From the IMG/VR virus record IMGVR_UViG_3300026549_000895, positions 175,831 through 239,830 of that record: a stretch of DNA of 64,000 nucleotides; one strand, 5' to 3'. This stretch comes from a virus (Duplodnaviria; Caudoviricetes). The translations under genes and the position numbers were made by a program. This document shows, piece by piece, positions 1-64,000 of this stretch. Within the stretch, counting starts at the first letter, position 1, and each line of letters opens with the position of its first letter. The notes beneath the pieces are model-generated. The model worked only from the letters and a program-made list of their open reading frames with translations, was not told the origin of the DNA and ran no database searches.

Positions 1-1
1 T

Positions 2-850
2 AGATTTATTCGTGCAATTACAAGATTCATGACTAATCATCAATGCAAAAAGGCTGTTGAATTTTTCAATGATGCCAAAAACCGTTCTATGGTTAAAGAC
101 TATATAAAAGCTAACTGGAAACTTGAAAAAACCGATCCCGGTTACGCTTTCATGCAAGCGGTAGTTGTTATGAAAGTATTATTGAAACATGTTAGCTCAT
201 ATGAAAAGATTTTTAAAGCAAAAAATAAAGATGAACTTATAGCATCTTTGGGTGATAACCCATTTGGTGGTATCAACGACACGACATACTTCGCAGTTAC
301 AGATGTGACTCCTCAAAAGATAGGTACTTTTATTGATAAAATGTTTGGTGGAAATGGTATTTATGGTTCAGATAAAACATTAAATGACATTATTCATCAA
401 CTTGAAACTTTCAATACACGTTGGACACCTTATGATTCAAAAGATTCTCCGGTTGTAAAAATGATTACAAGCGACATAAAGGCTTTTGCTACATTCCAAA
501 GCAGGTTACTAACGGCATATAAATTCTTTTCAACTGTTGAGAAGGATTCTGTTTTGAAAGGTCTTCATGAAAACAATAAAAAATTATCGGATATAAAAGA
601 TCAAGCTCATGAGATGAATGAAAAGGCTGACAAATCTGCGAATAAAACGGAAAAAGACATTCCGATTGATTACAAAAAAATGATGTCAAATCATCTTGAT
701 GATACTAATAAATCGGTCAAAAATGTTCAAAAGAACATTCGTAATCAGGATGAAAAACGATATGCTGAATTAAAACGACAGCAGGAAGAAGACAGACGAA
801 AAGAAGAGGAAGAAGAAGCCAGACTCAGAAAAGAACTTGGAATAGATTAA
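2..850 (+). CDS. Hypothetical protein, probably 5'-truncated by the window edge; charged coiled-coil C-terminus
   Basis: Frame is open from position 2; no SD before ATG 29; followed by a GC hairpin. Confidence 0.7.
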   Translation, partial: RFIRAITRFMTNHQCKKAVEFFNDAKNRSMVKDYIKANWKLEKTDPGYAFMQAVVVMKVLLKHVSSYEKIFKAKNKDELIASLGDNPFGGINDTTYFAVTDVTPQKIGTFIDKMFGGNGIYGSDKTLNDIIHQLETFNTRWTPYDSKDSPVVKMITSDIKAFATFQSRLLTAYKFFSTVEKDSVLKGLHENNKKLSDIKDQAHEMNEKADKSANKTEKDIPIDYKKMMSNHLDDTNKSVKNVQKNIRNQDEKRYAELKRQQEEDRRKEEEEEARLRKELGID

Positions 851-854
851 TTTG

Positions 855-879
855 TATCCCCGGGTTTATCCCGGGGATA
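855..879. terminator. GC-rich hairpin of the CCCCGG/CCGGGG family
   Basis: tatccccggg-tttat-cccggggata just after the stop at 850. Confidence 0.7.
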
Positions 880-912
880 ATTTCTATGCTATGACAAAAC
901 AGGACTCGATTA

Positions 913-945
913 TTTTAACTTTTCAAATATATATTATTAATATGA
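913..945 (+). promoter_or_regulatory. Putative early phage promoter (TATATTAT core)
   Basis: 31/33 identical to 49265-49297; core resembles the phiKZ early consensus TATATTAC. Confidence 0.65.
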
Positions 946-1126
946 TAAGAAGATAATAAATGTCTCTTAATCAGAATCAGATTCAGCCTATATGGCAATT
1001 ATAAAATATGAGAATCTTAGATGTCTGAGTAATATATGAATTATCTATCTTACACATCACAGCCCACCAGAAGCTGAGATTCTGGGTAGGATGCAAAAGC
1101 CAATGCATCTAAAGAAAGGAAAATTT

Positions 1127-1483
1127 ATGGCTACCATGAAATTCAAACTCGACAAGCTTGAGCAGCGTTTCCAGGAAAGAAACATTGCAGTAGAAGGATG
1201 TGAGCTTGAAATAGAATTTGAACTCGCTGAACTGCCGGGAATAATCAAAGAAATCCCCACTGTAATTAATTCAATTTCAGCAGCAGCCGAAAAGAGCAAC
1301 TCCCGTGAATGGGAGAAAGTATGTAATGAAATAAACGAAGCTAATGACAAGCTTCGTGAGACAGAACGCAATTTGCGCGGAGCCGAAGCGCGTGCTGAAG
1401 CTGCAGAGCGGAAAGCTCAGAGAAAGCAGGAAGAAGTTGAAGAACTTCGCAAGAAATGCTTCGGAACTCCTGCTGAAAAGTAA
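1127..1483 (+). CDS. Small coiled-coil hypothetical protein in its own transcription unit
   Basis: SD aaagga before ATG 1127 (preferred over 1091); flanked by promoter and terminator. Confidence 0.75.
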   Translation: MATMKFKLDKLEQRFQERNIAVEGCELEIEFELAELPGIIKEIPTVINSISAAAEKSNSREWEKVCNEINEANDKLRETERNLRGAEARAEAAERKAQRKQEEVEELRKKCFGTPAEK

Positions 1484-1490
1484 GAAAGAT

Positions 1491-1529
1491 AAACCCCACC
1501 TTTCGGTGGGGTTTTCTTTTTTCTTTTTT
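1491..1529 (+). terminator. Intrinsic terminator
   Basis: aaaccccacc-tttc-ggtggggttt plus long T tract, between convergent genes. Confidence 0.85.
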
Positions 1530-1626
1530 ATTCGTCTTCTCCCTTACCATTGGAGAGTTCCTGAATCATCTCAGGAGTTTCCTCAGTTTCTTCAATTGTT
1601 GTTTTTTCTTTTTCGTCCATTTTGAT

Positions 1627-4600
1627 TCACCTCGCTTGCGGATTACTCCAAGTTTTGTCTTCGGCATTCGGATCCAACACTCCAACTTTTCCATCAATGA
1701 TAGCAACAGTAGGACGCTCAGATTCAGAGATATTCTTTCTGCCGTGTCGAACAAGATTCTCAAATTCATCTTTTGTGATTAAATTTCGAATAAAGTCTCC
1801 AAACGATTCAGCGAGAAGTGTCACTTTGTAATTATCTTCCTGATCGATGCTTACAACAGGCGGGTCTGCATTAGGTCCTGCTTCTCTATAATCGAGGAAC
1901 ACTTCCAAATGGCCACTTACCGGAGTATTGGCAATGTTAAGATAACCTTCGGGGTATCCCCATTCGGATTGAAGATATTCAGTTCCAAATATACTCGGCT
2001 TATTCTTATCGATACCAAGTATATCGGTTATCTCGATATGATCATTTGACCATCCTGTTTTATACCCACATGGGAATATGCATCTGTTTACCATGCCACC
2101 ATTTTGTTGTTTTATCAGCTCTTTGTATGCTGCTGGTAGTTGAACTCCCAATTCATTCTCAGCGCTTGTTATATCATCATCTGACACTGGGTTTCCGATG
2201 AATTTCTGACCATATGTGGAACTATTGTCCCAGAAATCAGATTGTATAGAAAGCTGTTCGTTATAAATCATATCTCTTCTGTCCATCAAATCATTGAAGT
2301 TGAAAGATTCAGTAATGTTGATATTCTTTCTACCGTGTTGAATAAGATTCTCGAGATGCTTATTCAAATCAGCTGTAGCATTAGGATCAAATACAGGAGA
2401 CTCACCGAGAACGACATCATCAACAGAAGTATCTTCTATTGAATCAAATCCATTGACAAGCCATTCCAAATATCTCTTCTGTGTAGGATCAATGAACTTT
2501 CCACCATCAGCAAGAATCTGCTTTGCAGCCTTAATACCCTGAGAAGCACGCTGATAATCCGTAGGATGAACATCCATGATGAGAGTTCCAATTTCAGAGA
2601 ACAACTTCACGAGCTTGTCAAGGTTAGTAGATAACATTTCATTGTACTTGAACTTTGTTTGATGATCTTCAGATGGTATGAAATGGAATACAACAGGAAG
2701 TTTGTACATTGCAGCGAATGCGTCTGCAAACTGCTCTTCCAAATCTTTACCAGATTTGAACTGTTGTGCCATTTTTCTGAGCATTGCAGGATAAGCTGCA
2801 ATACCAGTCTTGATGAGTGCTATGAATCCGGATACTGCTGCAAAGACACCGAAGGGTCCACTGACACAACCCATAGCAGCACCTGCTGTGAACAATGCGG
2901 TGAAACACCAGCTAACAATAGCGGAAGCAACATGACCAGGTTTTGTCTTATACTGATCTTTCAGTTGAGGAATTACTTCATTGAGTTTGTCGATAAGAAC
3001 AGTAGCATTCTCATCTGCAGTCTTACCAGTAGCACCATTTCCAGAAAACGTCTGAGAATCATCAGCGGTCTTCTTAATTTGTTTCGCCTTTACAAAAGCA
3101 CTCTGAATCTGTTTAGAAGAACACAAAGCGAAGAGTTGTTTCTTAAGAGCAAGCTTCTTCAGCTTATTCATTTTTCCGCCAGTCTCTTCAAGATATGTAA
3201 CATACTTATCGATGAGGATCTTCTTTACCTTCGGAGAATTTACCTGAATAGCACGAGTGATTGTAGCTGAATATGCGCCAACCCATGCCATATTATCCCA
3301 TGCCAACAGAGTTGTTATATTATGGAATATTTCGTGAAGAAGAACAGATGTCAACATCTGACCAAAGTTCTTTTCTTCCTTAGGAGAAGCGAACTGTAAC
3401 AAGCCAGTGGAAATACAAATATAGATAGTAAAACCATTCAGCTTGAAACCAGACTTCTTGGATATTGTGACTTTGTGTCTCGGATTTACCATTCTATCCA
3501 CCATGGTATATCCAACCACATCATCGGTATCTTCGAGAGTAAGTCTTATCCTACAATCGAATTGTTCAGCCAAAGCATCAATACCTTCTTTGAACTTCGG
3601 GTTCTTAATTATCTTCTGATAACTCAGAGCTCCATCTTCTTTTACATCAGACTGTTCAGATCTTACTTCATTAAAGCATTTGATTGCTTTAACAATACCT
3701 GAATTATCAAATCTCATATACTTGATATCTTCCGGCTTGATATTGGATGCTGGAGTAGCTGACTCCTGAACATAGTCATGCTTTTCAACGTTATAACCCA
3801 TCTCTGAGAATGACGCAGTGCCAATATATGGAGTTCCATACAAATCATACAGATACTCAACATATTCATTTGCCTGCTGTTCATCAGGACCAAATGCTTG
3901 AGGTTCAGGATTCTCAGGAGGTTCATTATCAGAACCGAATTCCTGAGGCTTAGGTTCTTCCTGATCATTAATGTATACTTTGCTCGGAACTGCAGCAAAT
4001 GAAGGAGTTTCTTCAGGAGCAACTTCAAACTCTTTGTTCTTCGCAATGCAATCGGTCTGATACTGATCAAGTGCATTATCAACACGAAGTCCTATGTTAT
4101 CCAACAGAGTTGCCATTGCACGAATGATGTTATCTTTGTTACCCTGAACATTTGTGTTCTCGGGAGCAATGATAAAGTCTTCATGAACTTTAATGGACTT
4201 GAGAGAATTATCTCCCATTATATGATCTTCCGGAATATGATAAATATGAGCCAATGACTCAAGAGCACATACAACATCAGGAGCCTTTGCTATAGCTGCT
4301 TCGATAACAGCTTTGGCTTCTTCTGTCTTATTAGGATGCTCCCAAGTACTTTCCAGATCCTTTTCGGTTTCTTTGTTCTCCATATCATCAGATTCAGTCA
4401 CCGTCTTTCGATTCTGAGCCAGGGACTTTTGCCAAGATGATTGATCTTGATTATTTTGTACTATATTATCTGATTCACCAAACGACTTTGAAGGTCCTCC
4501 AACCTTTGGCGACGCATTAAACGAACTTTGATAATGTTCTTCGGGTTGTTTGTTTGGTGCGGGAGGCGGTGAACTCATCGCAGCTTTATCCATACTTGTT

Positions 4601-4800
4601 GTTCTTTTTACATTTGCAGGAACTTCTGTTTCTTCTTGTATACTATTCTGAACAGTATCAACTACAGATGCTCCAAAAGGGGTACCATCTGCACTATTAG
4701 CAATCTTTGCTTTGTTTACAGCATTTTCTAAATTTGATGCATTGGATTTGATGTCAGGTTTAGGAAGCTTATCAGTTTCCAGAGTTATATCGAATCCCAT
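1627..4800 (-). CDS. Putative virion polyprotein: acidic N-region, M48-like Zn metalloprotease with hydrophobic helices, C-terminal SMI1/KNR4 (SUKH) domain
   Basis: HEIFH, EEQFADAFA and DVHPTDYQR motifs; SUKH signature AENELGVQLPAAYKELIKQQNGG...LAESFGDFI; YVQES, ITES and ISES motifs. Confidence 0.75.
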   Translation of the reverse strand: MGFDITLETDKLPKPDIKSNASNLENAVNKAKIANSADGTPFGASVVDTVQNSIQEETEVPANVKRTTSMDKAAMSSPPPAPNKQPEEHYQSSFNASPKVGGPSKSFGESDNIVQNNQDQSSWQKSLAQNRKTVTESDDMENKETEKDLESTWEHPNKTEEAKAVIEAAIAKAPDVVCALESLAHIYHIPEDHIMGDNSLKSIKVHEDFIIAPENTNVQGNKDNIIRAMATLLDNIGLRVDNALDQYQTDCIAKNKEFEVAPEETPSFAAVPSKVYINDQEEPKPQEFGSDNEPPENPEPQAFGPDEQQANEYVEYLYDLYGTPYIGTASFSEMGYNVEKHDYVQESATPASNIKPEDIKYMRFDNSGIVKAIKCFNEVRSEQSDVKEDGALSYQKIIKNPKFKEGIDALAEQFDCRIRLTLEDTDDVVGYTMVDRMVNPRHKVTISKKSGFKLNGFTIYICISTGLLQFASPKEEKNFGQMLTSVLLHEIFHNITTLLAWDNMAWVGAYSATITRAIQVNSPKVKKILIDKYVTYLEETGGKMNKLKKLALKKQLFALCSSKQIQSAFVKAKQIKKTADDSQTFSGNGATGKTADENATVLIDKLNEVIPQLKDQYKTKPGHVASAIVSWCFTALFTAGAAMGCVSGPFGVFAAVSGFIALIKTGIAAYPAMLRKMAQQFKSGKDLEEQFADAFAAMYKLPVVFHFIPSEDHQTKFKYNEMLSTNLDKLVKLFSEIGTLIMDVHPTDYQRASQGIKAAKQILADGGKFIDPTQKRYLEWLVNGFDSIEDTSVDDVVLGESPVFDPNATADLNKHLENLIQHGRKNINITESFNFNDLMDRRDMIYNEQLSIQSDFWDNSSTYGQKFIGNPVSDDDITSAENELGVQLPAAYKELIKQQNGGMVNRCIFPCGYKTGWSNDHIEITDILGIDKNKPSIFGTEYLQSEWGYPEGYLNIANTPVSGHLEVFLDYREAGPNADPPVVSIDQEDNYKVTLLAESFGDFIRNLITKDEFENLVRHGRKNISESERPTVAIIDGKVGVLDPNAEDKTWSNPQAR
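1729..1761. repeat. Direct repeat, copy B (encodes ENLVRHGRKNI)
   Basis: 30/33 identical to 2320-2352. Confidence 0.9.
2320..2352. repeat. Direct repeat, copy A (encodes ENLIQHGRKNI)
   Basis: 30/33 identical to 1729-1761; the two copies bracket the SMI1/KNR4 domain. Confidence 0.9.
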
Positions 4801-4821
4801 TTATATCAAACTCCTTTCATA

Positions 4822-6021
4822 TTACTTATTTCTGATTTGATTCATTCGATTCATCATGAATGTTGCTATCAAACAAATATGAGCTTTTACAATTTCGCCA
4901 TCATATCCATACTTTCTACGAAGCGGAATAACAACAGGCTTTCCAGGAACAGCTCTATCGACAGCTGTAGGAAATCCTTTTATTCGAGATATAAACTTTG
5001 TTGAGTTTATATCATCTAAAGTATTTCCTTCTTTCACTATAAACACATAAAAGATTCCATCTATTATCATTCCGATATCAGAAATATCTATTGACTGTGC
5101 ATATTTGTAAAGTTCATCTTTCTTAACGGATTTTAATTTGGCAATGCCTTCATAAAGTCCAGAAGTCTTCTTAGCATACAATTCATCTTTTCCGCGAATC
5201 AAACCCACAAGCTTATCTCTCAAATGAATGGTATTTCCGGTCAGAGTGAATTGATCAAAAACATCTCCATCATTACCAACTTCTTTATTTTCCTCAATAT
5301 TCTTATAATACATCTTGGCGAGTTGATACATGTTCTGATTGTATGAATTTCTCAATCTATTTAAGAAATCAACAACAACCTTTGGAGATGGTTTTAACAA
5401 TAATGAATTTCTGTAAAAGTTCCAACAAGTATCAAGAGTAGAATCAATCCAATCTAATAATGAAGCGGATTGAGTGATCTCATACTTATTGGACAAATGT
5501 GAATATGTATATTCCATTGCCTTTGGATTGAAATTCAATTTCTTCTGGAAATACTTAACGAACATTCTTGAATATTGTGTAACTGACAATTGTTCCTTTG
5601 CAGAATCTTTCAGCTTACGATAGCCTATCTGCTCTCCAAATACAATTACCAAAACATGAAGTACCGTAATCGGTACTTCAGTTATGGTTTTAAAGTTATT
5701 TGTTGCATGAACTTCTTTTGTCAGTTGAACAATCTTTTCTTTGAGAGAAGCATTTGTAAAGTCGAATAATGCCAAACAGTTATCAATGTATTTCTTCGGC
5801 CACTTAACAGGTCCTGTTGGATAATGCTTTGATAACATATCGGCATTTTCGGATAAGAAAGTAGCACCGTATTCAATATATGCATTTCGCTTTTCCGTTA
5901 TCTGCATATTTGTATATACAACTTCCATCAGCTCTTCCAACACCGGAGATGTTGAATATGCTTCTGTGATTATATCCAGTGCTTCTTCTTCAGTGAATTC
6001 TTCCTCAAAAAAGTTAAACAT
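4822..6021 (-). CDS. Hypothetical helical protein, possibly virion-packaged
   Basis: 399-aa ORF with SD; short acidic N-terminus ending IITEA. Confidence 0.75.
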   Translation of the reverse strand: MFNFFEEEFTEEEALDIITEAYSTSPVLEELMEVVYTNMQITEKRNAYIEYGATFLSENADMLSKHYPTGPVKWPKKYIDNCLALFDFTNASLKEKIVQLTKEVHATNNFKTITEVPITVLHVLVIVFGEQIGYRKLKDSAKEQLSVTQYSRMFVKYFQKKLNFNPKAMEYTYSHLSNKYEITQSASLLDWIDSTLDTCWNFYRNSLLLKPSPKVVVDFLNRLRNSYNQNMYQLAKMYYKNIEENKEVGNDGDVFDQFTLTGNTIHLRDKLVGLIRGKDELYAKKTSGLYEGIAKLKSVKKDELYKYAQSIDISDIGMIIDGIFYVFIVKEGNTLDDINSTKFISRIKGFPTAVDRAVPGKPVVIPLRRKYGYDGEIVKAHICLIATFMMNRMNQIRNK

Positions 6022-6037
6022 GACAAATCACCTTTTC

Positions 6038-6586
6038 TTACTTATTATGGCGATTCTTCTTGTTCTTCTTCTTTGAATTCTGATTCTCTGTCGCAGTAGG
6101 AGTCTCCTCTACTTCCTCTTCAGATTCGTCCTCTGTAGTATCCTCGGTTTCATCAACCACTTCCTCTTCAACAGCGGGAATAGCAGTCTTAGCTACCTCA
6201 AGTGCTTCATCAAGAAGACCCTCAGCAAGAGTGATGTCATCAACAGAAGCTTCTACAGGAGTTTCCTCTTCCTTGATAACTTCGGTCTCGATACCAGCTG
6301 ATTCTGCCTTCTCAATCAAAGCTTCAACAGGAGCCTTCTCCTCTACCTTCTTCTCAGGAACATCCTTTTTCTTAATAGGAGCAGCTACCTTTACAGAACC
6401 CTGATTAGCGAAGATCTGAGCAATGTTGTTCATTGTGATAATATCAGGAGAATCAGCAAGAGTAACCTTGAGAGTTTTTACCTTAAGAATACGAGCAACC
6501 TGCTGCTGGTCAAGATCAACGTTTCTGACAGGAGCCAGCATTTTCAGTCCAGGGATAAGTCCCTTACCAAGAATATTTACATTCAT
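6038..6586 (-). CDS. Hypothetical protein with acidic tract and basic C-terminal tail
   Basis: 182-aa ORF with SD gaggt, within an operon. Confidence 0.75.
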   Translation of the reverse strand: MNVNILGKGLIPGLKMLAPVRNVDLDQQQVARILKVKTLKVTLADSPDIITMNNIAQIFANQGSVKVAAPIKKKDVPEKKVEEKAPVEALIEKAESAGIETEVIKEEETPVEASVDDITLAEGLLDEALEVAKTAIPAVEEEVVDETEDTTEDESEEEVEETPTATENQNSKKKNKKNRHNK

Positions 6587-6608
6587 TATTAATTACCTCA
6601 TCTTTCAT

Positions 6609-7358
6609 TTAATTTCGATTTTTGTTCATCATTTCACGAATCTTGTTAATTGCATAATAGGATTCTGAAACCAAGTCTGTTTTCAATCCCATAGCAGCAA
6701 AGAACAAATCCGCCTGTAACAGTGTAGGTTTATCAAGAATACCAGTTTTGATATTTTCCAATTTAACGGAACCTTTCTCCGAAATTTCTTCTACCATATT
6801 CTGATATTCATTAACATTATCTCCACGAGCACCAGTAAACTCAGAAAGGATTTCTTTTGCTCCAACTCCGGCAAGCAATTCGTTCTCCATTCCAGTCATA
6901 GTACCGCCCTTTGAATCACCCTTAGCTTCACCTGTCATCTCATCGACATCTGAATCTGACAAGATAAGACCCTGCTTTTTGGTGACCAATTGCTGTGGTC
7001 TTTTTATGTTAAGATAAGCTACCAGTACAGGAGTTCGTGATCTTATTGGGCGGTTCGGGTCACTGGAGATATGTGGCATATAGATGTATTCAAACAATTT
7101 TAGATGTAACAAATCCGCAGCTTTCTCAACATTCTCAAATTTGATCTTTCTATTTTCAGGACCAAATTCTTCAATGTCAATTCTGAGATTACTTTTCTTA
7201 TCTCCAAATAACTTTTGGAAATACTCATCGAACTGTTTGTCATTCATTGTCTGAAACATGTTTCGATATTTCTTTGCATTCACTCCAGATGGATCGATAG
7301 TACTGACAACATCATCAATTAATTTTTCCATCTTTTTTCGTTTGTCAGAAGTTATCAT
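6609..7358 (-). CDS. Phage multisubunit RNA polymerase beta subunit, C-terminal piece (probably virion RNAP)
   Basis: KRPQQLVTKK...MTGEAKGDSKGGTMTGMENELLAGVGAKEILSEFTGARGDN parallels the RpoB C-terminal TQQP..GK...GGQRFGEME...L.E.LT.KSDD region. Confidence 0.75.
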   Translation of the reverse strand: MITSDKRKKMEKLIDDVVSTIDPSGVNAKKYRNMFQTMNDKQFDEYFQKLFGDKKSNLRIDIEEFGPENRKIKFENVEKAADLLHLKLFEYIYMPHISSDPNRPIRSRTPVLVAYLNIKRPQQLVTKKQGLILSDSDVDEMTGEAKGDSKGGTMTGMENELLAGVGAKEILSEFTGARGDNVNEYQNMVEEISEKGSVKLENIKTGILDKPTLLQADLFFAAMGLKTDLVSESYYAINKIREMMNKNRN

Positions 7359-7375
7359 ATAACCACCTTCCTTTC

Positions 7376-7864
7376 TTATTCAACATATGCTTTCTGAATA
7401 TATAATTCTTTGAGCTTATTATATGAGATACCTATGACAACTCTGTTTCCTTTAGTACCATATGTCGATCTTTCAGTTCCTGATATTTCAAGAACTAAAG
7501 CGTCAACACCATCTGATGTTTTATCAAAGTAAACATCAACTGTTACTCCAGCAATAGCAAGCATATCACATTGCTCTGCTATTTTATCTTTTATCACAAT
7601 TGGAGTATTTGGATCATCAGAATATTCCATCAAATATCCTTCGATATTAATTCCTAATTCAGGAATTGAAGGATACTGTCCAGGTTTCATCATAAGTAAT
7701 GTGAGTATGACATTAACACACATCTCAAACGTTGAAATGACTTTTGGTTTATACATTGAATCAGTATCCATTAAACAGTCATATCCAAGTGGTTGAAAAG
7801 AAGGCGGGTATTTATTCTTTATTTCATCCAATGTCATACCGATTATATTATCAGCATTTACCAT
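7376..7864 (-). CDS. Baseplate protein, T4 gp25/GPW-like
   Basis: LLMMKPGQYPSIPELGINIEGYL matches the gp25 L.T.PGER...PEFG pattern. Confidence 0.65.
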   Translation of the reverse strand: MVNADNIIGMTLDEIKNKYPPSFQPLGYDCLMDTDSMYKPKVISTFEMCVNVILTLLMMKPGQYPSIPELGINIEGYLMEYSDDPNTPIVIKDKIAEQCDMLAIAGVTVDVYFDKTSDGVDALVLEISGTERSTYGTKGNRVVIGISYNKLKELYIQKAYVE

Positions 7865-7880
7865 TTAAATCTCTCCTTTC

Positions 7881-8621
7881 TTAAGTTGGATGATTGTTAT
7901 CAGTCTTCACATATTCAGATAAGAATTCATCATATTTCTTGTCAAGAATTTTGATGTAATAGTGTCCCATCTTCCTACATTCATTTTCCATCATAGCATC
8001 TTTTCTTCTCTCAATATCCCTGAGATGTTCCATATAATTATCATTATAACCACCTTGCTTGATTTCAACATGTAAACTCAAAGAAGGAATAAAGAAATCC
8101 GGAATGTAGAGATGTGTTGTACCATCTTTCCACTTGTACCAGAAGTCAGTTGGAGATGGAGCTATGATATCATCCGGATCCCATTCCAATGACTTTAAGA
8201 ACTTCAAGAAATCCTCTTCATAACTACCAATGATTCTGAAGGTATGTTTGTCATCCCATTTAAAGTCTTTGGCATCATGATGATTGTACAACATCTTTCG
8301 TTGCTGATCAGCTTCATTCAGAAGATGTTCTTTGCCGTATACTTTCACCATATTTGATTTGGCTTGTTTTGTATATTCTTCTTTACATTTTTCTGAACAG
8401 ATTCGACCGTATTTCAGTGTCTCTTCATTGAACTTAACATTGTTCTTTTTACAAACAACACACAGTCTTCCAACCGGTTTCTTCACTAATAAAGAATATG
8501 CAAATTCCAAAGGTTCATATTCCTCTGGAACTTGGTCGTTATGCTTTTCTGCTATATGATGACAATACTTTTGTTTGTCATTAAATATTTTTGTACAGAA
8601 CGGACATTTTGTATTACGCAA
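7881..8621 (-). CDS. Zn finger plus TnsA-like PD-(D/E)xK nuclease (T4 gp4 head-completion nuclease-like)
   Basis: CPFC...H...H, CxxC, and YIPDFF...VEIK; TTG start with SD aaaggag. Confidence 0.7.
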   Translation of the reverse strand: MRNTKCPFCTKIFNDKQKYCHHIAEKHNDQVPEEYEPLEFAYSLLVKKPVGRLCVVCKKNNVKFNEETLKYGRICSEKCKEEYTKQAKSNMVKVYGKEHLLNEADQQRKMLYNHHDAKDFKWDDKHTFRIIGSYEEDFLKFLKSLEWDPDDIIAPSPTDFWYKWKDGTTHLYIPDFFIPSLSLHVEIKQGGYNDNYMEHLRDIERRKDAMMENECRKMGHYYIKILDKKYDEFLSEYVKTDNNHPT

Positions 8622-8675
8622 ATCATTTCACTCCTTTATCAAAATTAAATATAATAATAGTTTTATTAAACCAAA

Positions 8676-8689
8676 ATTACCCCAGCGTT
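8676..8689 (-). promoter_or_regulatory. Putative late promoter AACG-N6-TAAT
   Basis: Upstream of the 8621-to-1627 operon; same motif at 9629 and 35599. Confidence 0.5.
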
Positions 8690-8773
8690 CAACGATATTT
8701 CTTTTTTAGATATATATGATTAAAAAGAAATGGGATAAATACATTCTCAATATATAATTAATTTGAAGAAGGA

Positions 8774-9070
8774 GTGATGGTAAATATGGGGTCATTGATG
8801 TATTCGGATAATGATATTGATTCTCTTGAATATAGAATGAAAAATCATGTTCGAAGAATATCAATTAATGATTTAAATATCTTAGGCTATGGATTAAAGC
8901 AATATATTGAACGATACAAAACATTGTTTGTTTATGATGAAGAAGAAGAAAAAATACTTAATGAATTGGATACCATTTCCGATTTATTGATTACTCGTCA
9001 ATATGATAAACTTATACATGACCCAAGATATATGATAACCACAGAAGACAACCGCGAAGATTATATTTGA
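8774..9070 (+). CDS. Hypothetical protein
   Basis: ORF with SD aaggag; exact start codon uncertain. Confidence 0.7.
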   Translation: MMVNMGSLMYSDNDIDSLEYRMKNHVRRISINDLNILGYGLKQYIERYKTLFVYDEEEEKILNELDTISDLLITRQYDKLIHDPRYMITTEDNREDYI

Positions 9071-9084
9071 AAGGATTTGATTTT

Positions 9085-9297
9085 ATGAAAAATAACAACC
9101 AACCCAAATTCATACATTTGACATCTACAAACGGAACTCAGTTCCGAATCAATTCATCTGAGATTGGTATGTATGTCAAACCAGAAGGTTCAGAAAACAC
9201 ATCATTGTTTATGACTGGTGAGAATGGTACAAAGGTAATGGTTAAAGAAACACCAGATGAGATTGATAAGATGTTAGGTATCAATTTCAATGTATGA
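9085..9297 (+). CDS. Small FlbD/SwrD-like protein
   Basis: FIHLTSTNGTQFRINSSEI...TKVMVKETPDEIDKML resembles the FlbD pattern I.LT.LNG..F.LN...I...VKES.EEV; SD aagga before ATG 9085. Confidence 0.55.
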   Translation: MKNNNQPKFIHLTSTNGTQFRINSSEIGMYVKPEGSENTSLFMTGENGTKVMVKETPDEIDKMLGINFNV

Positions 9298-9305
9298 TAA
9301 TAATG

Positions 9306-9345
9306 AATACAGTAATCTCATTTATTGGGATTACTGTATTTTTTT
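9306..9345 (+). terminator. Intrinsic terminator
   Basis: aatacagtaatctca/tgggattactgtatt stem plus T tract. Confidence 0.8.
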
Positions 9346-9538
9346 ATTTTTCTAATGAATATAACTCTTATGTACTTCTTTTACTTCTGAACCAAAAACT
9401 TAGCAAATTTTTGGCTGTACTTGCTTTTCTTCGGGAGAAACTGACAACACAAGATTGCCAAGGCCACCAACCTGAGATGAAAAAGAGCAAATAGAGAAAG
9501 TCAGATAAGGAATGTAACCCGAATCCGTTAATGTATGA

Positions 9539-9584
9539 CCCCGCGCCAGCGGGGGAAAGGGGGAGGGGGCTATGGGGGAGGGGG
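9539..9584 (+). other. G-quadruplex-type tract (5 x G5) with an overlapping GC hairpin; candidate origin or packaging element
   Basis: GGGGG-aaa-GGGGG-a-GGGGG-ctat-GGGGG-a-GGGGG in a ~390-nt intergenic gap. Confidence 0.6.
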
Positions 9585-9628
9585 AATCCCTGGGAAGATT
9601 TTTATTTTTTGTAATGAAAGAATTCAAA

Positions 9629-9642
9629 AACGAGTGGATAAT
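9629..9642 (+). promoter_or_regulatory. Putative late promoter AACG-N6-TAAT
   Basis: Upstream of the head operon. Confidence 0.5.
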
Positions 9643-9691
9643 TTGATTAATATACTATTATTATATTATTATCAAAATTAAAATTTTAATT

Positions 9692-12600
9692 ATGAAAGGA
9701 ATGAGTTTAATGTCAGACACAAAGTTTGTTTTTTCTGGGAACTTTGAGAAGCAAATAGATTTATTGTGTAAAGCATATGATAAATTGTATACTGCTTTGA
9801 ATGGTTTGAAGAATGAAAAGTTTGGGAATTATGGTTTGTGTTGTGTTGACTATGGTTTCCGAATTATCAGACCTTCTGATGTTGCTACTTATGTAGATTA
9901 TCTTCTGAAGATGATGCAGAGTAGACAGTTGGATTTTGGCAGTCCTACTGATTTGAATGTGTTCAATGTATCTTTTGTTAAGAAGGTACTGAAAGAGAAC
10001 GGTTCTGATTCATTAGAGAAAGCAATGGAAAATGCTTGTGGTTTGAGTTGGATTAATCCTAAGAGAACGAATCTTGATAATGTACGTAGTATGCTTGAGA
10101 GAGAATGCTTTAGGACGATGATTTATTCAAACTGGGAAATGATGAAGAGAGTTCGTAGTGATCAGTTTGAGAGTGATTTGAAACTGATTTCGGATATGGG
10201 TTTTGTTCGTACAATGAAGAACGTTGTGAATGCAATACCTGGAATCCTGAATGGAGACGATTACTTCAAGGGAATTGGTAATTCACACTTGGTGGATCTG
10301 GTTCGTGTTAATATTGAAGAAATGATTATCTTCGTATTTGCTTTGAATATTCGAACAATGATGAGCATGAAGAGATATGGCTCACCTCGTTCTTCTTATG
10401 ATGTACCTTCTTCATCTCACGAGGTACTGAATTTCAATGAGAGTGTTGATGTGTCGAAATGCAGACCTGTATTCATTGTTCTGACTGAAGGCAAGACTCC
10501 TTTGATGTCAGCTGGTATTCGTCATATTACCCATTCGAACTTCACTCATGTTTCAATTGGATTTGATCCTTCTTTGAACAAAATGTATTCTTTCGGCGGT
10601 CCTTATCAGGGTGATGAGTATTCATCTGATTCTTTCGGTTGTAGAATAGAATCAATGGGAGACGGTGTACTGGCTGACAAATACGTCAAAGTGTTTGTTT
10701 GTTGGATATCTGCTGATTCGGTTTATAAGATGATGGAAACTTGCGAAGATTTCATCAATAACCAATCTGATACTCGTTTCAATTGGAGTATGATTCGTAA
10801 CTTCGTACTCGGTATCGATAAGGACATGGGAAGTGATAAGTATCATCAGATCTGTTCTTCTTTCGTGAACTTGCTGTTCAAGAACGTCGGAATTCAATTG
10901 TTCGATGATAAGAATGTACCTTCGCCTGTTGACTATGAAAACATGGTTGATGATAACAAAGATAAGTTTGTTCAGATCTACTATGGTAAGGCATCGGGTT
11001 ATTCCGACAAATACTTCGTGATCGCGGATAAGTTCGCAACAAAGAAGAAGTCACAACAGTTCGATGATGTAGTGACCGAGTGTTGTTTGTTGAAGACGAA
11101 CAGATTCGTATTTTCCAACAAGATTCCGTATAACTGCAACTTCCGTGATATCGTGTGCAACGATATGCATCCTCACTTCAAAGATACCAAGTCGGCTTTG
11201 ATGTACATTCTCGGAAATGTTGATTCTCCAATTTGTATGCTGTTGACTGAATATGCTTCTCAACAGGCAATGGATATACTGATGAATGGCAATGCGGTGG
11301 ATTCTTCATTCTTGAAGATGATAACAAGAGTGTGTCCTTATGATTCTTCATATGTTGATCATCATGAATTCAAGAAATACACAACAACCGATACCGAGGA
11401 TGACTACTATAAGAAGTGGCACAATATCGGTATGCAGACTGATCCGAACTGGCTCGACAAGATTGCATATGGCAACAACTTTCTTGACGGTAATTACCGT
11501 CGCGATGCTATGGGCACTGGTAATTCAATGCCCATTGCGAATACACTCGATATGATCTGGAAGATGTATTCTGTGGATTCTTGCGACAATAAGACTCTTG
11601 CTGATAACATTTGCAAGATAGGTGGTTTGATGCTGAACATCATAAAGGTATATTCCCAAAACAGACTTCCCAACTGGGAATTCGTTCGTGATGTTCTGAG
11701 TGTTCTTGGTGAATTGTTGACTCGTTCAATGCTTCATTTGTATGCTAATAACACCGAAATCATTTCGCTGTCTGATACAATGGAAGATACCAATGATCCT
11801 GGTTATATGTATTCTGAAGCATTCTATATTATGGAAGCTGACGATAACAATCAACAACAACAATCCAATGGTGGTAAAGTTCAAGGTGCAACCATTGCTG
11901 GTGACACTTCTAAACCTGGTGCTGTTGGTGGTGCATTAGCCAGTGCGAAAGCCGCTGCTAAATCATTCCTTAAGTGGGTTATAAAGGCATTCGGTCATAT
12001 CGTTGAAGATTTCAAAAATCGTCATGTCAATGAAATGAACGCTGTCTTGAAGGATAACGCTGAAATCAACGATAAAATCTCTGCGGCCGTTGGAAAGGAT
12101 TATACTGTAACATTGAACGGTTTCCGCAATTATGATTTCAAACCCGACGTTGTTAAGGGATTATTCTCATCGGTTGCTGAATTCATGGATCCCAAGAGAT
12201 TTGGTGATAAGGAATATTCAGCTGCAAATGTGCTTGCAGAAGCATATTCGAAAACACTTAGTCAAGCAACAATTTCTCCGGATGAAATGAAGGATGATAA
12301 GAAGCGTGCTGAAGCATTGGTAACTTGGGCACTGCACGGAAAGTATCCTTATAAACCCGATCAGGATAATTCGAGTAAAAGGCTTGATAATGAAACATGG
12401 AATAATATTGTTAACAGTCTGAAAGATTTCTCCAATAACCAGAAGCTTGTAGCTGACCAGTTCAAGAATGATCTTGATAATGTCGGTAAGAAGGTTGAGG
12501 CTCAAACAACCGATGAGAAGAATTCCGCTAATGTAAATAAGGAAATTCTTACAAAACTCTCATTGGATTCTGCGGCTATTCAGACTGCATTGATGAAACA

Positions 12601-12784
12601 GTTCTTCAAGTTCAATTACGAGACTTATTCGAATATTGTAAACAACTTCAAGTCCAAGGGTGAGTCTTCATCTTCTGATAACAACAATAATGAACAACCT
12701 AAGACGGAAGGTACTGATGAAGTTTCTGCTGATACAGGTGCTGATGCTTCTAATAACAATAATGCTCAGCCTAAGGAACAATAA
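9692..12784 (+). CDS. Putative internal head polyprotein containing a permuted papain-like (YaeF/YiiX-type) amidase domain
   Basis: FTHVSIGF (His) precedes QICSSFV (Cys); FNES, VTE and IMEA motifs; true start probably ATG 9710 after SD aaagga. Confidence 0.7.
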   Translation: MKGMSLMSDTKFVFSGNFEKQIDLLCKAYDKLYTALNGLKNEKFGNYGLCCVDYGFRIIRPSDVATYVDYLLKMMQSRQLDFGSPTDLNVFNVSFVKKVLKENGSDSLEKAMENACGLSWINPKRTNLDNVRSMLERECFRTMIYSNWEMMKRVRSDQFESDLKLISDMGFVRTMKNVVNAIPGILNGDDYFKGIGNSHLVDLVRVNIEEMIIFVFALNIRTMMSMKRYGSPRSSYDVPSSSHEVLNFNESVDVSKCRPVFIVLTEGKTPLMSAGIRHITHSNFTHVSIGFDPSLNKMYSFGGPYQGDEYSSDSFGCRIESMGDGVLADKYVKVFVCWISADSVYKMMETCEDFINNQSDTRFNWSMIRNFVLGIDKDMGSDKYHQICSSFVNLLFKNVGIQLFDDKNVPSPVDYENMVDDNKDKFVQIYYGKASGYSDKYFVIADKFATKKKSQQFDDVVTECCLLKTNRFVFSNKIPYNCNFRDIVCNDMHPHFKDTKSALMYILGNVDSPICMLLTEYASQQAMDILMNGNAVDSSFLKMITRVCPYDSSYVDHHEFKKYTTTDTEDDYYKKWHNIGMQTDPNWLDKIAYGNNFLDGNYRRDAMGTGNSMPIANTLDMIWKMYSVDSCDNKTLADNICKIGGLMLNIIKVYSQNRLPNWEFVRDVLSVLGELLTRSMLHLYANNTEIISLSDTMEDTNDPGYMYSEAFYIMEADDNNQQQQSNGGKVQGATIAGDTSKPGAVGGALASAKAAAKSFLKWVIKAFGHIVEDFKNRHVNEMNAVLKDNAEINDKISAAVGKDYTVTLNGFRNYDFKPDVVKGLFSSVAEFMDPKRFGDKEYSAANVLAEAYSKTLSQATISPDEMKDDKKRAEALVTWALHGKYPYKPDQDNSSKRLDNETWNNIVNSLKDFSNNQKLVADQFKNDLDNVGKKVEAQTTDEKNSANVNKEILTKLSLDSAAIQTALMKQFFKFNYETYSNIVNNFKSKGESSSSDNNNNEQPKTEGTDEVSADTGADASNNNNAQPKEQ

Positions 12785-12805
12785 AAAAGAAAGGAGTTAA
12801 AGAAT

Positions 12806-13663
12806 ATGCCACTTAAGTCAACTCAAACAAACAAATACGAAACCGCATGTTTCGTACAGGAAGCTGGAGTAGGAGCAAACATGGACAGAGGAACTCTTAA
12901 GATTCTTAAGAATAAATCTGATGGCCGTCCATATTGTAAATTCGATTCCGTACTGTGGTCATTCGCTGGTAAGAATAGAATGGGAAGATTCTATGATATC
13001 AATAATGCAAAGGCATGTATTAATAACGACACCAGAATCCAGAAGTTGAAATCCATCAACAAATGGAGAGGAGAACTGAATCATCCTAATCCGGACATCA
13101 AAGGACAGGAATTCAACTCTATCAGAATGACTATTCCTGAGCAGACCAGAACCTCTCACTTCATAAACAAGGATAGATTCGATGGTCTTCAGTACAAGGC
13201 TGAGATTACTACAAATGGTGCTAATACCGAATGTGGCAATCAGGTAAACTGGGAAATCATTGATAATGGTTCAGTACCGGATTTCTCTGTACGCCTTATG
13301 GGAATTATGATTCCTAATGCTCCTATGGGTAGACCGAATATGAGAGTCAACAGAGTCATTACTTTTGACATGGTTGATTTCCCTTCACACGAAGATGCTG
13401 AAGCAGATATCAAACCTGTTCAGGAATCAGCTGACATTTGTAAGATTATATTCCTTCAGGATCTGGCAAAGTACTGTGTTGAACAGTCTGAGAATCTCAG
13501 ATGTGTATGTGAATCATTTGAAATTACTCCTGAGGAAGTATATGGAATCAGAGATGGTTCTATTGAAATTCATCAACGCGACTCTTCTAAGATTCTGATT
13601 CCTATGGAGAAGCAGATCAGAAGAGAAGCTATCTCAATTATTCTTGGAAAGGGGATTCTGTAA
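12806..13663 (+). CDS. Prohead (capsid maturation) protease, T4 gp21-like
   Basis: GELNHP, FSVR and ITFDMVDFPSH motifs; located upstream of the capsid gene. Confidence 0.85.
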   Translation: MPLKSTQTNKYETACFVQEAGVGANMDRGTLKILKNKSDGRPYCKFDSVLWSFAGKNRMGRFYDINNAKACINNDTRIQKLKSINKWRGELNHPNPDIKGQEFNSIRMTIPEQTRTSHFINKDRFDGLQYKAEITTNGANTECGNQVNWEIIDNGSVPDFSVRLMGIMIPNAPMGRPNMRVNRVITFDMVDFPSHEDAEADIKPVQESADICKIIFLQDLAKYCVEQSENLRCVCESFEITPEEVYGIRDGSIEIHQRDSSKILIPMEKQIRREAISIILGKGIL

Positions 13664-13666
13664 TTT

Positions 13667-16618
13667 ATGAAGATTTATGATATGCTTTCATACCATCAGA
13701 ACGAGGTCCCTGAAATTGCAAAGACAAGACTGTCTGGAATCATTTCCTTCTTAAAAGAAAAGAATCTTCTTGTGAATGATAACGTCAATCTGGCCTCGAG
13801 TCAGATTGACGAAACCATTCTGAATGAGAAGGGTAAAGCTTTTCTTGATACTGCAATGGAAGTTGTCAGAAATATAAAGGTTGACGAGTTAAGATCAACT
13901 CTTGACAAACTCTATGATCAGTTCCAGCGTGCATATGGTAAGAACATTATGGAGAATGCAATCGTTGCCGAAGCTTCTTATTTTTCTAATATAGAAACTG
14001 CCATCAAATCAATCAACGATTATTTCTCTTCTGATTTTAAGAATCAGAACTTTCCGATGCTGAATGATGACTTTGAACTTGATTCAAATATTCAATCATT
14101 CATCAATACATTCAAGAAGATTCCTCCGACTTGGATATCCAATCCGGATGAAATCGAGAACGCTATAAGTGTAATTCTTGAAGAGCATGAAAAGAATACA
14201 TCTGAGCAGTCTACTTATTCAAAGCTCGTTGCTGAGAATAAGACTGAGATTGTTGATCTGATTGAATCTTTCATTGCTTATAAGAAGCTTCAGTTCATAG
14301 CTGATAACTTCGATGACTTCCAGAATATAATTCAGGGAATTTATTCACTTAAGATTTTCACAAATCCTATGGATTTCAAAGAAGCTATTCAGAAGATGCA
14401 GACAGTTAGCATTGATGAAATATCTGATATATTCGAAGAGGATGAGATAGATCCTTCTATCATAACTCCTACAAGAATTGCAAATTCTGTATTCGATAAT
14501 AACAATCAGATTACTCTTCCTTCTTCTCTTATCAAGGAAGATGAAATCAAACGTATGAATGATTTCCGTCCTCTTCAGATGGATATCGTAATAAACGATG
14601 TTCCTGTTGATGAATACTATGTTCAGGAAGCAGCGGAAGTCAATTACTTCAAGGAAATAAAACCTGTCGACATCAAGTACAACGCTGGTTCAGACAGATT
14701 TGAAATTTCCAAACAACTCAAATCTCAAATCAAGAATTTGATTTCCGGAATCGAAGCTTGCAATACAACAGAGGATCTTAATAAATTCTTCTCTGAATAT
14801 GGAGATCCTTCTGATATGATTAAGACCAATTTCCCATTCCTCCTCAGTAAAGTATTCTGGAATAAGAAGAAATACACTAAGGAGATTGAGGAAAAGAAGA
14901 TTCTTCAGGATTACATTGGATCTTATTCATCTATCGCAAACAAGAACAAGGGTGCAAGAAGATTCATTTCATATGATCTTTACACATTATTCAAGACAGA
15001 CAAGGAAGGAACAATTCAGTTCTTGAAGGATTTCCTGTATCTTGATCTGTATAACAACAAGGAAGTTGTTATCTCTAATAATGTAGCTCTTGCTATATTC
15101 AACATCTTCGATTCTCATATCTATTTCGATATTCTTTATAATGTATCCGGAAAGTCTGATGTGACTAATTCCGAATTCATCAAAGAATCCAGAAAGAGAA
15201 TCAATAAGAATTCTCATGAAGCGAAGCCTTACGACAACGGCGAGAATGAAACAAAACCGAAGAAGGAAACTTCCAAAGAGATTCATGAATACGCTGTTGC
15301 ACGTTTCAATGCAATGGGAGATATTGACATTGCAGATATGCAATACTGCGAAGGATACAGAGACATCCTCATGGATGAAATTCTTTGCTTTGAAGATGCT
15401 GCTTACAATGCAAATCTGTCACAGCAGGCTATTACAAAATACATCGGTGAATCATATGACGTTGTACAGGAAGTAATTCAGGGAGTTATTCCTGATTACA
15501 TGCAGAACAGAATAGCTGTTTCTGATGAAGAGAATGGTGGTCATAATGAACCTAACATTCAGCCTGTAGATCTTCCTCCGGATATTCCTACAAATCCGAT
15601 TGATGAACTTGCTGGTTCAATCAATGCTAAACTCGATATCGATGGTGACATCGAACAGAAGCTTGGTACTGGATATGAGAATAATCCGAACAGAGACAGG
15701 AATGCTTCTCACGTTGTTTACAATATTACGAACAACTACAACAATTCCTTCAATAAACATTCGGATTCTCATAATACAACTTCTTACGATCTTTCTTCTA
15801 ATAAGAGAGATTCACACAACACTGTATATGATCTTTCGTCAAAAACTAATGCGAAGGATTCATACAATAAAAATGTTCCGATTCGTCGAACAAAGAACAA
15901 CACTAAAGGTAATGTATCATCATCTGGAATAAACAGTGAAAAGAACGGTGGACACGATGATTTAGTCAAACTCGAATCAGGTTTGTCTGTTCAGGAAATG
16001 TTCGCTTTTCTCGAAGCTGCAGAGCCCCAAACCAATGAAGATACATCAGCGACACCGAACAAAGCAAAACCTCCAAAGGATGATGCTTTGACAAAAGCTA
16101 TGGACAAAGATCGTGAAACTCTGGCTAAGCAAGAGGAAGCGAAAAAGAAAGTCCAGAAGGCTGTCAACACAGGACGCGCTATCAAGAAACCTTTCACTCG
16201 CACAAAGAAGTGGTTGATCAAAATGGTTGACTCGTGCATTGAAAGAGATGAGAATGCTGTTAAGGCACAAATCATCGAAAGTAAATCTTATCGCACAGCT
16301 CTTTACAAAGCAACACGCTTGGCATTGAAGCTTGGTCTTACAGCTATAGCATTTACTATTTCAGGATATCTTGGAGCGGCTTACCTCGTAATTCAAGGTG
16401 CAAAACTTGCCGACCGCGAAAGACTTCGCAAAGAAGTTGGAGAAGAGTTCGGTACTGAGATCGAAATTCTCAATAAGAAGATCGAGCAAGCTGAAAGAGA
16501 GAATACTCCTGAATCTCGTAAGCAAATGTATCAGATGATAAGAATGCGTAATAAGATGATTCGAATAGCAAGTTCGGCATCAAAGAGCCATTTCGCAAGA
16601 CCTAACAATGTTTCGTAA
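13667..16618 (+). CDS. Large putative internal head/ejection protein with a C-terminal hydrophobic hairpin
   Basis: Between protease and capsid; YVQEA, VVQE, SVQE, FLEA motifs; hydrophobic LGLTAIAFTISGYLGAAYLVI segment. Confidence 0.7.
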   Translation: MKIYDMLSYHQNEVPEIAKTRLSGIISFLKEKNLLVNDNVNLASSQIDETILNEKGKAFLDTAMEVVRNIKVDELRSTLDKLYDQFQRAYGKNIMENAIVAEASYFSNIETAIKSINDYFSSDFKNQNFPMLNDDFELDSNIQSFINTFKKIPPTWISNPDEIENAISVILEEHEKNTSEQSTYSKLVAENKTEIVDLIESFIAYKKLQFIADNFDDFQNIIQGIYSLKIFTNPMDFKEAIQKMQTVSIDEISDIFEEDEIDPSIITPTRIANSVFDNNNQITLPSSLIKEDEIKRMNDFRPLQMDIVINDVPVDEYYVQEAAEVNYFKEIKPVDIKYNAGSDRFEISKQLKSQIKNLISGIEACNTTEDLNKFFSEYGDPSDMIKTNFPFLLSKVFWNKKKYTKEIEEKKILQDYIGSYSSIANKNKGARRFISYDLYTLFKTDKEGTIQFLKDFLYLDLYNNKEVVISNNVALAIFNIFDSHIYFDILYNVSGKSDVTNSEFIKESRKRINKNSHEAKPYDNGENETKPKKETSKEIHEYAVARFNAMGDIDIADMQYCEGYRDILMDEILCFEDAAYNANLSQQAITKYIGESYDVVQEVIQGVIPDYMQNRIAVSDEENGGHNEPNIQPVDLPPDIPTNPIDELAGSINAKLDIDGDIEQKLGTGYENNPNRDRNASHVVYNITNNYNNSFNKHSDSHNTTSYDLSSNKRDSHNTVYDLSSKTNAKDSYNKNVPIRRTKNNTKGNVSSSGINSEKNGGHDDLVKLESGLSVQEMFAFLEAAEPQTNEDTSATPNKAKPPKDDALTKAMDKDRETLAKQEEAKKKVQKAVNTGRAIKKPFTRTKKWLIKMVDSCIERDENAVKAQIIESKSYRTALYKATRLALKLGLTAIAFTISGYLGAAYLVIQGAKLADRERLRKEVGEEFGTEIEILNKKIEQAERENTPESRKQMYQMIRMRNKMIRIASSASKSHFARPNNVS

Positions 16619-16635
16619 TAGAAAGGACGATTGTT

Positions 16636-17220
16636 ATGGATGACATTTTCCATTTCATTATGGAAGCAGAGGGTGATGACGAAGTAGCTTCGTTTGATGT
16701 TGGGGGCGAGGATACTTCTTCGCCACAAGTAGATGCATCTGGCGAAGAACAATCACCCGATGCTGACAGTCCACCACCTATGGCTGACGGAGGGGATGAA
16801 ATTCCTGCCTTCGATGATTCTCAGGATATGGGTGGTGAAGAAGATTCCCTTGGTGATGGGGATCAAGAAACGGAAGAAGAGAATCCTGATAAAAAGGATG
16901 GTAAACTTTCAGAGAAGGTAAGTAATATTCTGAATCAACAGTTATATTCTACTTTACTGAACAAAAATCTTGAAATTGAGAATACTATTAATAGTATAAA
17001 CGATCTCAATTCAGCGCTTCCGTATGATATAATTAATAAAAATGAAGAGCCTCTTCGAAAGTTAAAAGCAGCTTTGTCCAGAGGACAGACATATGCAATC
17101 GATTCTTTCATCGATAATAAGTACGGAGAAAATAGAATGTTCTATCAAAAGTTAGATGCAGTCTATACTCTGTTACTGGATGAATTGAATACTAACTTGA
17201 AGAAGGTTCAGACAAATTAA
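16636..17220 (+). CDS. Acidic head protein (scaffold/core-like)
   Basis: Very acidic N-half with FIMEA; directly before the capsid gene. Confidence 0.6.
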   Translation: MDDIFHFIMEAEGDDEVASFDVGGEDTSSPQVDASGEEQSPDADSPPPMADGGDEIPAFDDSQDMGGEEDSLGDGDQETEEENPDKKDGKLSEKVSNILNQQLYSTLLNKNLEIENTINSINDLNSALPYDIINKNEEPLRKLKAALSRGQTYAIDSFIDNKYGENRMFYQKLDAVYTLLLDELNTNLKKVQTN

Positions 17221-17239
17221 ATCGAAAGGAATGATTTGA

Positions 17240-19336
17240 ATGGCATACAGCCGTACAAGAAATGGTGCTCCTTCATGGTATCAGGAAACTGCCGAGATAC
17301 TCGACAAGTTCCCGAAGGAAGAGTACGAAGGTCTCAACTCCAATGAATTCGATCAGCGACTCGAAGACACAGGAAAGTTCATCAAGGAACATTATGACAT
17401 CGACATTCGTCAGGACTTCGGACGAATGATAAAGAACAAGCCTCTTATGGCCGACTACAAGCAGCAGTTCCTCAATCCTGTTCTTGATGCATACAGAAAC
17501 TATCCTACTGACAATGCGGACGTTAAGTGTCACCTTGAGCAGGTTGCTAAGGAGCTCGAAGAGGCTTGGGATCAGACTGTTGAAACCGGAGTTGTACAGG
17601 AGGCTTATACAACAGCTCAGTACCTCCCGCTTACTACAATGGACTATCCTGCTCTCGTAAAGCAGTTCATCCGCTTCCTCGGTAAGGATCTTATTCCGAT
17701 TCAGACTGCTAACAACACTACACTTGAGCAGCGTATCTTCACAAAGTACCTTGTAAACAATCAGACTGGTGAGGAGTACGAGGTTCCCCGTATTTACTTC
17801 GAGACTGATCCCGACGGCACTCCTGCTTGGAGAAAGATCTGGAATGCAGGTAAGGGCTGGAGATTCAACAACCATACTGTTCTTCCTGTTGCTACTATTC
17901 AGGCTGCTACAAACAAGCAGTACAGCGTATACAACTGGATCCTCAACGATGCAGGTGAAGCTTCTACTCTTGCAACTGTATCAAAGCTTCCTGAGTTCAG
18001 AGCACGTGTTGCTTATGACTTCAAGATCAAGTATGTTCAGGTTACAACCGGCTCTGGTGCTTCTGCTGCGACTAAGAAGGTTCGTCTCCCTGGCAACGGT
18101 GTTGAGATCGACATTCAGTCTGGTGGTAACTTCATCGGCGCCGTAATTACAGAGAACATGGTTCTTCCTGTAGTTACTGAGTGGATCGCTCCTACAAAGG
18201 AAGCTCCTAACCCTGACAACAGCAAGTTCAATATGCCTACTGGTGAGACCGTTACAGGTATCTCTGATAAGGTATCTGGTTTCATCGACTACACAAAAGG
18301 CAAGCTCACTGTTTCTACTTGTGGCGTAATCACAGGTGTATACATTGAGGGTCACGTATCTAACGAAACTAACACAAGAACAATCGGCTTCCGTGAGTAT
18401 CCTGAAATCAGAAAGTTCACAATTTCTGATGGATGCCGCTTCCAGCTCCCGTTCACTGTAGAGGACTTCGCTGAGGCAAACAAGAACCTCAACTTCAACC
18501 TCTACAATCGTCAGGTTCAGCAGCTCGTTATGAACTCTGAGTTCTTCGAGGATCAGTCTATCCTTGATTACCTCGATGCTAACTTCAAGGAGTACGACGG
18601 TTATGCTTCTGATGCATTCAACCTCGAGAGCTACAACCACACTGAGTTCGCTGATCTCGATCCTACTGCTATTTCTCCTACATTCAGCGGTAACCCGTTC
18701 GAGTACAGAAGCGATGCTATTTACAACGCTACAGATTCTGTAATCTACGAGCTTTGCGACAGAGGCAAGCTTGACAACCTCGGATTCGTTGTATATGCAA
18801 ATCCGAAGGCTTGCAGACTTCTCCAGAAGTATGTTTCTTGGACAACTACTAAGGGAACAGACATCGGCGGCGTTCAGATGAACCATGCATTCGGCATGAT
18901 CAAGGATTCTTCTGTTCCGATCCGTGTTGTATCTTCTAACAGAGTACCTGCTTACATCACTCTTGATGCTACAAAGGTATATGATGATGCTACAGCTGGT
19001 CAGCTTACAAAGGAATACTTCTTCAAGATCGTTGCTTACCCGATGGATAAGCACCACATCACATTCAAGCACCTCCGTTTCGCTCGTCACCTTACTAACT
19101 CTCCTGAGAACGCTGCATATGCAGATGCTCAGAATCCGGGCGGCGCAGCTGTAATGGTTACAGTATCCAGCCAGTATGAGACAATCTCTATTCAGGGTAT
19201 CCAGGGTCGTGTTATCTGCAAGAACACTAAGCTCGTTCCTGATACTCTTGCTGGTGTGTATACACCTACTAACAACAATCAGCAGAGCAGCGGCGGCCAG
19301 AACCAGGGTACCGACACAGGTAACGGTGGTAACTAA
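17240..19336 (+). CDS. Major capsid protein precursor
   Basis: 698 aa; strong codon bias; position after protease; ~121-aa N-region ending VVQE-A. Confidence 0.85.
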   Translation: MAYSRTRNGAPSWYQETAEILDKFPKEEYEGLNSNEFDQRLEDTGKFIKEHYDIDIRQDFGRMIKNKPLMADYKQQFLNPVLDAYRNYPTDNADVKCHLEQVAKELEEAWDQTVETGVVQEAYTTAQYLPLTTMDYPALVKQFIRFLGKDLIPIQTANNTTLEQRIFTKYLVNNQTGEEYEVPRIYFETDPDGTPAWRKIWNAGKGWRFNNHTVLPVATIQAATNKQYSVYNWILNDAGEASTLATVSKLPEFRARVAYDFKIKYVQVTTGSGASAATKKVRLPGNGVEIDIQSGGNFIGAVITENMVLPVVTEWIAPTKEAPNPDNSKFNMPTGETVTGISDKVSGFIDYTKGKLTVSTCGVITGVYIEGHVSNETNTRTIGFREYPEIRKFTISDGCRFQLPFTVEDFAEANKNLNFNLYNRQVQQLVMNSEFFEDQSILDYLDANFKEYDGYASDAFNLESYNHTEFADLDPTAISPTFSGNPFEYRSDAIYNATDSVIYELCDRGKLDNLGFVVYANPKACRLLQKYVSWTTTKGTDIGGVQMNHAFGMIKDSSVPIRVVSSNRVPAYITLDATKVYDDATAGQLTKEYFFKIVAYPMDKHHITFKHLRFARHLTNSPENAAYADAQNPGGAAVMVTVSSQYETISIQGIQGRVICKNTKLVPDTLAGVYTPTNNNQQSSGGQNQGTDTGNGGN

Positions 19337-19414
19337 CAACGGCGGTACAGGCTGATGAGTCTGAAATAATACAATAATAAATATTGTGTCTCTCTTTCTG
19401 TCTATTAATTACAT

Positions 19415-19440
19415 TATCCCCCGGCTTAAGCCGGGGGATA
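19415..19440. terminator. Palindromic, probably bidirectional terminator
   Basis: tatcccccggcttaagccgggggata between convergent genes. Confidence 0.75.
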
Positions 19441-19448
19441 CTTGTAAT

Positions 19449-19910
19449 TTACTGTACAACAAAATCCATGCTTTCTATGACAGCTGCTACTTTCATGATG
19501 ATATATTTACGATCAACATTTGGATATGTCATGCAAACTGCAATAACGATTTCATCAAATTCTGTTTTTGGAACTATATTTCTATCTTGATTCATTTTTA
19601 TATGCAAATTAACATGTTCCGCAATTGTTTCTGTTATCATCTTTGAAAGCTGTGGTAATGGCATAATTTGTTCCTTAGATTTTTCTTCAATGTATTCTAA
19701 GGATTTAGTCACACTCGTTTGTAATGTTTCGGCACAGTCGGTGATACTTAACGTATTCTCATCAACTTCGTTTTTCATCAGATGAATATTATAACTCATT
19801 TGACTGATTTTGATTGTCAATACATTCAATCTCCAGATGAAAGTAATAAGAAGGATTGAGAAGAATGCAAAGACAGCGATTGCAATACATAATAGGGTAA
19901 ATAAATTCAT
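19449..19910 (-). CDS. Membrane-anchored coiled-coil protein
   Basis: N-terminal hydrophobic helix; SD aaggag. Confidence 0.7.
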   Translation of the reverse strand: MNLFTLLCIAIAVFAFFSILLITFIWRLNVLTIKISQMSYNIHLMKNEVDENTLSITDCAETLQTSVTKSLEYIEEKSKEQIMPLPQLSKMITETIAEHVNLHIKMNQDRNIVPKTEFDEIVIAVCMTYPNVDRKYIIMKVAAVIESMDFVVQ

Positions 19911-19961
19911 AACAAAGACTCCTTTAAATAAAAATTTATGTACGAATAGGTGGTATGTATT

Positions 19962-20969
19962 ATGTCTTTAATGAAGAATATTATAACAAACATACTTTCC
20001 CAAAGGAAGTATGATTTCTTGACAGAGTTCTGTCACAAATGTTTTGAAGATAAAAAGGAATCTATCTTCGCATGTGAATATGCTGGAGAAGATATCAGAG
20101 TTTTCGTTGATAAGGAAGACAACATTCATATGATGATGCCTTCTGTATATAATGAAAGTGCTGTATCTGAATTCATCAGTTCTGAAAACATTTTCTCTTT
20201 CGCAAATGAATTGAATAACAAGGCTCGTTACATTGTCGAAACATGCGTACCTTGTAAAGCAATGATGAACAAACATGGACATCATCCGAAGTCCTTGCAG
20301 GTAATACTTACTCTGAATCTTGGTAAGTGTGATAAGGAATGCAATCCTTGTTGTGGAGACATTGATGAAACAGATGTTGGTAATTTCTGTTCAATGAAGG
20401 ATGCATTGGTTGATGCATACAACAATTGCGAAGTCAAGGATAACTACTACAAGGATATCAATTCTATCGTTGGTCAACATTCCGGAATAGAACGTAAAGA
20501 CATGATAGACAATGATTTGAGAATGAACATGCATAATCTTCAGGATGATATTTCAAAACTTGTTGATCTTGAGATGGATGACGCTCTTGACGACGATGAT
20601 GTTTATCCGGATGAAGAAATCGATGATGTTGATAAAGATGTCAAACTCGAGTTCTTCTCAAAGCGTCCTAAGAAGTTGAAACCTTTCCCTGCTGATTTGA
20701 TTCCGTATATCACTGTGGAAATGAATGATATAAAGGATGCAAATGATCAGGCTATGTTGTGTGGTTACACATCTTCAAAGATTGAGCTATGCGATTTCTA
20801 TATAACATGCATCGATACAAATGATTCACGTTACATAGTACCTCACACTCGTCAATATCTTGTTAACTTGAATAAACAACTGAACGATTTGCTGACTCGT
20901 ATTTTACAGATAAAGCCAGTCAATAGAACTGCAACAATGTGGAAAGTCAACTATCCAGATGCAACATAA
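19962..20969 (+). CDS. Hypothetical, probably head-associated protein
   Basis: Long ORF with YNESA motif and acidic linker; start uncertain (19950-19971). Confidence 0.7.
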   Translation: MSLMKNIITNILSQRKYDFLTEFCHKCFEDKKESIFACEYAGEDIRVFVDKEDNIHMMMPSVYNESAVSEFISSENIFSFANELNNKARYIVETCVPCKAMMNKHGHHPKSLQVILTLNLGKCDKECNPCCGDIDETDVGNFCSMKDALVDAYNNCEVKDNYYKDINSIVGQHSGIERKDMIDNDLRMNMHNLQDDISKLVDLEMDDALDDDDVYPDEEIDDVDKDVKLEFFSKRPKKLKPFPADLIPYITVEMNDIKDANDQAMLCGYTSSKIELCDFYITCIDTNDSRYIVPHTRQYLVNLNKQLNDLLTRILQIKPVNRTATMWKVNYPDAT

Positions 20970-20987
20970 TAAAAGGAGGATATTATC

Positions 20988-21569
20988 ATGAAATACAAAT
21001 CTGATGAAATAAGTGAATTCATTGCTGCTATGCAGGATGAAATTATAGCCGCTTCTGATGCATATGTCAATATCGCTGACAAATACAACAAGAAGTTCAA
21101 GATTCTTGACTATACCAAGATTCTTAATTTGATTACTCAGTATATGCGTCAATACGTTACTTATCTTCATACTGAAAAGGATAAGTATAAGGATAGAATC
21201 CTTGGCTTGACTCAGGCTTTCTATGATTCATTATTCAAGAAAGAAGAGTATAAGAAGGAAGTATCTATTCAGGAATTCAAAGATGAAATAGATGCTTTCA
21301 TCGATGGCACTAAGGGATTTCAGACTGTCATAAAGGAAATTGAACATCAATGTTGTTGTGATTGTGCAATGGCTAAAGAATGCGAACACATGGTGACTAT
21401 TTCCGTTAATGAATATCTCAAGATTGGAAGGGTGTTCCGTACTGATTTGAATCTTTACAATTCCATTCGTAAATCAGGTTCCAAAGTTTACAACGAACCT
21501 TTCACTTCTGAACAATCTTATGTATTCTCTAATGAAGAGACTCCTTGTATGCATATTGTGAAAGGATGA
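20988..21569 (+). CDS. Hypothetical protein
   Basis: SD aaaggagg; 193 aa. Confidence 0.75.
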   Translation: MKYKSDEISEFIAAMQDEIIAASDAYVNIADKYNKKFKILDYTKILNLITQYMRQYVTYLHTEKDKYKDRILGLTQAFYDSLFKKEEYKKEVSIQEFKDEIDAFIDGTKGFQTVIKEIEHQCCCDCAMAKECEHMVTISVNEYLKIGRVFRTDLNLYNSIRKSGSKVYNEPFTSEQSYVFSNEETPCMHIVKG

Positions 21570-21575
21570 TGACAT

Positions 21576-22337
21576 ATGAATTTGTCAACAGCTGTAACTG
21601 ATATCAAGAATGAACTCGGCTTACAAACAATTGCATTACCTTTCAAAGAACCTGTTGAAAATGTCATTCGTGACTATATGCAACGTTCAATCAGAACATG
21701 GTCACGTCTGAAACCTTGTCTGAAGGATGGCTATCAGATAAGACAGAATCTTCGTCCAGCGGGTTCTGATGGTGAGTTGTTAGGAATCTATTACATTCCT
21801 GAATTCTTATTGACCACTAAAGTATCATATGCTGATGCATATTTAGCGGAAGCATATGTGACTGATGGTAACAAATCTAATCTTAACACTTTCACAGTTG
21901 GTTCACCTTTTGTTGGATTCGGTTCATATTATCCTCAGGATATTATAAATGCACAAATGACAGGTACTGCAATAAGCAAGTACATTTCCGAAACTTCAAG
22001 ATTCCCTACCAGTGAATGGTTAGGATATAATAAGGTAATGTTGCATGACTTCCCTGACAACTGTCGTATTCGATTCGTTGTTAAATGTGAACATGAATTG
22101 AATGGAGAATCAATACCTGAATCACAAGTTGAATCTTTTATGAAACTTGCAAAACTTGATGTTCAAGTCTCTCTTTATAATACTATAAAGAACATGACTG
22201 GACTTGGTTCTGGTTTTAAAGAGATCCAAATGAAAATTGAAGAGTGGTCTGGTTGTTCTGACAAACTTGATCAATTGTTGGAAAAGTGGGAAGGTAGATT
22301 CCATTTAGATGATCATGACTTGATTCAATTCTTTTAA
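21576..22337 (+). CDS. Virion structural protein, possibly neck/head-tail connector
   Basis: Size and position between head module and tape measure; no decisive motif. Confidence 0.5.
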   Translation: MNLSTAVTDIKNELGLQTIALPFKEPVENVIRDYMQRSIRTWSRLKPCLKDGYQIRQNLRPAGSDGELLGIYYIPEFLLTTKVSYADAYLAEAYVTDGNKSNLNTFTVGSPFVGFGSYYPQDIINAQMTGTAISKYISETSRFPTSEWLGYNKVMLHDFPDNCRIRFVVKCEHELNGESIPESQVESFMKLAKLDVQVSLYNTIKNMTGLGSGFKEIQMKIEEWSGCSDKLDQLLEKWEGRFHLDDHDLIQFF

Positions 22338-22351
22338 TTGATTATCCACAA

Positions 22352-22379
22352 AACACACGGGGTATCAACCCCGTGTGTT
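22352..22379. terminator. Intergenic hairpin
   Basis: aacacacggggt-atca-accccgtgtgtt. Confidence 0.6.
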
Positions 22380-22405
22380 AATTATTAATACGAAAGGAGA
22401 GATGC

Positions 22406-25400
22406 TTGATGTCAATGTTTGATTTTGTGAAAAGATCAAATCAATTAATGTTCGGAGCTGCAAAAGAATCACTGACTGACTATACTCGTGATTTGTCCGA
22501 ATTGGGTAATGCAGCAAATCAGGTTCGTGAGAAGTTATCTTCTGGAACACGATCTGCTCGTGATACCATGAACAATTACAAATCAACGGGTATCGTTTCT
22601 GGAATATCGAACTGGTTCTATGGTAAAGAATTCGAACTTGGTGATTCAGATGAAATGTTATTTGATAGCCACGAGTTCAATTCCGGTAATCCTGAATGGC
22701 AAGATAATGACTCAGAAGAAGCTCCTTCACCATTGACAAATTCATCTATGAAGGAACTCGTAAAAGGACAAGTTTCTTCAATGTATAAAATAGGCAGTAA
22801 ACAAACAGAGGCTGGTATTGCAAATACAGCTGAGATTGTTTCTACTATGACAAAATCATCTGCAGAAATAATAGCATCTATTAACAATGTAAATTCATCC
22901 TTGATTACCATTTCAGGAAAGCTTGATAGTCTCGTTGAGGCTATAAGACCTCCTCAGCAATCTCAATCTGGTTCAAACGACGGATGGTTTGATTCTAATG
23001 GTAGATTTACTGTCAGATCAATGATGCAAGGTTTAATGAACCCGAGTAATCTGAGTGGTAATGCTGGAATGATTGGTTCTGTGGCTTCGATGTTGGCAGA
23101 TCCCAATATGCGTAAAATGTTCTTGACTCCAGAGAATCTAATGTCAATGTTTGTCATGGATAATTTGAAGAAAAAGGACTTTGATGTTTTAGGCGGCCAT
23201 AGTGTTGATTACTATGGAAAGAAATTCCAGACGACGATGCATAACATGATAGAAGAAACCATCGAGAAGCTTATGGAGAAAACTCCACTTGGTGATATGA
23301 TGGGCAAAGAAAAATATAGAGGTAATCTTGGTAAGGTTGATAATCAATATACCAAAGAAGCCGCTGTATTTGATAAAGCTACTCGTCATTCTATCGTATC
23401 CATTATTCCTGAATATCTCAAGAAGATGACTGAAGCTATTACTGGTCAAAAGTGGAATATCAATGAGAGAGGTTATCTAACAACTAAAGAGCAAGCTAAC
23501 CCATATTCTCGAATCGGAAATGTTCTACATAATGCTTCTTTGGATTATGAAGATTACAAACACTTATCAAAGATTGCTGAAGACAAAGGCTCCAAAATAA
23601 GTTCGTCTGAAATGGATGATGCACAGCGTGCATGGATTTGGGTTATTGTTCAATATGTAATCTATGACGAGGGTAGAGACAACATAACCGGAAAGGATAT
23701 TCGTGACATGTTGATGTCTCCAAAATTAGATATGTATCTGGAACAAGCCGCTCAGATATATAATATTTCTTCTGGAAATAAATCCAAAAAGAAAGCAAAG
23801 AAAATCCTTAGAGATGTTCTCATGATGATATGCGAAGATCGACAATCTGCAACTTCACTGGCTGCGGCTGGTAACAAATACATGAAACAGGTTGAGCAAA
23901 CGGCTCGAGATATATCTAATAATGATCCAACAGCTGGACAATATGTCGGTCAGTCATCGTTGAACTTTGATACTACACTCAATAATTTCTTATCGAATCA
24001 GAAAGAAATCAATTATGCTCGTGAAAGAGCACGTTATGAACAAAAGCAGAGAGAAGAACTTAAAATCGATGAACTTACCAAACTCAATAAGCATGCAGCA
24101 GAAGTTGAACTTAATAAAAGGATGAAAGCTTGGGAGAAAGCTAATCCATCATCCGAAAAGGAAGAAGAGGTTACTTCCAGAATCGGTCTTGGTGGTGGAA
24201 ATGCCAAAGGAGGTTTTAATGATTTCATAAAAGAAATGAATCAATTCTCCAAAGGCATTTATGACATTCTCAAGAGCGGAGTTATCAATGTTAAAATTGT
24301 AACTGATGCAAATCCTCAAAACAACAATAATCAACAACGTTCAAAGAAAAAGCGTAGACGTCGCAAGAAGAAGACAAATAACAAAGGTTCTTCTGATGAT
24401 AGTGGTGGTGACGCTGACGTCATAGAAGATGACGATGTCGTTGAAGAGGAAGAAACAACTTCCTCGACAATAGATGGTATAGCATCTATTGTTCAAGCAA
24501 GAAATGAAGCAAATCCAATTCAGACATTTACAAACAACTTCGTTTCTGATGTTAAATCCAACGGTCTTGTTTCTACTGTTAAGAATAGACTTAACACTGG
24601 AAAAGAGATTGCAAAGGATAAATACGAAACTACTAAGAACACTTTGAAATTAGAATCTATTTCTGATAAGGTGAACGCTGAAGGTTCAAAAGTTTCAGAA
24701 ATGGATAAACAAAGAGTTCAGATGGTAAACACTGCCTTACAGACTGCTATGCAGGATGGAGACGGTGTTGAGGATAAGTCCAAGATTCGTCGGTTGATTT
24801 CCAATATCGAAAATCAAGACTTGAAACAGGAAATGTCAAAAACAGCTGATTCTATTTTGACAAAGGAATCATCTGATGATGACGAAAATGGTGGAAAACC
24901 TAAGTCTTTTATTGGAAGACTCATTGGCGGTATGGGTGGAAAACTTAAGACTGCATTTTCTTTTGTTTTGAAACCTGTAACAGCTCTTCTTTCTACAATC
25001 GGAAAGGGTCTTAAGGCTTATTGGGATTGGACTAAGAAGACATGGAAGTCCGGTCTTGAAGATGGTAAACGTGGTGCTGGAAAAATAAAGAATGCTTTGT
25101 TCGGAGGAAAATCCGACAAGGGTTCTGAAGAAGGCACTGCAGAAGCATCATCTGGTGAGAAGAAATCTTCATCTGGTGGATCTATGATGGATGACATTTC
25201 ATCCATAAAGAAAACTTCATCTGATCTGGGTGGTAAATCAGAAGCTACCAAGAGCGGTGTGAAAACCAGTGGAGATAAAGCCGGTACTAAATCCGATGGC
25301 GGTGGAGGTAAAGCAAAACAACTTTTGAGTGGTGGTTTTGACATAGCTTCGATGGTAATGAAACTTGTCGGACCTATTCTCGCAGGTATGGCCGGAGTCC

Positions 25401-28400
25401 AGATGCTTGTAAAACTTGTGCAAGGTACACTCAAGAAAATTCTTGAGCCGCTTAATAAACTCTTCAAAGCATTGTTTAAATCTTTATCGCCTATACTCGA
25501 TATATTGGCTGAATCTCTAACTCCTTTCATCGAGCATGTTGTCGATACAATGGTCAATATTATAACACCATTAATGCCGATATTAAAATCGATTTTTGAG
25601 TGTGTGGGTCCGATTCTTGATATTATCACAGTAATGCTTGATTCAATAATGGTACCATTAATGGTTATATTTGACACTGTAATCGTGCCTGTACTTGATG
25701 TTGTAACCGGTTGTTTGAAGGTCGTTATCGGTACTCTTCAAATTGGTTTTGGCGTTGTTGAGGGTGTACTTGGATCCATACTTTCTGGAATTGGTACGGC
25801 AATAACATGGATATCATTGGGAGCTTCTTCAGCTGGTAGAAAAGTTAAAGACAAAGGAAACGAGATGTCTGAAAAGGGCGAAGAGATGATGTCGTCCGGT
25901 GCAGCATTATGGACAGAAGGTATGAAAGAAGCCGGTCTCGGTTTATTAAAATTAACAGGTCCGGGAATGATCGCTAATGCTCTTTCAGACGATGAAAAAC
26001 CTGAGAAAGAAGAAAATGAATCCGTTCAATATCAATCAAAAGTCGAAGTTCCTGAAGGCGGTTCTGCTATGGATGGTATTGTTGGTAGTGGTGATGTTGT
26101 AAACAATTACTACTACCAGAATATGTATGGTTCAGGTAATAACACTTATAACCAGAATTCATATCATAACGGAATGAATATGTCTCAGCATGGTTGTGGT
26201 CCTATTGCGTTGGCTGATAGAGCTAATAGAATGGGTGGTGGAATTAATCCGTATTCTTTGACACAAGCTATGATGGCAAACGGAAATTATTCTCCGAATG
26301 CTGGTACAAGTGTTGCTGGAATGATTTCTACTGGTCATACACTTGGTATGAATCTCGTTCCCGGTGGTGTTACAGCTGCTTCACTCAGAGGAGCATCTCC
26401 AAACAATCCTATCACAGTCATTGGTTCCGGAATGGGCTTTGGTACTCGTTCGGGAGCTAATCACTATGTCAATGTAGTAGGTACCGATTCTGCTGGAGGA
26501 GCATACGTTTCTAATCCTATGACCGGACGAGTTGGTCGTGTTAAAGCGAATGAACTTGTTGCAAATTCTAAACTTGGACTGTATGGTTCAGGTGACGATG
26601 TTTCGTATAAGGAAGTATTTGGAGACAAGGTTGCTTCTGCATTCGGTGAGTTGACAAATATCTGGTCGAATATTTCCAACATCTTCAATTTCAAAGACAA
26701 TGAAACAGTTGCCGAGAAAACTCAGAAGAAAATAGACACTGAAAAGAATAAGCGTTATATAGACAATGTTAAATCTAAATATTCTGATGAAGAATGGAAT
26801 GCCAAATATAATGAACTCAAAAACAAGAATCCTATCAAAGACGGAGAGTCAAAAGAGGATTATGAATATCGATTATCCTTGCTTGTCGCTAAAGAACTTG
26901 GAAGTGAGTATAATAAAAATAACAGTATCACCACTTACAAAGACTTTGGTGAGAACTTTACTAAAGATTTCGATGAATTCATGAAAACTGTCAGAACAAC
27001 TATGGATGAATCTGTACAGTCTGATGGTGGAGGTAATCAATATGGTTCTTCTGGTGGATTTTATAGTAGTTCCGGTAATGTTAAACTTGCTACAGATGGC
27101 TATACTCCAGAATTTACAGACACAAATATGTCAGAATCGGTCAATGGTCGTTATATACATTCACCAATTCATGAGTTCTTTGCAAAGATGGGTGGTCTTG
27201 ATTTTGCAGAATCAAATAATAACTGGTATGGTCATTATAATGATGCACACTCAAAGGAAGGTGAAGGTTCAAACGGTAACTCGCACCAGGGTATCGATAT
27301 TAACCTCGTCGGTGGTATTCGAGGAAAAACACCTGTATACGCAACAACGGACGGCGTTCTTGTAAGACATCAACCTGAAGCTTTGGCAGACGGCGGCGGT
27401 AACTATGTAGAATGGACCGATAACGATGGAATGCACCATAGAATCATGCATCTTGATCATTTCTCTGAAGAAATGGAAGCTATGAATCCAGGCGATAAGA
27501 TCATTGGAGGAAAAACCCTTCTCGGTTATTATGGTTCGACAGGACATTCAACAGGTGATCACATTCACTATGATATTTCCCCAAATGGATATGGATCATC
27601 AGAATGGTATAATCCTTTGACCTACTTCAATTTCAAACCATCGGCAACAGGCGACGATTCTTCATCAATAGTTGGTGATACACCAGACGAACAGATGTGG
27701 CAGTGGCTTAGATACAAAGGCATGAAACTTCCTGAAGCATCAGTTGCTGGTATCATGGGCGTTTGGAAAGCAGAAGGCGTTCGTCCGAAGATGATCGAAG
27801 GTGCTTATTCAGAACCCGAAACTTCTCTTGCTGAACCGATATATGATGCAATTGTTGGCGATCCTGATAATAATGAAGCGGGCTTGAAACAATTATGGGA
27901 TTATACACCAGAGCATGCAGCAGGAAAGAATGGTGGATATTTACCAAATTATATGTATAATGGTCATCCTTGGGCTGGTATAGGTTTAGCTCAATGGACT
28001 GCCGGAAGAGCATATAAACTATTGAAGCATGCTTGGGAAGACAGACGTAATTGGTACGAATTATTACCTCAGCTTCAATTCTTTGAGAAAGAACTTCAAA
28101 CGACACATACAAAAGCCGGTAACGAACTTCTCAATGGTGAAGGACATACACCTGAGGAAATGGCTGAGATGTTCTGGACTGATTTCGAAGGATTTACGTG
28201 GGGACCTGAATCTGCATATGAAAAGAGACGACAGAACGCAAGAAATGTATATGAACAATTCAAAGGTGTTTCTGAAATTAATCCTTCAAACTTTGGATCT
28301 ATCAATTCAAACTGGGATGCATATAAGGCTGGTAAGATAACATATGAACAATATCTTGCAAGTGGCGGAACTCCAATCGAAGGTCCAAAAGGTGAAAAGC

Positions 28401-29602
28401 TTACTAAAGACGGTCCGATATGGGTTGGTAATACTTCATTCAAGAATATTGCGGAATATGTTGAATGGAAGAAGAAACAGGAAGCACAAGCTGATTATAA
28501 TAGTTTCTATATTAATAATCTGAAAAAGAAATATGATAAGCCTACTCCTGATGGAAGCAATTATCGAGGTTATCCTAATATTGTTCTTCAAGATTATAAG
28601 AGAGCTGTTTTGACACCTTGGTCAGCTTACCTTGATCCGGATAGAAACGGTGTAAATGGCCTTTACATATCTCACAATGGTGCTGAAAAGGTTCCTCATT
28701 TCGATAAGAACAAACCTGCTGATATCTATTCCGATATTAGAGAGAATGGTATGTTTGCTAACAATACAGAGGCTTTCCAATCGGCTGTTGAAGACATTAT
28801 AGATTCTGACCCATCACTCGGTAATGTAAAGACATATTTGGAGTATGTTAAAAATTCAAGCAACTTGCCAACGACCCAAGGAGGAAAAGCTACTCCTTCT
28901 CAAACAAAAACAGACCATATGAATATGCTGTATGACTATGCATTGGATAAACTTATTGGAAGAGAAAATCCTGGTTATGTTCTTAAAGATGGAAATAAGG
29001 TAATACTTGATCACATGAGTATGAAGAATAAATTCTCAGATTTAAAATATTCTTCACCTGTTCCAATCGGATTCCAATCATATATTGGAATACATGGAAA
29101 TGATTATGATGTCAAAGCCTTAAACGAATATTACAAAGGCGCTGATTCTGATGCTAAGGCACACATGACATCGATACCAGCGATCTTCACTACCAAGGGT
29201 GTTCAAGGTATGAAGAAACTTCGTGATGCATATGGTTCTGGTGACGAGATTGCAACTGACATTGTTGACATTCCACCAATTGATTATTCTAAATTCACTG
29301 ATGAAGATTGGAATAATACTATCTGGAATTCAATGAGTAATCAAACTCCTACTCAGCAATATGTTCAGACAGAAGATACAGCAAAGAATGATCAGATTGA
29401 CAGAATACTTGCAAACGAGTTTAAGACATCAGACAAACGTACTCATGATCTTCTCGAGAAAATCTGTGATTATCTCGAAAAAGAAAAAGAAGAAAGGCAG
29501 GGTAAACCTGATCCGAATTCTCCTAATTCTACACCACAAGGATCACAGGATATGTTTGAAAACGAAATACCAAACTCGGTATATCGTTTGGCTCGTGGCT
29601 AA
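22406..29602 (+). CDS. Tape-measure-like protein with C39-like peptidase, M23 peptidase and phage tail lysozyme domains
   Basis: 2398 aa; amphipathic helical repeats; HGCGPIALA...NHYVNVVG...YVSNP; HQGIDI...HLD...STGDHIHY; AGIMGVWKAEG...GIGLAQWT. Confidence 0.85.
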   Translation: MMSMFDFVKRSNQLMFGAAKESLTDYTRDLSELGNAANQVREKLSSGTRSARDTMNNYKSTGIVSGISNWFYGKEFELGDSDEMLFDSHEFNSGNPEWQDNDSEEAPSPLTNSSMKELVKGQVSSMYKIGSKQTEAGIANTAEIVSTMTKSSAEIIASINNVNSSLITISGKLDSLVEAIRPPQQSQSGSNDGWFDSNGRFTVRSMMQGLMNPSNLSGNAGMIGSVASMLADPNMRKMFLTPENLMSMFVMDNLKKKDFDVLGGHSVDYYGKKFQTTMHNMIEETIEKLMEKTPLGDMMGKEKYRGNLGKVDNQYTKEAAVFDKATRHSIVSIIPEYLKKMTEAITGQKWNINERGYLTTKEQANPYSRIGNVLHNASLDYEDYKHLSKIAEDKGSKISSSEMDDAQRAWIWVIVQYVIYDEGRDNITGKDIRDMLMSPKLDMYLEQAAQIYNISSGNKSKKKAKKILRDVLMMICEDRQSATSLAAAGNKYMKQVEQTARDISNNDPTAGQYVGQSSLNFDTTLNNFLSNQKEINYARERARYEQKQREELKIDELTKLNKHAAEVELNKRMKAWEKANPSSEKEEEVTSRIGLGGGNAKGGFNDFIKEMNQFSKGIYDILKSGVINVKIVTDANPQNNNNQQRSKKKRRRRKKKTNNKGSSDDSGGDADVIEDDDVVEEEETTSSTIDGIASIVQARNEANPIQTFTNNFVSDVKSNGLVSTVKNRLNTGKEIAKDKYETTKNTLKLESISDKVNAEGSKVSEMDKQRVQMVNTALQTAMQDGDGVEDKSKIRRLISNIENQDLKQEMSKTADSILTKESSDDDENGGKPKSFIGRLIGGMGGKLKTAFSFVLKPVTALLSTIGKGLKAYWDWTKKTWKSGLEDGKRGAGKIKNALFGGKSDKGSEEGTAEASSGEKKSSSGGSMMDDISSIKKTSSDLGGKSEATKSGVKTSGDKAGTKSDGGGGKAKQLLSGGFDIASMVMKLVGPILAGMAGVQMLVKLVQGTLKKILEPLNKLFKALFKSLSPILDILAESLTPFIEHVVDTMVNIITPLMPILKSIFECVGPILDIITVMLDSIMVPLMVIFDTVIVPVLDVVTGCLKVVIGTLQIGFGVVEGVLGSILSGIGTAITWISLGASSAGRKVKDKGNEMSEKGEEMMSSGAALWTEGMKEAGLGLLKLTGPGMIANALSDDEKPEKEENESVQYQSKVEVPEGGSAMDGIVGSGDVVNNYYYQNMYGSGNNTYNQNSYHNGMNMSQHGCGPIALADRANRMGGGINPYSLTQAMMANGNYSPNAGTSVAGMISTGHTLGMNLVPGGVTAASLRGASPNNPITVIGSGMGFGTRSGANHYVNVVGTDSAGGAYVSNPMTGRVGRVKANELVANSKLGLYGSGDDVSYKEVFGDKVASAFGELTNIWSNISNIFNFKDNETVAEKTQKKIDTEKNKRYIDNVKSKYSDEEWNAKYNELKNKNPIKDGESKEDYEYRLSLLVAKELGSEYNKNNSITTYKDFGENFTKDFDEFMKTVRTTMDESVQSDGGGNQYGSSGGFYSSSGNVKLATDGYTPEFTDTNMSESVNGRYIHSPIHEFFAKMGGLDFAESNNNWYGHYNDAHSKEGEGSNGNSHQGIDINLVGGIRGKTPVYATTDGVLVRHQPEALADGGGNYVEWTDNDGMHHRIMHLDHFSEEMEAMNPGDKIIGGKTLLGYYGSTGHSTGDHIHYDISPNGYGSSEWYNPLTYFNFKPSATGDDSSSIVGDTPDEQMWQWLRYKGMKLPEASVAGIMGVWKAEGVRPKMIEGAYSEPETSLAEPIYDAIVGDPDNNEAGLKQLWDYTPEHAAGKNGGYLPNYMYNGHPWAGIGLAQWTAGRAYKLLKHAWEDRRNWYELLPQLQFFEKELQTTHTKAGNELLNGEGHTPEEMAEMFWTDFEGFTWGPESAYEKRRQNARNVYEQFKGVSEINPSNFGSINSNWDAYKAGKITYEQYLASGGTPIEGPKGEKLTKDGPIWVGNTSFKNIAEYVEWKKKQEAQADYNSFYINNLKKKYDKPTPDGSNYRGYPNIVLQDYKRAVLTPWSAYLDPDRNGVNGLYISHNGAEKVPHFDKNKPADIYSDIRENGMFANNTEAFQSAVEDIIDSDPSLGNVKTYLEYVKNSSNLPTTQGGKATPSQTKTDHMNMLYDYALDKLIGRENPGYVLKDGNKVILDHMSMKNKFSDLKYSSPVPIGFQSYIGIHGNDYDVKALNEYYKGADSDAKAHMTSIPAIFTTKGVQGMKKLRDAYGSGDEIATDIVDIPPIDYSKFTDEDWNNTIWNSMSNQTPTQQYVQTEDTAKNDQIDRILANEFKTSDKRTHDLLEKICDYLEKEKEERQGKPDPNSPNSTPQGSQDMFENEIPNSVYRLARG

Positions 29603-29620
29603 TCAACAATATGCAGAGAG

Positions 29621-29644
29621 ATACCCCGCCGTATGGCGGGGTAT
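29621..29644. terminator. Bidirectional terminator hairpin
   Basis: ataccccgcc-gtat-ggcggggtat at a convergent junction. Confidence 0.75.
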
Positions 29645-30363
29645 TATTTGCATACATCCATTGCAATTTTCATTATATGTCCAAATAGATACATATTTTC
29701 CAATTTATATTTACCACTCTTTCCGAATGGAATATAATAATACTCAGCAAGTTTGTCTCGCAGATATTGCTGTTGGAAATGATTCAAATAATAGAACACC
29801 TCACTGGTTGGTTCATAACTTTCCAGCATAGAAAATACCTTCATCAAATATTTATGGATTCCAAACCTGTGAGCAGACAGCATATCCTTAGGGATTCCCT
29901 TATAGTCAAGGACCCCATCGGTGCTATAAAACATCTCAATTTTGCCGTACTTGATGTACGAATCATAACTGTTCCTATGTGAGAATAAAACACCATCTAT
30001 ATCACACTTTATTTCGGAATGATGTTTCTTGGTTATGAAGAATAAAGAATCAGAATGACACGCAATAACGTCATTGACATCTATTCCATTTTCTTCAAGA
30101 AACTGTTTTCTCAGTTTTAATTCATAAGACAGGAATGCATTTGAGAATTCTTTATCATCTCTTTGTTTCTTTCCTATTTGAACAACTCTTTCTTGTTTTG
30201 GTAAGAGTTTCAAATGTTCAATGAATTCTTTTGGTAACAGTTTATATCTTTCTGATATTGCCAATGATGCTGATATCATATCAAACTCATATATTTGTTT
30301 ATGAAACGAATGAGTTATGTCATCATTGATATACAATAATTTTTCAAATATGTCCATTGACAT
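29644..30363 (-). CDS. Divergent family-B DNA polymerase palm-like protein
   Basis: IYEFDMISA (motif A-like), ACHSDSLFF (DTDS-like), LDYKGI; SD aaaggag before ATG 30363. Confidence 0.45.
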   Translation of the reverse strand: MSMDIFEKLLYINDDITHSFHKQIYEFDMISASLAISERYKLLPKEFIEHLKLLPKQERVVQIGKKQRDDKEFSNAFLSYELKLRKQFLEENGIDVNDVIACHSDSLFFITKKHHSEIKCDIDGVLFSHRNSYDSYIKYGKIEMFYSTDGVLDYKGIPKDMLSAHRFGIHKYLMKVFSMLESYEPTSEVFYYLNHFQQQYLRDKLAEYYYIPFGKSGKYKLENMYLFGHIMKIAMDVCK

Positions 30364-30389
30364 TTCTCCTTTGAACATAATGAATTGAA

Positions 30390-30413
30390 TGTGTGCGGGT
30401 TGCCCCGCACACA
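30390..30413 (-). terminator. Hairpin downstream of the 30842-30426 gene
   Basis: tgtgtgcggg-ttgc-cccgcacaca. Confidence 0.6.
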
Positions 30414-30425
30414 CCCGTTGTTTCA

Positions 30426-30842
30426 TTACTTCTTGAATGCGTCTCTGTTTGACTCGAGCTTGAACTCCTTGTGAGCAGCTGTTGTAGAAGTGTAAGTCTC
30501 GCCCTTTCTGGAGCCCATCTGAATGATACCAGTGTGAGTCTTCTCCTCAACATCTTCAAGCTTGATTGTTGCAGGACAGCTCTTTGCATCAACTGCGGGA
30601 AGCTTGAATGCTCTGTCTTCATCCTTTACATAGTTTGCAACAAGGTCGGGAACCTTGGACAGAGTTGCAGACATGTCGAAGTCGTCGATAGTATCAACTA
30701 CATCGATCTCCTGCTTTGACGGATAACCTGCACGTGCGATAGCCTTCTTGAGATCAGTCTTGAAAGCTGTCTTGAGATCACCCTTGTTGATCTGCTCATT
30801 GCCATACTTGACGAATGCTGATAATGATGCTACTTTTGCCAT
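30426..30842 (-). CDS. Small, probably abundant DNA-binding protein with an HU/IHF-like C-terminal arm
   Basis: Strong codon bias; EKTHTG...KGETYTSTTAAHKEFKL resembles the HU beta-arm. Confidence 0.5.
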   Translation of the reverse strand: MAKVASLSAFVKYGNEQINKGDLKTAFKTDLKKAIARAGYPSKQEIDVVDTIDDFDMSATLSKVPDLVANYVKDEDRAFKLPAVDAKSCPATIKLEDVEEKTHTGIIQMGSRKGETYTSTTAAHKEFKLESNRDAFKK

Positions 30843-30929
30843 TGTTAATTACCTCCATTTTGGAATTTGTTTTTATTTTCAATTGTATGTTACAATTGAA
30901 TTACGTTTTGTTATTTGTCTATGTATCTT

Positions 30930-31121
30930 TTATGCTTTAATAACACATTCAGACACACCGACGGTTTTGTTTAGATCTTCTTCCGTAATATGGTTTCCAG
31001 TTTCCGTATTGATAATCGTATAACCCTTTTTCAAAAACTTACGGATTTGATCTTCAGTTGCAGTAGGTAACGAACCAATTAGATCGTTATCTTTGTCTGT
31101 GATCTTGATGCTGTACTCCAT
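30930..31121 (-). CDS. Small hypothetical protein
   Basis: SD ggaggg; 63 aa. Confidence 0.7.
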   Translation of the reverse strand: MEYSIKITDKDNDLIGSLPTATEDQIRKFLKKGYTIINTETGNHITEEDLNKTVGVSECVIKA

Positions 31122-31232
31122 TTTGTTCCCTCCATTCTTAGATTGTTGGATTTGTTCTTAATTATGTATGGCATGAACATAATTAAATATTAAGTATATA
31201 ATACTCGTAGGTGTTCACAGCATCTTTTATAT

Positions 31233-31248
31233 CAATAGAATGATATAA
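31233..31248 (-). promoter_or_regulatory. Putative early-class promoter variant
   Basis: ttatatcattctattg on the minus strand, upstream of 31121. Confidence 0.4.
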
Positions 31249-31260
31249 ATACATATTAAA

Positions 31261-31289
31261 TATTTCCCCCGGATATTCCGGGGGAAATA
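31261..31289. terminator. GC hairpin terminator
   Basis: tatttcccccgga-tat-tccgggggaaata. Confidence 0.75.
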
Positions 31290-31300
31290 AATAACATAAA

Positions 31301-31531
31301 TTATTCTTTCAAATTCATTTCTTTATCAATCAGAGCTTTTCCTTCTTCAGCAGATTTACAAATCTTCTTTAAAGAATATGAAGTTCCGGTTATTTGTGAA
31401 CGAAAGTTTCTGTCGATGTCTTGTTTGCATGCATTCCAAGACAGATTCAAATGACGTTTTGCTTCTGCTAACTCTTCCTCAAGAGCTTCTATCTTTGCCA
31501 AGGTTCTTGCATACAGTTCATAGTTATTCAT
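31301..31531 (-). CDS. Small coiled-coil hypothetical protein
   Basis: SD aaggagg; 76 aa. Confidence 0.7.
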   Translation of the reverse strand: MNNYELYARTLAKIEALEEELAEAKRHLNLSWNACKQDIDRNFRSQITGTSYSLKKICKSAEEGKALIDKEMNLKE

Positions 31532-31545
31532 AAAAGATTTCCTCC

Positions 31546-34500
31546 TTATAGAATATTGATTACGATATTATCATCTTCAAGAATGAATAACTCAGGAACG
31601 AATCTCTCGAGTTCTTGTTTCGGAAAGTCTTCTATCTTCTTCCAACATTGAACAATCGATTGGGTATTCGCATCCATGTAGTTTCCATTAGAAGCTGATT
31701 TCTCATTAGTATACCAACCTTTGAATTTCATATACTCAACATTTGCATGAGATTCCATTTGTTGAATTACATGCGAAATGTAAATGTTATTGTTTGAACT
31801 GAGTATATCTGTAGCAGTATGAATCTTTGTCAAACGATTGAAATATTCTTTTACAATTGTTCGAAGTTCATTGATTGTGTTTGTCTTAAGATTCAGATTA
31901 TACAACTTGACATCGAATTCAATTTGAATATTGAGATCTGGCCAGAATATAGGAAGTGGCAATTGCTGATTGATACCTGCTGTGTATGAATGAGGTTTTC
32001 CATATGTTGCAATCAACTTACAATCCAGATAGTTATTACCTTCCAATCTCTCAAAGATTACCGGTTCGATAGCTGTATGAACCTGAGTAAATGCAGAAAC
32101 GAATTCAGCAAACTCATCGTTCATCATGAGAGAATATTCGGTTAATGGGAACAATTGAATTTCCACACCACCATTTACGTTGGTTGATCTGAAAGCATTG
32201 TTCAGATTTATATCGTATGAATACAGAGCAGTCCAAATAGATTCCCAATCGATATCATTTCCATCGACTGAATCTACAATCGGCTGTAAGCCAATATCGA
32301 TAGTATTCCTCAATGCAATAGGAACTGGCTTTCCTACATAATCATCTGATTCATATCTATTAAAGAAATTATTAAGAATGCCAATCAGTTCTGCTGCAAT
32401 CGTTTTATAAGATGTGAATGGTAATGAGAATTCTCCAGAAGGAACAACGATATTCATCATTCTGTTATAAGCGTACTTTGTAACAGTGTAAAGATTCAAC
32501 TCATTAGGATTGTAATCATCAATTGTCTTCATGTTGTTATACAGGGATTTCTGATTTTCAGTTGGTTTTGAAGATTCTCCGAAGTTAACAACTGAACGCA
32601 TTTCCTTCATTTCCTGTACAAGTGACAAGTTATCGATTGTGTATTCATCAACAAGACGGAATCCTTGAAGAGAAGGTATGTTACTATAATCAGATGCTCT
32701 ACCAGGATCGACAGACCTGAAGAAGATTGAAAGTTTCAATTCAGTATCTGTTGCATCAAGAGAAACGTTTGTACCAGGAGTTGTTGGAGTCCAGCTACCA
32801 CCACCGTATTCAGTAGATGCTATCTTTACCATATTATCAACATCAACCATTTCTGTCAATGGTTGCATAATGGTTTCAAATCTGATGGTACCATCATCCT
32901 CATTTGATACTGGTTCCATTTCGATGAAACCTGTTTCGGAACCATTGAGATATGCGTGAAGTACAACTCGCATATTGTTATCTTCAACAGGTAATGAATT
33001 CGTTGTAACATATACAAATGCTGTATTTGTAGGAATCAGATTGAAAGGAATTTTGTAATATGCTATAGCACCTGCATCAGGCAAAGGTTTCATTTCAGCA
33101 TACAGAACAATTGCTCCATCTCCCAAATTAGCAAGATTGAATTCATACTGTCCATTCTCATATGTTGGCGTATAAGGAGTATAAACACCAGCCGCGTTCT
33201 TAATGGTAATCTGCTTAACTGGACGACCATCCTCGTATTCAATATTTATATAGACATTCGTGAATGGTGTTCCTAAACGATAGAGTTGTGATTCTGAGAA
33301 CTTGCTGTCGGGATATTCAGATGCAAGTGATACAGTCATCTTCTTAATTAATCCAACAGGAAGATTCTCATCAAGTCTGAGTTCATAATAATATCTGTCA
33401 GTTTTTCTGTTGAATGTTAACAGATCAACGCTTGGATCAAGATCAGGATATGTTGTAATTTCAACATCACCGGTTTCGTGCACTTCATATCCATGCCATA
33501 AACCTTGTTCACCCCAGATTTCATCAGTACCAATAACTTGAAGATTTGAACCAGACATTGGTAATGCAACAGTTTTTGGGTTTGCTGATGAATTATCCTG
33601 AATCCATAAACCATCGAGAATCCAATCACCAGAACCATCGGTCTTTTGTGTCATTTTTCCAGTACATAAAAATGTATCAGCTGGCTTAAAAGGTAATGCT
33701 GAATCTTCTGAATTGAGAGGCAGCATAGGAATCTTTGGTGAATACAAATCAACTGGTTTGTTGAAATAAGCCCACATGTCTTCTGTGAAAACAGGAGGGT
33801 TTATATTTCCACGAGTATATTTTGCAAATGCTTCATTCTTATCTCCCCATCCAGAATCTGTAGGAGAAATGAAAGTTGTTAAAGCATAATAATTGTCTTT
33901 ATATGTTCTCTTTATATTTGTGAGAATTGGAGTTGCATGATACAACTTTGATTCATCATCAATGTTATCATCAAGCTTTAAGTCAATGGATACTTGTGTA
34001 GAAGACAGATAGTCATTTATCCAAGGATTAAAATATCCTATTGCAAATGGTTCTTTCTGAATTCTAACACCGAATGGATTTGCAAAGATATACTTTTCAT
34101 CGATATCAATAACAGTGTTTGCAGTTTCAACAATGTTATTTGTTGACGAATCAACATATGGAGTTACTGTATAATCATTTTCACCATACACCCAAATCCA
34201 TCCCGGAGGAATAATGATTTCATTATCGGTTACAGTGTTATCATTATTACTATACAAGATATCATATGGAATCTTTGCATGTAAAGTATTCGTCTTATAG
34301 ATTTCATTATCTGAATTCTTCAATGCTAAGAAGCCACTCCATAATCTTCCCCAAGGATCATCTCTACGTTTGAAGAAGAATGGATAAAGAACATTCTTGA
34401 AGTTGAATGTTTTGAACCATTCATCTATATCATGATCAGATGAAATAACATTTGCTGTGTTATACATCTCGATTGTTTCACGACGAACAGTTTCCATTGT

Positions 34501-35547
34501 TCCGATATTAGTTCCACCCATACTTCCTGAAATGATGAAAGCTGCTTTAGTTACATTTGCATTATTGGAATACTTGTTAGCATTCGTAAGAACATAAGGT
34601 TGTTCATCATCCTTGAAAGCTGTGAAATTAGCAGAATCACCATGACATGTATAAACCGTTATCTCATATGAAGAATTCAGTTCAGGTACGAAATAACGAG
34701 TACCATTCAATTGGAACATGAATCGAATGGTTTGTGAGTCATCCATTATATAGTGAATATACGGCTCATTGTCTTTTACCGTTGAATTTATCTGAAGAAT
34801 ATGATCAGCAGGTAAGTATTCATCTCGTGTTTGAGAAATGTATCGAACATCAAAACCACAAATATGATCAACGCAACGAATCAACTTGTCAGCATTTGGC
34901 AATCCATTAGTCATGTTATTTGTAATGATATGAACTTCACGAGTATATTCAGAAGCCTGTACGAACAAACACAACCAGATAGGACTTACTCTATACATTA
35001 TATATGTTCCTTTATTCTTCGCAACTCTGTTTGATACATCTTTATTTATGTATTGAACATTCCATGTTGTCGCTTCATTCTTATTCTTTTTCTTATGATA
35101 CTGAATAAGAATATCATAATCGAGAGAATAAACAGAACCGTTTGAAAGATTGAACTTTGTATCTTTATCAAGAACGAATTCCATTATGCTCGAATCAGCA
35201 TCGTTCGGAGTTGCATTATTATACAAATCTTCAATCTTCAATTCGAGTAAGAAGTTACAAGCTGATGGAGTGGCGAAAGCATATCCTAAATCAAATATTG
35301 CAGCTTCTGCATATACTGAATCAGGAAGTACTGCTTTTGTTATGAAATTCTCATTCAAGTAAAAAGCAGAAGTAAATGCCATATCCTGCATTGCTTGTGA
35401 CATTGTTTCGTTCATCATACCGAGAGAACCGGTATTCAAAACATTAATTGGTATATCTTTGAACACCTTGGGTGCCAATACATATTGTATGTATTGTTTT
35501 ATATTGGCATCATCTGAATAGTTGTTCAAGATGGTAACATCTGCCAT
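31546..35547 (-). CDS. Baseplate wedge protein, T4 gp6-like
   Basis: YLNENFITKAVLPDSVYAEA resembles the gp6 N-terminal E.F..TA....S motif; ~1330 aa; SD before ATG 35547. Confidence 0.7.
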   Translation of the reverse strand: MADVTILNNYSDDANIKQYIQYVLAPKVFKDIPINVLNTGSLGMMNETMSQAMQDMAFTSAFYLNENFITKAVLPDSVYAEAAIFDLGYAFATPSACNFLLELKIEDLYNNATPNDADSSIMEFVLDKDTKFNLSNGSVYSLDYDILIQYHKKKNKNEATTWNVQYINKDVSNRVAKNKGTYIMYRVSPIWLCLFVQASEYTREVHIITNNMTNGLPNADKLIRCVDHICGFDVRYISQTRDEYLPADHILQINSTVKDNEPYIHYIMDDSQTIRFMFQLNGTRYFVPELNSSYEITVYTCHGDSANFTAFKDDEQPYVLTNANKYSNNANVTKAAFIISGSMGGTNIGTMETVRRETIEMYNTANVISSDHDIDEWFKTFNFKNVLYPFFFKRRDDPWGRLWSGFLALKNSDNEIYKTNTLHAKIPYDILYSNNDNTVTDNEIIIPPGWIWVYGENDYTVTPYVDSSTNNIVETANTVIDIDEKYIFANPFGVRIQKEPFAIGYFNPWINDYLSSTQVSIDLKLDDNIDDESKLYHATPILTNIKRTYKDNYYALTTFISPTDSGWGDKNEAFAKYTRGNINPPVFTEDMWAYFNKPVDLYSPKIPMLPLNSEDSALPFKPADTFLCTGKMTQKTDGSGDWILDGLWIQDNSSANPKTVALPMSGSNLQVIGTDEIWGEQGLWHGYEVHETGDVEITTYPDLDPSVDLLTFNRKTDRYYYELRLDENLPVGLIKKMTVSLASEYPDSKFSESQLYRLGTPFTNVYINIEYEDGRPVKQITIKNAAGVYTPYTPTYENGQYEFNLANLGDGAIVLYAEMKPLPDAGAIAYYKIPFNLIPTNTAFVYVTTNSLPVEDNNMRVVLHAYLNGSETGFIEMEPVSNEDDGTIRFETIMQPLTEMVDVDNMVKIASTEYGGGSWTPTTPGTNVSLDATDTELKLSIFFRSVDPGRASDYSNIPSLQGFRLVDEYTIDNLSLVQEMKEMRSVVNFGESSKPTENQKSLYNNMKTIDDYNPNELNLYTVTKYAYNRMMNIVVPSGEFSLPFTSYKTIAAELIGILNNFFNRYESDDYVGKPVPIALRNTIDIGLQPIVDSVDGNDIDWESIWTALYSYDINLNNAFRSTNVNGGVEIQLFPLTEYSLMMNDEFAEFVSAFTQVHTAIEPVIFERLEGNNYLDCKLIATYGKPHSYTAGINQQLPLPIFWPDLNIQIEFDVKLYNLNLKTNTINELRTIVKEYFNRLTKIHTATDILSSNNNIYISHVIQQMESHANVEYMKFKGWYTNEKSASNGNYMDANTQSIVQCWKKIEDFPKQELERFVPELFILEDDNIVINIL

Positions 35548-35598
35548 GTATATCAATCCTTTCATCAAATAAATATAATGTTGTTATATCCGTGGCAG

Positions 35599-35612
35599 AA
35601 CGCCACGGTAAT
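35599..35612 (+). promoter_or_regulatory. Putative late promoter AACG-N6-TAAT overlapping a ccgtggc/gccacgg inverted repeat
   Basis: Divergent junction between baseplate and fibre genes. Confidence 0.5.
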
Positions 35613-35685
35613 CTTTTGATGCAATTACAAAGGTTATTTTTGCGTCTGAATAGATAGTACATTATACAGAAAGGAAGATTAAAAG

Positions 35686-38106
35686 ATGGCAACATCAAAT
35701 GAAAAACAAGTACAACTCAAACGTGAAACGTTATTAAACGATGAAGCTGTACTTGAAGAAGTATTTCCAAAAACCATGACCGACGCTGTCATTGATACAA
35801 ACAGTGGCCTCAAGTTGTCTGAAGTTATTGATACCATACTCACTGCAATAAATAATAAAGTGTCAAGAAATGTTAACTCTGTCAATGGACGCTCGGGAGT
35901 TGTATTACTGGATGCTTCAGATGTGGGACTTGGAAACGTTGATAACGTTTCAACAGCGGACATCAAAGCATGGATCATCAATTATGTAGCCGATCAATTT
36001 CATGGTAAACGATTGATACTTAAAGATTACTTTTCGGAGATTCAGCCACTCATCAATTCCAAAAATGATAAGTATGACGGTGTACCTTTCGTTTGTGAGC
36101 ATTTAGATGAATCCAATCCCAATGACCAAACGATGGTAATTGGATGCATCTATAAAGAAAGTGACCGATTAGTTGAAGAACACAAAGCCTTTGATTTCGG
36201 AGGTGGTACTGGAGTAGGTCGTATAGAGTATGATCAGAATAATCAGCCGCTTGGCGAATACTTTAATATCTACAGCGGACCCAATCGAAATCAAGCTTTA
36301 GGACTTTATTCAACTGCCAAAGGAAATGGTAATACAACATCCGGTGAGTCATCAATGGTCATTGGTAGATCAAATAGAATTGGATCAACGGGTGCAGCTA
36401 CTTTTGTTTCCGGAACTCAAAACACCGTAAATGGATATGAATCAGGAATTGTTTTTGGATCAAACAACACTGTTGCTGGCGGACATCAATCGATAATGGG
36501 TGGTTATGATAATGAAGATACCAGTAATGGTGACAATAATATCATATCTGGTACTTCGAATAAATTAATACGAGTTAACCCTGAGAATGATCCTTCATCA
36601 TGTAATATAATCACTGGAAAAAACAATATTTGTGATAGTGTAGATTTTTCAATCATATCTGGACAAAGAAATGAAGTTAGGTCAAATGGATCCTCAGATG
36701 AACGGTTCGCAATATCATCATGCATAACAGGTGCCCATAATACAATTTTCCAATCATTCAATAATTTGGTTTCGGGTTATAAAAATGACATAGATACAAG
36801 CTCGGACGGTTTTGTGTGTGGTGATCTCAATAAATGTTCTGACTGTCAAATGAGTTACATTGGTGGAGATCGCAATACAGCTCTTGATACAGATAAATCA
36901 TTTGTTGGAGGAGAACAAACAGTTTCTACTGCTGTAAACAATGGCTTTGTATTAGGCTATAAAGTTGAAGGTCATGGAGACAATGTATTTATTATCGGAA
37001 CATCTTCAAATGGTTTCAATCCAGAAACTCTCCCTGATGGTTCTGTCAGATACAATGGCATTGGAAATATGACCGTTCGTGAAATGATCATTACTCACAA
37101 AGATACTCCGTTCTCAATCGCATATGGTGCAAATTCCTTTGTTGCAGGAAAAGATAATCTTGGTCTTGGCACAGGTTCTTTTACAATCGGCGAAAAGAAC
37201 ATCAACCAATCAGAGACATCGTTTGTTTGTGGTAAGAATAACAGAACATATGATGCAGAAGGCATCGTAGTGATGGGTACTAACAATGACATTTGTGGCA
37301 AATGGTCGCAAGGAAGTGGTATTAGAAATTGTACTTCTGGACATGTTGCAACTGTATTGGGTGCGTTTAATAATGCGGAGAATTATACAACAGCCGTTGG
37401 TATAGGTTCCTCTGCTGAATATGATTTTCCAAACAGCAAAGATGATAGTTATTCTGATCTCGATTTATATTTCCCATCGGCAATAGATATTGAACATTCT
37501 GAAGCTCAAACTCCGCAGAGTTATATAATCAGAGAAGAAACTTATATCGAGCTTCCTCTTCCTCTAATATTCAGCCCTATTCGGGTTAGAAACATGATTA
37601 TCCGTATTGAATATGCAGGTAATGTGTGGGCACAAAATGCGTTGACCGAAAAATACATTGATCAAACTCAATCATCAGAGTTTATGCTGTGGAAATATGA
37701 CCGAAAAGTTTTGTATATTTCACGAAAAGCTCTGAACGAACAATTCGGATTTGTGCACTCTCATGAACAAAGTGCCGAAGATCTCGACTTGGAAGTTGTT
37801 GATTTGAGAGATGCAAACATATCAGTGCGCTTGACAGTTGATCCAAATCCTGCTGAGAAGATAGGTAGACATGCTTTCAAAGTTGGTAATGGTCCTTTTG
37901 CTGATGCAATATACCGTGATGCTGCTTGGAGAGCGAATGCTTTCGAAGTACACTGGGATGGTACAACATTAACGCAAAAGGATATTCAGCTCAGATATAA
38001 GGCTAATCCAAACACTTCGGATCCGCCTGTTAATATATCTTTTAAGAAAGTAATAGACGCACTTATATCAAGCGGAGCAATAAATCTTAATAATATTTTA
38101 GCTTAA
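35686..38106 (+). CDS. Tail fibre / receptor-binding protein with G-x-x-N beta-roll repeats
   Basis: VNSVNGRSGVVLLDASDVGLGNVDN fibre motif; many ~14-aa GxxN repeats. Confidence 0.75.
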   Translation: MATSNEKQVQLKRETLLNDEAVLEEVFPKTMTDAVIDTNSGLKLSEVIDTILTAINNKVSRNVNSVNGRSGVVLLDASDVGLGNVDNVSTADIKAWIINYVADQFHGKRLILKDYFSEIQPLINSKNDKYDGVPFVCEHLDESNPNDQTMVIGCIYKESDRLVEEHKAFDFGGGTGVGRIEYDQNNQPLGEYFNIYSGPNRNQALGLYSTAKGNGNTTSGESSMVIGRSNRIGSTGAATFVSGTQNTVNGYESGIVFGSNNTVAGGHQSIMGGYDNEDTSNGDNNIISGTSNKLIRVNPENDPSSCNIITGKNNICDSVDFSIISGQRNEVRSNGSSDERFAISSCITGAHNTIFQSFNNLVSGYKNDIDTSSDGFVCGDLNKCSDCQMSYIGGDRNTALDTDKSFVGGEQTVSTAVNNGFVLGYKVEGHGDNVFIIGTSSNGFNPETLPDGSVRYNGIGNMTVREMIITHKDTPFSIAYGANSFVAGKDNLGLGTGSFTIGEKNINQSETSFVCGKNNRTYDAEGIVVMGTNNDICGKWSQGSGIRNCTSGHVATVLGAFNNAENYTTAVGIGSSAEYDFPNSKDDSYSDLDLYFPSAIDIEHSEAQTPQSYIIREETYIELPLPLIFSPIRVRNMIIRIEYAGNVWAQNALTEKYIDQTQSSEFMLWKYDRKVLYISRKALNEQFGFVHSHEQSAEDLDLEVVDLRDANISVRLTVDPNPAEKIGRHAFKVGNGPFADAIYRDAAWRANAFEVHWDGTTLTQKDIQLRYKANPNTSDPPVNISFKKVIDALISSGAINLNNILA

Positions 38107-38124
38107 AAGGAGGAATAATTAATT

Positions 38125-39396
38125 ATGAAAATTAAAGATAATGCGTACGGTCTGCATGGACATGTACAGGTATTCGTCAGAAATAGGAAAACTGGCAAGA
38201 AGACATTGTGGAGTGAATCTGATAACGTGATTACAATTTCAGGTTATCAGAATATTCTTCTTCGTTCATTCGGTTTGAGATTGGACTCAATCCACAAGGC
38301 TCCATATATCGATGGTAACATTGGTAAAGATACAAATCTTATTACACCCGATCTGAATGATACTATGGGAATCGGTGAAGTTCCTGCTAATTATACAACT
38401 ATGAGTGAAGAGTTCTCTTCTTCTCATATCATTCAGGGGTTCATGGTTGGTAATGGCGGTGCTGGTGAGGATAACATCACCACAAAGAATACCAATTATT
38501 CTTTCATCAATCTCAGACGTCCTATTCCATTCCGTCAGACAACTACAGTTCTTCCTTCAAGTGTCGCTGGTCAATATCTCGGTGTGTATAATAAGTCTAC
38601 AGCTGAGGAAGAGATGGGATACGCTAAATCATACTTCATCAAGAAATTTGATGATACTCCTCACATCTATCACACATGGTGGGAAGAAGGTCAGAAGTGG
38701 TCTTATGTAGATCCTATTTCTCAGGATAATCTTGGACCCAATCAGTCATCCGCTCCAAAGACAAACAGAATTGCATCATATGTAGAATGTGAGATGTCAA
38801 TCTCTCCTGAGGATTGTATTGACTATTTCTCCCATGCCGGTAGTACACAGACTCCGGTTATCAATGAAATCGGTCTCGTTGCATTTGATGCAGAACCTGG
38901 TATGCGTTCTGTATTCGAGTCTGCTTACAGAAACTATATCAGAGAATTTATAGAAGTTCTGTATAGCAAAGATGAGTCTGCTGATACTCTTGAAAGACTT
39001 GTAGGAATAGCTCTTACAATCTATCAGATTCTCGTTAACAACGGGGAAGTTGATATCACATCATTTGGAAATACTCATATCAATGCATTCGTTGATGTTA
39101 TTTCCGAAATTCAGAGAATAGAAGATCCTTCTACAATCACTCATTCACAGCTCGTTGGTTGGATGGATGCTTTAAGTAGTTCTGAAAATATCAATGTAGA
39201 AGCATACTACAATCAGAACGGTACATATGTTTATGAGACTGATGAGTTCTTGAATTGTCTCCATGACAGTGTTTTTGATACACTGACAAATGATGAGGCT
39301 CAGAGAATTAAGCTCATTACATATTATACATTCAATTCAATCCCTCTCAGTGATGAAGTAGATATTCTCATCAATTACAGAATCTACACAAACTGA
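38125..39396 (+). CDS. Putative baseplate/tail structural protein
   Basis: N-terminal GHV...NVIT..G, INEIGL and terminal INYRIY, typical of tail-associated proteins. Confidence 0.55.
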   Translation: MKIKDNAYGLHGHVQVFVRNRKTGKKTLWSESDNVITISGYQNILLRSFGLRLDSIHKAPYIDGNIGKDTNLITPDLNDTMGIGEVPANYTTMSEEFSSSHIIQGFMVGNGGAGEDNITTKNTNYSFINLRRPIPFRQTTTVLPSSVAGQYLGVYNKSTAEEEMGYAKSYFIKKFDDTPHIYHTWWEEGQKWSYVDPISQDNLGPNQSSAPKTNRIASYVECEMSISPEDCIDYFSHAGSTQTPVINEIGLVAFDAEPGMRSVFESAYRNYIREFIEVLYSKDESADTLERLVGIALTIYQILVNNGEVDITSFGNTHINAFVDVISEIQRIEDPSTITHSQLVGWMDALSSSENINVEAYYNQNGTYVYETDEFLNCLHDSVFDTLTNDEAQRIKLITYYTFNSIPLSDEVDILINYRIYTN

Positions 39397-39411
39397 TGAC
39401 AGGAGGACACA

Positions 39412-40008
39412 ATGAAAGAAGAATGCAATGTTGGACTCGAAAATGAGAAGAACTATACGGAACTGCTGAAAACGTTAAACAACTCCAAACTCAATGAGCT
39501 TGGGGTTGCTATACGTACATATCGCAAGGGTATAAAGTGGAAGAGTGTTTCTTTCACAATACCAACAGCTCCAGTTCCTTCTCATAGACCTCGATTGTCA
39601 AATAACAGAATATATGTTCCTGGTGCTGCTAAGAATGCAACATTTTTCAATAGGTATGTATTACCGACTTTGCAAGGTTTGATGATATCAACTCCTTGCA
39701 AAGTTGATGCAAGATTTTACACAAAGACCCCTTCGTCCTTTAGCAAAATTCAAACGCTTTTAGCGGAGTTGGGTTTTATACGTCCATGGGGTAGAAACGG
39801 AGATGTTGATAATTTTTCTAAAACCGTACTGGATCAAATACAACCAAACGAGAAGAGAGGACATGTTGGAATATTAAAAGATGATGCTCTCGTATTCGAA
39901 ATGAATTCAAGAAAATTTTATTCAGTTACACCACGTACAGAAGTAACAATAACTTTCATGGATTCAATTCCTAAGCCCTTGTTACATATACTGAGACTTG
40001 ACAAATAA
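39412..40008 (+). CDS. rusA: RusA-like Holliday junction resolvase
   Basis: PVPSHRPR, DVDNFSKTVLD and DDALV catalytic Asp motifs. Confidence 0.8.
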   Translation: MKEECNVGLENEKNYTELLKTLNNSKLNELGVAIRTYRKGIKWKSVSFTIPTAPVPSHRPRLSNNRIYVPGAAKNATFFNRYVLPTLQGLMISTPCKVDARFYTKTPSSFSKIQTLLAELGFIRPWGRNGDVDNFSKTVLDQIQPNEKRGHVGILKDDALVFEMNSRKFYSVTPRTEVTITFMDSIPKPLLHILRLDK

Positions 40009-40068
40009 TGAGGAGAACACATTATTTATTAACCTAATCAAAATTAAATCGAAAGGAATGAAATTTCA

Positions 40069-41613
40069 ATGGCAAAAAAGGCATATGATAAGGATAAACT
40101 TTTTTCCATTCCGAGAACGCCGGAGGATAAAGAAGCCTTTAATAAAGAGCTTAAAGATTTCGAGAAAAAGTATGGCAAGGTACTTTCCACCGGTACTGAA
40201 TTATTCGGTAAACTGAAATATGGTAAAAACAAATCAATTGTTCAGAATGCTAAAAAGAACATCTTCGAGTTCCCTGTGTTCGTAGCATCTTCTGTACCTC
40301 TCACTTATGCAACAGCAACAGCAACTCTTCTTGAACAGATGTATGCATCGTTTGTTCAGATGACTCTGTCTCAGACACCGGTTGTAGATGCAAAGGATAT
40401 TGCAAGAGGAGAGAAGAGTGGATTGGATCCCTTCAGATATCTCAGATCTACTGATGTCAACGACTTCCTCGAAAGTTATGAACTTGAATTCCAGAAGGAT
40501 TCTGTTCACAATATCATTGTAAATGAGCAGACCGGAAATACTTTTGATTTCCAGCTTGTTACATATTCTAACAATGATGCTGAATTAATTCTCGAAGCAG
40601 TTGAGAATATGAATATTGATCATTATTCTCACTTCTTTACCGAAGCTGCTGGTGAACTGACCGAACAGGAAAAGAAAGATCTTGAGGCGGCTGATGCAGC
40701 GGCTGCTGCAGCCGGCGCGGAGTATGACAAGAAGAAAGAAGAACAATACAAAGATAATGAAGAAGAACGTAAACAGGCTAAGGCTGCATATGATAAACAG
40801 AAATCCCGTGATGATCATTTAAAGTTTTCAATGGATATGTCCAAGAATCTGTTTGATGTTCCTCCTAAGATGCTTAAGGAAGGCGAAATCAATAAGCTGA
40901 ATACTATGAAGCCTCTTATGATGGAAGCCCATTTTGGTGCTTACACACTAAACGACGATAAGGACATAAAATCTATTGAACAGACTTCGATGATTATCGG
41001 TGTTCGTTCTTACTGCAGACTTGTTAACTCTGAAGATCTTCCGGAGATGGCAAGGTACTCTGATTCAAAGAACATTCTCATGAAGCGTGCTAAGTATCGT
41101 GCTGGCGAGATGAAGTATTGGTCTGACTTCAAGTTCGATATTAAGGGTAAGAAGAATGATGTTTATGAGAACATTACTTCACCTGAAAAGAAATGGTATA
41201 AGAGACTCCATCAGCTTGCTCATATGAGAGATGATGCTATCGCTCCTCTCGTTGCAAAGAGTGGTGTATTGGGAGCACTCAATACTATTTCAAAGGCTTC
41301 CAATGGAATGATTCCGAACTGTTCTCTTGTTATCTCACAGGCTGATGTTGACTACATCAAGGCAGTTACTTCAAAGGATGGAAGAACTGGAATCAATCTT
41401 CTTAGTCCTTCCGCAGCAAGAAAGCTTTGTCGTGACATGTTCCTGATCTGTCTCGTTGTTATTGATCCTGATAGAGAGTCGGTAAAGATGTTTATTCCTG
41501 ATCTCAACTCTGATTGGGAAGTTCAGTCTATCGATGCAATCAATCGTCAGATTTCAACAATGAATGCTGCTGGTATCAAGTCCAACGAAATATTCAAGGC
41601 ACTTGCACGCTAA
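40069..41613 (+). CDS. Putative virion head protein
   Basis: 514 aa; FLES and FFTEA motifs; SD. Confidence 0.65.
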   Translation: MAKKAYDKDKLFSIPRTPEDKEAFNKELKDFEKKYGKVLSTGTELFGKLKYGKNKSIVQNAKKNIFEFPVFVASSVPLTYATATATLLEQMYASFVQMTLSQTPVVDAKDIARGEKSGLDPFRYLRSTDVNDFLESYELEFQKDSVHNIIVNEQTGNTFDFQLVTYSNNDAELILEAVENMNIDHYSHFFTEAAGELTEQEKKDLEAADAAAAAAGAEYDKKKEEQYKDNEEERKQAKAAYDKQKSRDDHLKFSMDMSKNLFDVPPKMLKEGEINKLNTMKPLMMEAHFGAYTLNDDKDIKSIEQTSMIIGVRSYCRLVNSEDLPEMARYSDSKNILMKRAKYRAGEMKYWSDFKFDIKGKKNDVYENITSPEKKWYKRLHQLAHMRDDAIAPLVAKSGVLGALNTISKASNGMIPNCSLVISQADVDYIKAVTSKDGRTGINLLSPSAARKLCRDMFLICLVVIDPDRESVKMFIPDLNSDWEVQSIDAINRQISTMNAAGIKSNEIFKALAR

Positions 41614-41634
41614 ACAAAAGAGAGGTGATATTAA

Positions 41635-42627
41635 ATGGCTAAAAAGGTAACAGCTGATGCTGCAGAAAAACAAATGATCGAACTCATGTTAGCATCTCTT
41701 GATAAGATATATTCTGATAAAACATCAGAAGAGTATAAGACAAAAGGAGATATAACAAAGCTTCGCATCTATAAAGATCTTGACAGAATGATTACTGATC
41801 TCAAGACTCTTAAGAAGTTTCCTGGTCAGTATGCAAAGGATATTCGTACAACATTCGATGAGCTTCATCGTCCTATATGGAAATCAAATGTTGAGAAGTA
41901 TATCAGACAGCCTAATGAGGAGAACGCTTTGTATACCGCTGTCTACACAGTCGGTGTTCGTGTAACTATCGATGAAGTTTCACGTATCTATTCTTCAACA
42001 AAAGCAACTGTTGATGGCGGTTTGGAATTCAATCCTGACAAGCTCATGAAGAGAAACGACCTTCGTCCTTTCTTCGCTAACTTCAACCGGTCTCTTGAGA
42101 AGTACATCGATGACTACATTAAGAAGCATGGTTCTGAAGTGACACAGGAAGCTCTTATTCCTGTGGCTGTGAAAAACTTCTTTTCAAAGACTCTTGGAAA
42201 ATGGATCGGTCGTGAAATCATAACTAATACTATAGGCATTTTCAAGAGAGCTTTCCACAGTATCAGAAATCTCAATCCTATGACACTTGCAAATGCTTTC
42301 CTCATTCGTAAGTATGAGAATATCGAGAATGCTTTCAATGCAACACTCGCAAACTATCAGGCTACCAAGGAAGCATATGAAGAGTATATGAGACTTCCTA
42401 CAGCAAAAAGAAATCCTGCAGTAATTGCTAAGTATGAGAAGAACTTGAAGAATCTTCAGAACAGCATCGACAACCAGTGGGCTAAGATTGAACATTTCAA
42501 TCAGCGTGCTAAAGAAGATGCTGAAGAGAAAGCTGAGAATACAGAAGTTCCAGATGAAGCACCAAATCAATCTTCTTCAAGCAATGACAATTCATCATCT
42601 TCCGATAATGATGGATTTGATTTCTAA
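41635..42627 (+). CDS. Putative virion head protein
   Basis: 330 aa; VTQEA motif; C-terminal coiled coil. Confidence 0.65.
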   Translation: MAKKVTADAAEKQMIELMLASLDKIYSDKTSEEYKTKGDITKLRIYKDLDRMITDLKTLKKFPGQYAKDIRTTFDELHRPIWKSNVEKYIRQPNEENALYTAVYTVGVRVTIDEVSRIYSSTKATVDGGLEFNPDKLMKRNDLRPFFANFNRSLEKYIDDYIKKHGSEVTQEALIPVAVKNFFSKTLGKWIGREIITNTIGIFKRAFHSIRNLNPMTLANAFLIRKYENIENAFNATLANYQATKEAYEEYMRLPTAKRNPAVIAKYEKNLKNLQNSIDNQWAKIEHFNQRAKEDAEEKAENTEVPDEAPNQSSSSNDNSSSSDNDGFDF

Positions 42628-42646
42628 AAAAGAAATACATTATTTT

Positions 42647-42669
42647 ATCCCCCGGGTTACCCGGGGGAT
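42647..42669. terminator. GC hairpin terminator
   Basis: atcccccggg-tta-cccgggggat. Confidence 0.75.
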
Positions 42670-42687
42670 TTGTAATGTATTTTTGGG

Positions 42688-42731
42688 AAAAACAATACAC
42701 CCACATGACGCCTGATTCATGGGATGTATTG
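42688..42731 (-). terminator. Terminator of the tRNA-containing transcript
   Basis: Minus strand caatacatcccatga...tcatgtgggtgtattg followed by TTTTT. Confidence 0.65.
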
Positions 42732-42761
42732 CTTTTGAAAGGAAAGCATAAAAATGCCTGT

Positions 42762-42885
42762 GGTAACGATCGCCATACACAATGCTCGTTTACTCATTGC
42801 TGAACGGATTAGCAAAGGTTCATGTAAAAATGTCTTAAAACCATGAGCCTTCAATTCACCAATGGAACGAATGGCGAAAGTTACC
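42762..42885 (-). ncRNA. Candidate ~125-nt rod-shaped RNA directly 3' of the tRNA
   Basis: Nested complementary blocks across the whole length; no SD-led ORF. Confidence 0.5.
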
Positions 42886-42887
42886 GT

Positions 42888-42962
42888 TGGTTGGGGCAAT
42901 GGGATTCGAACCCATGATGACGGTGTCAAAGACCGCTACCTTCACCACTTGGTCATGCCCCA
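42888..42962 (-). tRNA. tRNA-Gln(UUG) with encoded CCA
   Basis: TGGGGCA/TGCCCCA acceptor stem (U1-A72); anticodon arm gcggt-ctTTGac-accgt; GGTTCGAATCC T-arm. Confidence 0.95.
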
Positions 42963-43173
42963 ATAGGATAGCACCGACACGATTATTACCGTGCCGGTGC
43001 CGTTTAAGGTAGGAGGTTCATTCCCAGAGCATGAACTGGGTTATGAACATAATTTGAGAATCTATAAAAAGTCGATTCTCGTTAAATGAAATAATGTGAT
43101 CGTAGAACACGTCCAAAATATAGGAAAGTATCATCATAAAAAGGAGACATTACAATGATACATACTTGTGTAA

Positions 43174-43353
43174 TTAAAAGAAGTTAAATAATGCATCGGT
43201 TATAAAACCAAATAGATTGAATTCTTCTCTAAAGTTACTTCGTTCTGTGTTATCATTTGAATCATATGACTCAAAGAATGAATCATTCTTTTCCATCCAT
43301 TCTTCGCCCATTGATTCTTTGAATATAGATTCATTTTCGTTAGATTGCTTCAT
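43174..43353 (-). CDS. 59-aa acidic hypothetical protein missing from the ORF track
   Basis: SD aagagagg; MKQSNENES...DALFNFF-stop; promoter-like motif upstream. Confidence 0.6.
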   Translation of the reverse strand: MKQSNENESIFKESMGEEWMEKNDSFFESYDSNDNTERSNFREEFNLFGFITDALFNFF

Positions 43354-43405
43354 AGTTAAATACCTCTCTTATGCATTGTTATTGTGGATACGATGCTCTC
43401 ATATC

Positions 43406-43421
43406 CACAATAAAGATATAC
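43406..43421 (-). promoter_or_regulatory. Putative early-class promoter
   Basis: gtatatctttattgtg, 14/16 identical to 49095-49110. Confidence 0.55.
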
Positions 43422-43449
43422 ATATATAAAAGGAAATATTTTTCTATGA

Positions 43450-44502
43450 TTACAAAAGTTCGATGAGATTCAGACCTTTTACCGAAAGTTGAGATAGTGA
43501 ATCTATATCATATTTATCAACCATCTTCTCTTGAACTTTGTGACGAAGTGATGGTGATACCAGATTCAAATGAGATTGAATATCGATGAGTGTGAATGAT
43601 TTCTTTATATAATCATGCATTGTAGGTGGAATAACTCTCAATACAGAATCAACTGATTTTGGATTGATTGGAATTTCCCTACGTTCAACTCCTCTAAGAA
43701 TATCAGTAGATAACTTTGAGATTCCAGCATTTACAACTCCAATCAAACCACGATTGAAATCACCAATGATTGCATTCAATACTGCATAGAATACTGAAGA
43801 CTTACAGAACTCAGCCATTACCTCTTCATTGATATGAGTAATAGCTTGTGTTATCATTATTGGATCTGCAAGTTGCTGAATACCAGTATGAATGTATCGA
43901 GTATATATTACTTTCGTATCTGGCTCGAACATATACTGAGTATACAGAGGACTTCCAGAAACAATGATTCGTCGTCTGGGAGTCTCTGTAATTGAACGAA
44001 TAATTTCAGGTACGATATATGCATCCATTCGTTGACAATGGATCAAATATGAGTTTGGAACAAAGTTGAGTATCTTTTCAATGATTTTCAAACATTCATT
44101 CCAGTAATAAGTTATCTGTTTATATCTATCTTCATTATATTTGTTTTGCCATGGTACCAGATATGTTTTCTGGATTTCTCTTTCTGGTGCACACATAAGT
44201 TCGAACTTATTGCATATCAGAAAGATTCTTGAATTCTCTCTACGACGCATATAGTTCTTCCAGTGCAATAATGTAGTAAGGATAGTTTCAGCCATATCAC
44301 TTTCTACACCTTCTGAGAATGGAAGTTCTGTCATGTATTTCTTACTACCTGCAGCGGCGGTAAACAATGTGTCCAAATCAATGAACACATCGAAACCTCC
44401 ATTCCATTCATCAAGGAATTCTTCACCAAGTATAGCATTGATAGTTTTGTATTTAACTTTCAATGAACCTGATAATCTTCCCATTGAATATTTCATATCC
44501 AT
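43450..44502 (-). CDS. Divergent 5'-3' exonuclease/FEN (PIN-fold)-like protein
   Basis: VFIDLDTL near the N-terminus and IIGDFNRGLIGVVNAG (H3TH-like). Confidence 0.5.
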   Translation of the reverse strand: MDMKYSMGRLSGSLKVKYKTINAILGEEFLDEWNGGFDVFIDLDTLFTAAAGSKKYMTELPFSEGVESDMAETILTTLLHWKNYMRRRENSRIFLICNKFELMCAPEREIQKTYLVPWQNKYNEDRYKQITYYWNECLKIIEKILNFVPNSYLIHCQRMDAYIVPEIIRSITETPRRRIIVSGSPLYTQYMFEPDTKVIYTRYIHTGIQQLADPIMITQAITHINEEVMAEFCKSSVFYAVLNAIIGDFNRGLIGVVNAGISKLSTDILRGVERREIPINPKSVDSVLRVIPPTMHDYIKKSFTLIDIQSHLNLVSPSLRHKVQEKMVDKYDIDSLSQLSVKGLNLIELL

Positions 44503-44521
44503 AAATTATCACCTTCCTTGA

Positions 44522-46531
44522 TTATAACATTTCTTCACCCAGCATGTAATCGATAAACGAACGAGGACCAACTGTCTTGATGTTCTCACGAGTTTCTGCA
44601 ATTGATTGCATGAGTTGAGCCTTTGTATGTTCAGAAGCAAGACCTGTTGCAACGCTCTCTGAATTCTGCAATGCGAGTTTCAGATTCAGCATCTGATACA
44701 ATGGATCCGGTTTTCTCCAATCAGGACGAAGCATTCTGTTCTCACGAGCACGAATATGATTTGATATCATAATCTCTCCATGTACCGAAGGAAGCGGAAT
44801 TGTTTCAACAAACAGATCATTCAAATCATTTACAACATCCTCAATCTTATCATATGAAGACATTCTATTCTCGAACAGCTGTAAGATAGCCATGTAGTTT
44901 GCTGTCATCATGATATTGATCGGAATTACATCACACAGCGGTTTTCCGGAATTAACAACTGCAGATGATGAAATCTTGTAGTAACGATTATCATCATCTT
45001 CATACATTTTGGATACATCAAGGAATGAATCATCAAGGTGTAACGATGCATAATTCGAAATTCGTACATGAAGCATCTTCTTAGTTACGTACAAATCAAG
45101 ATACTCAGAAATGTTTTCTGTGTAATTATCCTTGATGAATATGTCGAATCTCTTCTCTTCATCTGCAACAAACAGTTCAGAGTTTTCGAGGTTGAAGTAA
45201 TCCTTACCCTCACCTTCGATATTTATCATCTCAGCATCAGTCTTCAGAAGATGCTTAGCTGACAAAATATTCTGAGAAACACGAGATGTACAGATTTCTG
45301 TTGTATAGATAAAGCCACCTTTAAGATGTCCAACCTTGAGATGTTTTGTACCATAACAAAGATGACAAACATCCTGCTTGAGGTTACATGTACATGGTGA
45401 TCTGAACCAGAGTGATTGACCAATAAGATGAGTATCTGTTGACTTAAGGATTCTCTCCTTACCCATATTCTTGGATGTGTAATAGAATCTACCCTCAAAC
45501 TGTTTAAAGTTCTTCTCAGTAAGTTTGATATGGATAGGATTAACAGAACCACAATCCCATACTGTAGGAGACAATGTACCATATGTCAGCATCATCAGAT
45601 TGTGATTGAAGTAACCTGCCTTACCCATGTAATCCTTGTTCATCAAGTCAGGAACACGAGCTGCAATAGCTGCAATGTAAACAGCCTGCTTAGTCTTATA
45701 TCCTCCAGAGAATCCGTTTCCATTTACTGTATACGGAACAATCTCTTGTCCATCAGGAGATTGACAAAGATGAATATACAGTTCTTCCATCTGTTTTGGT
45801 TTCAGAATCTTGATATACTTATTACATTTGAAGAAAGGATTGTTTCGTTCAGTCATAATCTTTTCAAGTTCCTGATACTTCTCTTTGTTCTTTGCAACAA
45901 TCTCAGCGGTCTGCATTGATTGAGGATATGTTGTATTATTGAGATCTCTGAATTCTTTGCATTCACGATAGTGATCCAACATCAGATTCTCTGCTGTAAA
46001 GACTGGCATTACTGCTTCGCCGAATATTTTAGTATATAACTTTATATCGAGAGAAACATCTGCCATGGTATTCAACATCTCTATTTGAGAATATCCATAT
46101 GATGCCAAAGTTTCAGTAATATTGTTGACGATTTCTTTACGACGTTTATCGGTTAATGCTTCGATAACTAAGAAATTATTTATATCTACGAATTCAATCC
46201 ACTTGATGATTGGTCTGAGAAATGCCAATGAGAACATGAATCTGTTCAGAGGCAATGTATAAACAACTTCATCATCAACGTCACATTTGAACTGAACGGG
46301 ATGTTTATGAAGATATCTACCTTTCTGATCACGGAAGCCCCAACACATAACGGCAATATCAGTTATTCGCTGTTGTAGCATAGAAAATTTGTCGCCCGGA
46401 TATCTATTGAGAATGATAGTTCCACCAATCTTTTCTTCCAAGGTTTCGACATCTTCAATGGTATCCAAATATTTTAAATCTTCAAATTCCGATTCGTTGT
46501 GTTCACAATCACAGTTTAATCTTAATCTCAC
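44522..46531 (-). CDS. Phage RNA polymerase beta-prime subunit, C-terminal piece (probably non-virion RNAP)
   Basis: KAGYF (bridge helix-like), DCGS, FRSPCTC...VCHLCYG Zn site, SQNILSAKH (trigger loop-like); GTG start fits SD ggagg spacing. Confidence 0.85.
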   Translation of the reverse strand: MRLRLNCDCEHNESEFEDLKYLDTIEDVETLEEKIGGTIILNRYPGDKFSMLQQRITDIAVMCWGFRDQKGRYLHKHPVQFKCDVDDEVVYTLPLNRFMFSLAFLRPIIKWIEFVDINNFLVIEALTDKRRKEIVNNITETLASYGYSQIEMLNTMADVSLDIKLYTKIFGEAVMPVFTAENLMLDHYRECKEFRDLNNTTYPQSMQTAEIVAKNKEKYQELEKIMTERNNPFFKCNKYIKILKPKQMEELYIHLCQSPDGQEIVPYTVNGNGFSGGYKTKQAVYIAAIAARVPDLMNKDYMGKAGYFNHNLMMLTYGTLSPTVWDCGSVNPIHIKLTEKNFKQFEGRFYYTSKNMGKERILKSTDTHLIGQSLWFRSPCTCNLKQDVCHLCYGTKHLKVGHLKGGFIYTTEICTSRVSQNILSAKHLLKTDAEMINIEGEGKDYFNLENSELFVADEEKRFDIFIKDNYTENISEYLDLYVTKKMLHVRISNYASLHLDDSFLDVSKMYEDDDNRYYKISSSAVVNSGKPLCDVIPINIMMTANYMAILQLFENRMSSYDKIEDVVNDLNDLFVETIPLPSVHGEIMISNHIRARENRMLRPDWRKPDPLYQMLNLKLALQNSESVATGLASEHTKAQLMQSIAETRENIKTVGPRSFIDYMLGEEML

Positions 46532-46620
46532 AGAAATCAACCTCCTATAGTTTATTTTTGAAATTAGAGTGTTAATATAAATTAGTAATTGAAGTTAAAC
46601 TATTTATACGATTTAATTGT

Positions 46621-46646
46621 TACTCCCCGGATTAATCCGGGGAGTA
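46621..46646. terminator. Palindromic GC hairpin
   Basis: tactccccggattaatccggggagta. Confidence 0.7.
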
Positions 46647-46655
46647 TAACAGTTA

Positions 46656-49025
46656 TTAGTTATCAAGCATTTCCTTGGTGAACTCGAAGTCGTCCAATAA
46701 CTTCTTTCTTCCAAGAATGTCTTGCTTTGTCTTACCCGAAATGATATCAAGTTCTTTAGCAAGAGCATATGCATCTGAAACATTGATTCTGATGAGTCTT
46801 CTTGTATTCGGATCCATCATCATTTCCTTTGTAGCGATAGCAGGATTTGAACCCAGACCTTTGTATCTGTCCTTTATTGCAGGATATCTCTTCTCTGTGA
46901 AGTTAAAGAATTCTGATAACAATGAAGCATATTCATCTCCATTGTATTTGTATTTAACAATCAGACCAAACTTCTTCTGAGCATCGATAACATATTTGAG
47001 TTCATGAATTAATGAGTCATCTATAACAACAACGAAGTCTATCAGATTATGAACGCCATAAACCTGATTGTTGGATTCATCAAATCCAATTTCCTTGAAA
47101 GTACCAGAAGCCATGTTCAACCATTTCTTCCAATGCTTTCTGAAATCTTCAACAGATTCTCCATACTTTGCAAATCCAAAAGCTATTAATTCCAATAACT
47201 CTGGATTGGAACTTCTGGAGATTGCAACTTCGTGAAGCACATTGTTATATTCAAATGCATCTGTTATCAATTCACGAGAAGTGAACTTGTCATCAACAAT
47301 CTTGATGTTTCCAACGGACTCCAAGCATTTCTCAAGATATTCTGTCTTGTTTGCGATATACTGATAATTTTTCTTACCAGTTTTACCAGTTTCAATCTTA
47401 TACAGAGGAGCTTCTGAAATATACAGTTTTCCTTCTGTAATGATTTCTGGCATCCATCTCCAGAAGAACAGAATAACCAGAACTCTAATCTGGAAACCAT
47501 CAATATCCGCATCAGTCTGTATGATGATTCTTGAATACTTCAAGTTCTTAATATTGAATGTTGGTCCAATACCACATCCGAGAACTTTAATCAAATCTCT
47601 CCATATACGTGATTGAAGAACTCTATCAAGACTTTCGCTCCAAGCATTCAGAGGTTTACCCTGCAACAGATATATTGCCTGGGTCTTTGGATCTCTGGCT
47701 GTACGAACACCACCTGATGCTGATTTTCCCTCACAAAGAGATATCTCGATAATGCGTTTATCATTCGATGAACACGAAATAAAGTTAGCAGGTTTCTCCC
47801 ATGACTTGATAGCTTTGGTTTCCTTTGAAACATTTCGAGCTTGCTCTCCAGCTTTACGAACTCGATTGTTCTGAATAACTATTTCAACTAAATCATTGAT
47901 ATGAGAAGGATGAGCGCATATCTCTTCATATACAGCTTTCTCGATAGCATGTAACAGAGGACGAGGGAACACATAACTCTTTTCCTGCGAATTGAATATG
48001 TTAGCACAGTCAGTTTCACACTTAAGAACTACCTGAAGATGTGAGAGAACATCCTTCTTTAAATCATCATCTTTCAAAGCCGGTTTCTTCTGAATAACCT
48101 TCTCTGTCAGATATTGAGTTAATCCATTGATAAGTCCATTCATATGCATTCCATTGTTGAATGTTGAAATCATATTCATCCAAGACTTACGAACATCTTC
48201 ACCCTTATAATCAGCCGAAGTATATACAATACTTGCTGTCAGATTGAATGATCTATTATACGGAACCTCTCGTACAATTTCAATCAACTTTCCAGAACAC
48301 GAAATATCATATGGAATACAAAGAGTATTGGCTGTTGTAATACCAGCCTCATCAAAATAGTCATATAGTCTTTTATGTTCAACGGAATATTTCTTACCAC
48401 GAACTGAATAGTCGAAATTTATCTTCGGAGATAAGGTGTATCTGAAACTTGTGACCCAATCAACGAGAGTATCCACAGGAATCTTATCGGTTCCGAGTAT
48501 TTGTTTGGAAGGTTTGAATTCTGTATACATTCCATGGTCGTCACCTGTATACTTCTCAAGATTCTCTTCAACAAGTTTTCCTTCTTTGTAGACAAGAGTC
48601 AATCTCTTCTTTTCCTGAGGACGTGTTGAAACTAACTTCAGATGAGATGACAATGCTGCTGATATTGTTGTACCTGCACCATTTTCACCAGCTGACATGA
48701 TACCTTCTTTTCTTATAATATTTGAACCTGCGTTCAAAGTCTCAAATATTTTTCGAAGATCTTTTGTGGCAATACCTCTACCATTATCTTTAACTGTCAG
48801 AGATGTGTCAGTTATTGATAATTCGATAGTGTTGCCAGGTGTGTCTGGTTTTATACATTCATCAAGAGAGTTTGCAACTATCTCATCACAAATGTGCTTA
48901 ACACCTTCTTCTCCAACATAGCCATTATACATAGCCGGTCTATTTCTGATTTTCTCAATATCAGATTCGATGAACATCATTTCATCATCTTTATAATCAA
49001 ATATACTTTTCTTATCTGCTTTCAT
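46656..49025 (-). CDS. gyrB: Type IIA topoisomerase B subunit (GyrB/ParE-like)
   Basis: IRNRPAMY, EIVANSLDE, DNGRGI, CEGKSA, QGKPLN, TDADIDG, RYKGLG; SD aaaggag before ATG 49025. Confidence 0.92.
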   Translation of the reverse strand: MKADKKSIFDYKDDEMMFIESDIEKIRNRPAMYNGYVGEEGVKHICDEIVANSLDECIKPDTPGNTIELSITDTSLTVKDNGRGIATKDLRKIFETLNAGSNIIRKEGIMSAGENGAGTTISAALSSHLKLVSTRPQEKKRLTLVYKEGKLVEENLEKYTGDDHGMYTEFKPSKQILGTDKIPVDTLVDWVTSFRYTLSPKINFDYSVRGKKYSVEHKRLYDYFDEAGITTANTLCIPYDISCSGKLIEIVREVPYNRSFNLTASIVYTSADYKGEDVRKSWMNMISTFNNGMHMNGLINGLTQYLTEKVIQKKPALKDDDLKKDVLSHLQVVLKCETDCANIFNSQEKSYVFPRPLLHAIEKAVYEEICAHPSHINDLVEIVIQNNRVRKAGEQARNVSKETKAIKSWEKPANFISCSSNDKRIIEISLCEGKSASGGVRTARDPKTQAIYLLQGKPLNAWSESLDRVLQSRIWRDLIKVLGCGIGPTFNIKNLKYSRIIIQTDADIDGFQIRVLVILFFWRWMPEIITEGKLYISEAPLYKIETGKTGKKNYQYIANKTEYLEKCLESVGNIKIVDDKFTSRELITDAFEYNNVLHEVAISRSSNPELLELIAFGFAKYGESVEDFRKHWKKWLNMASGTFKEIGFDESNNQVYGVHNLIDFVVVIDDSLIHELKYVIDAQKKFGLIVKYKYNGDEYASLLSEFFNFTEKRYPAIKDRYKGLGSNPAIATKEMMMDPNTRRLIRINVSDAYALAKELDIISGKTKQDILGRKKLLDDFEFTKEMLDN

Positions 49026-49094
49026 AATTTTCTCCTTTGAATAAAATAAGTTATGTATTTTAATAGTTACTACGAGAGCATTATTATCCCTCGA

Positions 49095-49110
49095 CACAAT
49101 AAGGATATAT
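49095..49110 (-). promoter_or_regulatory. Putative early-class promoter for the topoisomerase gene
   Basis: atatatccttattgtg on the minus strand. Confidence 0.55.
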
Positions 49111-49233
49111 CTCTATAATTAAAATATTTACAATCCAATAAGAGACTTATCGAGTGCAGTCTCTCGAGGGAGTGATGACCCCTCGTGTTAATGAATCCTC
49201 CATTGTTTTAATTCTTTTCTTCTTTGTGCAATA

Positions 49234-49251
49234 CCCTCCCTTCGGGGAGGG
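49234..49251. terminator. UUCG-loop GC hairpin
   Basis: ccctccc-ttcg-gggaggg. Confidence 0.55.
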
Positions 49252-49264
49252 CACCTTTCCAATT

Positions 49265-49297
49265 TTTTAACTTTTCATATGTATATTATTAATATGA
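49265..49297 (+). promoter_or_regulatory. Putative early phage promoter
   Basis: 31/33 identical to 913-945. Confidence 0.65.
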
Positions 49298-49538
49298 ATA
49301 GAACAGAGGATATCTATAAGGTGGAATTCCTTATGGCGGTCTATTAAGGTTTATGGATATGAAAAGCGAGTTCTATTCTCATATACCATAACGGCTCAGG
49401 ATTAATAGGTCGATATATGTGTGGGGGTGAACGTAAGACGACGCATCCCATCATCCCAGGAGAGAGGGTGGAGTAAAATCTCTCCATAGTTAAAAAGAAA
49501 CGCCGTTGACTTTTCAGCCGCGTTTCTTTTTTCTTTTT
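49296..49538 (+). ncRNA. Candidate structured ncRNA with pseudoknot and own terminator
   Basis: Five stems plus a 9-bp 5'-end/loop pairing; terminator 49492-49538; only tiny ORFs. Confidence 0.6.
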
Positions 49539-49595
49539 GTAGCGTATCCTTTGACAAATCGGTAATTTTTATTTTAAGAAAGGAGAGATCATTTA

Positions 49596-51110
49596 ATGCG
49601 TATTTTAAGTTTATACGATATTGATCTCAATATAAAAACAAATGATTTGATGGAAGTAACAAGTTCCAGAATATATTCAGGTGGTAATACATTCAATGAG
49701 AAAGGTTTGATGTCCGAAACGATATTTGGAATCACTCCTGAAGATAGAATGTATAAATGCGGATATATTAAATTGCCTTGTCATGTGTTCAATCCAGATG
49801 TTGCTAAAACGATAATCAATCGTGGTGGAGGTATCATCAGAAAGTGTGCATATGGTGAAGTAACTTGTGATATCATCGATGGAGTACTCACTAAGAAAGA
49901 AGGAGGAAATATCTGTGGTTTCGAAGATTTGTATAAGAATTGGGAAAAGATTAATATTGAGAAAACTTTGACATCAAAGGTTGCTAACAATATTACTATT
50001 CTCACAAAGTCTCCGAAACGTTTGTTGTTCACAGATAAGGTTTTGGTACTTCCTCCAAACTTCCGTCCTATTGGTGAAAGAAATGGTAGACCGGTAAAAG
50101 CTGAGCTGAATAACATATACGGAAAAATTCTTGGTTTGAAGGATGTATCATCACACACTTCAGGCAGAGGTGTCTATCCATTATACGGAAAGATTCAGGA
50201 TGCTTTAATCGAAAACTACACATACATTTCTAAATACATGGGAGGAAAGAATGGATTCTTACAGCGTCACCTGCTGGCAAAGAATACACAGATGACTCAG
50301 AGAAACGTTATTTCTGCTCCGAGGTATAATAAGAATAAGTCACCAATTGGAATTTTCAAAACAGGTTATCCATTGCATACAGTAATGGGACTGTTCCTTC
50401 CATTTGTTAAATTCCAAATGAAACAGTTTTTATCTTTTTCTAACATATCTCAAATGCATTCAAATCCCGAAGAAGTTGATGCCAGTACAATAGAGAATCT
50501 TTATGACTCTACTGAGATAGATGCATTAATTAAAATCTATGGTAAAAATCCTGGTAATAGATTCAGAAAGATGTATCTTGATGCAGAAGGAACTAAACCG
50601 ATTACAATTTCTTATTTTGATAATAATAAGAAAGAAGAGGTAACACGTGAACTCACACTGACTGATGTTGTTTACATTTGTGCTAAGAGAGCTGTTGAAG
50701 ATGGTAACAAACATGTTCTTCTGACACGTTATCCTATAGGAAGTTACAAGGGAACCTTCTTCTCAAAGGTACATATTTTATCGACTAACGATACGACAGA
50801 TGTAACTTTCCAAGGTGATAGGATGGAATACTATCCCGTGGTCGATCCTGATAGATCACATGGAGAAGTTGCTGTTTCTTTTGCTGATACTCTAACTCCT
50901 TCCAATTCACGTCTTTCTGCAATCGGCGGAGATTATGATGGAGACACTGTTAAGTCAGTTGGCATGTGGTCAGATGAAGCTAATGAAGAAGCAGAACGAC
51001 TCATGTATTCTAAGATATATTCTGTTCAACCTAATATGGATAGTATGTATGAAATTGCAAAAGGTTGTTTGAATGGTCTATATTCAGCAACGAAACGAAA
51101 AAAGAAATAA
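49596..51110 (+). CDS. Phage RNA polymerase beta-prime subunit, N-terminal catalytic piece (probably virion RNAP)
   Basis: GLMSETIFG, VLPPNFRP, GKNGFLQRHLLAK, RNVISAP, LTRYP and catalytic GGDYDGD. Confidence 0.92.
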   Translation: MRILSLYDIDLNIKTNDLMEVTSSRIYSGGNTFNEKGLMSETIFGITPEDRMYKCGYIKLPCHVFNPDVAKTIINRGGGIIRKCAYGEVTCDIIDGVLTKKEGGNICGFEDLYKNWEKINIEKTLTSKVANNITILTKSPKRLLFTDKVLVLPPNFRPIGERNGRPVKAELNNIYGKILGLKDVSSHTSGRGVYPLYGKIQDALIENYTYISKYMGGKNGFLQRHLLAKNTQMTQRNVISAPRYNKNKSPIGIFKTGYPLHTVMGLFLPFVKFQMKQFLSFSNISQMHSNPEEVDASTIENLYDSTEIDALIKIYGKNPGNRFRKMYLDAEGTKPITISYFDNNKKEEVTRELTLTDVVYICAKRAVEDGNKHVLLTRYPIGSYKGTFFSKVHILSTNDTTDVTFQGDRMEYYPVVDPDRSHGEVAVSFADTLTPSNSRLSAIGGDYDGDTVKSVGMWSDEANEEAERLMYSKIYSVQPNMDSMYEIAKGCLNGLYSATKRKKK

Positions 51111-51131
51111 ACAAAAATGGAGGATTTGTAA

Positions 51132-52097
51132 ATGGATTTATTAAACTCTTTCAGAGACATGGGCAAGTATGATGATAGAGAGGATGAGTTTGTGCCTACC
51201 AAACCACCTTATCCTCGAGCATATACTGATCAGCCTGTCAACAATGTTGTTGAAGATTTTGAGAAGTTCAATCATTCAACAATGTACTACAATCTCGACG
51301 GATACATTTCACCTCATTCATATATGAACTGGGGTGCTAATTCTGAAATCGTTACAAGTCTTATTGAAGATTGCAAAGTACCAGCTTTCTTGGATAGACT
51401 TGATCCCAATCAGATATTCACTCCTGACATGGCAGAGCTTAGAAAACTTGCGGCTGATGAAAACAAAATCTGCAAGATGTTCGAGCGTCGTCTTATTGAA
51501 AGCTTGACTGCCCAGGGAAAGATCGGACTTGATGAACTTGATATCGAAGCTATGCAAGCATTAACAGCTGCTCGTTCTTCAATAACATCAATCAACAAAG
51601 AAAAGACAAATATCAAGGCAAAGATAGCAGATCTGAAAATCAAACAACAGTCACTCACAAATGGTTCGAATGGAAGCGGTGGCGGAAATGGTCAGAATAC
51701 TTCTGCTCAGAATCCATACGCTGCTCGTAGCATTATGGATAATATCTTCGATCTCACCATGAAGGCTTCTACACCGACAACAGTCAATGTTCCCGCTCAG
51801 GATATTGATCCTGCTACATTTGATACAGATGATATCGGTGGAGATGGTGATACTACAATGACTGAGTTTGAAACTTTCAATCCGAAAACCATTGTAAGAG
51901 TAGATCCTACTGGTGACATTTCCACAGCCGAATATGTAACAGTGGATCAAAATGGAAACGAGTTAACAGATTTCCCAAATCCAAGAGTTCCAATTTCGGA
52001 AATCGACATGGATGCCAAAGAAGCAAAAAATGAAATTCGTCAAACCTTTGCAGTCGAAGTTCGAAATCCTGATATGATCGATATTGATAATGTATAA
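51132..52097 (+). CDS. Hypothetical protein with central coiled coil
   Basis: 321 aa; SD ggagg. Confidence 0.75.
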   Translation: MDLLNSFRDMGKYDDREDEFVPTKPPYPRAYTDQPVNNVVEDFEKFNHSTMYYNLDGYISPHSYMNWGANSEIVTSLIEDCKVPAFLDRLDPNQIFTPDMAELRKLAADENKICKMFERRLIESLTAQGKIGLDELDIEAMQALTAARSSITSINKEKTNIKAKIADLKIKQQSLTNGSNGSGGGNGQNTSAQNPYAARSIMDNIFDLTMKASTPTTVNVPAQDIDPATFDTDDIGGDGDTTMTEFETFNPKTIVRVDPTGDISTAEYVTVDQNGNELTDFPNPRVPISEIDMDAKEAKNEIRQTFAVEVRNPDMIDIDNV

Positions 52098-52107
52098 TCG
52101 TTATTTG

Positions 52108-52131
52108 CATACCCCGGGAAACCGGGGTATG
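52108..52131. terminator. GC hairpin with GAAA loop
   Basis: cataccccgg-gaaa-ccggggtatg. Confidence 0.7.
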
Positions 52132-52247
52132 TAATATCCACATTTTTATAATTGCTGAAGGATTTTGTCCATTATAAATTGCGATTCTTTATAATATCAA
52201 ATTTCCTTACTCAATTAAATTTTATTTAAGAAAGGAAGATTACAGCT

Positions 52248-55200
52248 ATGATCGAAACTAAATATGGTCTCAAGTATCATTTTCCTCACAGCATAGTGAA
52301 TATCATCGATAATAGTATGTACGCAGGCGAACTCCCTGTGATCGAAGCATCAGATCCTTCTCTGTATGCAACTATGGTCGTATCTCCTATGCCGTTCGGT
52401 GAAGATGGTGTATTCAAGACTGTAACAAGATCAGATGTTCTTAATGTTGCTTGGGGCAATTCTAAGATTACTTCTTCTGATATCAAGAGATATGGTCAGC
52501 AGATCACATATCCGATGTCATTGATTTCTCAGAATGTTCCTGTTCGTATGTTAAGAGTTACTCCCGAAGGTTCAACATATGCTTTCTCATGCATCGTTGC
52601 TCAATGGTATGTTGAAGAGAACGATGGTATGAAGCAGCTTAACATAAGATTCCTTGTACGCGACGGCAATTCTGAAGAGATCTCAAATATCTCAAATATC
52701 GAAAGATATAAGAATACTGACAGACTCTACAACAAGCTTTGTGACATTTACAATGTTACAGCTCCTGCCACCGACGAGAAGCCTTTCATCGCTTATGACG
52801 CAAGCTTCCCGTGTACAAATCAGGCACTTATGATTTGCAATATTTCTGCTGGTCGTGGTAGAAATTACAATTATATTGCCAATACAATCTCAAAGGCATC
52901 TCAGGGCAAGAACCCTCCGAATGTTCTTTACACATTCACCTCCTTCGACACCATTTCTGATTGGGAGGTTGAAGCATTTTCTTCTGCTCTCGTTGATATT
53001 AACAACACTCGCACTGACAAGGGCCCGTCCGTTGAAGATGTAATGAGTGCACGTGAGGATGGTTCGTCTCTCGTAAAGCAGTATGTCAACGATGCATGCG
53101 TTGCTGGCGTATATGCTGAATGGAGAAATATTCTCTCAGAAATCGTCATGAACAACGGAATGACTTTGAGTGAGTCTGAAAAGGATTATATCCGACAGGT
53201 TTACAATGCAACAAATGTAAACACATTCGATATACTTTTCGGCAAGTTCATTGCAACTGGTTCTGATGACCTGGTTCTTCCGAGATATAACATTATCATG
53301 GTTGATCCGAACGTTCCTATGCTGGACGAGTCTCACAGAATCACTCCGGCTCCTACAACAGAATCTCTTGAAGCTTCTCAGGCTATTGCGGCTCTTGCTG
53401 ATGCTCTTAATGGTACTGCAGCTAAAAGCTTTGCAGACACTTCGCTTATAGGCATCAAGGCTAATACCAAGGCTGGCTATGTGAATATCGGTGATATATA
53501 CTTCGTTGGAAACAATGCTAACCTCGTTACTGGAATTAATCAATATTCAGGTGGTATTACTTCCATAACAGTAAACCTGTTCAGAAAGTATACAGCTGCT
53601 CACACACCTGTTACCGGTGACAATATCGAAAAGGTTGCTCAGCTCAGTGGTATTTATTCACGTACCACTATAACAGATGGAAGCAATAATCCTCCTGCTC
53701 TTGCAACAAAGACCGATGTCATCTACGGTATCTATGATCCTTCCGATAACAACAGCGTGAAGTTGTACTACAAGTCGGCTGGAGATAGTCCTACCGTTTA
53801 CGAATACACAGAACTTGATCTCTACATGTCTCTCGTTCTCAATTCCACTGGTAAGAGCAATTCCAATGCATATGCAAATATCATTGGTATAAAGGCACCT
53901 GATGGTGCAACTTATACAACTGCAACAAGTACATATGGTGCTTACTTCAAGATCGGTGGAACATGGCTTGATCTCTCAGGCAATGAACTTCGGGTTGTTG
54001 TTAACGGTAATAAGTATACAGGCCATGGTACTGGTGAAGAAGACAACATCATTGTTCAGGCCAATAAGCAGGTATACTCAAAGATGCCTACTAATATTGA
54101 TGTTATCATGGACATCTATGGTTCTGAATATGACGTAATTCTTACACAGACAGATGACAGTGAAACTGAGCCTGCCGTACTTGACAAGCAAATCTTCAGA
54201 TTCATGATTAATGGTACTCAGGGATCTATCTGGTCATTCTCTAAGGAGAATAAGGAGATTCCCGGTGATTACTATGATCAGACAGAAGATGGTGATTATC
54301 TCTATAGCAGTGCTGAATACATTCCTGAGAATGGCGGTATCAAGCTTGCTGGTGGTAGCACCGGATTCTTCGATGAATATGAAGATGGAAAGATTTCCAC
54401 TGAAGTATTCAAGTGGCTCTATTCTAAGCTTCTTGTTTCTGCTTACAGAGGTCAGATCGATACAAGAATTACTTCTTCGAACAGAGTAAGTGCTAAGTAT
54501 CTCTTCGATGGTGGTCACAATACTCTTATCGGTATCACAATTCTTCCGTATATGACATACCAGCTGTCTGACATTGCTCAGGCTTCTACAATCTATACAG
54601 AAGATGAAAAGATGGCAATTCTTCTCAATCCTGACATTCTTGCAGATCCTCGTATATCTTCTTCTGATGATATCGATGTTAAGACAGCGATGTACGATCT
54701 TATGATCGAAAGAGTATTCCAGAGAATCCCTGAGGTCAACAGACCTGTAGGTGATGGATACGGTCTGTCTCTCCATCTCGATGCTGGTATCTGTGATGCT
54801 CAAACAGCATTGCTTATGAACCAGACATTCTCAAAGAAGTTCACAAATGCAAATGCTTCTTGGGACATCGGTGGATATACCGAGAATGGTGTTACATACA
54901 CCTACACAAAGCGTCTTGTTGACAATATGTTCACCCACATGACAACATACTCGGTTAACAAGCCTTATGCTAATGAATATACAATATTCAAGCCGCAGTC
55001 ATTCTTCCCAGATGTCGATACTCAGGATTGGGAACTCCGCGAGCTCATGTACAATTCAGGCGGTAACGTTTGGATTCCTGATACTAACGGAAATCTCAAG
55101 AGATGGTCTCAGCGTACTCTCAGCAATGAGAGAACTGGAACTTCTGATCTCATTCAGGAGTCTAACCAGAGAACTCTCTCACAATTCTGTGATATTCTCC

Positions 55201-55445
55201 AGAGAAAGATCGACAATTCCTTGCTGGAATACAATGATGACGGTGTTATCAAGACTCTTGAGGACAACTGTAATGTTACATTCTCTCCGTGGATCGGTCA
55301 GATTGTAAAGGATCTCAGTATCAAGTTTGCAAGAGACATCAACATCGACGGCGGCGAAATTCTCGTATGTAACGTAGTATTGAAGTTCAGAGGACTCGTT
55401 CTCAGAAGTGCAATACTTGTTAACATCGAACGCAGAACAGATTAA
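52248..55445 (+). CDS. Contractile tail sheath protein
   Basis: 1065 aa; high codon bias; N-terminal P.....IID.S and sheath-like C-terminus; followed by tube-sized gene. Confidence 0.8.
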   Translation: MIETKYGLKYHFPHSIVNIIDNSMYAGELPVIEASDPSLYATMVVSPMPFGEDGVFKTVTRSDVLNVAWGNSKITSSDIKRYGQQITYPMSLISQNVPVRMLRVTPEGSTYAFSCIVAQWYVEENDGMKQLNIRFLVRDGNSEEISNISNIERYKNTDRLYNKLCDIYNVTAPATDEKPFIAYDASFPCTNQALMICNISAGRGRNYNYIANTISKASQGKNPPNVLYTFTSFDTISDWEVEAFSSALVDINNTRTDKGPSVEDVMSAREDGSSLVKQYVNDACVAGVYAEWRNILSEIVMNNGMTLSESEKDYIRQVYNATNVNTFDILFGKFIATGSDDLVLPRYNIIMVDPNVPMLDESHRITPAPTTESLEASQAIAALADALNGTAAKSFADTSLIGIKANTKAGYVNIGDIYFVGNNANLVTGINQYSGGITSITVNLFRKYTAAHTPVTGDNIEKVAQLSGIYSRTTITDGSNNPPALATKTDVIYGIYDPSDNNSVKLYYKSAGDSPTVYEYTELDLYMSLVLNSTGKSNSNAYANIIGIKAPDGATYTTATSTYGAYFKIGGTWLDLSGNELRVVVNGNKYTGHGTGEEDNIIVQANKQVYSKMPTNIDVIMDIYGSEYDVILTQTDDSETEPAVLDKQIFRFMINGTQGSIWSFSKENKEIPGDYYDQTEDGDYLYSSAEYIPENGGIKLAGGSTGFFDEYEDGKISTEVFKWLYSKLLVSAYRGQIDTRITSSNRVSAKYLFDGGHNTLIGITILPYMTYQLSDIAQASTIYTEDEKMAILLNPDILADPRISSSDDIDVKTAMYDLMIERVFQRIPEVNRPVGDGYGLSLHLDAGICDAQTALLMNQTFSKKFTNANASWDIGGYTENGVTYTYTKRLVDNMFTHMTTYSVNKPYANEYTIFKPQSFFPDVDTQDWELRELMYNSGGNVWIPDTNGNLKRWSQRTLSNERTGTSDLIQESNQRTLSQFCDILQRKIDNSLLEYNDDGVIKTLEDNCNVTFSPWIGQIVKDLSIKFARDINIDGGEILVCNVVLKFRGLVLRSAILVNIERRTD

Positions 55446-55463
55446 GAAAGGAGGAAATAGGAT

Positions 55464-56564
55464 ATGGCAATTACTTCGCAATCTGGACTTCGTGAAAATA
55501 CAGGTAATATCAATGATTACACAGGTATGATATCAGGCCTTGCTCCTGATATCCATACTCTGCGATCTTTGAATCCTGAAACCACGAATCGTGTTCGTAT
55601 CTTCATGTATCGTGGTCCTTTCTTCTTGATGCAGTATCTTGCTGGTGACACCAAGAATGCTTATGACAATACTCTTTTCTCAACCTATAAGAAGATAATC
55701 GAGTATTGGAACATGGGCATCAACCCTCAGCGTAGCGGTGGTCAGCTCAATGCTGGTTCACTCCAGGGTGGTTTCGCTGGAAGAAATATTGCAATCCCTA
55801 CTACACAGACAAGTGGTCAGAATGAAACACTTCAGATTACTGTTCCTGAGTTGGTAGGTCGTCCGATGGCAACTGTTCATAACATGTGGATCGACGGTAT
55901 CTCTGACCGTATGACTGGACTTACTACATACTTCGGTCTTGTAGCTGGTTCTGGTGCAAGATCAGAGAATGGCAATACTCTTCAGAGAGTATTTAAGCCG
56001 GCAGATGGTGAGAACGATATGGCTCTTGAACCGTCACCTGCATATGAAGTTGCTGAATTCTTGATCGTTGCTCTTGACAGATCTGGTGCTCGTGTTGAAG
56101 CTGCTATGGCTGCACTTGGATGCTATCCTGCACAGCGTGTCGGTGATGAAATATTCACTCACAACTACAATGGTCAGTCCAACATTCAGCAGTTCGCACT
56201 TCAGTTCAACTGTCAGTTTGTAGAGTCTTCTTATGTAAACGACTTCGCATCAAGAGTTGTTGCTCAGCAGAGCATCTTCGGTTCTTACATGAACCTCAAT
56301 CCTGGCTTCGGCGATGCTATGTTTAAGAAGAGAACCGATACATCTATCAACACTCCTCAGTTCAACTACGGCAAGCGTCCGGCTCTTGATGCTGTTCAGA
56401 GTGGTGTCGGCAACTATCCTGCCTTCAAGGCATCTCAGCAGGTTACTCAGAGAGATGGACTTCATGATCACGAGATTACTCCTTCTGATCACTCCTCTAT
56501 CTACACAAGCCCGACTGAGACAGTTCCGATTGACAATCCTTACGGTACTTCTGCCGAAGGTTAA
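55464..56564 (+). CDS. Tail tube protein
   Basis: Directly after sheath; high codon bias; ITVPELVG...WIDGI pattern. Confidence 0.7.
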   Translation: MAITSQSGLRENTGNINDYTGMISGLAPDIHTLRSLNPETTNRVRIFMYRGPFFLMQYLAGDTKNAYDNTLFSTYKKIIEYWNMGINPQRSGGQLNAGSLQGGFAGRNIAIPTTQTSGQNETLQITVPELVGRPMATVHNMWIDGISDRMTGLTTYFGLVAGSGARSENGNTLQRVFKPADGENDMALEPSPAYEVAEFLIVALDRSGARVEAAMAALGCYPAQRVGDEIFTHNYNGQSNIQQFALQFNCQFVESSYVNDFASRVVAQQSIFGSYMNLNPGFGDAMFKKRTDTSINTPQFNYGKRPALDAVQSGVGNYPAFKASQQVTQRDGLHDHEITPSDHSSIYTSPTETVPIDNPYGTSAEG

Positions 56565-56586
56565 TCGAACAAAAAAGAATACTTAT

Positions 56587-56610
56587 ACACCCCCGGGCAA
56601 CCGGGGGTGT
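56587..56610. terminator. Bidirectional GC hairpin with GCAA loop
   Basis: acacccccgg-gcaa-ccgggggtgt at a convergent junction. Confidence 0.75.
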
Positions 56611-56617
56611 GTATTCT

Positions 56618-57034
56618 TTATATTGTTATGAAAATCTCCAATATGTAGAATTTTTCATATACAAATTTAATTGCCATATAATTATTATTGTCATATGAAA
56701 AATGAGATGATTGAACATCCAACAAAGCTTTTCCTGTTTTGGATACCATCATCTTTGATATGAATACTCCATCATCTATCAATGTCGGTTCTTTTGCTTT
56801 CTTAACATTGTTTCCATATGATATGAATTCAGATTCCAAAGCTTTCATAACAAGTTCGGGACTATTGATTGTATCCAACTCATTTTGAATTGTATCGTCT
56901 TCCGGCGATGATAGTTTGAGAATCTCTTCTTGAAATTCATCATCTGTGAATATGAATTTATATTTGAAATTCTTTGGTCGAAAATCTTTTAAGAACTTAG
57001 CATACTCTTCTTTTGTCATTGTCAAATCCTCCAT
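56618..57034 (-). CDS. Hypothetical protein
   Basis: ORF abutting the upstream gene; start may be the later ATG after ggagg. Confidence 0.7.
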   Translation of the reverse strand: MEDLTMTKEEYAKFLKDFRPKNFKYKFIFTDDEFQEEILKLSSPEDDTIQNELDTINSPELVMKALESEFISYGNNVKKAKEPTLIDDGVFISKMMVSKTGKALLDVQSSHFSYDNNNYMAIKFVYEKFYILEIFITI

Positions 57035-57676
57035 TCAATAACAACATTCATATTGCTCTTTTGGATATTCCATTAAATATCTAAAGGTTTTGACATAACC
57101 CTCTAAAGATAATGGAATACATTCCATGTGAGGATCGATAGAATTGCTGAACATTGTGAATAATCCATCAATGTCATAATTTGGTCGATATTCTGAAGGC
57201 CATTCATATTCTGAATATCCTTCAAATGGATCTTCTCCATCATCAAGCATATCATATTCTGGTATAAATCCCCAATGTAATTCATCAACATCTTGTACTA
57301 TTTTTGCGATAAATTCATATCCAGTTTCAAGCACTGCATATCCGAATAATATATCATCAGTTATGACTCTTTGAGCAAGTACTCCACAAGCACGTGCTAT
57401 TCTATCTGTTGTACACACATTATATATTTTCTTATCTTTGTTTGATTTCATATGATATATTTGAAGAACATCATACTCTGCATTCTCTCTTTGTCCGGGA
57501 GTAAGACTTTCAATACCTCTCATAAGTTCTTTTGGTAAGCTGTGTTGTTTAACAAACATACTGATTGCTTCTATATCATCTGACACAACATATTTCAATG
57601 ATGATTTTTCTGTTCCAAATTGCATGCAATAATGTGGAACATCAAATACATTGTCTTTATCCAACATTACAATCAC
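57035..57676 (-). CDS. Hypothetical acidic protein
   Basis: 213-aa ORF with SD; promoter-like motif at 57750-57765 (-). Confidence 0.7.
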   Translation of the reverse strand: MIVMLDKDNVFDVPHYCMQFGTEKSSLKYVVSDDIEAISMFVKQHSLPKELMRGIESLTPGQRENAEYDVLQIYHMKSNKDKKIYNVCTTDRIARACGVLAQRVITDDILFGYAVLETGYEFIAKIVQDVDELHWGFIPEYDMLDDGEDPFEGYSEYEWPSEYRPNYDIDGLFTMFSNSIDPHMECIPLSLEGYVKTFRYLMEYPKEQYECCY

Positions 57677-57811
57677 ACTCTTTTCCTTTATTTATTGATA
57701 ATCATTGATAAACATTGAAGTATTAATGATTATATACCTTTATCCCTTGCTCAATAAAGATATGTATATATTCATGATAAAAATCTTATTCAAAAGGAGC
57801 GACGAATACTT

Positions 57812-59785
57812 ATGAGTGAAATCATAAACAATGAAAATCCCATGAATGTTGAAAGTGAGACTATGAATTCCGCAAAAGAATTTAATCCTGCTACGGATGA
57901 TGCTCTCATGAAACTCGTGAATCAGCATAAGAATAAAATTGCCGCACAGGGCGAGGAAGCTGGTTCAGCAAAAATGATTCGTAAGGAGATACCTCTTGTG
58001 GACGATGATAACAAGATAATCTCCGTTGATAGCGACAAGGCTATTACAAATGAAAAGCTTCCTGTATCAAAGCCAACTCCGGTCGACGAAGATGAGTTTG
58101 GTGATAATGATCTTCAGAAAGAAATGGAAGCACAGGATGCTCGTGAACGACATGAGCGTGAAGAAGCTATCAAGGCAGAACGTGAAAGAAAAGCTGCTGA
58201 AGAAGCTAAGAAAAAAGCAAATACATATGCCTATAAAGATCCTGTTGAAATGGGAGAAGCTGTTGGTTTCCAGGCAGATAAAATTGCAATGATCAACAGA
58301 ATGACCCAGATGGTACTTAAGAAGTACTTCATCAAGGAAGGTGAAATTCCGGAAACATATCCTGCTGAGGGAGCTGGTAATCATCTTACACGTCTTCAGT
58401 GTCTCGGTGAACTCACAGCTCTTTATGAATCAAACGGTGCTTACATAACACCTGAGTTCGAACAGATTATCCTTCACAACTGGCAGATGAATAACGGTCA
58501 GTTTGCGGATGAATGGATAAAGGAAAATACATCTGTTGATGCAGAAGGAAACATTGTTCTCGATAAGTATAGCAATCCTTCTTCTGATAATGGTGATGAT
58601 AAGGGAACTTCAGACGGCGGTTCTTATCGTGACAAAGCACCTATGGAGATTAACATCTTCACTCCCGAAGATCTTACTTCATTAACTGTTAACATTGATG
58701 ATGAAGTTCTTGGTGAAATGAACTTCACAAACAAAGTCAATGTTAATGTTATCAAGGTTTCTAATGAAGAGATTTTCGCTGGTAAGAAAATTATCGAAAA
58801 CTCTGACAAACCTGGTATCATTCGTGACTTCACATCTACAATGTCAGATGTTCAGTTCACATTACCTGCTTCTGGATTCCGTGCAACAATGACAGGTATC
58901 AACTGGTTCGATGCTCTTGGTCTTGCTGATGTTGCAGGTAAGACTGAACAGGATAAGGCAATCGAACAGTGGTCAATGTTCTATAAGCATATGAAGAATG
59001 TTTCCATCGGCGAATTCACAGATTTCGAAGACTTCCTTAAGAAGACCAAGTATGTTGATGCATCTGTTATAATGTGGGCTCTGCTTACTGCTACAACCGG
59101 TGATGAGGAAGAGTTTGGCTATACATGTACAAATGAGAAATGTGAAAAGACATTTGCAATCAAATACAATCCTCACTCAGTAGCTCATATCAATGAAAGC
59201 AATATAACGGACGAATACTTCCGTGCTTCAAAGGCATCACCTGGTCAAGAAGCTCTTGATGTATTCCATGAAATGGGAGGACATCACCTGTATTATACAC
59301 TTCCTGATTCAGGAGCAATTCTTGAGCTCAGTCAGCCTTCTGCATATGATATGATTCAGAAGAAGCTCAGAACTCAGGACAAACTTCAGAAACAGCTCAA
59401 GGCTGAATATGAGGAAGTAGAGGACAAGGATTCATATCAGGGTGCAAGACTTCAGTTCCTTATGGGAATCAACCAGTTCATTGATTCTATCATAATTCCT
59501 GGACCTACGGAAAATGATCCGAAATATAAGTATACAACATGGGATGACATTGTCACGATACTTACAAACCTTTCATGGAAAGATACAAACATGCTTTCTC
59601 CTCTCATGACTGCTCTTGCAAAGAGATTTGCATCACCGATCGATATGTATGTTGAAGATGTTACTTGCCCGCATTGTGGTAAACACTTGCAGAGACTGTA
59701 CATCACTAACATACAATCACAATTACTTTTCAACGCATCTCGTCGGTATCAGAATACCGAGATAAACTTGATCGAGACTCTGTAG
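57812..59785 (+). CDS. Baseplate hub / tail assembly chaperone-like protein (T4 gp26-like C-terminal half)
   Basis: FTLPASG, YTCTNEKC, YTLPDSG and VTCPHCG motifs. Confidence 0.55.
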   Translation: MSEIINNENPMNVESETMNSAKEFNPATDDALMKLVNQHKNKIAAQGEEAGSAKMIRKEIPLVDDDNKIISVDSDKAITNEKLPVSKPTPVDEDEFGDNDLQKEMEAQDARERHEREEAIKAERERKAAEEAKKKANTYAYKDPVEMGEAVGFQADKIAMINRMTQMVLKKYFIKEGEIPETYPAEGAGNHLTRLQCLGELTALYESNGAYITPEFEQIILHNWQMNNGQFADEWIKENTSVDAEGNIVLDKYSNPSSDNGDDKGTSDGGSYRDKAPMEINIFTPEDLTSLTVNIDDEVLGEMNFTNKVNVNVIKVSNEEIFAGKKIIENSDKPGIIRDFTSTMSDVQFTLPASGFRATMTGINWFDALGLADVAGKTEQDKAIEQWSMFYKHMKNVSIGEFTDFEDFLKKTKYVDASVIMWALLTATTGDEEEFGYTCTNEKCEKTFAIKYNPHSVAHINESNITDEYFRASKASPGQEALDVFHEMGGHHLYYTLPDSGAILELSQPSAYDMIQKKLRTQDKLQKQLKAEYEEVEDKDSYQGARLQFLMGINQFIDSIIIPGPTENDPKYKYTTWDDIVTILTNLSWKDTNMLSPLMTALAKRFASPIDMYVEDVTCPHCGKHLQRLYITNIQSQLLFNASRRYQNTEINLIETL

Positions 59786-60045
59786 AAATATACAGAATCG
59801 CACGATTACTTGGAAAAGTAATTCCGTTCGAAGTTCTGATGAAACTACCTCGCCCAGTAGTGTATCGTCTCCGAGATTTGCGAGTTGAAGAGTTACAGGC
59901 GACAAATAAGCAACAAGAACAATATCAGAAAAAAATAATGAATAACATGAATAATGGAGGACCATCACAAAATAATCAGAATGTCCCATCTTTCTTACCA
60001 AGTCTCGGCGCGGAAGAGTTAGAGGAAGAATTGGGGCTTGACTAA
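59710..60045 (+). CDS. Overlapping -1 frame ORF, possibly reached by frameshift (first ATG at 59839)
   Basis: Frame open from 59710; no SD at ATG 59839. Confidence 0.5.
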   Translation, partial: HTITITFQRISSVSEYRDKLDRDSVEIYRIARLLGKVIPFEVLMKLPRPVVYRLRDLRVEELQATNKQQEQYQKKIMNNMNNGGPSQNNQNVPSFLPSLGAEELEEELGLD

Positions 60046-60047
60046 AA

Positions 60048-60170
60048 ATGGAAGTGAGATGGTTTCGCGTGTTAGATCAATTCATAAAAGTATTCTTAGA
60101 GAATCATGGTATTGAATATGTGTGTGCACATTTCTTGGAACTGCGAGAACAATACTATGCTTCTCGATAA
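60048..60170 (+). CDS. 40-aa small ORF
   Basis: ATG 2 nt after the previous stop; fills the gap to 60203. Confidence 0.4.
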   Translation: MEVRWFRVLDQFIKVFLENHGIEYVCAHFLELREQYYASR

Positions 60171-60202
60171 CAGATATAAAAGCTTAAGGAGGATTTATTA
60201 AT

Positions 60203-61033
60203 ATGGGAATGTCAGCTAAACTAATTAACCTTAAGGCATCAACAAAGAAAGATGTTGATAAATACAAATATCACATTGCTTCAATGACGTTGCTGTTCGA
60301 AATCATTAAAATGATAAATGGACACCACAAGTATATTGACAATAATACTTTCAAGAGCAAGTATCTCGTTTCTACTCGTGATGTAGAAACGGAGTCTTAT
60401 CCTCTGGATCTCTTCATTCCTGATTTGGAAAATGAAAGAACTTTCTTGGTCAACAGAGACACTCCTGAATATCAGGAAATGATCAAGAGAGTAACCGAGG
60501 ATGATTTCAAGATTGCTTTTGAGGATGAGCCTACCAATGAAGCATTCATGAAGTACAAGGAAGATTGTACAATCTTTCCCGACATCCAGGATGATGTGTT
60601 CATTTACATGATAATCTCAAAGTATCTGGATAAACTCGACCAGATGCGTTTGATATCATTCTCTATAACTCGAGAACTTATAGAATGGACTGTAAACAAT
60701 ATCACTCTTGATGATTGGAAAGGTTTCGTTAGTAAGACTCCTTCCGACAAGAAATATGCTAAATATGGAATCGATTATTTCTTCGATCCTGAGTTGGCTC
60801 GTATTCAGGCATTCTATAATACCGAAGAGCAGTGTGGTGATGCATTATGTGACACCAATCTGCTTCTCAGAAGAACTGCAGCCGCTGTTAATAGTTCTGC
60901 TGAATCATTTATGTTGCTTGCTATGTATCAGATTCTTTCATTCGCAATCCCGGATATTATGGCAAAGGAGAACATCGAAGAATCTCCTTGCAGAGACTAT
61001 GTCGTGAATGTCCTGTCAAAGATAATGGACTAA
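60203..61033 (+). CDS. Hypothetical protein
   Basis: SD aaggagg; 276 aa. Confidence 0.75.
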   Translation: MGMSAKLINLKASTKKDVDKYKYHIASMTLLFEIIKMINGHHKYIDNNTFKSKYLVSTRDVETESYPLDLFIPDLENERTFLVNRDTPEYQEMIKRVTEDDFKIAFEDEPTNEAFMKYKEDCTIFPDIQDDVFIYMIISKYLDKLDQMRLISFSITRELIEWTVNNITLDDWKGFVSKTPSDKKYAKYGIDYFFDPELARIQAFYNTEEQCGDALCDTNLLLRRTAAAVNSSAESFMLLAMYQILSFAIPDIMAKENIEESPCRDYVVNVLSKIMD

Positions 61034-61042
61034 GAAAAGGAA

Positions 61043-61067
61043 TATCAGGCGGCTAAGCCGCCTGATA
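61043..61067. terminator. Hairpin terminator
   Basis: tatcaggcggc-taa-gccgcctgata followed by ctttt. Confidence 0.7.
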
Positions 61068-61104
61068 CTTTTCATGTAATTATTATAATGAAAGGAGAAT
61101 TCAT

Positions 61105-63276
61105 GTGTCTAACATAATGAAAATAGATAATAAGTATTATGATTTTGGGACAAAGAACAAATCTTTTCTTCAGACAGCTAAAGAATTAAAGATTCTTGGA
61201 ATAAAACATTGGTACTTCATGCTGGAAGTAAAGCATCCAGAACTTGGTGTTCAAGACTTAAACCCTCGATCAGATACTTTGACTGCTGAACAGCAAGGTT
61301 CTATTATTTTGGAATGTAAACAAAATATTTGGTATTACTTCCGAGAGGTATTTGCTGTTCCTGCAAGAGGTGCTCCGATGCCTTTGGAATTCTATTTACA
61401 TCGAGGAAGCTGCGCAATGATTTGGTGTTATCAACATAACATCGGTTTCATGGCTGCTTTTGTTCGTCAGGTTTATAAAACAACAACGGTATTGGGATTA
61501 TGTACATATGCTTTCTTATTTGATTTAAAGAACTCGACAATCCCATTCATGCATATCGATGGTGGTAAAGCGAAATCGAATGCAAAGGAATTCAGAGAAT
61601 ATGTAATGACATTACCACCATACATGAATCCATTCTATGAGATGAAGAAACCTCCGGGAATTGATTCTATCATTTATAAAGAACACAAAACATCAATAAA
61701 GATAATTGCTTCTGCTCAGAATGCTGTTGATGCAGAAGATAAACTTCGTGGTGATACTCCGTATGTAGCATTCATTGACGAGTGGGAGTTCATTGAACAT
61801 ATTGATTCAACAATGTCTGGTGCCGCTCCTGCTATTCACTCTGGTCGTGAAATCACAAAGAAGCTTGGTACTGGTAGAAACTGTATCATGATGATATCCA
61901 CACCTGGTAACTTGGAAACTACAACGGGTAAAGCTGCACAACGTATGATTGATGCAACTCAAAGATGGACTGAGCAATATTATGATATGACAGAGAATGA
62001 TATCGAATGTTCTTTCCAACTGGTATCAGAAGATGGTTCTATGGAAGCATTGACAATGGTTTATATGGAATACTTCCATTGGCAGCTTCGTAAAGGTGAA
62101 GAGTATCTCATCGAGAACTACAATGAATTTGCAAAGACCGGCAGATTTGCCGAGTATCGTAGAGGATGTCTTCTTGAAAGATTCCGTGGTTCTGATTCAG
62201 CTATCTTCAGACAGGAAGATATTGATTACATTGTTCAACACGAAAGACAACCAGAATATGATATCTTCATTCTTAAGAAGTTCCATCTGTATGTTTATAA
62301 GCATGAAGTATATGATGTTGATTTGACTTCAAATACTCCTTACTTCGATATCAATATTCCTTATTTGATAGGAATGGATATCTCATATGGTGGTGGTTCG
62401 GATAATACTGCAATCATTGTAGTACATCCTTACACTCTTGAGATTGTTGCTGAGTTATCATCTCCATACATCGGTAACAATGACCTCACTGAGTTATTCT
62501 TGGCTTTGTGTAAACTCATTCCACATGGTGTATTCTGTCCAGAAGCAAACTCTCCTGGAAAGGTACTGGTTGATACTATTCAAACTTATGGTCTTGAATA
62601 TCGTGTTTATCACGATCCTCAACTTGACCTTTCTAAGAACGTTGTTCAGAAAACAGATTCACCTCAAGTTGCAATGCAGAAGAAAGCTCACAACAAACAA
62701 TACATCGGTGTTACTGTTAATGAGAAGAACAGAAAAGAAATGTTCCAGATGCTCATAGCAACAGTAAAGGATTACCGTACACTCGTCACATCACATTATC
62801 TCATAAAGGATATACAGAATCTCGTTATTAAGAAAGACAAGATTCAGGCAGATACAGGTGAACATGATGACATGGTAATGGCATATAACCACGTGCTATA
62901 TGTATTGAACTTTGGTCATGACTTAACCAGATTTGGTATCGATAAAACCAAGTGCACATACAACACAGCTCGTCAAGCTGTTCATGATTATATTGAACAG
63001 AAAGCCGAAGAGGTTGTTGATAATATTCATCTGTATGACCACAGAACATATCAAGACCAAGTAAGAGATGATATGTTATCGAACGATCATTCCTCAATGG
63101 GATTTGGTCCTGATGGATATGATGAGTATGGTTATAAGTATTCGGATTATCACGAATATGGAACGCATCGTGATGAGTTAGCTGGTAATACTCCATATGG
63201 ACACAAAACGAATACCAATCCATATCCTTCATTATCAGCAGGCGTTTTGAAAATGTTTGTTGATATGAATGACTAA
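61105..63276 (+). CDS. terL: Terminase large subunit
   Basis: RQVYKTT (Walker A variant), AFIDE, ISTPG, GMDISYG...DNTA, HDDMVMA; GTG start with SD. Confidence 0.9.
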   Translation: MSNIMKIDNKYYDFGTKNKSFLQTAKELKILGIKHWYFMLEVKHPELGVQDLNPRSDTLTAEQQGSIILECKQNIWYYFREVFAVPARGAPMPLEFYLHRGSCAMIWCYQHNIGFMAAFVRQVYKTTTVLGLCTYAFLFDLKNSTIPFMHIDGGKAKSNAKEFREYVMTLPPYMNPFYEMKKPPGIDSIIYKEHKTSIKIIASAQNAVDAEDKLRGDTPYVAFIDEWEFIEHIDSTMSGAAPAIHSGREITKKLGTGRNCIMMISTPGNLETTTGKAAQRMIDATQRWTEQYYDMTENDIECSFQLVSEDGSMEALTMVYMEYFHWQLRKGEEYLIENYNEFAKTGRFAEYRRGCLLERFRGSDSAIFRQEDIDYIVQHERQPEYDIFILKKFHLYVYKHEVYDVDLTSNTPYFDINIPYLIGMDISYGGGSDNTAIIVVHPYTLEIVAELSSPYIGNNDLTELFLALCKLIPHGVFCPEANSPGKVLVDTIQTYGLEYRVYHDPQLDLSKNVVQKTDSPQVAMQKKAHNKQYIGVTVNEKNRKEMFQMLIATVKDYRTLVTSHYLIKDIQNLVIKKDKIQADTGEHDDMVMAYNHVLYVLNFGHDLTRFGIDKTKCTYNTARQAVHDYIEQKAEEVVDNIHLYDHRTYQDQVRDDMLSNDHSSMGFGPDGYDEYGYKYSDYHEYGTHRDELAGNTPYGHKTNTNPYPSLSAGVLKMFVDMND

Positions 63277-63319
63277 AACGAAAAGAGTAAACTATACTTA
63301 CTCGAAAGGAGTGTGAAAT

Positions 63320-63910
63320 ATGGAAGAAAAAATAGATTGGTGTCAGGAATCTTTCAGCTGCACTGATGTTGAAATTGAAGATGATAATGACATCGTAATC
63401 GAGTTTGTTAATAAAGATAACATATCTTTCAAACTTGACAAGGTTTGTAATTCCATCATTAAAACACTTAATAAAGTTATCGAAAAAGAAAACCCCACCA
63501 GAGGTTTTCTGTTGAATCTATACAAGCCAGCTCAGACTAAGAAGTCTGATGAATTTGGATTTGGAGATTCTTCAAACGATGGAAAAGAAATTATCAACTT
63601 CAAACGTCCTTTCCAACAGACGGCAAATATCAAACCTTTTGTCGAGTTTAAGAAACTTGAGAAAAAGATTGATAAGAAGTATAAACTTCAGAATGCTTTA
63701 TCAACTGAAAAGGTTAATGCTGTAAAAGCGGCTGGAAAGGCAATTGATAATCTTGTCGAAGATATCAATGCTTTGATTGCCGATGATAATTCTCCTGATT
63801 CATTGATAGAGTCAATAGTTGATCAACATAAATCTTTGAAAGAAAAGATTGATAAGTTAATCAACGTAAAGGATTTGACCAATGATGAAGAGGCAAATCC
63901 AACTGTATAA
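63320..63910 (+). CDS. Hypothetical, possibly head-packaged protein
   Basis: SD aaaggag; N-terminal WCQES motif. Confidence 0.7.
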   Translation: MEEKIDWCQESFSCTDVEIEDDNDIVIEFVNKDNISFKLDKVCNSIIKTLNKVIEKENPTRGFLLNLYKPAQTKKSDEFGFGDSSNDGKEIINFKRPFQQTANIKPFVEFKKLEKKIDKKYKLQNALSTEKVNAVKAAGKAIDNLVEDINALIADDNSPDSLIESIVDQHKSLKEKIDKLINVKDLTNDEEANPTV

Positions 63911-63921
63911 AAAGAAAAAAG

Positions 63922-63950
63922 ATAACCCCACCAATCGGTGGGGTTATTTT
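63922..63950. terminator. Bidirectional terminator
   Basis: ataaccccacc-aatc-ggtggggttat with A and T tracts; same stem core as 1491. Confidence 0.8.
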
Positions 63951-64000
63951 AATCTTCATCAAGCTCAGCAAGAAGATCATCGAGCTTATAAACCCGGTGA
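63949..64000 (-). CDS. 3' end of a gene entering from beyond the window
   Basis: ...HRVYKLDDLLAELDED-stop, converging on the terminator. Confidence 0.45.
   Translation of the reverse strand, partial: HRVYKLDDLLAELDED

Follow-up and report, generated by a model that had tools for sequence, protein, structure and literature searches.

Immunity domains of polymorphic toxins have so far been known from bacterial self-protection. In phage T4, the internal proteins IPI*, IPII, IPIII and Alt are packaged by way of a capsid-targeting sequence and are trimmed by the prohead protease gp21. The S80 protease of phage SPN3US recognizes the motif A-X-E with a preference for Ser at P1', and 13 of its 14 mapped cuts remove N-terminal propeptides, the protease itself being the sole protein that sheds a C-terminal piece (PMC10052503). 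Group-1 jumbo phages encode a conserved, uncharacterised zincin-like metallopeptidase (PMC7824862). Polyvalent proteins unite a zincin-type metallopeptidase and swappable conflict domains in one multidomain polypeptide, whose transfer together with the DNA is predicted (PMC5512222). SUKH immunity proteins, such as YobK (2prv) and RhsPI (8bd1), are encoded by free-standing genes downstream of a toxin gene (PMC3113570).

The gene described here belongs to an uncultured giant phage of the rumen/gut type (240 kb) and was analysed in a window of 64,000 nt, the whole stretch of DNA examined. Its product, the carrier, consists of a variable N-terminal region, a zincin core, a boundary motif, a SUKH cassette and a short tail (Table 1). 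The N-terminal part is ~140-180 aa longer in the orthologs P0003/6/15/27, and the tail's usual stop after WSNP is mutated in this phage, which adds the residues QAR. New are the clean SUKH cassette, its transfer, a slot with varied modules, a putative Q-E protease motif and, elsewhere, a second SUKH fusion on a different phage protein.

Table 1. Positions of the carrier gene, its parts and neighbouring genes in the window (arrows mark candidate scissile bonds).
Feature	Position (nt)	Strand	Basis or remark
Whole carrier gene	1627..4800	(-)	1057 aa; ORF list and translation
N-terminal region, aa 1-347, ending at V-Q-E-S	3760..4800	(-)	Length differs among orthologs
HtpX/M48-like zincin core, aa 348-832	2305..3759	(-)	Invariant motifs, AlphaFold model, BFVD matches
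Boundary motif DLNKHLENLIQHGRKNINITE-S, aa 811-832	2305..2370	(-)	Contains repeat copy 1 and candidate site 1
Candidate site 1, I-T-E↓S	2305-2316	(-)	Within boundary motif
Spacer FNFNDLMDRRDMI, aa 833-845	2266..2304	(-)	Common to SUKH-less orthologs (tail alignment; L017/L018 DNA alignment)
Inserted SUKH-1 cassette, 178 codons, aa 846-1023	1732..2265	(-)	In-frame gap against L017 and L018; Pfam; fold
Candidate site 2, I-S-E↓S, aa 1024-1027	1720..1731	(-)	Tail and DNA alignments
Conserved 31-aa tail, SERPTVAIIDGK...WSNPQAR	1630..1722	(-)	Tail and DNA alignments
Genes for a 399-aa protein, an acidic 182-aa protein and a 249-aa RNA polymerase beta fragment	4822..7358	(-)	Upstream, same strand block as carrier
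Prohead protease, phiKZ gp175 / S80 family	12806..13663	(+)	Peptidase_S80 E 1.5e-8 (Pfam); PHROG head maturation protease

Profile and fold show that the cargo domain is a bona fide SUKH-1 domain, in agreement with the first-pass annotation, which had placed a SUKH-like domain between two repeats. The Pfam profile SMI1_KNR4 (PF09346) matched aa 871-1005 (nt 1786-2190) over profile positions 1-124 of 125 with an E value of 4.6e-20 (72.9 bits vs a cutoff of 25.4), and the SUKH_6 profile also exceeded its cutoff. In an AlphaFold model of the tail this region has a pLDDT >90 over ~aa 851-1020, and its best Foldseek matches were B. subtilis YobK (2prv), Listeria 2icg, B. fragilis 3d5p, FBXO3, Knr4 and Syd, each with a probability of 1.00, and RhsPI. 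The domain shares Pfam family and fold with the free-standing SUKH immunity proteins, whereas here it forms an in-frame fusion with a phage protein. Its nearest relatives include multi-immunity fusion proteins with Imm68, Imm33 and Imm51. No toxin gene was found adjoining the carrier and no toxin domain in its flanks; the carrier neighbours a 30-aa ORF and a coiled-coil ORF on the other strand. An antidote role against nuclease toxins is known for the SUKH family, and it is from this family knowledge only that such a role may be extended to the cassette (PMC3113570). A literature search for SUKH/KNR4 domains in jumbo phages or as anti-defence factors returned nothing relevant.

Among non-orthologous SUKH domains, the closest (51-56% identity) occur as fusions with homologs of another protein of this phage (G000 63525-65237). 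Four such proteins carry acidic linkers and I/V/T-Q-E↓G/S motifs next to the domain, and one of the four, P0082, has canonical Q-E motifs on both sides. The presence of the same SUKH subtype on a different phage protein argues that the role of the domain is independent of the zincin. For the 570-aa second carrier the Protein Atlas gave unnamed viral clusters only, and a word-based search for short SUKH relatives yielded a single fragment.

HtpX has two membrane helices between its HExxH motif and the downstream Glu ligand, and the carrier, an HtpX/M48-like zincin, has a hydrophobic hairpin at the corresponding place. Its core has the M48 layout, with HExxH (HEIFH, nt 3322-3336), a downstream Glu ligand in an E..AD context (EEQFADAFA, nt 2713-2739), HP....R (HPTDYQR, nt 2548-2568) and, between the first two, a pair of hydrophobic helices at ~2782-2937 (aa ~622-673). 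Among 75 homologs found, 37 diverse members were scored for invariance, and in these H, E, H, N, EE..D, P417 and R422 are invariant. The AlphaFold model of the core (pLDDT 79.6) found its best fold match in BFVD in the 'zincin protease' of AR9 (A0A172JHV9, E 2e-7), and it also matched phage proteins named Peptidase M48 or BepA-like (E 1e-6 to 2e-5) and the 'virion structural protein' of PhiPA3, Miami, Eowyn and RP12. Matches in the PDB were weak (BepA, E 0.08; ZMPSTE24, Z 6.3 over 176 residues), and a VIA wide search with a 506-residue model gave mostly helical-hairpin matches. Pfam searches with 37 carrier members produced no match to the zincin core at E <= 0.05, and sequence searches found nothing in the PDB, in cultured phages or in the phiR1-37 and Goe21 records. 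The AR9 zincin belongs to the same phage group and likewise lies in the head module, but the carrier is larger, has a C-terminal slot and shows no detectable sequence similarity to proteins of the AR9-like Goe21 or of phiR1-37. Polyvalent proteins likewise combine a zincin with variable domains, and here the slot content varies among relatives; their peptidases, however, are SprT/ArdC-like, while the carrier is HtpX/M48-like with a membrane hairpin and has a single cargo slot. The paper that describes them contains 0 occurrences of SUKH (PMC5512222).

The end of the core is marked by the boundary D-L-D-x-H-L..LI....[LIV][TV]E, which 73 of the 75 homologs share, including members as low as 25% in identity. 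Most homologs terminate 3-46 aa past this motif, and what follows it in relatives is nothing or a short tail, a SUKH domain, a helical module of 266-307 aa or a Zn ribbon (G001). DNA alignment with the SUKH-less L017 and L018 shows the SUKH domain as a clean 178-codon in-frame insert within the conserved C-terminal tail. The domain is missing from orthologs whose cores are 95-99% identical, and P0008 and P0009 have near-identical cores and differ in SUKH. Moreover, core and cassette have discordant identities: P0001 and P0016 have SUKH domains that are 98.1% identical on cores that are 73.5% identical, while P0005 has a core 97.3% and a SUKH domain 91.2% identical. Since SUKH copies that are 98% identical sit on cores that are 73% identical, the cassette moves by recombination, and the core tree forces at least four changes for the SUKH_a type. 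Thus, as judged from these alignments, SUKH is an accessory, modular cassette that is patchy among orthologs and is exchanged among phage lineages by recombination via strongly conserved flanks, in line with the modular cargo that had been suggested earlier. An IMG/VR locus search returned nothing with P0001 alone and distant relatives only with the alignment, and the scan of a single metagenome gave two close loci, both without SUKH.

The 33-nt direct repeat reported in the first-pass annotation was confirmed. Its copies at 1729-1761 and 2320-2352 are identical at 30 of 33 positions and start 591 nt (197 codons) apart, in frame; an equal match occurred in 0 of 100 shuffles of the window. On the minus strand they encode ENLIQHGRKNI (aa 817-827), followed by N-I-T-E-S, and ENLVRHGRKNI (aa 1014-1024), followed by S-E-S, such that an x-E-S motif stands behind each copy of ENL(I/V)(Q/R)HGRKNI. 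Copy 2 comprises the last 10 codons of the cassette and one Ile codon (aa 1024, nt 1729-1731), and the end of the insert is a duplicated carrier segment. Two I-T-E-S motifs, spaced by 19 residues, are already present in the SUKH-less orthologs, and the second of them corresponds to candidate site 2 and pre-dates the insertion. The proposed duplication of a C-terminal cleavage cassette consequently stands for the ENL..HGRKNI part and not for the second x-E-S motif, which was already there. Recombination between the 33-nt repeats was considered as a source of SUKH-less forms, but its product, HGRKNI-SESERP without SUKH, was present in 0 of 31 close orthologs. Some orthologs from ENA/Logan carry SUKH domains whose ends are of other types (b and c). 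Nor is ENL..HGRKNI a portable tag of other phage proteins, as it occurred in this gene only in six frames of the 240-kb record.

Like phiKZ, 201phi2-1 and SPN3US, whose S80 prohead protease (gp175 / gp245) processes head and ejection proteins, this phage encodes an S80 protease, and a motif with Glu at P1 and Ser/Ala at P1' is enriched in its head-module proteins. The pattern [IV]QE[SAG] occurs 20 times in the G000 proteome vs 3.4 +/- 2.0 expected (~6-fold), and the Q-E motif is ~5-fold over-represented in the G001 proteome (z about 9 in both), the enriched form in this phage and its relative being (V/I/F)-Q-E↓(S/A/G). Sites of the type (V/I)-Q-E-(S/A) are found at a conserved propeptide-like boundary of the MCP, in a 983-aa head protein, twice in the S80 protease as V-Q-E↓(A/S) (aa 17-20 and 205-208, with the same two in the G001 ortholog) and in the carrier as V-Q-E-S (aa 344-347, nt 3760-3771), where 55 of 75 homologs have an equivalent Φ-Q-E-[SA]. 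From these proteome patterns we infer that (V/I)-Q-E↓(S/A) is the head-protease motif of the clade, compared with A/S/G-X-E in SPN3US. The protease gp245 has a 64-residue C-terminal propeptide, and the protease of this phage has a similar site ~77 residues from its C-terminus.

The sites on either side of SUKH, I-T-E-S and I-S-E-S, had been predicted as maturation sites, but they do not fit this motif and agree with it at P3, P1 and P1' alone. Neither [IV]-T-E-[SAG] (6 vs 7.2 expected) nor [IV]-S-E-[SAG] (10 vs 8.2 expected) is enriched in G000, and the same holds for G001; a broader motif, [LIVM][TSAV]E[SA], was rejected with 37 occurrences vs 32 expected genome-wide, enrichment being confined to Q at P2. 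At the C-terminal family site, Q is found at P2 in 0 of the 73 homologs where it is readable, which indicates that the constraint there differs from that at the canonical sites. In the tail model, the two candidate sites fall within linkers of low confidence (pLDDT <50 for the boundary stretch and 54-62 for site 2) that border the folded SUKH core. Because P2 is T/S instead of Q, a variant showing no proteome-wide enrichment, release of SUKH by the head protease at ITE↓S / ISE↓S is plausible only, and the N-terminal cut pattern of SPN3US counts against C-terminal release. Known S80 cuts are mostly those of N-terminal propeptides, whereas here C-terminal release at sites with T/S at P2 would be required.

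Taken as a whole, the reading that the carrier is a head-module protein of an AR9/phiKZ-group jumbo phage which is packaged and trimmed and whose SUKH domain is delivered as an antitoxin stands about evenly balanced in our judgement. On this reading, the C-terminal slot behind ...HGRKNINITE↓S, which is empty or differently filled in relatives, would hold SUKH-1 in this phage; the carrier would be loaded into the prohead and then trimmed by the S80 protease; and SUKH would enter the cell with the DNA, remaining tethered or having been freed at the I-T-E↓S and I-S-E↓S linkers. Inside, it would capture and block a toxin-type effector, belonging to the host or to a rival element and possibly nuclease-like by family precedent, ahead of any phage gene expression. 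SUKH on the carrier probably serves to bring a ready-made toxin blocker into the host; packaging, delivery and target are inferred, and so is cleavage, above all that at the T/S sites, which are non-canonical. The T4 internal proteins embody the same idea of a pre-made counter-defence protein that is prohead-loaded, cut after Glu and injected, which for this phage is a proposal, and the cleavage logic is alike, with an aliphatic residue at P3 and Glu at P1. T4, however, uses a short N-terminal targeting peptide, whereas here the SUKH immunity-type cargo is C-terminal, behind an 845-aa enzyme-like carrier.

SUKH need not be an antidote. In FBXO3, a SUKH domain serves within an E3 ligase, and Syd, also a SUKH protein, binds SecY. 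It is conceivable, though doubtful, that an unreleased SUKH domain steers the membrane-inserting M48-like peptidase to a host protein or regulates the peptidase. The flanking sites are off the clade's protease motif, a cut at the sole canonical site (aa 344-347) would keep zincin and SUKH in one 710-aa product, and the fold also matches FBXO3 and Syd; metallopeptidase domains acting as effectors on host proteins are allowed for in the work on polyvalent proteins (PMC5512222). Against such an adaptor, the same SUKH subtype occurs on an unrelated protein in related phages, beside canonical sites, orthologs with 95-99% identical cores work without SUKH, and the duplicated 11-residue context before site 2, together with flexible linkers on both sides, fits excision better.

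Delivery as an antitoxin further presupposes a virion protein. In relatives, the carrier lies directly upstream of the S80 protease or within 2-5 kb of it on the same strand, with the upstream block on one strand between the two, and in this phage the 249-aa RNA polymerase beta fragment of that block is a homolog of phiR1-37 g203 ('phage structural protein'). This head-module synteny, the conserved motif at aa 344-347 and the virion-structural annotation of its fold relatives make the carrier a plausible head protein, as the first-pass annotation had assumed. The carrier could instead be a membrane-anchored intracellular peptidase whose SUKH domain shields the infected cell from toxins of neighbours or resident elements, with nothing injected. 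Its hydrophobic hairpin and HtpX-like topology fit an enzyme of the cytoplasmic membrane, and low-coverage virion mass spectrometry of the related Staphylococcus phage DC4 lacked the annotated metallopeptidase of that phage (PMC10638138). We nevertheless regard this as unlikely, since a canonical head-protease motif is conserved in the carrier, the gene is co-directional beside the prohead protease in several relatives, the fold relatives are annotated as structural and an operon partner is homologous to a phiR1-37 protein recorded as structural.

Finally, the zincin of the carrier might itself cut [LIV]-T-E, or the motif might dock in its cleft as a pseudo-substrate, the module being freed in the capsid or after ejection. 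Motif and zincin core occur together in 73 of 75 homologs, T/V and never Q stands at P2 of the C-terminal motif, unlike the proteome-wide motif, and I-N-I-T (aa 827-830) is modelled as a beta-strand of the core, from which the boundary motif could also be structural. We know of no biochemical precedent for self-processing in the carrier family. Autoproteolytic release by metallopeptidase domains was proposed earlier (PMC5512222), and the uncharacterised zincin of group-1 jumbo phages was suggested to act in maturation cleavages (PMC7824862). With site 2 (I-S-E↓S) ~195 residues away from the core, we consider self-processing the least likely of these alternatives.

A broader form of the delivery reading is possible, although we hold it tentatively: the conserved slot on a head-packaged, membrane-inserting zincin would be a cargo port exchangeable by recombination, from which either the head protease or the zincin would excise SUKH in the capsid for injection with the DNA, so as to disarm toxin-domain defence before transcription. 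If this is correct, the phages would deliver antitoxins in their virions and possess a mechanism of their own for exchanging the cassettes. If SUKH is packaged and delivered, phages would recruit immunity domains of polymorphic toxins as injected, pre-made counter-defence cargo, and this would point to toxin-domain effectors as a major obstacle that phages meet early in dense communities of the rumen and gut. Three elements lend themselves to testing, namely the putative (V/I)-Q-E↓(S/A) motif of the S80 protease in this uncultured clade, a defined cargo slot whose content is exchanged among lineages, and natural SUKH-plus and SUKH-minus pairs on near-identical carriers. The slot could also serve to load foreign proteins into the heads of giant phages.

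The same phage encodes a 996-aa protein in which transglutaminase-like, Gln-amidase-like, Zn-ribbon and GNAT modules are joined by x-E↓S/G motifs.

A 33-nt direct repeat, whose copies match at 30 of 33 bases and start 591 nt (197 codons) apart, flanks a C-terminal domain of the 1057-aa zincin protein (the carrier); an equal pair appeared in 0 of 100 shuffles of the window. The copies encode ENLIQHGRKNI (residues 817–827), followed by NITES, and ENLVRHGRKNI (residues 1014–1024), followed by SES, and between them Pfam detects SMI1_KNR4 (E 4.6e-20) and SUKH_6 (E 4.5e-19) at residues 871–1005. The SUKH model, built from 90 sequences, has pLDDT >90 across approximately residues 851–1020, and its predicted fold matches YobK (2prv), 2icg, 3d5p, FBXO3, Knr4, Syd and the RhsPI immunity protein. 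By these matches, the repeat-flanked SUKH-like domain of the first-pass annotation is borne out in both repeat and fold.

Close carrier orthologs occur with and without the SUKH domain, and the SUKH-less tails read HGRKNINITES-FNFNDLMDKREMI-ITESERPTVAIIDGK...WSNP. Aligned at the DNA level with L017 and L018, two loci that lack the SUKH, the gene shows 178 extra codons (Y846–N1023), inserted cleanly and in frame between the two Ile codons ahead of the second ITES. The final codons of the insert duplicate only ENL..HGRKN(I), from 197 codons upstream, and thus the second x-E-S motif is older than the insertion, although the duplication gave it the identical 11-residue upstream context that precedes the first. 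The earlier proposal of a duplicated cleavage cassette therefore holds for ENL..HGRKN(I) but not for the second x-E-S motif, which L017 and L018 already contain. The SUKH ends in the repeat and tail in P0001 (the carrier of this phage), P0002, P0008, P0014 and P0016, in ...DEFENLRTNSKSTV in P0005 and P0013, and in ...DEFEEQRKRNNGGETI in P0010. On the tree of the zincin core SUKH presence is scattered, forcing at least four changes. P0008 and P0009 differ in SUKH status on almost the same core; compared to P0001, P0016 is 73.5% identical in the core and 98.1% in the SUKH, while P0005 is 97.3% and 91.2% identical, respectively. This scatter and the discordant identities indicate that the cassette was exchanged between lineages, presumably through its almost invariant flanks, so the ortholog comparison supports both absence and swapping of the cargo.

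Of the 75 carrier homologs, 73 have the motif D-L-D-x-H-L..LI....[LIV][TV]E, even at 25% identity, and most homologs end 3–46 aa past its [LIV][TV]E. The slot behind it, which holds the SUKH here, contains a helical module of 266–307 aa in some distant homologs and, in the first of two tandem carriers of the complete related genome G001, a Zn ribbon preceded by L-T-E↓S ... I-C-E↓S (arrows, candidate cuts). The same Zn-ribbon type follows Y-C-E↓S in a 996-aa protein of this phage, which combines DUF6582, transglutaminase-like, Zn-ribbon, Gln-amidase-like (papain fold toxin 1) and GNAT modules with joints I-T-E↓S, Y-C-E↓S, I-N-E↓S, V-Q-E↓S, I-Q-E↓G and I-Q-E↓E and seems to be a polyvalent polyprotein of the head or ejection type. 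An exhaustive HMMER search with the SUKH returned 1023 relatives. The nearest non-orthologous ones (P0078, P0079, P0080 and P0082; 51–56% identity) are proteins of related phages, 880–1280 aa long, with a SUKH of the same subtype close to the N-terminus; over their C-terminal 440 aa they share homology with a 570-aa protein of this phage, not with the zincin carrier. Behind the SUKH these proteins have acidic linkers and I/V/T-Q-E↓G/S motifs, and in P0082 such motifs occur on both sides. Its occurrence on this second, non-zincin protein means that the domain does not need the zincin, and judging from sequence it behaves as cargo riding on large phage proteins.

Coordinates of the features (window positions unless marked G000, the whole record, or G001)
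Feature	Position	Strand	Remarks
Acidic 30-aa ORF (MDEKEKTT...)	1528-1620	(-)	conserved; 7 nt past carrier stop; own GAGG ribosome-binding site
Carrier ORF	1627-4800	(-)	1057 aa
Direct repeat	1729-1761 and 2320-2352
Carrier V-Q-E-S	3760-3771		aa 344-347
Carrier N-terminal region	3760-4800	(-)	low-complexity
RNA polymerase beta fragment	6609-7358		249 aa; neighbour gene; homologous to phiR1-37 g203
HNH-type endonuclease gene	7881-8621	(-)	phrog_15137, E 2e-43
Prohead protease	12806-13663		Peptidase_S80, phiKZ gp175 family
Prohead protease Q-E motifs	12854-12865 and 13418-13429
MCP Q-E motif	17594-17605		aa 119-122
996-aa multidomain protein	G000 58908-61898		outside window (L076:2909-5899)
570-aa second-carrier homolog	G000 63525-65237		L076:7526-9238; very acidic N-terminus, Coat_F-like segment
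Tandem carrier paralogs	G001 142217-146190		L016; directly upstream of prohead protease

No Pfam family was found for the carrier core in any homolog examined. Invariant in 37 diverse homologs are HEIFHN, EE...D, a Y, a P, and the P and R of HP....R. Two hydrophobic helices separate HExxH from the EE..AD element, an order that, at the sequence level, is that of HtpX/M48. Among BFVD entries the core model (pLDDT 79.6) matches the AR9 'zincin protease' best (E 2e-7), and its predicted fold also matches phage proteins labelled Peptidase M48 or BepA-like and proteins from PhiPA3, Miami, Eowyn and RP12 labelled 'virion structural protein'; PDB matches are weak (BepA, E 0.08; ZMPSTE24, Z 6.3 over 176 residues). 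Group-1 jumbo phages have a conserved uncharacterised zincin, for which Iyer et al. suggested a maturation role (PMC7824862). In relatives (G001 and loci L009, L016, L029, L030, L039, L045, L055 and L060) the carrier is on the same strand as the S80 protease, either directly upstream or with the RNA polymerase fragment and a 399-aa gene alone between them; in this phage the carrier block is inverted and 8 kb away.

The major capsid protein (MCP), prohead protease and RNA polymerase beta fragment place the phage, whose 239,830-bp IMG/VR record ends with the 64-kb window, in the AR9/phiKZ group by sequence similarity. The MCP shows distant similarity to its counterparts in AR9-group Staphylococcus jumbo phages, and phiR1-37 g203 is a 'phage structural protein' in its record. 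MCP orthologs (61–63% identity) share V/I-Q-E-A/S near residue 120, at the boundary between a poorly conserved N-terminus and a conserved body. Across the proteome [IV]QE[SAG] occurs 20 times versus 3.4 ± 2.0 expected from shuffles (reached in 0 of 200), an approximately 6-fold excess, whereas the [IV]QD[SAG] control shows no enrichment (3 versus 3.9). In G001 the excess is approximately 5-fold (22 versus 4.6, z 9.0), with T at P2 not enriched. Position scans gave z scores of 8.9 for Q at P2, 8.6 for V and 4.1 for I at P3, and 7.5 for S and 6.6 for A at P1'. The motif is found in the MCP, the S80 protease (twice), a 983-aa head protein, the carrier and other head-module proteins, and Phi-Q-E-[SA] lies at the equivalent place in 55 of the 75 carriers. 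We infer that (V/I)-Q-E-(S/A/G) is probably the motif at which the clade's S80 prohead protease cleaves during maturation; the mapped SPN3US motif differs, being A-X-E with Ser at P1' (PMC10052503).

The two candidate sites flanking the SUKH, I-T-E↓S (E831–S832) and I-S-E↓S (E1026–S1027), agree with this motif at P3, P1 and P1' but differ at P2, where neither T (6 observed, 7.2 expected) nor S (10 observed, 8.2 expected) is enriched in [IV]-x-E-[SAG] across the proteome; Q was never found at P2 of the conserved C-terminal site among the 73 carrier homologs with a readable site. In the SUKH model both sites fall in low-confidence linkers immediately outside the folded domain, which would fit accessibility and proves nothing. 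The core model has I-N-I-T within a strand, where it may play a structural role or serve as a pseudo-substrate of the zincin itself. The cuts mapped in SPN3US nearly all remove N-terminal propeptides (PMC10052503).

The best reading, to which we give an even chance, is that the carrier would be packaged in the head with the SUKH as exchangeable C-terminal cargo, which would enter with the DNA and block a toxin-type effector. By family precedent (PMC3113570) the target may be a nuclease toxin; no toxin gene linked to the carrier was found here. A smaller but appreciable chance falls to the SUKH remaining tethered to the zincin as an adaptor. It is improbable that the carrier is absent from virions altogether, since it is a plausible head-protease substrate by its motif and hence a plausible head protein. 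Cutting by the zincin itself is marginally less probable still. Delivery of a head-packaged SUKH cargo would share its logic with T4 internal proteins, the S80-processed ejection proteins of phiKZ-like phages and polyvalent proteins, but the carrier differs from these in its C-terminal cargo position, SUKH cargo and HtpX-like nature. The polyvalent-protein (PMC5512222) and jumbo-phage (PMC7824862) papers make no mention of SUKH, and a literature search on SUKH/KNR4 in jumbo phages or as an anti-defence factor found nothing relevant.

A second part of the carrier gene that varies in length is the N-terminal region, which differs by ~140–180 aa among orthologs with 96–98% identical cores (P0003, P0006, P0015 and P0027). 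The carrier stop usually follows WSNP and is mutated in this phage, adding three residues; the acidic ORF beyond it is also kept in L017 and L018. The HNH-type gene, within the block of virion RNA polymerase and structural genes, is probably a homing endonuclease.

Follow-up and report, generated by a model that had tools for sequence, protein, structure and literature searches.

The morons that Juhala and Hendrix described in lambdoid phages are autonomous insertions composed of a promoter, a gene and a terminator. In Firmicutes mRNAs, stabilising stem-loops at the 5' terminus are known from ermC, from aprE and from the early RNA of phage SP82. The PeSL cassettes of T4-type phages are modules of an early promoter and a stem-loop which border variable, non-essential cargo (Arbiol et al. 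2010, PMC2839356; Comeau et al. 2014, PMC4122927). In Bacillus phage AR9, 41 early promoters were defined by dRNA-seq and primer extension; they follow the consensus AAATATATATTAT-(6N)-G+1 and are read by the injected virion RNA polymerase (RNAP) (Lavysh et al. 2017, PMC5312081), and the late consensus of the same phage is AACA-(6N)-TA/G (PMC5312081). Small RNAs (sRNAs) derived from intergenic regions and from 5' UTRs have been detected experimentally in the jumbo phages 201phi2-1 and phiKZ, and one of them is conserved across genera (PMC11512511). Small RNAs encoded by phages are poorly charted as a whole, and hardly any information about them exists for jumbo phages that infect Gram-positive or gut hosts.

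Here we describe RNA-A, a predicted early transcript of ~237-240 nt free of open reading frames (ORFs), located at 49296-49535 on the plus strand of the 64-kb stretch, hereafter called the window, that ends an IMG/VR virus record of 239,830 bp (36% G+C). Its start is placed by promoter homology and its 3' end in the U tract past a terminator. By analogy with the systems above, RNA-A would be a small RNA that the phage encodes within a shuffling cassette, comparable to an AR9 early unit combined with a mobile cassette of the PeSL or moron type, and it falls outside the curated RNA families.

Results

Genomic context of the locus

RNA-A is situated in an intergenic gap of 570 nt between a divergent topoisomerase gene and an RNAP beta' gene. 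The left neighbour runs on the minus strand, ends at 49025 and encodes a GyrB/ParE-like topoisomerase; its early-type promoter (TATATCCTTATTGTG, 49095-49110, minus strand, +1 at about 49095), which is followed by a 5' hairpin, fits the early-promoter family described below and lies outside RNA-A. The left border of the cassette site is formed by a conserved structured element (49129-49268, plus strand), which contains a late-type motif TACA-N6-TAA (49129-49141), two hairpins, a CCUCC motif, a hairpin at 49234-49251 and a distal T run. This element was found in every close relative, with or without an RNA cassette, and an alignment of its eight distinct versions, analysed with alifold, revealed compensatory changes between lineages in one of the two hairpins.

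The right-hand neighbour encodes the N-terminal subunit of the virion-RNAP beta' (49596-51110, plus strand, 504 aa). The nearest isolate homologues of this protein are RNAP beta' pieces encoded by AR9/PBS1-like jumbo phages that infect Firmicutes (Listeria, Bacillus and Staphylococcus), with ~30% identity; among the AR9 proteins, the best match is g145, which carries the annotation of virion RNAP beta' N-terminus (30% amino acid identity, E = 8e-37). This homology places the phage as an uncultured relative of the AR9 group of jumbo phages. It also suggests that the beta' gene is of the late class, since the beta' homologue is a virion component according to the AR9 annotation. The carriers of the locus derive from rumen and gut metagenomes, and the host labels obtained from MAGs disagree (Parabacteroides, Bacteroidales, Spirochaetaceae), with no consistent host.

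Promoter, terminator and insulation from the RNAP gene

The region immediately upstream of RNA-A (49270-49295, plus strand) is organised as an early promoter of the virion-RNAP type, with a TTTTCATATG block, the core TATATTAT at 49282-49289 and the 6-nt spacer TAATAT at 49290-49295. It matches the AR9 early consensus at 11 of 13 positions and has the identical spacing to G+1, so that the predicted +1 is G49296, a position which coincides with the first base of the 5' arm in the 9-nt complement presented below. A sigma-70 scan gave no match at 49270-49296. These features match those expected of an AR9-type virion-RNAP early promoter, and we predict that RNA-A is expressed from one. The initial annotation had proposed a duplicated promoter at this place; the promoter is indeed present, and what was taken for a duplication is one member of a genome-wide early-promoter family. 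The extended block (TTTTCATATG / TATATTAT / TAATAT / G) occurs in at least eight strict and about 20 looser copies in the genome of the window, in at least nine copies in the 258-kb relative G001, whose RNAP is 56% identical, and in further copies in G004-G007, with many in G004. The copies are usually located directly downstream of a terminator hairpin, and the early-promoter motif heads many non-structural genes in the genome of the window as well as in its relatives.

The early units of AR9 have in common with those described here the TATATTAT core, the 6-nt spacer, the G+1, a repeated motif facing non-structural genes and the homologous split multisubunit RNAPs (PMC5312081). The block of the present group is nevertheless extended in comparison with AR9, with TTTTCATATG upstream and GAAUAGA as the initially transcribed sequence, and the start is predicted here whereas those of AR9 were mapped. 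Transcripts of the present group also often begin with a 5'-terminal hairpin, unlike the AR9 early transcripts that were scanned, and the RNA-A unit carries no gene.

At its other end, the unit is closed by an inverted repeat at 49492-49540 (plus strand), in which a GC-containing hairpin of -19.6 kcal/mol (49492-49531) directly precedes the U tract UCUUUUU; this is the form of an intrinsic terminator, as had been proposed. Further downstream, a late-type promoter motif GACA-N6-TAAT (49553-49566, plus strand), with one mismatch to the AR9 late consensus, belongs to the context of the unit; it stands ahead of the RNAP gene and is kept in the sister lineage as GACG-N6-TAAT. Since the RNAP gene thus has a late-type motif of its own, the RNA-A unit would be insulated from it and would stand alone, and an early unit placed ahead of a late gene needs its terminator. 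The description of the RNA as early is in agreement with the fit of its promoter to the virion-RNAP early consensus of AR9, with the predicted +1 at 49296 and with the presence downstream of a virion-RNAP gene of the late class that has its own late-type motif.

Variation of the site among close relatives

We collected 20 loci whose beta' protein is 87-99% identical to that of the window and compared the site that extends from the upstream hairpin (49234-49251) to the late motif, the boundaries of the RNA-A cassette being set from the empty and replaced sites in relatives. RNA-A was found in six distinct variants at 14 loci (the window, L031, L038 and L066-L076). In L036 and L037 the site is occupied by RNA-B, an unrelated, ORF-poor and strongly structured RNA of 303 nt (z = -4.5), between flanks essentially identical to those of the window. 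In L080 it holds an ORFan of 148 aa with no Pfam or PHROG family, and in L030 and L077-L079 it is empty, with clean junctions in the T tract. The junctions of the cassette are located within two tracts, the T tract that follows the upstream hairpin and the U tract of the terminator. The beta' gene is 99% identical at the amino acid level in strains without the cassette or with an unrelated one, and the existence of cassette-free strains implies that RNA-A is dispensable. Farther relatives (69% and 56-57% identity) carry different content at this site; in G001, an early promoter and two small ORFs precede the same RNAP gene, and a 94-aa ORF of G001 has no Pfam or PHROG family.

The comparison of the window with L038 delimits an island of identity, the RNA body being 98.5% and the promoter 97% identical, against ~80% for the flanking coding sequences, 62-76% for the flanking non-coding DNA and 63% for the terminator. 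The terminator of L038 has been swapped for an unrelated GC hairpin and U tract of equal stability, while the RNA-A body is retained. The island is most simply read as the trace of a recent lateral exchange of the cassette, to which purifying selection may add; because no homologue is found past the closest lineages, conservation is inseparable from recent lateral transfer. A body that is 98.5% identical where the flanking genes are ~80% identical also points to an accessory, laterally exchanged 'RNA moron'. The initial description of an independent non-coding unit equipped with a promoter and a terminator of its own is well borne out by these comparisons, given that the unit is gained, lost or replaced as a whole between strains and that its terminator was exchanged in L038 independently of its body. 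We consider that RNA-A is quite probably a stand-alone non-coding early unit.

As with the PeSL cassettes, near-identical phages differ by insertions, deletions and replacements located at conserved modules of early promoter and stem-loop or terminator. The differences are that the promoter is of the phage virion-RNAP type rather than sigma-70-like, that the carrier is an AR9-like jumbo phage and that the cargo is a non-coding RNA. The likeness to the morons of lambdoid phages resides in a self-contained unit inserted between two conserved backbone genes and present in some relatives only; unlike these morons, the unit has an RNA as cargo instead of a protein gene, and its predicted expression is early lytic and not that of a prophage.

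Coding potential and secondary structure

The short reading frames without a good Shine-Dalgarno sequence that had been listed at the outset include no credible ORF. A 12-codon ORF at 49353-49391, a 22-codon GTG ORF at 49421-49489 and a 47-aa ORF on the minus strand can be read, and a Shine-Dalgarno-like AGGUGG precedes a 4-codon ORF by 8 nt. Seven positions vary among the six RNA-A variants, and this natural variation destroys or alters the ORFs. The substitution G40A turns the ATG of the 4-codon ORF, the one mini-ORF that has a good Shine-Dalgarno sequence, into ATA, which is carried by half of the variants; in the 12-codon and the 22-codon ORF, the substitutions alter the encoded residue (S to P, R to K). 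The loss of the start codon together with the non-synonymous changes leaves no sign of coding constraint and shows RNA-A, at the sequence level, to be non-coding.

The 5'-terminal arm of RNA-A, GAAUAGAAC (RNA nt 1-9, 49296-49304, plus strand, DNA GAATAGAAC), is also the conserved initially transcribed sequence of the promoter class. It is perfectly complementary to GUUCUAUUC (RNA nt 75-83, 49370-49378, plus strand, DNA GTTCTATTC). This complement, which can be read directly, was recovered independently as an inverted repeat, and in the same genome a perfect 9-nt complement to the first 9 nt within 115 nt is expected by chance at 0.25% of random positions. Four further helices, all on the plus strand, were located where the initial annotation had placed them. 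They are the hairpin P1 (RNA 19-26 / 34-41, 49314-49336), with the loop UGGAAUU; the long bulged stem P2 (RNA 42-67 / 84-117, 49337-49412, arms 49337-49362 / 49379-49412), the 16-nt apical loop of which carries the complement of the 5' end; the hairpin P3 (RNA 129-154, 49424-49449), with the variable position 142 in its loop; and the hairpin P4 (49459-49485), with 7 bp and the 13-nt loop GGGUGGAGUAAAA.

Without its terminator, the RNA-A body has an unremarkable nested folding energy (z = -1.4), which 17 of 200 shuffled sequences match or surpass. The nested models offer two alternatives of almost equal energy, the 5' stem and the long stem (-71.1 vs -69.0 kcal/mol), which share the ensemble ~40:60, and the 9-bp 5' duplex, if formed together with the long stem, would contribute ~-9.2 kcal/mol. 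It is possible, according to these models, that nt 75-83 pair with nt 1-9 either within the P2 loop, giving a pseudoknot, or in a 5' stem that is incompatible with P2. The pseudoknot appears energetically plausible and its topology looks sterically possible, since a loop of 7 nt would cross 9 bp and the connector would measure 32 nt.

In the structure model of the initial annotation, 99.7% of the alignment cells are paired across the six variants. Three of the seven changes are one-sided and preserve pairing (G40A, from G.U to A-U in P1, and A-U to G.U twice in P2), and three of the variable positions lie in loops or linkers. The remaining change, U82C in L067 and L068, weakens the 9-bp 5' stem, the second pair of which becomes an A.C mismatch. 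In three variants, substitutions disrupt two pairs of the alternative nested MFE fold. No compensatory, double-sided change was detected among the RNA-A variants, either in this model or in the alternative fold, so that the pattern of variants does not amount to statistical support for the fold. The variation would mildly favour the P1/P2 architecture and says nothing decisive about the pseudoknot. As regards the possible pseudoknot, which would be of the H type, both helices exist, the count of compensatory pairs is zero, no covariation is seen and the 9-bp stem bears the A.C break.

5'-terminal hairpins on early transcripts

Many early transcripts of this phage group start with a helix that covers +1 or +2, as in GAAUAG...CUAUUC, GAGAAAGA...UCUUUCUC and GAUAUAAG...CUUAUAUC. 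In the strict set of 45 promoters, the initial 45 nt of the transcript fold more stably than random 45-mers that start with G (MFE-based, Mann-Whitney p = 7e-6), and a paired 5' end combined with a fold of <= -6 kcal/mol is found in 47% of the strict set against 25% in the null; a contiguous-helix test on the looser promoter set was marginal (p = 0.08). An excess of 5' hairpins was also considered for AR9 and rejected, as 23 AR9 early promoters show none, and the feature can consequently not be borrowed from the model phage. The tendency to form a 5' hairpin is thus real and specific to this phage group, and is not universal.

In RNA-A, the partner of the 5' end is unusually distant, 66 nt downstream and within the P2 loop. 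The resemblance to the stabiliser stem-loops and to the pseudoknots that resist exoribonucleases (xrRNAs) lies in a base-paired 5' end which may pair into the loop of a downstream hairpin, an arrangement that would hinder RNases acting from the 5' end, such as RNase J or Y. In contrast to xrRNAs, the three-way-junction features that define their ring fold are not evident in RNA-A.

Searches for families, homologues and targets

An Rfam scan of the whole window returned nothing at gathering score except one tRNA, in line with the initial annotation, which could assign the RNA to no known family. A permissive scan of 49000-49620 gave only matches driven by the terminator, among which CsrC scored highest with 20.6 bits, its gathering score being 61, and Rfam scans of the RNA-B and RNA-C loci gave only terminator-like noise. 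ARAGORN found no tmRNA, the Rfam scans contained no riboswitch or T-box match, and no ribozyme, 6S, CsrB/C, ROOL or GOLLD model reached its gathering threshold. Type III antitoxin RNAs of the ToxI kind are tandem arrays of ~36-nt repeats beside an endoribonuclease toxin. The suggestion of an antitoxin mimic is not supported, there being no tandem repeat except the terminator T tract and no ToxI-type direct repeats; as for the suggested ribozyme, nothing points specifically to one.

A blastn search of the RNA against 50,697 isolate phage records gave no match, and exact-pattern scans of IMG/VR with two RNA segments gave 0 hits; one metagenome scan of this kind yielded one further carrier, L038. 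BLAST of RNA-A against the related phages G001 and G003-G007 detected promoter copies only, and a covariance model of the RNA-A body, run against the same genomes and 16 loci, matched only the window itself. RNA-A has no similarity to RNA-B or to RNA-C (567 nt, from a relative). The best duplex energy in a scan of 272 phage translation-initiation regions was -35.6, with a mean of -39.1 for shuffled RNAs; since this is no better than shuffled, no phage target is called. The sRNAs of 201phi2-1 and phiKZ are similar to RNA-A in being short units (<250 nt), encoded by giant phages that possess RNAPs of their own, in which a terminator closely follows the start. They differ from it in that there is no relationship in sequence or in Rfam, and in that RNA-A varies between strains and is known here from sequence alone.

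Discussion

The reading that we favour, with a probability of roughly 0.55, is that RNA-A is an autonomous accessory early transcription unit, or 'RNA moron', of an AR9-like jumbo phage of the rumen and gut, which would produce a stable trans-acting RNA with a buried 5' end. We infer that the injected virion RNA polymerase would initiate at G49296 from the TATATTAT-N6-G promoter, and that ~237 nt without a reading frame would be transcribed until the strong intrinsic terminator ends the transcript, thereby insulating the late virion-RNAP beta' gene. The unit would lie outside the core genome, being gained, lost or replaced by recombination at two conserved borders, one between terminator and early promoter and the other between terminator and T tract. 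The transcript would fold into P1, the long P2, P3 and P4, with its first nine nucleotides pairing with the apical loop of P2 and so burying the 5' end. As in many early transcripts of the group, this buried end most plausibly guards against decay that depends on the 5' end. We propose that the resulting stable RNA would act in trans during the first minutes of infection, serving as a decoy or sponge that binds or titrates a factor of the host or of the phage, perhaps in counter-defence. The early timing, the variable presence, the interchangeable cargo and the protected 5' end would all fit a trans-acting RNA that titrates or mimics such a factor, and a role in counter-defence would fit the patchy distribution of RNA-A among strains. 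That it acts as a decoy is a guess.

The same observations may be accounted for without any function at the level of the RNA, if the borders recombine readily and the 200-nt body is a transcribed passenger, i.e. neutral cargo such as a decayed ORFan cassette, the identity of which reflects recent transfer only. Such a passenger would explain why the site elsewhere holds unrelated cargo or nothing, why the island of identity coincides with the cassette, why the z-score of the body is only -1.4 and why neither covariation nor distant homologues are seen. It is unlikely but deserves serious consideration: of the four states of the site, RNA-A is the most frequent (14 of the 20 loci), and it occurs in two lineages whose flanks have diverged by ~20%, no remnant of a reading frame is visible, all seven substitutions except U82C fit one structure model, and the 9-nt complement of the 5' end is improbable by chance. 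It can also be envisaged that the early promoter and the structured RNA form a cis-acting leader or attenuator, riboswitch-like or protein-dependent, that governs early read-through into the beta' gene. The terminator lies only 60 nt upstream of this gene, which in G001 is likewise preceded by an early promoter with two small ORFs, and many sRNAs of 201phi2-1 come from premature termination in 5' UTRs (PMC11512511). Control of this kind nonetheless seems improbable for a gene that is 99% identical in strains with no cassette or an unrelated one, and whose own late-type motif is conserved in both lineages, the more so as the terminator is strong, without an evident antiterminator alternative, and no riboswitch or T-box was matched.

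Two further alternatives concern what the transcript would carry. A micro-protein could be encoded by the 12-codon ORF (49353-49391), by the 22-codon GTG ORF (49421-49489) or by the 47-aa ORF of the minus strand; short ORFs are present, and the AGGUGG motif lies 8 nt before the 4-codon one. We regard this as highly improbable in view of the change from ATG to ATA in half of the variants and the non-synonymous changes in the other plus-strand ORFs, which moreover have no good Shine-Dalgarno sequence, just as the minus-strand ORFs have no promoter. A sponge of the CsrB/Rsm type, in which exposed GGA motifs titrate a CsrA-like or other host RNA-binding regulator, would be a specific version of the reading that we favour. 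Four of the six GGA triplets are unpaired in the structure model, the candidate displays being the 5' linker, the P1 loop UGGAAUU, the P2 internal loop CAGGA and the P4 loop GUGGAG, and none of the seven variable positions touches a GGA. This version is doubtful indeed, because composition leads us to estimate ~4 GGA in 190 nt, not far from the six present, and because the sole CsrC signal in Rfam comes from the terminator (20.6 bits vs 61).

Beyond the accessory early unit that we favour, a wider hypothesis can be formulated, to which we attach little credence for the present. Rumen and gut AR9-like jumbo phages would carry a set of mobile and interchangeable early 'RNA morons' (RNA-A, RNA-B and RNA-C), shuffled by means of virion-RNAP promoter and terminator modules, which would serve as strain-specific RNAs for counter-defence or host takeover. 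The pseudoknot of RNA-A would then block 5'-to-3' exonucleolytic decay in the manner of an xrRNA-type cap and make a long-lived decoy.

The locus constitutes a natural experiment, in which near-identical phages differ by the cassette at a single site (RNA-A, RNA-B, an ORFan or nothing), and this series of presence, absence and replacement makes the function of RNA-A testable once a host is found. Separately from this, the 5'-terminal hairpin that recurs on early transcripts is a trait of the phage group which can itself be tested. These observations extend to uncultured gut phages the idea that early promoters of the AR9 virion-RNAP type are conserved, and they also extend the idea that modules of promoter and terminator shuffle non-coding as well as coding cargo.

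Sequences flanking the RNA-A cassette

The predicted ORF-free early transcript RNA-A is directly preceded, on the same (+) strand, by a conserved structured element at 49129-49268, which is found in all close relatives, whether RNA-A is present or not. The element includes the late-type motif TACA-N6-TAA (49129-49141, +) and a first hairpin, GAGACU/AGUCUC, followed by a second that shows compensatory changes between lineages, CGAGGG/CCCUCG in one versus GUGAGGG/CCCUCAC in the other. On the 3' side of both hairpins lie the anti-SD-like motif AAUCCUCC and a further hairpin at 49234-49251. We propose that the element may be a second sRNA of about 130 nt, late and belonging to the core genome, or else a leader. 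On the other side of the cassette, the virion-RNAP beta' gene opens with 100 nt (49600-49699) that are 98% identical between the window and L038, the sister-lineage locus that carries RNA-A, while the remainder of the gene reaches ~80% and the 60-nt spacer directly 5' of it 70%. The highly identical stretch may represent a second recombination tract, or the N-terminus may be under strong constraint.

Candidate ORF-poor RNAs in related phages

In the phage of L036, whose RNAP gene is 99% identical, the exact site of RNA-A is filled by RNA-B (L036:2636-2938; ENA ERZ1667809 scaffold_857), an unrelated, ORF-poor stretch of 303 nt with a strong fold (MFE -103 kcal/mol, z = -4.5), for which Rfam holds no family. 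RNA-C, located in the relative G001 with a 56% identical RNAP (IMGVR_UViG_3300033463_000005, ~145,383-145,949; L008:1535-2101), is a GC-rich stretch of 567 nt that begins with an RNA-A-type early promoter and a 5' hairpin, GAAUAGAGAGG/CCUCUAUUC, and is closed by a terminator. It contains no ORF longer than 60 aa and has no match in Rfam; we regard it as a candidate large early ncRNA. As to hosts, the MAGs holding the relatives L063-L065 (GTDB MAG contigs; RNAP identity 54-58%) are labelled Parabacteroides, Bacteroidales and Spirochaetaceae, whereas the nearest isolates infect Firmicutes. The genes of this phage use strong Shine-Dalgarno sites.

5'-terminal hairpins of early transcripts

The early promoter of RNA-A (49271-49301) is a quasi-palindrome, its arms (49271-49285 and 49287-49301) being 80% complementary, and an imperfect repeat of its 3' half (81% identity) lies within RNA-A at 49351-49366. 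Elsewhere in the record, outside the window, a dispersed repeat occurs on the minus strand in four copies of at least 75 nt each (G000:C1 ~27453, 91348, 100552 and 158601), starting with TTAATGGATTAAATATATTATGTTGAA, ending near AGCCCGGATTCGACAC and containing the TATATTAT core in every copy. Genome-wide, transcripts of the early (TATATTAT-N6-G) class in this phage group show a tendency to begin with a hairpin at the 5' terminus in which +1 or +2 is included, examples being G000:C1 764(-), 20218(+), 39735(-), 61943(+), 103957(-) and 28378(-); early transcripts of the Bacillus jumbo phage AR9 do not share it. The initially transcribed sequence, GAAUAGA, is conserved across phages, and its complement is supplied locus by locus.
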